A stretch of 63,400 nucleotides of DNA, filler included, from Octopus bimaculoides (Eukaryota), in assembly GCF_001194135.2 (NCBI RefSeq). It is 7 parts of 6 records of this genome, joined end to end, with 100 filler letters (N's around TTAATTAATTAA, not from the genome) between each part and the next. Parts side by side here need not be neighbours in the genome. Positions count along the whole stretch, not along the records: positions 56,969 to 60,973 come from NC_069008.1; 6 more parts are not named here. One strand, 5' to 3'. The translations under genes were made by a program, and so were the position numbers. Position 1 is the first letter of the stretch. Every line of letters begins with the position of its first letter. The notes under the pieces are model-generated. The model searched no databases. It had not been told where the DNA came from and saw only the letters and a program-made list of their open reading frames with translations. Below, piece after piece: positions 1-63,400 of the stretch.

Positions 1-26099: not shown

Positions 26100-26800
26100 T
26101 TCTACTTCTGACACCACTTGTTAGGCCGCGCGCGGCCTCCCGAAACCACCAACAAGCGCCAACAGTCTGTGTCCGTAGCTCAGAAGACCGCGCAGGCGAG
26201 CTCAGCAAGCCAACTTGTTTAGAGTGGAAGAAGCAGTAGTCAAAGTAGTCAGGAAAATCGAAAATAACAAACAAAACCGTTGAGTACAAGGCAGCAGCTT
26301 CTGCGTGGTTACGAGACTTACTAGAAATAGTCAAGTCTTCATTAGCTTACATTTTAGTCTTTTTTCAACGTTTTTTCGCCCTTTTTAATATAGTCCAAGG
26401 CAGATTAAACCTAGAAAATACGACGGTCACGGACATGATGCTTCTGGCCATAGATCTGCTCAATTAGAGTTGATCTGAAGCTAACAACAGCAGTGTATGC
26501 CATCCATTCCTTACTGAAGGACATGAACAGAATAAACGAAGCAAATTAACACCGTCGCAGACTGAAACAAAAATGATGATCCGTTCGTCGAGAGATTGCA
26601 GTTGACTCTTAATACCACGCTTTAATAAATAGCTATTTCTGATACTAGCATAGGAGACAAGTTTTTATTGGGTAGGACAGGGATAGAAGGGAACAGTTAA
26701 TCCCAGAGGAATTCATACACAGAATGTCAAGTAGAACTCTGTTCTTTCTACCGCGTGGGGGCGCCCGTTCCGCATGCATGAACACACGCACACACACTGC
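26100..26800. promoter_or_regulatory. CpG-enriched candidate promoter region
   Basis: Perfect 16-bp palindrome AGGCCGCGCGCGGCCT (26123-26138), GCGCAGGCG, GGGGGCGCC and CGCATGC motifs, and a minus-strand donor cta|GTAAGT at 26321. Confidence 0.3.
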
Positions 26801-26840
26801 TTTACTTATTCACAAAGCTAATGGCTGAAGAAGAGAAATG

Positions 26841-27457
26841 GGATCTATTTTAAAACGGGGGCCACATTTTTCATTAATGTTTTACGTAGTGTTTTTGGTA
26901 CGGAAAGACTTCCAAACTTCGTATACTTATCTATTTTGTGTTATAGAACAGAAAAATATTTTTGTATTCGAATTTATTTCATGTAAAAAATTGTCTTATT
27001 TCGATAATTTCAACCAATCACTGACAAGTATTCAGTTGTTTACATTTACTCCTTTGGCTGATTAAGCGATGTAAAGCGTATTTAATCTCCATACCTTCGT
27101 TTTATTTGCTTTTTTCATTTTAAATTTNNNNNNNNNNNNNNNNNNNNNNNNNNNNNNNNNNNNNNNNNNNNNNNNNNNNNNNNNNNNNNNNNNNNNNNNN
27201 NNNNNNNNNNNNNNNNNNNNNNNNNNNNNNNNNNNNNNNNNNNNNNNNNNNNNNNNNNNNNNNNNNNNNNNNNNNNNNNNNNNNNNNNNNNNNNNNNNNN
27301 NNNNNNNNNNNNNNNNNNNNNNNNNNNNNNNNNNNNNNNNNNNNNNNNNNNNNNNNNNNNNNNNNNNNNNNNNNNNNNTATAACACATTCTACCAGTGTT
27401 CCAAGTTTCAAAGTGTTTCGTTAATGAAAAATGTGGCCCCCGTTTTAAAAAAGATCC
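26841..27457. mobile_element. MITE with 37-bp TIRs and 8-bp TSD (Merlin-like)
   Basis: ggatctattttaaaacgggggccacatttttcattaa (26841-26877) against its reverse complement at 27421-27457 (one mismatch). TSD gagaaatg at 26833-26840 and 27458-27465. Confidence 0.85.
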
Positions 27458-27647
27458 GAGAAATGGAGTCTGTTGGATCGATAACAATATAACACTGATT
27501 ATGACCGACCCTTGAAGAATATTAAACAACGTCGATCCTACAAAGAGTTGAACTCATAACCCGAAGGAAAAAAATACTGTATTAAGTTTAGTCATACTAT
27601 CTCAAGTCTGAACATTCTTGTTCTTCCTGTTGGATGTATTGTATCTA

Positions 27648-27957
27648 TGGTGGCTCACTGGTTAAGGTGGTCGACTCACGGTTATAATGCCGTGAGTTCG
27701 ATTCCTGGTGATGCGTCGTGTCCTTGAGCAAGACACTTTATTTCACGTTGCTCTAGTTAACTTAGCTGGCAAAAATGAGTTGTACCTGTATTTCAAAGGG
27801 CAAGCTTTTTCACATTTTGTGTCACATTGAATCACCCTGAGAACTACGTTAAGGGTACACATATCTGTGGAATGCTCAGCCACTTGCACGTTAATTTCAC
27901 GAGCAGGCTGTTCCGTTGATCGGTTCGACTGGAACCCTCGTCGTCGTGACCGACGGA
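27648..27957 (+). mobile_element. tRNA-derived SINE family C. Other copies at ~4365-4632 (+), 5597-5871 (+), 34841-35150 (-), 38040-38185 (-), 41636-41873 plus 42257-42320 (-)
   Basis: gagttcgattcc..gtgtccttgagcaagacactttatttcacgttgctc..ttcaaaggg..ctcagccacttgcacgttaatttcacgagcaggctgttcc..accgacgga. Confidence 0.85.
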
Positions 27958-29441
27958 AAGCCCGAAGTATGGTGTTAAAGAGATTAGATCTAAAAGTTAG
28001 TCCACTTATCTCAAGGCTAAACACATTGGCTCTACAAATTAAATTCTGTTGCCTCAAAAGTAGTATTCGTCCTGGGCACCATTATTCCTACGAATTAATT
28101 CCACAATTTACACTTAGTCACCCAATCACTCCCTATGTACAACTAAACTTATGTATTATATATCAATTTGGTATAAGGTTAATTTTCGTAGTAATTCGTA
28201 AAATCGACCGAATTAACTTGATATTACATTGATATCAGATTGAAACAGGTAAAATCAACCTCACTGGAATTTCGAATACAGAATAGTTGAGGTGGAAAAC
28301 TTGAACACAGAATGGTATTTTACTCCAGTGTTTTAAAACCTCTGTCCATAAACCGATATTATAAATTTTTTACACAAATGGGAATGGTTGTAACAGTGGG
28401 ATCCACCATCAAGTATATCTGTATCTGCTATTTATTTAATCCATACAACATATATCTGGCACTTTTCCCCCTCACTACTGTAGGAAATATAAAAATAAAG
28501 GCTATCCTTTACAAAATTTGTATTAACAATATAAGGTATAAAAAAAGCCTTTCAAAGATTTGTATAAATCTGTGCTATGGTAGCCAAAAATTTCGATCGT
28601 TTTACAGTATTTCTACTAAAAAGACAAAAATCAAAAAACCCTTAACCTAAACGTTAGAACTAATTTTTGTTTATACCGATTTGTCGATGAGCAAAAGACA
28701 GTAGATAAGGATAGCATAGGCTGCCCACATTCTAAAGTCATTTGCTATACGGTCGGCTTTGTTGACAGGGACCCGGTTGTTGGAATTTGAACGTGTTGCT
28801 CCCGGCGTGACAAGCTTACAGAGAACGGAATTAGCGATGGGGGAAGTCGTCACCAACAAAGAGTGGTTCACTTTGAAAAGGATGATAAGAACAAAATCCA
28901 TAAGGTTTAGTGAAGTTGTAGTGGTAGAAAAAGCAGAATAGAAGGAGACGTATTAAGAAAATAATAAGCAGCGCTAAGGAAAGGCATTACTACCAATGTA
29001 CTCGCGGCGAGATTGGCTTTCAACTAATTCTTCAATGCAAAACATGAAGGTTGCATTGTCGGAACTATGGTGTTTGCTCTCAAACAGGAGGGGACGAAAA
29101 CCGTTCAATAGGCCCCCGTATGGCCGAGGTGCAGCTTGGCCACAAGTACACAATTTGGTCTTTAGGTTCTGAGCATGCATCTGTCGAGTGAAGGAGAAGG
29201 ATAGGGAAAAGACACCTCCCCTAGTCGTCAGGATGACCGTAGCTTTGCAGGGTTTTCATGAGCGGCTCACGGAAGTCTCACTTGCTTTAATTTATTGTTA
29301 CCTTCACTCTGTTATTTTATCGTTGAAGCTCGATCTTTCTGNNNNNNNNNNNNNNNNNNNNNNNNNNNNNNNNNNNNNNNNNNNNTTAATTAATTAANNN
29401 NNNNNNNNNNNNNNNNNNNNNNNNNNNNNNNNNNNNNNNNN

Positions 29442-29945
29442 TATACAGTACTGGTATGAGTGCATTAATGCAGCACCGGCATGGATGCTTTTCAAGTGGC
29501 ACCAACACCTGAAAGGACAAGCCTGTATGTGTGGAAGACAGCGATTTTACTTAGCTTGATGTGTCCAATCACGTACAGCAAATTGCCACATCTCCAATTC
29601 CTTTGTTATTTCCTCAGTGAGGCCCAGTGTCCAAAGATCCTTTCACACCACTTTGTCCCATGTCTTCCTCGGTCTACCTTTTCCATAGGTACCCTCCACA
29701 CTTAGAGCTTGGTACTTCTTTATGCAGCTGTCCTCATTCATACGCATCACATGATTAAATCAATGCAGTCTTCTCTCTTGTACACAATATATGATGCCTC
29801 TTATACCCAGTTTTCCTCTTAAACCATTTACACTTTATTGTGCATGCACACTGACATTATCCATCCAACAGCCTATGCTAGCTTCATTTCTTTCAAGCCT
29901 TTGCAATCTTCTGTTGTCAAAACCCATGTTTCACTACCATTTAAC
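29442..29945 (-). mobile_element. RTE-clade LINE 3' fragment
   Basis: RLQRLERNEAS..KLGIRGI..QERRLH*FNHVMRMNEDSCIKK..VEGTYGKGRPRKTWDKVV, plus 3' UTR shared with 37740-37820. Confidence 0.85.
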
Positions 29946-30861
29946 ATATTTGTATGCACATCTATATGCGTGTGTATTTGCATGTATGTTTGTATTTTAG
30001 TAGATATCTATGTCGTTTTATGTGTGCATTTTTATGTGTGCGTTTGCAAGCTGAATGAAGTATTTAACATTCATTAGATACTTTTTAGGAATGCCAACTT
30101 CCAAATCATCTTACCCTCTACTACTTTCTATTTTCCTCTTTCTCTTTCTAATTTTTTGTTTCTTTTTCTTCTATTTCTTTTTCTTCTTTTCCTTTTTTTT
30201 CTCTCCCACTGCTTGTTATTCTCTGATTTTCTTTTCATTTTCTTCCTCTCGCCTGTAACAATTAAGTTGTATAAGCATACACCAGGAGGAATTATGCACG
30301 TATGTGTGTGTGTGGGCATACATAAATATGCATTTGTGTAAATTTATGTTTTGCCTATATTTGTCTGTATATGCATGTAACCATGTACTAACGCCTGTAT
30401 TTTTAGTGTATAGATAGATTGTTTGGTATGTGTATGTATTGCTAAATGTATATGTATTTTAGTGTGAAAGTTTTTTTAAACAGATATATCTTTCAATTTA
30501 TTTAAATTTGTTATTATTTTTTACCACTAATTATTTACCCAGGGTATTCAGGTCTTTTTTCCTTCTACATAAGCTATTTTTGATTTAAAGTTTTCTTCGA
30601 TTTTTAAAATATGATTTTAAACCGCAATTGTAATTTCATGCAACCAGCTATTGGAAAGACCATTATTTTAAAGGACCAATGAAACAAACCCATTCTCAAA
30701 TGTGTATCTATTAAAGTAATTGTATATTTATGCATATAACCTTATTTTGTTCCATTCTAAACAAACTATCTGACAAATGGGAACGTGAAACTCTGAGTAA
30801 CCGTTTTTGTGATATTTTTGCTGATTTTTTAATAAAGTAGATATATATATATATCTGTATA

Positions 30862-32260
30862 TCATCATCATCCTTTAATGTCCATGTTCCATGCTTGCAA
30901 GGGTTAGTTTGACAGGATCTTGCAAGGGTTGGTTTGATTGATCTCAAGACCTGCACTGCAGTCTATTATTTGCTTTGGTGTGGTTTCCGCAACTGGATGC
31001 CCTTCCTAATGCCAACCACTTTGCAGCATGCACTGGGTGCTTTTTTCATGACAGCAAGACCAAGTTCCTCTTCAACTGAGTAAGGCTTCAAAAAATTGGA
31101 AGACATTCTGGTATGAGACGAGTGAGATAAGGGGCCAAATTAGAACAGGTTTATTGCTGTAGGGAGCTACACAGCTACTCATATTATGAAAAACAAGTGT
31201 TGAAAGATGATAAGTAGGGGAGGTAGGGAAGAAGGAAGAATAAATGACAATAGTAGAAATTGGATGACCAATGATACATGAATTGGGGGAGGTATGAGAG
31301 AGGAGAGATGACTTAGTGCAGAAAAGCTGATAGAATGGTGAAGAGCAGAAGAATAGTAACAACAGTAATAACAATGATGTTGTAGACAGAGAAAGTAAGA
31401 GAGAGGAAGGATGAAAAAGTGAGGGTAGATGCAGTACATGATGAAGAAAGAGACACAGAGTGGTAGAGAAGGGATAATTTGGTAGCTCAGGAGGGTGATC
31501 AATATGAAATGTGAGTGGAAAGGGCAATATTAAGAATGAAAGATGATTAACAGTGAAAAGGTTCTGAATAGTAAAGGCTATCAGGGAAAAGCAGGAGTAT
31601 GCAGTTTTGCTCACATCTAACTACAGTGGAAGAATAGTGCAGAATCAGAGAGATGATGGGTGGTGAGAATACTCTGAGGAGGAAATTGGGCAGGAAAGTG
31701 CATCTGTGCATCATATCTCAGTTTAATCAAGATGTGCTGGTCGTCTTGAAAACTGCATATCATCAGTCACTCTGGTCTTTTGCCATCTCCTCTGATATTC
31801 AAGGATCTGAGATTAGCCTTTGCTACTTCATCTTGTGTCTGCCTAGGTCTTCCTATCCTGCAAGCTCCATCTACATTAAGTGATTTGTACTTCTTTATAC
31901 AGCTATCCTCATACCAGCACATCACATATCCATACCAGCACAGTTTCCATTTTTTGTACACTACATCTGATTCCTCTAATGTTCAGTTTTTCTCTCAATG
32001 TAATTTTACTTAGTCATTCATACACACATACATTACACATTCAATGAAGCAGACTAGTTTTGCTTCTTTTCTGTCTGCTCAAATCCTTTGCATTCAAGGC
32101 CCATGTCTCATGACAAAGCAGTATTATAGTTCTAACGCAAGTGTCATACAATCTGTGCTTCACTCTGAGGGAAAGGCCCAAACCTTTTCCAAGGTAAAGG
32201 GATGACTTGTAGCACAAAATGAGATGAAATATGGGCAGTTCTGCTCTCATAACTGCAGCG
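30862..32260 (-). mobile_element. 5'-truncated RTE LINE with long 3' UTR and (GAT)n tail
   Basis: LSLRVKHRLYDTCVRT..ETWAL and WYGYVM..DSCIKK..GRPRQT (31767-32250). Purine-rich UTR; tcatcatca tail at 30862. Confidence 0.8.
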
Positions 32261-32379
32261 ACTCAACAGTGCTATAGTTAAAAGAGTGATGAATGGATGG
32301 GTGTCAGGAAGATGGGTGTCAGGAAGATGAGAGGTGAGGAAAGATTGGGGGTGGGGGTCATGGACATAAACATAATTCT

Positions 32380-33680
32380 TCTAGAGCCTCATATTTGCCA
32401 TGCTCAATGGATCCTTTTGAGCACAGCAAATCACCAATCATCTCAGTCCTTCGTTATCTCAACATCCTGAAGTAAGACTTCACTACTTCATCCTACATCA
32501 TCCTTATTCTCCCTCTTTCATAAGCTCTATGCATATTTTGTGGTCAACACTTCTTTATGCAGCTGTCGTCATCCATATGCATCAAATCGCCATACCATTG
32601 CAGTCTTCTCTCTTGCACGCTATATCTGAAGCCTCTGACACCCAATTTTTCTTAATATATTTGCACTTTGATGTACATACACACTGATATTGCACATCCA
32701 CTGAAACATGATAGCTTCAATTCTTTCTAATCTTTGCATGTCCTCTGCTTTCAGAGCTCAAATCTCACTTCTATGTAGCATTAATGTTCATACACAAGCA
32801 TCATACAATCTACCTTTCACTTTGAGAGATATACGATTTCTTATCAACAAAGATAATAGTTTTCTATACTTTCTCTAGCGTGTTCTTATTCTAGCAACTA
32901 TACTTTCAGAACATTTTCCTCCATTGATATTTAAGTTGCTTAAGTAAAAGAAGCTATCTACTGCCTCCAGGAATCCTCTTGAGATTTTGAGAAAATCTAT
33001 TTCCCATGTATCCTAGTGGCTTATGGTTTTGTGTGTCTGCCACATACAAAGCCTACTTCTCTATTAACCTGTTATTCTTATGTTATTCTTATGATGTTAT
33101 TCTGTTATTCTTATAATGTTCAAAGTATACACTGGGTACACCATATGAAATTTCTGCTTACACCTTTTCTATATTACAAGCAAGGACATTTTCCTGAAAG
33201 GTGTACAGTCCTGTTTTCCTCCTTACTAGAACTTTGATCTTTGCTAAATTAACTTTAAGGCCCTTTAATTCCAAGTTTTGTTTCCACACCTGGAATTTCA
33301 TTTCTAATTCTACCACCGATTCTCATCTAGAAACAAAGTCACAAGCATAAAGAGTTCCCAGGTTTCAAACACCACTGTTTTGACCCAGAGAACAATGATA
33401 AACAGAAAGAAACTGAAAGTCAAGCATTGGTGAATTCCTGTCAGTATCCCTGTATATAGCTTGAATAGCTGTCACCAGCCATTCCTCTGCCCCTAATATC
33501 TACAGTGACCACCAGATGAGAGAGCAAGGGTCCCTGCTGAAGGCTTTCTCCAAGTCAAAGAATGCCAAGTACAGTAATTTACCTTCAGCGAAATACTTCT
33601 GTTGCTGTTGCATTCGTAGAAGGGAAGCATCAGTAATACTTCTTGGTACAAAAACCCAACTGCATCTCATCTAGGCTGAT
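32380..33680 (-). mobile_element. Second degenerate RTE LINE including RT core
   Basis: ISLDEMQLGF..KYFAEGKLLYLAFFDLEKAFSR..LIWWSL*ILGAEEWLVTAIQAIY (33440-33680) and a C-terminal RLQWYG..MDDDSCIKKC (~32540-32620). Confidence 0.8.
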
Positions 33681-34395
33681 TTCCTTCCTAATTAATTGAG
33701 CCCTGACCATAACAACAGTATAATCTCTAGCACTGAACTGGTATCTTTATTTTTTATCTTTTACTTGTTTCGGCCATTAGACTGTGGCCATGCTGGGGCA
33801 CTGCCTTGAAGAATTTTTTTTAGTCAAATGAATCGATCCCAGTATTTGTCGGTTTTAAGCCTGGTACTTATTCTGTCAGTCTATGTTGCCATACTGTTAA
33901 GTTATAGGATGTAAACACACCAACACCAATTGTCAAGCAGTGGTGTGGGACAAACACAGACACAAAGACACACAGACATAAAGACACACAGACACAAAGA
34001 CACACACACACACACACATATAAATATATATACAATGGGCTCCTTTCAGTTTCTTATTTCTTTATTGCCCACAAGGGGTTAAACATAGAGGGGACAAACA
34101 AGGACAGACAAAGGGATTAAGTCGATTACATCAACCCCAAAAGGATGAAAGGCAAAGTCGACCTCGGCGGAATTTGAACTCAGAACATAAAGACAGACGA
34201 AATACCGCAAAGCATTTCGCCCGGCGAGCTAACATTTCTGCCAGCTCACCACCTTCAGTTTCTGTCTACCAAATCAACTCACAAGGCTTTGGTTGACCCA
34301 AGACTATAGTAGAAGGTACTTGCCCAAAGTGTCATGCAGTGGACTGAACCTGGAGTCATGTGGTTAGGAAGCAAGCTTCTTACTATACAGCCAAG

Positions 34396-34500
34396 CTATT
34401 CATAACTGATTATAATTCCTGTCAAGTCCTTTTTGATTAGGTTGACAACTTGATCACTAAAAATCCAGTTTGATAATATTTTCAGCTTGTGGAAAAAAAA
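34396..34500 (+). repeat. ~100-bp direct repeat, partner at 38631-38736
   Basis: ctattcataactgattataattcctgtcaagtcc..gataatattttcagcttgtg plus poly(A) in both copies, with a few substitutions. Confidence 0.85.
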
Positions 34501-35453
34501 AAAAAAGAAAACTAATCCACCTCATAGGTGTATGTGTATTTTTGTATATGTGTATGCATCTATGCATGTATATGTATTTATGTATTATGAATGCATGTAT
34601 ATATATAAATATATATATATATATGTACGTACGTACGTATGTATGTATGTATGTATGTATGTATGTATGTATGTATGTTCTCTCCTATTTTAAATCAGCT
34701 GAAGTCTTCTTGTTAGGAAGGATCTGATTTCTAATAAAGATACAGCTTATGTATGAATCTATGCATTTATGTATAAATGTATTTATATAAGTATGTACTC
34801 ATGTGTGCGCGTGTGAATGTATGTGCATATGTGTGTACTGGCACTCCGTTAGTTATGACAATGAATGTTCCAGTTGATCCAATCTATAGAACAGGCTGCA
34901 CGTGAAATTAACATGCAAGTGGCTGAGCACTCCACAGACACGTGTACACTTAGCACAGTTCACAAGGAGATTAAGCATGACTTAGGGTGTGACAAAGCTG
35001 GCCCTTTGAAATACAGGGATTAGTCAGTTTTGCCAGGTGAATGAACTGGAACACCATGAAATAAAAGTGTCTTGCTTAAGGATACAACATGTGGCTGGAA
35101 ATTGAACTCACAATCTTACAATTGTGAACTGAATACCCTAACCACTAAACCACATGTATACATATGCATATTTGTATGCATATATTTGCATGCATGTTAT
35201 TATTTAGTTTTATTTCTGGATTTCTTGCCAATGGAGAGAGAATTGGTTTCTAACCTAGATCCAGGGCTCCTTCTTTGGAATTTTAAACATCATGAAGGTA
35301 TTTGTGCAAGTTTGTGTGTATGCGTGCAGTATTTGAAGTCAGCATATGTGTGCAGTATTTGTAGATTTATATGCTTTGTTTTATGCATGTATGTATGTAT
35401 GTATGTATGTATGTATGCATGTATGCATGTATGTATGTATGTATGTATGTATG

Positions 35454-35484
<31 letters not shown>

Positions 35485-36196
35485 GTGTGGATGTATGTAT
35501 GAATGTATGCATATATGTGTATACTGGTGAAAAACATAAACATTGGCGAAAAACTAGTGCTCTTCAAATGAAGTCCTTTGTACACGGTTGCAGATATTTA
35601 CTTGTCTGTCTTCCTATCATAAATGCACTGAACCAATGATTGCCCTGTTACAAACCTATAACCAAAAATATAATTGTTTGCAAATAGCAATATAAAAACA
35701 AAAAAGACAGCAGATTTGAAATTCTTGCACTGTAGATTACATTTCTTTAAACCATTATCAAAATTAGAGATATGGAAGATATATTGTTGTCTAGCTCAAT
35801 GACTTTGGTTTATTTTTGCAACTTTCCAGGTCCAGTGGGTGGAGAAGTGCCCATTGTCTTTGAAGTCCTTTCAAGAATGCTGAGATTGACATCGTTAATG
35901 TTCCTTTTGGACTTTTATATGTCTACAGAGAGGAAGACAAGAGTAGGGAAATAATTCTGGTGGTCCAATATTCTGGGAAGAGAAGACTGTGTGTAGTGTT
36001 TAATGCAAGACCTGGGGTAGGATGCAACAAAGGTGATTAAAGAAAAAGAGAAATGCCTTAGCGGAGGTGACAACTTCAAGAAGCAGAGGCCATTTATAAC
36101 ACTGTAACAAAATTTTAATTTTTTAATTTATTTTTACCTTTGGTCAGTAAGTGTTATTTTCTATTTGCTTTTATCTAGAAATCAAAGGAAATGACT

Positions 36197-36517
36197 GCTA
36201 TTCCCTTCAAACTTTGCTTTTGTAACCTGTGCATCAATGTTTTGAAACTGACCTATTTTCCATTACATTTCAGATAGATTCAGTGCTGAGTTGCTGAAGC
36301 AGAAATATCATTGTAGCAAATATTCTGCTCACTACCACAGATTTGCTTGCCAGTTGTTTGACCTTAACCTTTTGAGCATGTCCCTTAGTGGCTGACAATG
36401 TGTGCATCTCTGATCATGAGCAGGAGTAGTGGGGGGAGCATCATAGCCATGTGTTGGGAGGGATTCTTTGGGGTTTGAATAGAAAGTGTAACAAAAGCAA
36501 AGTTTGAAGGAAATAGC
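36197..36517. mobile_element. MITE with ~30-bp imperfect TIRs
   Basis: gctattcccttcaaactttgcttttgtaac (36197-36226) and gtaacaaaagcaaagtttgaaggaaatagc (36488-36517). Confidence 0.7.
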
Positions 36518-36606
36518 CATTTTTCATGCATTTTATGGGAAGCAAATAGGAAATAACACTTGCTACCCAAGGACAAACATCTTGTTAAATAGTGTAATAG
36601 TGCTAT

Positions 36607-36651
<45 letters not shown>

Positions 36652-37083
36652 AGACAAGTCAGGCAGACAGACTGACAGACAGACAGACAGACAGAGAAGA
36701 CTGCATGCCTTTAGACCAGTGACTGGAGTATGCCTATGACTGTATTTATGCCAATTATCAGATGTCTCTTTTCTGGATATAGTCTAGGATGTGTGATTGC
36801 AGTAGCAGCATATCCCCAGTGGGGGAGCTTCATCTAAGTTTTTTTAGGGTGTCAATAATTGTTGGTACTTGAAATATCTTCTGGCTCTAAAGAGAAAGGG
36901 TTTGTCATTGAGATGTGATCCAAGCTGTTTAAGGATAGGATTTTGTCAGAAGTCCTTGATGATAGTGAGATCCAACCTTACTTTCCATCCTTTGGAGAGT
37001 TGGCGGGGTCGATAACATACCAAACAAGGGCAGTGGACTGGTGGAATCACTAGGACATCAGATGGAATGTGTTGTGGAACAAT

Positions 37084-37258
37084 GGGGTGCTGAAAAGTTC
37101 CTGACTTTAAGGGTATTGTGAAAAGCCTGGATGGAGGCCCAACCTTCCAAGTTCTTTTACAGGGCTTAGAAAAACTGAAGGACTGCTGTGATAAGTGTGC
37201 GACTCTGAAAGGGGAATATGTTGAAAGAAAATCATAATTAACTTATTTTCCTGTATTT
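37084..37258 (+). mobile_element. Mariner-derived MITE, copy 2
   Basis: ggggtgctgaaaagttcctgactt..GLEKLKDCCDKCATLKGEYVERKS*; aligns with 5280-5468. Confidence 0.7.
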
Positions 37259-37434
37259 GTTGCTGCTTTCTGAGTCTCACTATGGTGGCAGATTTAATCC
37301 ATCGCTTGATCTACCTCCAACATCTGGTTGTTGGTCTCCTTTAGCAGAGTCTACTTTATTGCAGGCATTCAGAGCAAATCTTTGGTTTGAGAATAACCCC
37401 ACTCATTTTTACTAGCCTCAGACATCCTTTAAAG

Positions 37435-37500
37435 CAGTGATCCCCAACCATTGTTTTGCACCATGGACCAAATTCATGCCAGATAATATTTCTTCAGATC
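37435..37500 (+). mobile_element. hAT/Charlie-like terminal fragment
   Basis: cagtgatccccaaccattgttttgcaccatggacc resembles the CAGTGGTCCCCAACC hAT terminus. Confidence 0.35.
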
Positions 37501-39188
37501 AAGGTATCATATGCATAATATATAATTTAATATTACATCATTATCATCATTTAATATCTGCCCTCCATACTGGCATGGGTTAGACGGTTTGACATGGAGC
37601 TGGCTAGCAGGGAGCTGTCCAGACTCCAGCTATCTGTTGTGGCATGGTTTCTATGGCTGGATACCCTACCTAATGCCAACCACTTAACAGAGTGTGCTGG
37701 GTGCTTTTTATGTACCACCAGCACAGGTGCATTAATGCAACACTGGTATGGATACTTTATAAGTGGCACTAGCACTTGAAAGGACAAGCCTATATGTGTG
37801 GAAGACAGCAATTTTACTTAGATTACATATATAATACATATATATCACATGTATAATTAATCTATAACATATATCATGGTATCATGGTACTGACCAGACT
37901 ATCGAATGTTGTTATATGTTGCTGGTTACAATGTGCTTTGTATTGTTTTAGCCTTTGAACGATGCTATCCCACTGGGTAGGTGAGCAGGCCAAAAGGCCA
38001 AAATTCCCACTGATCAGAAAAGTATTTCATCACAGGGTAAACTCATTTACAGCCGAGTGGACTGAAGCAACATAAATAAAGTGTTTTGCTCAGGAACACA
38101 ACTTGCTACCCAGTCCAAGAATCAAACCTATGATCTAGCGATTGTGAGTGCAAACACCTTAACCACTTGGCCATGCACCATCACATATTACATTTATAAT
38201 ACACATAATACAAAACCACTCAGCAAACTGCAATAGTCAACATAATAGAAATAAAATTTAAAAATTTATCTTTCTGTGTAATCTGGAACCAAATGCCTGA
38301 TACTGGTCAGCAGTCAGGTGGTTTTGCTCCCCCACTTTAAAGGGTCATAGACTTTACCCAACCTGCTGATTAAGCACTAAAAACATCCGCCACAAAAACT
38401 CCAAGAACTCAGTCCAAGTGAACATTTATCAGTTTAAAGAAATTTCAGCTACCTTCAGGTTGAATCTGTATCTCTTACACCTGACTCTATTTCTTCAACA
38501 ATGAAACAGAAGAGGTTGGAAAACACAATTTTTATCTTGTACATCTGGAAAGAAGTGAGATTCTTAACATGATTATAATGGTTCTTGGAAGAAATTAGAA
38601 AAGATAGATGTTCTTTTTACACCCAAAACACTATTCATAACTGATTATAATTCCTGTCAAGTCCTTTTTGATTAGGTTGGCAACCTGATCACTAAAAGTC
38701 CTAATTGATAATATTTTCAGCTTGTGTAAAAAAAAATATCAAACAAAATAATGAAAGAAAAAAAATTACATTGCATTACCTCTAAATTTTCTGAGGAGTT
38801 TATCTTGTTGATCAACAGTTCGTGATCAATATTGTGATCAAGGTGACATTGCTTTAGAATACAGAATCTCAATTACACCATTCAACATCGTGACATTTAA
38901 AGGGGAATTATTAAGTGAGGAAAAAAAAGAGAGATGAGGGTGAAAGTGGAGAGAAAAAGGATAGGAGAGTGAGAAACAAGGTGAGACAGAAGTAAGATGA
39001 GAAAGAGAGAGTGAGAGAGAAAGAGAAACAAAGAGAGAGAAAGAGACATGGGAGAAGTTCTTATAAAGATAGGAGAAAGAATGGAAAAGAAGAAATGAGG
39101 AAGGAGGTATGGAGAGAATGAATATGTGTGTATGTGTGTGAGGTTTTGAGTTTAATATATATCATCATCATCCTCCCACACATACACT

Positions 39189-39238
<50 letters not shown>

Positions 39239-39258
39239 CATATTTATGTGTGTGTGTT

Positions 39259-39297
<39 letters not shown>

Positions 39298-40031
39298 TAT
39301 GAAATTCAACAAGTAGTACAGCGCCTGATCATTTAAGAAAGTAACAATATTATAATAAAAATCACAAAAAAAAGCCTAGTCAATTACAGTTACCCAGGGT
39401 TTCCTGGCCAAAATATTAAATTTATTTCACCTTTAATGAGGCTAGTAAAATCAATAAGGTTTGATAGCCACATTCGCTGTAACTAAGGCTTGAATGAGCA
39501 CACACGCTGAAAAAAAAAGATGGGAAAAAATCCTGATGAGACAATTAACTGCACAGATTGATATAGGCAGTGTTTTGCAATTGTCAAAAATTTCATAAAC
39601 CAACATAGAAATGGGTTATGATGTGTCCAGTGATTTATCCTTAAGTGCCACAACAAGATATTTAGTAAAATGCACCATAGCTGTGCAGTAAGATGCTTGC
39701 TTCCCAAGAACATGGTTCTGGATTCAGTCTGACTGCGTGGCATCTTGAATAAGCATCTTCTATAGCCCAGGCTGACCAAAGCCTCATGAGTGGATTTAAC
39801 TGATGGAAACTGAAAGAAGCTTATTTATAATGTGTGTGTGTGTGTGTGTGTGTGATGGGTGTCCTCTCATGACTGAAGAAGACTGTCAATGCTTGCGCAT
39901 AAGTTTATTGCTCATGCCTGCAGCTTCCATGCTTACTGTGAAACCCTACTTGTGCCACACAGTAGGATTGAACCTAAGGCCATGGTTAGGAAAAAAGCTT
40001 CTTAACCACACAGCTGTACCTGTGTCCACTT

Positions 40032-40077
<46 letters not shown>

Positions 40078-40099
40078 GGCAAATGAAAGGGTTTTATCC

Positions 40100-40135
<36 letters not shown>

Positions 40136-41065
40136 TAACAACATGAAGCGGTATTTTTTAAATTGAAAGTGAACACACTATAAACGAGATTATGCAAATT
40201 TATTTAATCAAACTATGGTCCATTATGTTCAATTGTCTTTTGTCAATGTGACGTTAAATTAGATATTCCTATTTTACTTTAAAAAACCTCTGTCTTTTGT
40301 GACTAAGAAAAAAGTAGAACTACTTGAAAGCTTCAACTACAGCTTCTAGATATGTAAATCTTTTATTACATATAAACGGCTGCAAGTGTCTGAAAGAATG
40401 AAATGTCTAGTGGAGATGTCTAGAGAGTATGTTAGGTGTTACAAAATTTCATATCCTAGCTCTGTTAATTTCAGAAGAATGATTTAGAATTGTGTGATTA
40501 AGTGTTGTCATGCAACGGAATTTGTCCAAGTCAGTTAATTAACTGGTCTTGGGTGTTTTTGCGATTTCAGTTTTTCATACATATGGCTAATCTCTGACAT
40601 TATGAGTTTGCAGTCATTGATCCTGCTTGTTGAAAAAAAAAAAAAAATGTGGCTTATGCCATATAGTCACTACAAACATTTGTGGGATTCAGTAGTTATG
40701 CTAGAAAATGTTTTGTAAACTCATTTGCACCCATCAATAGCTTTTGGAGATTTGTCTGCATCTAACGACTGTCTGAGATGATAATTAATATTGTCAATCA
40801 ATTTCTAGTCACAGGTAATTCTTTTACTTGTTTCAGTCATTGAATTGCAGCTATGCTGGGGCACCACTTCAAAGGGTTTTAGTCAAACAAATTGACCCTT
40901 GTACAGATTTTTTCAGTCTAATACTTGTTCTATTGTCCCTTTTGCTGAACTGCTATATTATGGGAATGTAGACAAACTAAGGTTGTTAAGTGATGGTGCA
41001 GGGTCAAACACAAAGTCAAAGACACACACACATACATGCATATGTGTGTGTGTGTGTGTGTATGT

Positions 41066-41129
<64 letters not shown>

Positions 41130-41873
41130 ATAGGTTCCACACTGTCTCTGTGTCTATGAAATTTACTCACAAGGTGTTGGTTGGCCTAGGGTTATAGTTG
41201 AAGACATTTGTCCAAAGTGCCAAGCTGTGGGACAGAACCCAAAACCACATGGTTGCAAAGCAAGCTTCTGAACCACATGGCCATGTCTTAATGATGTGGT
41301 CACAAAATTAATTATTGGATGTCACAATCAAGGATGTTCACTAATTCAAATGATGCCCATTTATCCAAATTTTTCACTTTTTTGATGGCACACAAATGGC
41401 CAGGAAATAGTTTTAGAGGACATTGTCAAATCTGCTGTAAATTGTGGAACTGTTGTTTGTCAAGAGGTCTTTTTCCAGTAGTTGTCTTGCTTCAACAAAC
41501 TGAATGGTCTTGTATCCAGTGCAAAATATTTAGAAACACTGCTGCACCGTTTGCTGGCTAACATAAATCTCTCCAAATGCCATTTAGTCATATCAAGTCT
41601 TAAACTGAACTGATAAAAAACAAAGTATTACTTGTACTGACATTCTGTCAGTTGCGACATTGAGTGTTCCAGTTGTTCCAATCAATGGAACAGCTCGCTC
41701 GTGAAATTAATGTGCAAGTGGCTGAGCACTCCACAGACATGCATAACCTTAATGAAGTTCTCAGGGAGATTCAACATGACACAGAATATGATAAGGCTGG
41801 CCCCTTTGAATAACAGGTACAACTCATTTTTGATGAACAACACGAGATAAAGCATCATGTTCGAGGACACAAT

Positions 41874-42256
41874 TTGTTGGCACTCCGTCGCTTACGACGT
41901 CGAGGGTTCCAGTTGATCTGATCAACGGAACAGCCTGCTCGTGAAATTAACGTGCAAGTGGCTGAGCACTCCACAGACACGTGTACCCTTAACGTAGTTC
42001 TCGGAGATATTCAGCGTGAAACAGTGTGACAAGGCTGACTCTTTGAATTACAGGCACAACAGAAACAGGAAGTAAGAGTGAGAGAAAGTTGTGGTGAAAG
42101 AGTACAGCAGGGTTCACCATCATCCCCTGCCGGAGCCTCGTGGAGCTTTAGGTGCTTTCGCTCAATAAACACTCACAATGTCCGGTCTGGGAATCGAAAC
42201 CGCGATCCTATGACCTCGAGTCTGCTGCTCTAACCACTGGGCCATTGTGCCTCCAC
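41874..42256 (-). mobile_element. Composite tRNA-SINE (family-A head plus family-C tail) nested in an older family-C SINE
   Basis: Head aligns with 157-340 and tail aligns with 4465-4632. 12-bp TSD cgaggacacaat at 41862-41873 and 42257-42268. Confidence 0.85.
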
Positions 42257-43269
42257 CGAGGACACAATATGCTGCCAGGAACTGAACTCAGAATCGTGAG
42301 TCAAATATCCTAAAAACAAAGTCATACATCTGTTTGTACAATGGCTACCATATCAATGAGTGGTACAACATCAATGCATACTAAATAGATACCACCTGGA
42401 AAGAGAAGCCAAATGAATACAAAACTTAACCAAGCAATACAAAGTAAATTAATTTACCAGCTTCTGTCTATAACATGTTTAATCATAATGTTAAACTGCT
42501 TCATATTGGAAAATATTTCATGTGGTGTGCCTTAATATATTTCTGACATTCATCTCTGTCACTGTACATCTCTCCCATTCCTGCCCCTACCTTCACTCTC
42601 ATTAACATATTTTCTGATTTACTAACAGGTTTGTTATACTGCTGCTCTCCTCTTTCCCACTATTTACTTTCTCCTTTCTGAGTCATTTCTATTTCTTTCA
42701 CTCCATCCATCACCACACTGACATTTACCAGTGACCACATCTCCACCCTCATTTCATTTAATACATTCACCTCTATGTTCATCTGTAACCATTGGTCACT
42801 CTCCTCTCACACTCTAATGAACTTATCCACTCACTTTTCTTGAGTCGTTGTCCGTATCCTCTCCTACATTCACTTTGCATCTTGAAAACACTCTGACACC
42901 TCATCAGTATCATCATTACCTTCTTTCCAGCTATTTGTTCTTGTATAATGCTGGGTAGCCATCTTTTCTTCAATAGTAAGACACCTGTGCTTGTCCCTTT
43001 ATCATAATTTAGTCTCTTAACACCTAGCATAATGCAACCGCCCTCTCTACTATACCCCTACACAGTAGATGGTCCTTTCTTTGTCTTGCAAGTTACTTCA
43101 CAACCTCACTAATGCCAGTGACACATAAAAAAGCACCTGGTACACTCTGTAAAGTAGCCGGCATTAGGAAAGGCATCCAGCCATAAAAACATGTTAAAAT
43201 AACTTGTTTGGATCCTGCCATACCATCCAGCCCATGCTAGTTTGGAAGATGAACATTAAATGATTATCA

Positions 43270-43328
<59 letters not shown>

Positions 43329-43334
<6 letters not shown>

Positions 43335-44340
43335 GTCATTAAGAATGAAATGTTCGATTTTGAACTGAAAGTTTATTTTACTTTATCTCAACAAAAAGTA
43401 ATGCAGTTAATCAAAGTATGCACCTAAATATTCAACACAATTTTGCTATTTTATCTGTAGCTTATTTATGCTGGCAGCAAAGAATTCTGGAGAGCAATTC
43501 TGAAATCACGAAAGGTTTTTTTTTTGCATCATCTTCAGATTTGAAGTTTTTTCCTTGCAAAATGTTGTCTAATGCCTAGAAAATGTGATAGTCAGTTGGT
43601 GCAAGGTCTGGTGAATATGGTGGATGACAGAGTACTTCTAAATTCAGTTCCTGTAACTTGAGTAGTATTCTTTGCGCAACATGTGGTCGAGCATTGTCTT
43701 GCAAGAGAATTGACCTGTCTCTGTTGACCAATTCTGGTAGTTTAATTGCACGTTCACTCATCATTTCATCCAATTGGTTGATGTGTACATCTGCTGTAAT
43801 TGACTTACCAGGTTTCATGAAGCTGTAGTAGATGAGACCAGCGCTAGACCACCAAACAGACACCTTTAGCTTTTTTTGGTGAATATTCTTTCTTGGATTG
43901 TGTTTTGGCACTTTGTTCCTATCATGCAGAATACTTGCTATTGTTGAAAAGAATCCATTTTTCATCACATGTAACAATACGATGCAAAAATAGTTCGTTT
44001 TTATATGGTGACAGCAAAGAACAGCAAGTTTCAAGACGACATGTCATATTTGATGCTTGTTCAGTTCATGTGGTAGTCACTTGTCCAACTTCTATACCTT
44101 GCCGATTTGTTACAGATGGTCCTATATAGTTGGAATTGAAACATCAAACCTTGCCGCTAACTCACACATAGTTTGAGATGTATCCACTTCCATTACGGTT
44201 TCCAGCTCATCATTATCTGCCTTGGTCTCAGGTCTACCACGGGGCTGATTTTCAAGAGTAAGGTCAGCAGACCAGAACTTCTCAGACCATCAACTTACAG
44301 TGTGCTCATTTAGCAAACATCGTTGTAATTTCATCTGATG
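43329..44340 (-). pseudogene. Mariner transposase remnant (cecropia/Hsmar1-like) with 3' terminal inverted repeat
   Basis: Degenerate RGRPETKADNDEL..RFDVSIPTI..PHELN, then KKLKVSVWWS..ILLQDNARPHVA..HPPYSPDLAPTDYHIF with several stops. TA|TCAGGTCATTAAG.. TIR-like end at 43329. Confidence 0.9.
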
Positions 44341-44450
44341 TTATTGCATCATTCCATGTCCATTAGGGAGCAGTGCATCTTGAAGATGAACCAATTGTTG
44401 TGCTAATATAAATTTTTTTGTTGGTACATTCTGTCTTCTCTTTTTATCTT

Positions 44451-44491
<41 letters not shown>

Positions 44492-46405
44492 TACACTATG
44501 ACTTCAGAAAAAATATTTTCAGCGCAAAATATACACAATATAAATCTCAACATATTAATCTACATTCTCCATATGTTTAATAACGAACCATGTAATTCAC
44601 ACTCTGGAAAGTGTATTTATGTAAAATGTTGGGAGTGTGTGTGTGTGTTTGGGGTGGGGGTGGGGGTGCGGTTCCCCACCCATGCCTTTCTTTCAAACAA
44701 AAATAAGGGCTTTGCAGCATATTAGGTCAGGGTACTTGATTCCATGCATAAAATCCGAGATTTTTTTCTTAATGAAAATCGTGCGGGTGAAAGTATCAAA
44801 ATATACCCGAGCTTCTTCCAGGTCCATCAACCAAATCCACTGACAAGACACATGCCCAAGTTGCAACGCAGTGGGATTGAACCCAGACCCATGTGGTTGG
44901 AAAACAAGCTTCTTACCACACAGCCACGACAATGTTAACAACTTTGAAAAGGTTGCAAGCGCAACGAAAGTTTTAGACAAGATAAATAAGTAAATGAGTG
45001 GAAATTGAACCGATGTGTTAAGTAAATAAGGCACTAAAAGAGAATGACTCTCACCAGACAATAAAATATGCTTCAACACACGAATTCACATAAAGAACCT
45101 TGCAAACCAAATGCAAAAACGAAATTAGAAATATTATTTAANNNNNNNNNNNNNNNNNNNNNNNNNNNNNNNNNNNNNNNNNNNNNNNNNNNNNNNNNNN
45201 NNNNNNNNNNNNNNNNNNNNNNNNNNNNNNNNNNNNNNNNNNNNNNNNNNNNNNNNNNNNNNNNNNNNNNNNNNNNNNNNNNNNNNNNNNNNNNNNNNNN
45301 NNNNNNNNNNNNNNNNNNNNNNNNNNNNNNNNNNNNNNNNNNNNNNNNNNNNNNNNNNNNNNNNNNNNNNNNNNNNNNNNNNNNNNNNNNNNNNNNNNNN
45401 NNNNNNNNNNNNNNNNNNNNNNNNNNNNNNNNNNNNNNNNNNNNNNNNNNNNNNNNNNNNNNNNNNNNNNNNNNNNNNNNNNNNNNNNNNNNNNNNNNNN
45501 NNNNNNNNNNNNNNNNNNNNNNNNNNNNNNNNNNNNNNNNNNNNNNNNNNNNNNNNNNNNNNNNNNNNNNNNNNNNNNNNNNNNNNNNNNNNNNNNNNNN
45601 NNNNNNNNNNNNNNNNNNNNNNNNNNNNNNNNNNNNNNNNNNNNNNNNNNNNNNNNNNNNNNNNNNNNNNNNNNNNNNNNNNNNNNNNNNNNNNNNNNNN
45701 NNNNNNNNNNNNNNNNNNNNNNNNNNNNNNNNNNNNNNNNNNNNNNNNNNNNNNNNNNNNNNNNNNNNNNNNNNNNNNNNNNNNNNNNNNNNNNNNNNNN
45801 NNNNNNNNNNNNNNNNNNNNNNNNNNNNNNNNNNNNNNGTTTTAGACAAGATAAATAAGTAAATGAGTGGAAATTGAACCGATGTGTTAAGTAAATAAGG
45901 CACTAAAAGAGAATGACTCTCACCAGACAATAAAATATGCTTCAACACACGAATTCACATAAAGAACCTTGCAAACCAAATGCAAAAACGAAATTAGAAA
46001 TATTATTTAAAAGTTTATTCCTTCTGTACGACCTTGTATTACATGATGCGCGACACTGGTTGGAGACCCCTGCACTACAAATCTCCTCGGAGGTCCACAA
46101 TGGAGTATTACCCTCCTCGCATTTGGAGTGGTGCTTTTGCTGCACACAGTCATATTAGGCAGTACCTGGTATAAAAAGCCACACGCACGATTGTCTTTCG
46201 CCATAAGCGAGCTACGTCTTCTCTCTACACTCAGGGAACGGCTGGATTCATGCCATCTTCACTCAACCATTAGTCCCAGTCGACGCTCTTTTCTCATGAT
46301 GCTTGTTCTACCCAATCTCTTAGGCCCCATACGATTCACTACATTCTGCCATTTCTCTTCAGAACTTTGTGTGGATTTTGTGCGGTTAGACGATTGTTTA
46401 CAATT

Positions 46406-48115
46406 TACAGTAACACGATTGTTTACAATGAAATATTGTGTGTGTATATATCGAGAGTGAATTATCGTTTCTGGTTGGAACCTCCAGGTTTCCTGTCCTG
46501 AAATTGCCTGGCTAAGAGTTCATACGGTTGAAGGAACAATACCGGACACCTTGTAACTATGTTATGGTACCAACCAGCATGTTACAGAGGGTGTTTAAGA
46601 ACTCAAAGGTGCATAAAACGGCAGACCCACACAATTGTGTCCCCGACTTTGTTTCCTGATAACTTCCAGTAAAATGGGTATATTTTTGATGAAATTTTCT
46701 ACAAATATCTCTCAGATGGTGTACATTAGATTATATCGGAATTTAATGTGAAAAAAAGAAAAAATTCGAGACATGCACACATATTTTCTGACACACATAA
46801 CATATTGATGCGACCGCTAAAAAAACAAAATAACGTTATGTCCCTATTCCACGAGCTGAGTTTGAAACCGTTTCTAGTTGTTCAGGACATTGGTATTTCC
46901 TTTGTCCTGTCAACGAGCACGGTTATTTNNNNNNNNNNAACCGTTTCTAGTTGTTCAGGACATTGGTATTTCCTTTGTCCTGTCAACGAGCACGGTTATT
47001 TATAGCGTAGGAGTGTGATCTCTGACCCTTTCCGGTCATCGAAAGTTAAAAAAACAAATAGGAACTGTACTAAACTGACCCAACTTTGGAGGGGAGAACG
47101 CAGCACTGTGAGCTACGGTATCTGTTATAAATACGGGAGCATAGATTTGGGAATCGCAGTTGGTGTAAACACAGCAGCCGGTGAAGAACGAGTGGAGTGA
47201 CAGCAGCGGTCAGCCAGATGGACAGAGCGGTCGGTGATAAGTCTGACAGAAAGAGGCTATTGACAGAAGGCACCAATGATCGAAATGGATAGAGTCAGCG
47301 AGAGAGGAGGAGCTGTGGTGGCAGGCAAAAGTGAGTGGCAGATTGTAGTAGACTACGTTGGTCAGTTCTTGTCGATTGTAGTGGTTGATTTGAATTTGTT
47401 ACGGTAAATGTCTGCTTCTATTTTTAAAGAAAAATGTACTTTGTTGTTACATGTTGTTAAAAGAAAAAGAACTTTGTTAACTCTTGTTAATTGTGATGTT
47501 AACTGGTTGAAAAGAAAAAAAAGAAGAACTTGTGTTAACTGTGTTAAAAGAAAAGAAAAACATAAGAAGCAGAAGAACTCTCAAATGACTCTTGATACAC
47601 GAACTTTGATTATGTAATGATTGAAAACCTTTGTAATGTTAAATGCTTGAAAACTCGATTGTTAAATGTTACATGTGTTATTTCAAAAGCATGAATTATT
47701 GTTATGCAATGTTGTTTTGTTTTGTATTGAAAAAACAGTTAGTTTGACTACTCAACGTATGGTCTGTGTTATTTCTTCCTTTCTGTTGTCATCGTTACGT
47801 GCTCCGCCGGAGTTTAGTGGCGAACATCCTGGATCACTGAGCGTCTTAGTTCGCGCGCGCGAGAGTTTCCTCTTCGTTGAGGTGCTTCGCGCGGGCGTTC
47901 GTAACAATATATATCTAGAAAATGAATCTTGAATCTTTGAAAATAGATGTGATGTGTGTCAATATATATGTGTGCGACCTCTATTCTTTTTTTTTTTCAC
48001 ATTAAAATTTCGATTTAGTCGTAATGTACACCATCTGAGAGGTTATTTGTAGAATATTTCCTTCAAAGACGTCCATTTTTTTTATGAGCGTTATGAGGAA
48101 ACAATTGTGTGGAGG
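46406..48115. mobile_element. Composite element with ~140-bp imperfect inverted ends, copy 1
   Basis: 46629-46785 (cacaattgt..ttcctgataac..ctctcagatggtgtacatta..aatttaatgtgaaaaaaa) is the reverse complement of ~47960-48110. Homologous to 49922-51420. Confidence 0.7.
47126..47409 (+). promoter_or_regulatory. TATA box, Inr-like site and splice donor inside copy 1 (same arrangement at 50557-50867)
   Basis: TATAAATA at 47126-47133, GCAGTT with A at 47158 (32 nt downstream), ttacg|GTAAAT donor at 47404. Confidence 0.4.
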
Positions 48116-48493
48116 GCACACCTGTGAGAGTCTGCTCAAAATATCCCCACAAACACCAAAAACAAGGTGAAGATGACTCTGACTTCACTCTAGTCTTCAG
48201 GTGTTCGGGTGCGTCCCCCGGCGCACACATTCCCTAGCCTCTAATCACCGCAAAAGGTTGAAAGAGACTGAATATTATTTCAAACGAAAGCCTTGCAGAA
48301 AACGTTTCCGATATTGTGACGTCATAATGACAATATGAAGAAATATAGAAATCTCTGGACTTGAGAAATTGTTGAATGAATTTCACACATAGACGCCACA
48401 CGCGCAGGCACACGATAGCACATATATGTACACAAACAAATATTTACATATGTAATGTATGCATTTACATTTATGTGTATGTGTGTACTCATC

Positions 48494-48530
<37 letters not shown>

Positions 48531-48567
48531 ATACCTACCTATCTGTTTATCAACATATACAGATATA

Positions 48568-48775
48568 AAGGCGGCGGACTGGCAGAATCGTTAGCGCGCC
48601 GGGCGAAATGCTTAGCGGTATTTCGTCTGCCGTTACGTTCTGAGTTCAAATTCCACCGAGGTCGACTTTGCTTTTTAACCTTCGGGGTTGATAAATTGCC
48701 AGTTGCGTACTGGGGTCAATCTAATCGGCTGGCCTCCTCCCCAAAATTTTCGGGCCTTGTGACAAGAGTAAAAAA
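48568..48775 (+). mobile_element. tRNA-derived SINE family B (most abundant). Other copies at ~2058-2290 (+), 2600-3720 (several, -), 4075-4352 (-), 4670-4835 (-), 6350-6640 (-), 7220-7615 (2x, +), 23225-23665 (2x, -), 34070-34250 (-), 48780-48975 (+), 49665-49860 (+)
   Basis: Consensus ggcggcgagctggcagaatcgttagc..tctgagttcaaattccgccgaggtcgactttgcctttcatcctttcggggtcgataaaataagtaccag..gccttgtgccaaa recurs throughout. Confidence 0.85.
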
Positions 48776-49039
48776 GAATGGTTAGCATGCCGGACAAAAT
48801 GACTAACGGCATTTCTTTCGTCTTTACCCTATGAGTTCATTACCACCGGAGTCGGCTTTGTCTTTCATCCGTTCAAGGTCAATAAAATGAGTATCAGTTG
48901 AACACTGGCGTCAATATCATCGTGTTTCCCCCTCCACTGAAATTGCTGATCTTGTGCCAAAATTTGAAACCAATATATACAGGTGTATGTGTTTATGTGT
49001 ATGGATTATTTGTGTAGGTAAATCTCGACTTATCTTTTG

Positions 49040-49416
49040 CACCCGCTTAATTCCTGAGAGTGTTATAGGGGAAGAGACCTCGAGCCCGTCTTCCATCGGG
49101 TTCCGTCAGAAGCAACCGACTCCAATTGAAACTGCTGGAACCCCAAACAAGACCAACTGACCGCATGGGTGCTATCTAAACCACTTACTCATGGTCTACC
49201 CCTGGGATTCTTACCGCTTTTTTACCTTTTGCCCATAAAACCTGTTCATCGATTCTTTCCTGAGGCATTCTTACCACATTTCCGTAGTATCGGAGCTGTG
49301 ATCTCCCAACTCGGAGTAGAGGCTCTACCTGGAACACATCTCTGATGTCCAGGCTACGCACTCAATAGAGTAACGTATCTCCAAAAACTCTTCGGAAAAA
49401 CCCCATTACGGCCGTT
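49040..49416 (-). mobile_element. RTE-clade LINE 3' fragment, a different family (Expander/RTE-1-like)
   Basis: TAVMGFFRRVFGDTLLY*VRSLDIRDVFQVEPLLRVGRSQLRYYGNVVRMPQERI..RGRP..WLDST. Confidence 0.8.
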
Positions 49417-49921
49417 TGTATTTTATTTTTAATTCATTGACTAATTGTAGAGAACTAATTGGGTCTGCAGCTCAAAACCAAAGAGCTTAAACAGCATGAC
49501 TACAATGTCTATAATGACTATGTCCCGCTGGTGTTTGATCAGAGGTTAAGGATAGTCAATATACCTAGATGGACTATATAGGTATAGTCCATATACCTAT
49601 GGACTATATATAATCCATATACCTATGGAGTACATGTTGAGTAACTATTATTTGTGTGCATAACGCGGTGAGCGGCAGATTGGTTAGCACGCCGACAGCA
49701 TTTCGTACACATTTGGAATCTGAGTTCAAGTTCTACCGAGGTCGAGGGTTCCCTTGACCCTTTTGTTGTTGATAAAATAAGTGTGAGGCAAGCTTTGGGG
49801 TGAACATCATCGACTACTCATTCCTACAAATTTCAAGCCTTCTTCCTATAGTAGAAAATAATATTTCATGTAAAAATTTTATTTACTGATCCTTACTATC
49901 ATGTCCACACCTCACAGTTAC

Positions 49922-51420
49922 ACCATTGTTTTCAATGAAATATTCTGTGTGAATATATCGAGAGTGAAGTATCGTTTCTGGTTGGAACCTCCAGGTTTCC
50001 TGTCCTGAAATTGCCTGGCTAAGAGTTCATACGGTTGAAGGAACAATACCGGACACCTTGTAACTATGTTATGGTACCAACCAGCATGTTACAGAGGGTG
50101 TTTAAGAACTCAAAGGTGCATAAAACGGCAGACCCACACAATTGTGTCCCCGACTTTGTTTCCTGATAACTTCCAGTGAAATGGGTATATTTTTGATGAA
50201 ATTTTCTACAAATATCTCTCTGATGGTGTACATTAGATTATATCGGAATTTAATGTGAAAAAAAGAAAAAATTCGAGACATGCACACATATTTTCTGACA
50301 CACAACATATTGATGCGACCGCCAAAAAACAAAATAACGTTATGTCCCTATTCCACGAGCTGAGTTTGAAACCGTTTCTAGTTTTCAGGATATTGGTTTT
50401 TTCTTTGTCCTGTCAACAAGCACGGTTATTTATAGCGTAGGAGTGTGATCTCTGACCCTTTCCGGTCATCGGAAGTTTAAAAAAACAAGTAGGAACTGTA
50501 CTAAACTGACCCAGCTTTGGAGGGGGTAACGTAGCACTGTGAGCTACGGTATCTGTTATAAATACGGGAGCATAGATTTGGGAATCGCAGTTGGTGTAAA
50601 CAGCAGTTGATGTAAACGCAGTTGATGTAAACACAGCAGCCAGTGAAGATGGACAGGGCAGTCGGTGTACAAGCGGTCAGCTAGTGAAGATGGACAGAGC
50701 GGTCGGTGATAAGTCTGACAGAAAGAGACAGAGAAAGAGGCTATTGGCAGAAGGCACCAATGATCGAAATGGATAGAGTCAGGCAAAAGTGAGTGGCAGA
50801 TTGTAGTAGACTGCGTTGGTCAGTTCTTGTCGATTGTAGTGGGAGATTTGAATTTGTTACGGTAAATGTCTTGCTTATAATTTTAAAGAAAAATGTACTT
50901 GCGTTGTTATATGCTTTTGTGGAGAAAAGAAAGACAAAGAACTTTGAGAGAACTTTGTTGTTACATGCTGCTAAAAGAAAAGAAAAACAAAAGAAGCAAA
51001 AGAACTTTTAAATGACTCTTGATACACGAACTTTGATTGTAAACTTTAGGATTATGTAATGATTGAAAACTTTTGTAATGTTAACTGCTTGGAAACTCTA
51101 TTGTTACATGTGTTATTTCAAAAGCAAGTACTATGTTATTGAATGTTTTGTTTTGTTTAAAAAAAAAAAGTTAGTTTGACTACGCAACGTATGGTCTGTG
51201 TTATTTCTTCTTTTCTGTTGTCATCGTTACGTGCTCCGGCTGGGCTTAGTGGCGAACATCCTGAATCACTGAGCGTCGACGTTCGCGCGCGCGAGAGTTT
51301 TCTCTTCGTTGAGGTGCTCCGCGCGGGCGTTTTTAACAATATATATCAACAAAATGAATTTTGAATCTTTGGAAATAGATGTGATGTGTGTCAATATATA
51401 TGTGTGCGCGATCTGTATTT
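49922..51420. mobile_element. Copy 2 of the composite element; right end lost in a gap
   Basis: Colinear with 46406-47980, with scattered substitutions and indels, so a real diverged duplicate rather than an assembly overlap. Confidence 0.75.
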
Positions 51421-52250
51421 NNNNNNNNNNNNNNNNNNNNNNNNNNNNNNNNNNNNNNNNNNNNNNNNNNNNNNNNNNNNNNNNNNNNNNNNNNNNNNNN
51501 NNNNNNNNNNNNNNNNNNNNNNNNNNNNNNNNNNNNNNNNNNNNNNNNNNNNNNNNNNNNNNNNNNNNNNNNNNNNNNNNNNNNNNNNNNNNNNNNNNNN
51601 NNNNNNNNNNNNNNNNNNNNNNNNNNNNNNNNNNNNNNNNNNNNNNNNNNNNNNNNNNNNNNNNNNNNNNNNNNNNNNNNNNNNNNNNNNNNNNNNNNNN
51701 NNNNNNNNNNNNNNNNNNNNNNNNNNNNNNNNNNNNNNNNNNNNNNNNNNNNNNNNNNNNNNNNNNNNNNNNNNNNNNNNNNNNNNNNNNNNNNNNNNNN
51801 NNNNNNNNNNNNNNNNNNNNNNNNNNNNNNNNNNNNNNNNNNNNNNNNNNNNNNNNNNNNNNNNNNNNNNNNNNNNNNNNNNNNNNNNNNNNNNNNNNNN
51901 NNNNNNNNNNNNNNNNNNNNNNNNNNNNNNNNNNNNNNNNNNNNNNNNNNNNNNNNNNNNNNNNNNNNNNNNNNNNNNNNNNNNNNNNNNNNNNNNNNNN
52001 NNNNNNNNNNNNNNNNNNNNNNNNNNNNNNNNNNNNNNNNNNNNNNNNNNNNNNNNNNNNNNNNNNNNNNNNNNNNNNNNNNNNNNNNNNNNNNNNNNNN
52101 NNNNNNNNNNNNNNNNNNNNNNNNNNNNNNNNNNNNNNNNNNNNNNNNNNNNNNNNNNNNNNNNNNNNNNNNNNNNNNNNNNNNNNNNNNNNNNNNNNNN
52201 NNNNNNNNNNNNNCAACAAATAAGAAAAAAAAAAAGAAAAGAAAACGAAA

Positions 52251-52572
52251 TATCAGGTTATCTAATAAGTTCTGTCTGAATTTTAAATAAAGAAAACAAG
52301 TGATCAAATGTTATATTTAACTGAAATTTAATCATCAATGTGCTTTCCCTGATTATCTATAACTTCCTTCCATCTATTTACAAGCTTTTTAATCCCATCA
52401 ATGTAAAACTCTTTTGGTTTCAAAGGGAAGAACTCTGAAATGTCAGTTTCGATCTCCTCTTGGCTTGCGAAAGTTATGTCCCCCAAATGATTCTGTAAAC
52501 TATGAAACAAATGGTAGTCTGAAGGAGCAAGGTCAGGAGAATAAGGTGAATGAGGAATTTCTTCCCAACCAT
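52251..52572 (-). pseudogene. Mariner transposase C-terminal fragment with TIR
   Basis: WEEIPHSPYSPDLAPSDYHLFHSLQNHL..GIKKLVNRWKEVIDNQGKHID; TA|TCAGGTTATCTAATAAG end at 52251. Truncated by a SINE at ~52575. Confidence 0.9.
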
Positions 52573-53082
52573 ATATACAATAGACTTCTTTCAGTTTCCA
52601 TCTACCAAACCTACTCATAAGGTTTTGATCTGTTTGGGGCTATAGTAGAAAACATTTTCTCAAGGTGTCACACATTGGAACTGAACCGAAGACCAGATGG
52701 TTGTGAAACAAGCTTCATAACCACAGTCACAAATGATGCAGAATTTAGTCTTGTCTTTTCAGTTCCAAGTTCAAATTCACCAGGAGCCATTTAGCCTTTC
52801 AAGCCTTTAGATTTGAAAGCCCTTAGTTTCAATAAGATACATACCAGCAAAATACTGTTTGAGTTCAATCAACTAATTACACTCTTTCTCTGCAAATATT
52901 GCTTTTGTGTTAAAGAAAAAGGAAAAAAAAATCAATAGTTGTAACCCATTGTCAGAACATAATGTCTTGGAAACTACTAAAAATGTTACAAAAGTCTCTC
53001 TTTGATTTCCTTAAATGAAAGAGTGTTTATAATTCTATTAGGCAGCTTGTTGTATGATAAATAATATATTTCATGCCAAAGC

Positions 53083-53116
<34 letters not shown>

Positions 53117-53148
53117 GTATGTATGGGTGTATTTGTGTATGTATGTAC

Positions 53149-53185
<37 letters not shown>

Positions 53186-53249
53186 CATACACACACAAAA
53201 TACCAAAAAAGAAAATATAGCCAGTATCATCAATTTTATTTAATTCATT

Positions 53250-53340
53250 GAGTATTTTATTTTATTTTGCAGGCTTCTCTGAAAAACAGAATTCACTTTC
53301 AATCAGCTTCAAACTAGATGAAGCATTGTCTTTCATATAA
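53250..53340 (+). other. Candidate non-coding exon (acceptor AG at 53271-53272)
   Basis: gtattttattttattttgcag|gcttctc is a strong acceptor-like site. The downstream donor (ataa|gtatat, ~53340) is weak. Confidence 0.25.
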
Positions 53341-55360
53341 GTATATTTGACTCTTTAACACTTTCAGGATAGGAATTTTCAAACAAAACAAGTTCTATTA
53401 TTCCCAGTTGGTTTGTTGTGTTTTAACAAATTATGCAGTTTTCATAGTGCTGATTTCTTTAGTTTTATATTTACCAAAGTCTAAGTCTAAAACATAAAAG
53501 CTGCTAAGTTCTCTCTATTACCACAAGCTTCAGTCCTTGTGATGATGTGGTGGTGTATCTGCCTCAATGAACCTTGAGAGCTATGCTAGCAAAGTGCAAG
53601 GTCCTGGTAGGGCTTCCCATGTCAGACAAATCAAAGGATAGAGGCCACGCTAATACTACCTCTTTCTAGAGGTGAAAATGGGTTTGCATAGAGTCAATAA
53701 TCCTGCCTAGAAAAAGGGGGAAAAAACTTAGTTACAAGAGCATCAATGATAATCCAAACCCAACAAGACCTGGAAGAGGAGAGAAGCAGAAGATACAACT
53801 CAGTGATGGCCTCCATTGGAGGCAAACAGTTTATGTAAGTTCGTAAAGCCTGTATGCATCATTTTCCATTCTGATGATACGGTGTAACTAAATCTAAAAC
53901 TTACACTTTTAAGTTAACAGAGAATTAAACAGAACAACAGGCTGGCAGTAGTTTTGCTTTTCACAGAAGACAAAAGCTTTATAAGCATCTCTGGATGAAC
54001 CGAATTAACCAAATTCATTCTAGCCCCTTTTGTTTCACTTACACCATCAATGTTTTTCTGAGTGGTATAATTGTCATACAACCTCATTTTCTTTCCTCAA
54101 AATGTTGCAGTCATTTAGCAAATTAATTTGATGATGCAAAACGGTATCCATTATCATATAATGAATATTGTTTTAGTAGAGAGCCATTATCCTTATAATA
54201 ATTGTTATCATCATTATTTGGGCTTGTCTTGCAGAAATGCTACAATATCACTATATATTCCTAAAGAATATATTAACATTTATCATGTTTCTGAGTTGAA
54301 ATTTGACTGAAATCAGTTTTAAATTTCAGCCTTCAGAGTCAATAGAATATGTACCAATACATCCAATTGATGGATTCATTTGAATATATTCCCCTAAATT
54401 GAGAAAATATTGTCATCATACTTTTCACTATTTCTTTGTCATTATTGTCTTTACCAATATTTCCATTACCACCAGTACTACAAGCCCCACAACTTCTACA
54501 ACCATATCAATTACCATCATCATCATCATCATTTTGTGACCTTTGCTATTACAGACCTCATAATTCTTCTTCAGAGTTCATAATCCTGCATTAATACACC
54601 TCACCAAAGACTTGTATTTCATATCACAGATCTTTAGTGATGGTATCTGGATAAAAGAGCTTGCAACTTTTCCCACCAGCTAGCTGAGATTACCAAAGGT
54701 CAAATGATGATGCCAGCTGAGGTCACCAAATGTCAAATGATGATGTTACAGTTAATTTTTTATTTAAAGTAGTTCCCAGCAAATTGTACTCTATGTTGCC
54801 TTGCCATTTGTCAGTTGAGGGCTAAGGTGCTAAAGTTCAATAAATTCGTATTAGTCTTAGATGTGTTTTCTATGAAAGATTTTGTTACAACTTTCAAATA
54901 ATTTTTGAAGCTTAACCCTTAAGCATTCAATCTGGTCATATCTGGCCTGAATATTTTACCTGTTTTAAGTTAAAACTGATCAGATCCAACCTCTCACACT
55001 TACCCTACAATGTCATTCTAAAAATATACAAACACACCATTGAAATCTTGAAGCTACAAGACAATGCATGACTGGTGTCCTATCTAGGTGGAAATACAGG
55101 CACCACAGAATCCAGGAAACTGGCCCTATGACCCTATGGCACAGAAAGGACTTTTTGATATGTATGTATATACTAGACTGAGAATTGGACATCTTTTGGT
55201 ATTATTTATTCACCATTACATGTGTTTCATTTGTTAATAGGAATTACAAAGTTTTACATGTTAGATAGACATGTAAGGAACTTCCAAATAGAAATTCTTC
55301 AGACAGAGAAATTGAATAATACAAATTTTATGTTTAGATGAACTGTTTATATTTGGATAT

Positions 55361-55435
<75 letters not shown>

Positions 55436-55852
55436 TACAAATATACCAGTACATATGCACAAATACACAAACACACATGCCCTAACTACCTACATAATAT
55501 ATATATATTCTTTCTTTTATTCTTTTATACATTTCAGCTCTAAGACTGTGGCCATACTGGAGCTATACATACATATATGGTGTTAGGAAGGGCATCCAAA
55601 TTAGATTGGAGCCTGGTGTTGCCATCCGGTTTCACCAGTCCTCAGTCAAATCGTCCAACCCATGCTAGCGTGGAAAGCGGACGTTAAACGATGATGATGA
55701 TGATGATGATGATATATATATTGTTACAATATGAGCTTCTTAACCATAATGCCATACCTGCACCTATGCAAAGAATTAGCAAGATTGTCTGCAAAATCTA
55801 AATCAGTTTCATGTCTGTCTGGATAGTGTTAGTATTGTCTTGTAGTAAGTAG

Positions 55853-55899
55853 GTGACCTTTATTAATACCACCACCACCACTACCACCACTGTCACAAT

Positions 55900-55950
<51 letters not shown>

Positions 55951-56530
55951 ACCACTATTACTACTGCTACCACTACACTACCACCACTTCCATAACCACC
56001 ACTACAACCATAACCACAAATACCATCACCACCACCACAACTACAACCACAACCACAACTACCATCACCACTACCGCCATCACAATCCCAACCACCATAA
56101 CAACCAGCATCACTACAAACAATACTATAGCAACCACCACCACCACCACCACCATAACCACCACCACCATAACCACCACCACCATAACCACCACCACCAT
56201 AACCACCACCACCATAACCACCACCACCATAACCACCACCACCATAACCACCACCACCATAACCACCACCACCATAACCACCATTATCACAACCACCATC
56301 ACCACTACCACCAGTGCAACCACCACCACCACCACCATCATATCTACTTTCACCACAACTCCCACTACAACCTCAACCACCATAACAACCAGCATCACCA
56401 CAACCACTACTGTCCTCCACCACCACTACCTACACAACCACTGCTACCATCACTATCACCATTGCAGCCAACACCACTAACACCACCACTGTCACCACAC
56501 TAGTATTATCATCACCACCACTATAATCTC

Positions 56531-56562
<32 letters not shown>

Positions 56563-56868
56563 CATCATTCATTACTGCTGCTACTACTACTACCACAACC
56601 AACAACATCACAACCAGCAACAACACTACCAATATCAACAACACCTCCACTACCAACACCAATACTGTTACCAACACCACCACCACCACTGCTACCAACA
56701 CCACCACTGCTACCAATACGACCACCATGATCAACACCACTACCACCACCAACAACATCATTGCTGCTACAACAATGACCACTGCCGCTATCAACATCAC
56801 CACCACCACCACCACCATCATCACTACCATTATGACCATTCTATTAAATCAAATGCCACCACCACCAC
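55853..56868. repeat. (ACC/ACT/AAC)n low-complexity tract with a 15-bp unit (aaccaccaccaccat) x7
   Basis: Directly visible; gives the poly-His, poly-Thr and poly-Val pseudo-ORFs. Confidence 0.95.
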
Positions 56869-56989
56869 NNNNNNNNNNNNNNNNNNNNNNNNNNNNNNNN
56901 NNNNNNNNNNNNTTAATTAATTAANNNNNNNNNNNNNNNNNNNNNNNNNNNNNNNNNNNNNNNNNNNNGCACCACACAGTTGCTTTAAC

Positions 56990-57285
56990 ATGGTGGCACT
57001 TTTACATGGCACCGCATGTCTGCTTTTATGAGGAATGATCACAAGTACTTTTCACCACCAGAGGGATGAGTGTGATTACTTCTGCTGGGGAGTACGGGTC
57101 TTCTTGAGTACAGCGAGGTGCCAGGCATCTTGTTCTTTGTCAGATCACCTAAAAGGTTCAGCATCCTAAGTTAATTTATCAGCCCTTCCTCCCATATCTT
57201 CCTGGGTGTCCCACTTCCATGTGTTCCATCTACTTTGAGAGTTCAGCACTTCCTTATGAAGCTGTTGTCATCCAGCTCAGTTGAT
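56990..57285 (-). mobile_element. RTE LINE 3' fragment in the putative ZNF intron
   Basis: DDNSFIRKC*TLKVDGTHGSGTPRKIWEEGL..LRMLNL..TKN, same family as 29442-29945. Confidence 0.7.
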
Positions 57286-57334
57286 CTCATTAGAAATGAA
57301 TTTGTATTGTTTAAGGAACCTCAACATCTTACAC

Positions 57335-57692
57335 TGTTGTTTCTCTCTAATTTCAGAACATCAGACAACATTGACATAACAGAAGAAACATCCTCAATAT
57401 CTACCATGTTTTAAAGACTAAAAGAAAATATTATACAAAAAAGATGTACTAGATTGTTTTTTATAAATCTTTGGCAGAATTCTTGTGAAACATTTCCTCT
57501 GGAATAATATTATAAGCAAAATTTCTGAACATCACCAACTGGAGTATCAAGAAGAGTAGCTTGTGTGTTGATTAAATTTGCTAAACAAAGGTAACACTGG
57601 ACAGAAGTACAACAGTAGAAGTGCATGTAAGGAATAAAGTATAAAAACAAAAGCAATACAAATATATAAACTGGGATTTGAGAGGAAAAGTA
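57335..57692 (+). other. Probable 3' splice acceptor (AG at 57355-57356) and 5'-UTR part of the ZNF coding exon
   Basis: ctgttgtttctctctaatttcag|aacatc: pyrimidine tract, CTAAT branch-like motif and CAG, 336 nt upstream of the ATG. No transcript evidence. Confidence 0.55.
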
Positions 57693-59363
57693 ATGGAAAA
57701 GAGTGAGAAAAGTATACAATTGATTTCCCCTGAACCCATGGAAAAAGAGATGATATCATACGATTGTGATATCTGTACAAAGTCCTTCCTTCAAAAAAGT
57801 GACCTACTTATGCACAAACGTATTCATACAGGAGAGAAACTGTATCATTGTGATATCTGTGGTAAATCATTCTCTTGCAGTAGTAAGTTATCTACACACA
57901 AACGTTCTCATACAGGAGAAAAGCCATATCATTGTGATATCTGTGGAAAATCATTCTCTCGAAATAGTAACGTTACTGTGCACAAGCGTATTCATACAGG
58001 AGAGAAACCATATCACTGTGATATCTGTGGTAAATCATTCCCTCAAAGTAATCATTTAACTGAACACAAACGTATTCATACAGGAGAGAAACCATATCAA
58101 TGTGATATCTGTGGTAAATCATTCTCACAAAGTATTCACTTATCTACACATATACGTAGTCATACAGGTGAGAAACCATATAATTGTGATATCTGTGGTA
58201 AACCATTCTCTGATAATACTGCCTTAACAAAGCATATACGTATTCATACAGGAGAGAAGCCATATCATTGTAATATTTGTGGCAAACGATTCTCTAGTAA
58301 TAGATCCTTAACATCACACAGTCATACTCACACAGGAAAGAAGCCATATCATTGTGATATTTGTGGTAAACCATGCTCCAATAAGAGTTACGTAACTGTA
58401 CACAGACGTATTCATACAGGAGAGGTGCCATATCATTGTGATATTTGTGGTAAACCATGCTCTAATAATAGTGCCTTAACTACACACAAACGTATTCATA
58501 CGGGAGAGAAACCATATCATTGTGATATCTGTGGTAAATCATTCTCTCAAAGTAATACCTTAAAGGGACACAAAAGTATTCATACAGGAGAGAAGCCATA
58601 TCACTGTAATGTCTGTGGTAAATCATTCTCTCAAGGGAATCACTTATCTACACACATATGTATTCATACAGGAGCGAAACTATATAATTGTGATATTTGT
58701 ACTAAATCATTCTCTGAAAATACTACCTTAACAAAACACAAACTTATTCACACAGGAGAGATGCCATATCATTGTGATGTCTGTGGTAAACCATGCTTTA
58801 ATAATAGTGCCTTAATGTCACACAGACGTATTCATACAGGAGAGAAACCATATCATTGTGATATTTGTGGTAAATCATTCTCTCAAAGTAATACCTTAAA
58901 GGGACACAAACGTATTCATACAGGAGAGAAGCCATATCACTGTAATGTCTGTGGTAAATCATTCTCTCAAGGGAATCACTTAACTGTACATACACGTATT
59001 CATACAGGAGAGATGCCATTTCATTGTGATATTTGTGGTAAACCATGCTCTAATAATAGTGCCTTAACATCACACAGACGCATTCATACAGGAGAGAAAC
59101 AGTATCATTGTAATGTCTGTGGTAAATCATTCTTTGAAAATACTGCCTTAACAAAACACAATCGTACTCATACAGGAGAGAAGCCATATCACTGTGAATT
59201 TTGTGGTGAATCATTCTCTCATAATAGTATCTTAATTACACATAAACGTATTCATACAGGAGAGAAGCCATATCACTGTGATATTTGTGGTAAACACTTC
59301 TCTCACAATAGTAACTTAACAAAACACAAACATATTCATAATGGGGAGAAAGAAAAAGTGTAA
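57693..59363 (+). CDS. Tandem C2H2 zinc-finger protein, 19 fingers, no KRAB/SCAN/BTB domain visible
   Basis: Uninterrupted ORF. The first ATG is at 57693 ([23 protein letters not shown]), followed by 19 CxxC-x12-HxxxH units joined by TGEKPY-type linkers and a TAA stop at 59361-59363. The ORF track's TTG start at 57678 is not a eukaryotic start. Confidence 0.95.
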
Positions 59364-59749
59364 TTTCTGTAGCGTCTTATTTGCTATATGTATTTAATAT
59401 TCTTCTGTTATGCAATGGAAATTATGACTGAAGTATTTTCAAAATTTTTAGAGTTTTTCGTTTTTGCAATTTTCTCTTTCTGTTGCTTCCTTGACCATTC
59501 ATGGATTCCCTTTCCATGGTGTAAGGACCTCTGCACCAAAACCCCTCATCCTCCTGACGATCGTACATTTTATTCTTTATTGGAGACTGCATCCACAAAT
59601 TTCTGTGAATTTATTGCTTATTATTATGAGCAGTAGAAGCAGTCTTGGAAGAATGGGAGCAGTTGGTAGCTGGAAGACAAGCTAGGAAAGAGGACACTTT
59701 AGCAAGGAAAAAGTAGAGTATGTATACATATGATTTTGATCATATATAT

Positions 59750-60420
59750 ATACATGCATACCCACCTACATATGTGCAGGTGCATCTCTTTCTATACACC
59801 CCTCCCACACTCCCATCCTCCCCTCACATTATCTTGACCACCAACTAACACTTTTCTCACTTCTTTCACCCTTTCTTCACTTTTCTTTTTTTTTCACTCT
59901 TTTTATTATTATCTGTCCTTTTTCTTTTTTCCTCTTCCTGTCTTCATTTTGACCTATCGTACACATCTCTTCCCCCACCCCATCCATCCACAAATACTAC
60001 CAATATATTCTCAAATTTTCATTCACACCACAAAACCCCTTTGAATGAGCAACACAGAATCCATGGCACCACACTTAGAAATAACTAAGCACGAACTATT
60101 ATTGGAATTTACATACCATGTGCAGGAAACTTTTTACTTCTAGACACCACTTTACTCAAATAATGGAACTGCAGCTACAATGTTTTATATTTTACTTCTA
60201 CTTTCATTCTATTATTTCCCTCTATATTCCCTACAATAATTCCTTATTTGGACTCAAACATTTACCTCTATTTAACCATCTCACATCGTCTCTGATGAAG
60301 GGATATCCATAATATCCCAGAAACAGCTGTAAGACTACATCTATATCTCCTTATAAATGTCCTGAAAACTCCTCACAACCTTGACTTTGTTATCTCTTTT
60401 TGTCTAATATATATATATAT
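59750..60420 (+). mobile_element. Degenerate Penelope-like terminal region
   Basis: Pyrimidine-rich stretch and a degenerate reading frame (FTSRHHFTQIMELQL) ending in the hammerhead motif typical of Penelope-like element termini. Confidence 0.35.
60288..60335 (+). ncRNA. Minimal type I hammerhead ribozyme motif, Penelope-terminus type
   Basis: gtct-CTGATGA-a-GGGATAT-ccata-ATATCCC-a-GAAA-cagctgTA-agac: catalytic core, 7-bp stem II, palindromic stem III (ACAGCTGT), GUA cleavage triplet and a 4-bp stem I (gtct/agac). Confidence 0.6.
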
Positions 60421-61073
60421 ATACATGCTAATACAAGACCCACATTAAACTCCTCACTCATATTACTATAGAACCAAGAGTTTAACTATCGTCTGTCCAT
60501 AGCACTTAGTGTTACGAGCCACTCTTTGGGTCTTCAAGATACCAATACTTTATAAATATATATATGTCTATTTTCTTGTCTTTTATTATCATAGTCTTAT
60601 ATGTAATTATTTTCCTCTTTGTTTCTTCGATAAGTTCGTTAGGGAGGATGGCTTTAACATCAAAACTTCCCTCTTTCGAACATACCTCTGTATTGTCGCA
60701 GTGAGTCTAACTCTATGTTTAATTTGTCTTTTCTCACACCGGCTGCGGTGGCAAAATGAATTTTCTTTTTGTTGTCTTCTGTCGGGTTTACTTTTCCGTT
60801 ATTCATTTTAGCATTTATTTTTCCTTCTTCGTTCTTTTTTTTTTTTTTTTCGTTTACTGCATTTATGTGGCTTTCGTTCACATTTTCGTCATTTTGACTT
60901 GTTTTACGGTTACCTTTTGGTTAGCCTGGTCAGGGTTAGAAGACTTGTCATCCGAATTCATTTTCACACATTTNNNNNNNNNNNNNNNNNNNNNNNNNNN
61001 NNNNNNNNNNNNNNNNNTTAATTAATTAANNNNNNNNNNNNNNNNNNNNNNNNNNNNNNNNNNNNNNNNNNNN

Positions 61074-61481
61074 GAGAGGAGAGAGGAAGAGAGGAGAGAG
61101 GAGGAGGGTTAGATGAAGAGAGGGGAGAGCTGAGCCCATTTGGTGCAAAGGAGCGAAGAGAGAAGATTAATCCCTGCTCACGGTGAAGACGGGAGTCCGG
61201 ATGGCCCCTGTGCAAGGACAATCCGAACACACACAGGTGTTGTAAAGAGTGACCGGTGGAGCTGAAATGGCGCAAGACCGGGGTGTCGTTGCCGAGTCTG
61301 ATGTCTCGGAGGTGTTCCGCGAACCGGTCAGCCAAGCGGCGTCCCGTTTGACCGATGTATGGAGAAGGACAGACAGAGAGCAAGAGATGCAGTGGATGAC
61401 GTTGCTAGAAGTGCAGGTGAAGAAGTCAGTGATATGATAGGGTCGATGATGGGTGCCTGTGAGGAGGGTGGTGTTAGGGAT
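61074..61481 (-). mobile_element. Penelope-like retroelement fragment (GIY-YIG endonuclease pseudogene)
   Basis: Minus strand reads HITDFFTCTSSNVIHCISCSL, then a frameshift, then CPSPYIGQTGRRLADRFAEHLRDIRLGNDTPVLRHFSSTGHS...LIFSLRSFAPNGL, matching the Penelope GIY-YIG C-terminus. Confidence 0.88.
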
Positions 61482-61547
61482 ATATATATAAATGTGTGAA
61501 TATTCAAATGAATACTCGTAAAAATGTTGCTGTTGCTGTTGTTGTTG

Positions 61548-61603
<56 letters not shown>

Positions 61604-63048
61604 GTTATTATTATTATCAGCGGCAAATCTGAATAATTGATAATAATAACAGCAATAACATTAGTGGTGTGAGACTATTGAAGACGTAACGGATTACAAC
61701 GAGGCGAGATAGAAACCTTCCTTGAACAATACAAGGGAGGTTTCGCTGTTGCTTCTAGCACAACCCAAACCACCCTCCTTTTTCACTCTCACGTGTATTA
61801 ATGTTTTTCAATACTTTTCTCCCATTACACNNNNNNNNNNNNNNNNNNNNNNNNNNNNNNNNNNNNNNNNNNNNNNNNNNNNNNNNNNNNNNNNNNNNNN
61901 NNNNNNNNNNNNNNNNNNNNNNNNNNNNNNNNNNNNNNNNNNNNNNNNNNNNNNNNNNNNNNNNNNNNNNNNNNNNNNNNNNNNNNNNNNNNNNNNNNNN
62001 NNNNNNNNNNNNNNNNNNNNNNNNNNNNNNNNNNNNNNNNNNNNNNNNNNNNNNNNNNNNNNNNNNNNNNNNNNNNNNNNNNNNNNNNNNNNNNNNNNNN
62101 NNNNNNNNNNNNNNNNNNNNNNNNNNNNNNNNNNNNNNNNNNNNNNNNNNNNNNNNNNNNNNNNNNNNNNNNNNNNNNNNNNNNNNNNNNNNNNNNNNNN
62201 NNNNNNNNNNNNNNNNNNNNNNNNNNNNNNNNNNNNNNNNNNNNNNNNNNNNNNNNNNNNNNNNNNNNNNNNNNNNNNNNNNNNNNNNNNNNNNNNNNNN
62301 NNNNNNNNNNNNNNNNNNNNNNNNNNNNNNNNNNNNNNNNNNNNNNNNNNNNNNNNNNNNNNNNNNNNNNNNNNNNNNNNNNNNNNNNNNNNNNNNNNNN
62401 NNNNNNNNNNNNNNNNNNNNNNNNNNNNNNNNNNNNNNNNNNNNNNNNNNNNNNNNNNNNNNNNNNNNNNNNNNNNNNNNNNNNNNNNNNNNNNNNNNNN
62501 NNNNNNNNNNNNNNNNNNNNNNNNNNNNNNNNNNNNNNNNNNNNNNNNNNNNNNNNNNNNNNNNNNNNNNNNNNNNNNNNNNNNNNNNNNNNNNNNNNNN
62601 NNNNNNNNNNNNNNNNNNNNNNNNNNNNNNNNNNNNNNNNNNNNNNNNNNNNNNNNNNNNNNNNNNNNNNNNNNNNNNNNNNNNNNNNNNNNNNNNNNNN
62701 NNNNNNNNNNNNNNNNNNNNNNNNNNNNNNNNNNNNNNNNNNNNNNNNNNNNNNNNNNNNNNNNNNNNNNNNNNNNNNNNNNNNNNNNNNNNNNNNNNNN
62801 NNNNNNNNNNNNNNATAATTCCCTATATACCCTGAAGCCACAACATCTAAACGGTATTTATAGAGAATTTTGTGAAAAATATCCATTTTTCTGGATGTTA
62901 TGAGGCAACAAAGTCGGGGGCGGATACATCTGTAGTAATGCTCTTTTATTTATACGGTTTTTTCATTTCATGTTTATTTCATTCATTGTTTGCAATGTTC
63001 TCTCCTCCCTCTATCTCTTTCGCGCGCGCGCGCACACACACACACACA

Positions 63049-63083
<35 letters not shown>

Positions 63084-63400
63084 AAACTGAATTGAAATCT
63101 CTATATTGCATTGAGGAGAAGGTAAAACTTGACAAACTGCTTCTCCCTCTGTTGTTGTTTGTTTAAAAAAGAGAGATTATAACTGATAAAATAATGAAAG
63201 CAATATTTACCAAGCAAGTGAGCACTGTTATACAAAGGAATAATTAGATGCAAAATATCATAAAATTATTAGAAATGGGAAACAAATGTGAAAATATTAT
63301 CAAGTGGCTAGCAGAAAACCACCCAGAGGGCGGTCGTTCTACTAGTATTACTCTTTACTCTTTTACTCTTTACTCTTTTACTTGTTTCAGTCTTTTGACT

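What the first reader, a model, noticed from the sequence alone, without database searches (positions are those of the whole stretch)
60288..60335. Hammerhead ribozyme motif on the sense strand ~925 nt downstream of the ZNF stop codon
Seen: the core CTGATGA..GAAA, a perfect 7-bp stem II (GGGATAT/ATATCCC), a self-complementary stem III (ACAGCTGT), a GUA triplet (cut after 60331) and a 4-bp stem I. Known: Penelope-like elements carry minimal type I hammerheads with palindromic stem III that are thought to cleave as dimers, and 3'-UTR hammerheads can regulate mRNAs (rodent Clec2). Inference: I saw no AATAAA between the ZNF stop and this motif, so the ZNF 3' UTR may run through it. Self-cleavage could then set or destabilise the mRNA end, giving retroelement-derived ribozyme control of a cephalopod ZNF. 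Caveat: unpaired A residues at 60299 and 60319 flank stem II and may impair activity.
Basis: partly seen in the sequence, partly recalled or inferred. Interest (0 to 1): 0.75.

Follow-up and report, generated by a model that had tools for sequence, protein, structure and literature searches.

The report
Lone minimal hammerhead motif in octopus DNA
A real hammerhead-ribozyme motif of the minimal, retrotransposon-associated kind lies 925 bases behind an Octopus bimaculoides zinc-finger gene, but it looks like a single leftover copy and nothing found here shows that it controls the gene.

Summary
It has every invariant hammerhead core base, a perfect 7-bp helix II, a 4-bp helix I, an 8-nt palindromic helix III and a GUA cleavage site.

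It is not a chance match. A relaxed descriptor found 1 hit in 40 Mb of composition-matched random sequence, and none of this quality.

I collected 29 distinct hammerheads lying just downstream of Penelope-like element (PLE) RT/endonuclease ORFs. All have one unpaired base after A9, and all have G10.1. Most have a 7-bp helix II, a short helix I and a palindromic helix III. The window motif shares these features, so A60299 is a hallmark of the class, not a defect.

It differs in three ways: an extra A60319 (0 of 29), a longer helix III palindrome, and A at position 17. A covariance model built from the PLE set scores it at noise level (8.9 bits). No PLE coding remnant, second copy or tandem repeat lies nearby.

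Three ZNF paralogs share only about 260 nt past the stop codon. Only 1 of 11 ZNF ORFs has such a motif within 2 kb downstream.

Verdict: a solo, retroelement-type minimal hammerhead, probably weak or inactive on its own. The idea that it regulates the ZNF 3' UTR is untested and has little support.

The parts
60288..60335 (+). Whole minimal type I hammerhead motif (48 nt)
   Evidence: Read directly; the only descriptor hit in the piece.
60288..60291 (+). Helix I, 5' strand GUCU; pairs with 60332-60335
   Evidence: 4 Watson-Crick pairs. Pairing probability about 0.44 in the monomer ensemble.
60292..60298 (+). Core C3 U4 G5 A6 U7 G8 A9 (CUGAUGA)
   Evidence: Invariant in the 28 PLE-linked reference hammerheads aligned here, apart from N7.
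60299..60299 (+). Unpaired A between A9 and G10.1, a hallmark of PLE minimal hammerheads
   Evidence: Present in 29 of 29 reference motifs (A 14, T 12, G 2, C 1). Described as a class feature in PMC4209133.
60300..60318 (+). Helix II hairpin: GGGAUAU / AUAUCCC with loop CCAUA and a G10.1-C11.1 closing pair
   Evidence: 7 perfect pairs; pairing probability 0.99. Helix II is 7 bp in 19 of 29 references.
60319..60319 (+). Extra A between C11.1 and G12 (or, read together with A60299, an A.A mismatch at the base of helix II); atypical
   Evidence: 0 of 29 references have a base here, and none of the 60 rows of alignment A4 does.
60320..60323 (+). Core G12 A13 A14 A15.1 (GAAA)
   Evidence: invariant in the references.
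60323..60330 (+). Palindromic helix III ACAGCUGU (A15.1...U16.1). In a monomer at most 2 bp plus an AGCU loop; in a dimer an 8-bp intermolecular helix
   Evidence: Exact palindrome. Monomer pairing probability 0.02. The homodimer minimum-energy structure forms the 8-bp duplex at -35.7 kcal/mol, against 2 x -12.3 for two monomers.
60331..60331 (+). H17 = A; predicted cleavage 3' of this base (GUA site)
   Evidence: Follows from the standard hammerhead numbering given in PMC4209133. The references have U (24) or C (5) here.
60332..60335 (+). Helix I, 3' strand AGAC
57693..59363 (+). Context: C2H2 zinc-finger ORF (556 aa, 19 fingers), Octopus bimaculoides chromosome CM046628.1
59364..59625 (+). 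Context: downstream block shared with paralogous ZNF units (about 80% identity). Homology to the paralogs stops here, about 660 nt before the motif
59742..59757 (+). Context: first copy of the 16-nt exact direct repeat ATATATATATACATGC (possible target-site duplication; weak evidence)
   Evidence: (TA)n runs are very common in these loci.
60413..60428 (+). Context: second copy of the 16-nt direct repeat, about 80 nt downstream of the motif
60444..60449 (+). Context: first ATTAAA hexamer after the ZNF stop (+1082 nt), 113 nt past the predicted cleavage site

Best explanation
The 48-nt segment is a solitary copy of a minimal type I hammerhead ribozyme of the kind carried by metazoan retroelements: Penelope-like elements (PLEs) and the non-autonomous elements they probably mobilise. 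It sits in about 5 kb of intergenic DNA that is specific to this copy of a tandemly duplicated Octopus bimaculoides ZNF unit. It most likely arrived by retroposition after, or independently of, the ZNF duplication. If transcribed, helix II forms readily. Helix III, however, can form stably only by pairing the palindrome ACAGCUGU of two copies. There is no loop-loop tertiary contact, and an extra A sits at the helix II/core junction. So a single copy in a transcript is expected to cleave poorly or not at all under cellular conditions. Shown: the motif, that it is not a chance match, its architectural match to PLE-linked hammerheads, and its absence from the paralogs. Inferred: the retroelement origin, low activity, and lack of a role for the ZNF.
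For: The motif and all invariant core bases are present. It is far beyond chance.

The reference set was built here. PLE RT/endonuclease loci carry 35 typical minimal hammerheads in 348 kb, mostly 60-260 nt downstream of the ORF end on the same strand. Across 29 distinct motifs: an unpaired base after A9 in 29/29, G10.1 in 29/29, helix II of 7 bp in 19/29, loop of 3-5 nt, palindromic helix III insert in 25/29, helix I of 3-5 bp. The window motif has all of these. The same features are published for PLE minimal hammerheads, which mostly occur as single scattered copies, show no cleavage as single motifs and show low cleavage as dimers (PMC4209133).

Folding: the hammerhead fold is -8.8 kcal/mol against a minimum-energy structure of -12.3 that ties up C3-U4-G5. 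Helix III has probability 0.02 in the monomer. The dimer gains about 11 kcal/mol through the 8-bp palindrome.

Locus: the paralogs align only to 59364-59625, continue to match each other for about 500 nt more, and homology with this locus resumes 5.8 kb downstream. Only 1 of 11 ZNF ORFs has a motif within 2 kb. Two weak, mutated hammerhead-like matches elsewhere in the Octopus loci (L004 27475-27514, 16.9 bits; L007 17343-17379, 14.3 bits) suggest that such relics are scattered in this genome.
Against: No PLE coding remnant was found. tblastn with 120 PLE proteins found nothing near the motif, nor any convincing PLE fragment in about 125 kb of Octopus loci (one weak hit, probably to a transposase part of a fusion protein). 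A PLE profile HMM searched against the six-frame translation of 59364-60973 gave only negative scores. In the reference loci the ORF ends only 60-260 nt upstream of the hammerhead.

A covariance model trained on 28 PLE-linked hammerheads scores this motif 8.9 bits (E = 0.36), tied with noise. PLE-linked hammerheads that were not used to build the model score 20-38 bits.

No second copy of the flanking sequence was seen, so membership of a repeat family is not shown.

The stems are perfect even though no coding signal survives nearby. That fits a non-autonomous source element, or selection on the motif, better than an old decayed autonomous PLE.
Confidence: 0.65

Rival explanations
1. The motif lies inside an extended 3' UTR of this ZNF and self-cleaves, alone or by pairing with a second transcript, to set or destabilise the mRNA 3' end.
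For: The motif is on the same strand as the ZNF. No AATAAA or ATTAAA lies between the stop and the motif; the first ATTAAA is at 60444. One paralog has ATTAAA about 275 nt after its stop, just past the shared block, and another has it at +410. This copy may therefore have lost the ancestral poly(A) signal at the 59625 breakpoint and read through. The stems are intact despite the lack of recognisable element remains nearby.
Against: No transcript data were available: the ZNF protein was found only on the genome record, and ORFs in the putative UTR are not on record. The motif is absent from three paralogous units and from 10 other ZNF downstream regions. It has a minimal architecture with no tertiary contacts, an extra base at the core junction, and a helix III that needs a second copy. 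Published minimal hammerheads of this class are inactive as single motifs.
Confidence: 0.06
2. The motif is one unit of a still-structured element, either a PLE with pseudo-LTRs or a retrozyme-like tandem repeat. Its partner copy is hidden in the assembly gaps that bound the piece, so it could cleave as a dimer in an element transcript.
For: The piece is bounded by 1.7-1.9 kb runs of N on both sides. Tandem or inverted PLE insertions are reported to break assemblies (PMC8557442). Reference PLE loci show hammerheads spaced about 2.5-2.6 kb apart (L030, L014) and inverted pairs (L008, L037, L047, L051). A 2-bp helix III with a palindromic tetraloop is described as typical of invertebrate retrozyme hammerheads (PMC7229834).
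Against: No PLE coding sequence lies on either side of the gaps in L001 or L003. No tandem repeat includes the motif. There is no second motif in 925 nt upstream or 640 nt downstream. Helix I is too short for the loop 1-loop 2 contacts of retrozyme hammerheads.
Confidence: 0.2
3. The motif is a chance look-alike with no hammerhead ancestry.
For: It is a single copy. Rfam hammerhead models give no hit even at E<=10, and the PLE-trained model scores it at noise level. Two low-quality descriptor hits in 348 kb of real DNA (L075, L083) show that relaxed matches do arise by chance.
Against: 40 Mb of matched random sequence gave no match with helix II >=6 bp or a palindromic helix III. The motif also carries class features that were not needed to match the core: the unpaired base after A9, the G10.1-C11.1 pair, a 7-bp helix II and a palindrome. 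The Rfam negative is uninformative, because Rfam also misses genuine PLE-linked hammerheads.
Confidence: 0.03

Closest known systems
Minimal type I hammerheads of Penelope-like elements (Cervera & De la Pena 2014, PMC4209133)
   Same: Complete catalytic core; one unpaired base between A9 and G10.1; G10.1-C11.1 pair; long 7-bp helix II; short open 4-bp helix I; palindromic helix III implying a dimeric active form; occurrence as a lone copy. All were checked against 29 PLE-linked motifs collected here.
   Different: An extra A between C11.1 and G12 (0 of 29). The helix III insert is 6 nt, against 2-4 nt. H17 is A, against U or C. No RT/GIY-YIG ORF or pseudo-LTR lies next to it. The PLE-trained covariance model does not recognise it.
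Type I hammerheads of metazoan retrozymes / satellite repeats (Cervera & De la Pena 2020, PMC7229834)
   Same: Type I topology. [quoted passage not shown] The axolotl HHR_Amex2 family has a mismatch (U.U) at the base of helix II, comparable to the A.A reading here.
   Different: It is not in a 150-450-bp tandem repeat. Helix II is 7 bp rather than 4 bp. Helix I does not extend beyond 4 bp, so there is no room for loop 1-loop 2 tertiary contacts.
3'-UTR hammerheads of rodent Clec2 genes
   Same: A hammerhead on the sense strand downstream of a coding region, which could in principle cut an mRNA.
   Different: From my knowledge, the Clec2 ribozyme is split into two parts within a demonstrated 3' UTR, is conserved among orthologues and is active. 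None of those properties is shown here, and the paralogs lack the motif.

Membership tests
Hammerhead ribozyme, type I | Conserved core C3 U4 G5 A6 N7 G8 A9 ... G12 A13 A14, A15.1-U16.1 pair, H17 not G | tested here: met
   CUGAUGA at 60292-98, GAAA at 60320-23, U60330, A60331.
Hammerhead ribozyme, type I | Three helices around the core, with open ends at helix I | tested here: met
   Helix I 4 bp; helix II 7 bp; helix III is a palindrome that forms 2 bp in a monomer or 8 bp in a dimer. In the monomer ensemble helix III is rare (probability 0.02), and the minimum-energy structure pairs C3-G5 elsewhere.
Hammerhead ribozyme, type I | Helix II abuts the core directly (10.1-11.1 pair next to A9 and G12) | tested here: not met
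   A60299 and A60319 flank helix II. The 5' one is usual in PLE motifs; the 3' one is not.
Hammerhead ribozyme, type I | Match to a curated Rfam hammerhead covariance model | tested here: inconclusive
   No hammerhead hit at E<=10 in the 4-kb or the 121-nt search. The same models also miss genuine PLE-linked minimal hammerheads.
Hammerhead ribozyme, type I | Site-specific self-cleavage | not testable with these tools
   Needs in vitro transcription and cleavage assays.
PLE minimal hammerhead | Unpaired base between A9 and 10.1; G10.1-C11.1; helix II 6-8 bp; helix I 4-5 bp; palindromic 15.2-16.2 / loop 3 | tested here: met
   All are present. Frequencies in the reference set are given; the published description is.
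PLE minimal hammerhead | Located in the pseudo-LTR of a PLE, next to an RT/GIY-YIG ORF or its remnant | tested here: not met
   No PLE similarity by tblastn with 120 PLE proteins or by profile HMM on the six-frame translation of 59364-60973. The paper notes that most genomic copies are solo.
PLE minimal hammerhead | Member of a multi-copy consensus family within the genome, with covariation | not testable with these tools
   Only about 125 kb of Octopus DNA could be fetched. It holds no second copy and two weak, mutated look-alikes.
PLE minimal hammerhead | Significant score against a covariance model built from PLE-linked hammerheads | tested here: not met
   Model R2 gives 8.9 bits, E = 0.36, and skips helix II through a local end. 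PLE hammerheads not used in training score 20-38 bits. The model comes from one group of PLE loci, none known to be cephalopod.
Metazoan retrozyme hammerhead | Embedded in 150-450-bp tandem repeats | tested here: not met
   Tandem Repeats Finder finds only (AT)n, T-runs and short units, none including the motif. Assembly gaps limit the view.
Regulatory 3'-UTR hammerhead (Clec2-like) | Lies within a demonstrated mRNA 3' UTR | not testable with these tools
   No transcript contigs were found. The only relevant evidence is indirect: no strong poly(A) hexamer lies before 60444.
Regulatory 3'-UTR hammerhead (Clec2-like) | Conserved with the gene across paralogs or orthologs | tested here: not met
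   Three paralogs share only 59364-59625 with this locus. 0 of 10 other ZNF downstream regions has a motif. Orthologs could not be retrieved.

The most novel reading that the evidence does not exclude
This ZNF copy lost its ancestral poly(A) signal (ATTAAA about 275 nt past the stop in a paralog) at the 59625 breakpoint. It now reads through a captured retroelement hammerhead to ATTAAA at 60444. The ribozyme, acting alone or by pairing with a second transcript through the ACAGCUGU palindrome, then trims or destabilises the mRNA. That would be a newly arisen ribozyme-controlled 3' UTR in the expanded octopus ZNF family.
Probability: 0.05. Interest if true: 0.7.

Novelty: new member of a known kind. 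Interest (0 to 1): 0.22.

Why it matters
Minimal hammerheads tied to Penelope-like elements are already known to be scattered in thousands of copies through many animal genomes. One more copy in an octopus adds little by itself. I found no paper in the searched library that specifically reports hammerheads in cephalopods.

The motif would matter only if it were shown to lie in the ZNF mRNA and to cleave. That would be a rare case of a ribozyme domesticated into an invertebrate mRNA.

Two practical points came out of the work. Rfam's hammerhead models do not detect this class at all, so genome annotations will miss it. And the unpaired base after A9 is a signature of the class rather than a defect.

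Tried and rejected
- Rfam cmscan on 4 kb and on 121 nt found no hammerhead. Controls later showed this is uninformative.
- A protein search with the full-length ZNF was swamped by vertebrate ZNFs and returned no octopus orthologue.
- An N-terminal ZNF query returned only short octopus ZNFs. They served to fetch about 125 kb of Octopus DNA, but no orthologous locus was identified.
- Looking up the two small ORFs in the putative 3' UTR, in the hope of finding transcript contigs, returned nothing on record.
- No supplementary files with published hammerhead sequences were held.
- The PLE protein probe was a motif sequence I composed from memory. It worked, but none of the listed hits was from Octopus. 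One PLE look-up returned no DNA because the gene range was too long.
- Model R1 was built with a mis-typed helix I and was discarded.
- Model R2 does not recognise the motif.
- tblastn, a PLE profile HMM and blastn of the flanks against PLE proteins and loci all found nothing.
- No tRNA-like, SINE-type sequence is present.
- The (TA)n/ACATGC direct repeats around a 655-bp segment were considered as a target-site duplication. I kept this only as a weak lead, because (TA)n is everywhere in these loci.
- Three R2 hits downstream of ZNF paralogs in L003 looked interesting but are noise repeated by paralogy: no helix II, and the GAAA overlaps a hairpin.
- I did not scan the viral or prokaryotic genome collections, because they cannot hold cephalopod DNA.

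Full report
**1. The observation**

The piece (window 56969-60973) reads, on the + strand from 60288: GTCT CTGATGA A GGGATAT CCATA ATATCCC A GAAA CAGCTG T A AGAC.
- The C2H2 zinc-finger ORF (57693-59363, 556 aa, 19 fingers) ends 925 nt upstream.
- No AATAAA or ATTAAA lies between the stop and the motif. The first is ATTAAA at 60444.
- CTGATGA occurs once in the piece.

**2. Is it chance?**

I wrote a descriptor that allows helix II of 4 bp or more, helix I of 4 bp or more, G-U pairs, 0-1 unpaired base on each side of helix II, and any helix III insert up to 10 nt.
- In 40 Mb of first-order Markov sequence with the piece's composition it found one hit. None had a palindromic helix III or a helix II of 6 bp or more.
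- Rough arithmetic of my own puts a match of the observed quality below 0.1 expected in a whole 2.7-Gb genome.
- Real DNA is less random. A looser version (helix I of 3 bp or more, one mismatch allowed) gave two poor-quality hits in 348 kb of unrelated loci and none in about 125 kb of Octopus DNA other than this motif.
- The motif therefore descends from a real hammerhead lineage.

**3. Where it is**

The ZNF protein is encoded on Octopus bimaculoides assembly GCA_001194135.2, chromosome CM046628.1. Octopus proteins on the same contig confirm the organism. The piece is bounded on both sides by assembly gaps of 1.7-1.9 kb. The motif is at about 15,352,306-15,352,353 of that record.

**4. What class of hammerhead**

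Cervera & De la Pena 2014 (PMC4209133) describe minimal type I hammerheads in the flanking repeats of Penelope-like elements (PLEs). Their features:
- helix II of 7-8 bp and helix I of 4-5 bp;
- one unpaired base between A9 and 10.1, and a conserved G10.1-C11.1 pair;
- palindromic 15.2-16.2 or loop 3;
- mostly solo copies scattered in the genome;
- no detectable cleavage as single motifs and only low cleavage as dimers or trimers.

To test this with data rather than memory, I composed a PLE RT/endonuclease motif probe. It hit thousands of real PLE proteins (RVT_1, DUF8422, HTH_animal, GIY-YIG). I then fetched PLE loci: L008, L009 and 80 metagenome contigs.

The same descriptor found 37 hits in 348 kb. 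Thirty-five were typical, mostly 60-260 nt downstream of the ORF end on the coding strand. Some were in 2.5-2.6-kb tandem units or in inverted pairs. Across 29 distinct motifs:

| Feature | PLE reference set | Window motif |
|---|---|---|
| Unpaired base after A9 | 29/29 (A 14, T 12, G 2, C 1) | A60299 |
| G at 10.1 | 29/29 | G |
| Helix II length | 7 bp in 19/29 | 7 bp |
| Helix II loop | 3-5 nt in 26/29 | 5 nt |
| Base between helix II and GAAA | 0/29 | A60319 |
| Helix III insert | 2 nt (23), 4 nt (5), 6 nt (1); palindromic in 25/29 | 6 nt, palindromic |
| H17 | U (24), C (5) | A |
| Helix I | 3-5 bp | 4 bp |

So the window motif shares the whole architecture.

It differs in three respects: the extra A60319, a 6-nt palindromic insert, and H17 = A.
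- A60319 is also absent from all 60 rows of the model alignment.
- Read with A60299, A60319 would give an A.A mismatch at the base of helix II. The abundant axolotl family HHR_Amex2 has a U.U mismatch at that place.
- A 2-bp helix III capped by a palindromic tetraloop is described as typical of invertebrate retrozyme hammerheads (PMC7229834).

**5. Tests that failed**

- A covariance model built from 28 PLE-linked motifs (R2) scores the window motif 8.9 bits, E = 0.36, level with noise. The alignment jumps over helix II. PLE hammerheads that were not in the training set score 20-38 bits. The two insertions are what the model cannot absorb. The training set also comes from one group of PLEs of unknown, probably non-cephalopod, hosts.
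- Rfam gives no hammerhead hit. It also misses the best genuine PLE hammerheads, even in a 121-nt search, so that result says nothing.
- No PLE coding remnant lies near the motif. tblastn with 120 PLE proteins and a PLE profile HMM on the six-frame translation of 59364-60973 were both negative.
- There is no nucleotide similarity to PLE loci, no tandem repeat, no tRNA-like sequence, and no second copy of the flanks in the Octopus DNA I could reach.
- The stems are perfect while no coding signal survives within the 60-260 nt where a PLE ORF would end. An old decayed autonomous PLE is therefore less likely than a non-autonomous carrier, an element with a long untranslated tail, or some selection on the motif.
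- Two weak, mutated look-alikes elsewhere in the Octopus loci hint that such relics are scattered in this genome. They are L004 27475-27514 (CTGATGA-A-GGCTG...CAGCC-AAAA-CG-T, 16.9 bits) and L007 17343-17379 (CTGTAGA core, 14.3 bits). Each is only borderline.

**6. Folding**

- As a monomer, helix II is essentially always formed (probability 0.99).
- The hammerhead fold is -8.8 kcal/mol. The minimum-energy structure is -12.3 kcal/mol and pairs C3-U4-G5 with the CAG of the palindrome.
- Helix III has probability 0.02 in the monomer.
- Two copies are predicted to join through the 8-bp ACAGCUGU duplex: -35.7 kcal/mol against -24.6 for two monomers.
- Helix I cannot be extended beyond 4 bp, so there is no place for the loop-loop contacts that make natural hammerheads fast at cellular Mg2+ (general knowledge of the ribozyme).
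- Together with the published low activity of this class, a lone copy is expected to cleave poorly, if at all. This is inference.

**7. Relation to the ZNF**

- Three paralogous ZNF units in the same cluster align to this locus only from the stop codon to about 59625 (about 80% identity). Two of them continue to match each other for about 500 nt more. Homology with this locus resumes 5.8 kb downstream (L003 11249-12000 against 26992-27743, 93%).
- The motif therefore lies in about 5 kb of DNA particular to this copy, about 660 nt beyond the shared block.
- Of 11 distinct ZNF ORFs with at least 1 kb of readable downstream sequence, only this one has a hammerhead within 2 kb.
- One paralog has ATTAAA about 275 nt after its stop, just past the shared block. 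Another has ATTAAA at +410 and AATAAA at +471. This copy has none before +1082.
- No transcript evidence could be obtained.

**8. Verdict**

The motif is a genuine minimal type I hammerhead whose architecture matches the PLE-associated class, with one atypical extra base. It is best read as a solo retroelement-derived copy in locus-specific intergenic DNA (confidence about 0.65).

Membership of the PLE class rests on architecture only. Adjacency to a PLE, family membership and a model-based match were either not met or not testable.

The proposal that it controls the ZNF mRNA has no positive support beyond the lack of an earlier poly(A) hexamer. I give it about 5%. The finding is a new member of a known kind and of modest interest.

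Noticed in passing
window 59701-59774: Weak Rfam matches to mir-297, mir-466 and mir-787 on both strands (best 29.5 bits against a gathering score of 90). They fall on a TA/TG-rich imperfect palindrome next to a (TA)n run, and similar mir-297 hits occur in unrelated PLE loci. Most likely a low-complexity artefact.
   Followed up: partly
window 59742-59757 and 60413-60428: A 16-nt exact direct repeat, ATATATATATACATGC, flanks a 655-bp segment with the hammerhead about 80 nt from its 3' end. This could be a target-site duplication of a retroposed insert, and PLEs are reported to prefer microsatellite targets. But (TA)n is abundant in these loci.
   Followed up: partly
window 59364-59625; L003 26043-26287 and 22037-22205; L001 2652-2754: The first ~260 nt after the stop codon are conserved among tandem ZNF paralogs (about 80%). 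One paralog has ATTAAA right after this block, which is likely the ancestral 3' UTR and poly(A) region. This copy breaks off at about 59625.
   Followed up: partly
L001 5579-7002 (- strand), same as L003 123-794: ORFs of a retroelement gag-like protein with a CCHC zinc knuckle lie between two ZNF genes, upstream of the assembly gap that precedes the window's piece.
   Followed up: no
L002 1502-1930 (+) and 18797-19762 (+): A LINE-type reverse-transcriptase C-terminal fragment, and an ORF annotated with a DDE_Tnp_IS1595 transposase domain, in another O. bimaculoides ZNF locus.
   Followed up: no
L004 27475-27514 (+); L007 17343-17379 (+): Two degenerate hammerhead-like sequences in O. bimaculoides, with PLE-style features (A after the core, GGCTG/CAGCC stem, ...AAACGT) but with core mutations (G12 to A; A6 to U). 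Their scores are borderline (16.9 and 14.3 bits).
   Followed up: partly
L040 3-44 and 2645-2686; L060 1864-1906: PLE-linked hammerheads with core UUGAAAA instead of CUGANGA. This is the U3-A8 covariation reported for Schistosoma PLEs, recovered here from metagenome contigs by the covariance model.
   Followed up: partly
L008 4769-4805 (-) and 8105-8141 (+); L030 2852 and 5452; L014 4229 and 6742; L037, L047, L051: PLE loci show identical hammerheads either in inverted pairs flanking an ORF and a truncated inverted ORF, or in direct repeats 2.5-2.6 kb apart. This matches the published pseudo-LTR and inverted-copy structures.
   Followed up: partly
L011 2751-2794 and seven other PLE loci: Rfam release 15 hammerhead models give no hit at E<=10 on clear PLE-linked minimal hammerheads, which score up to 52 bits with a purpose-built model. 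This class is invisible to Rfam-based annotation.
   Followed up: yes
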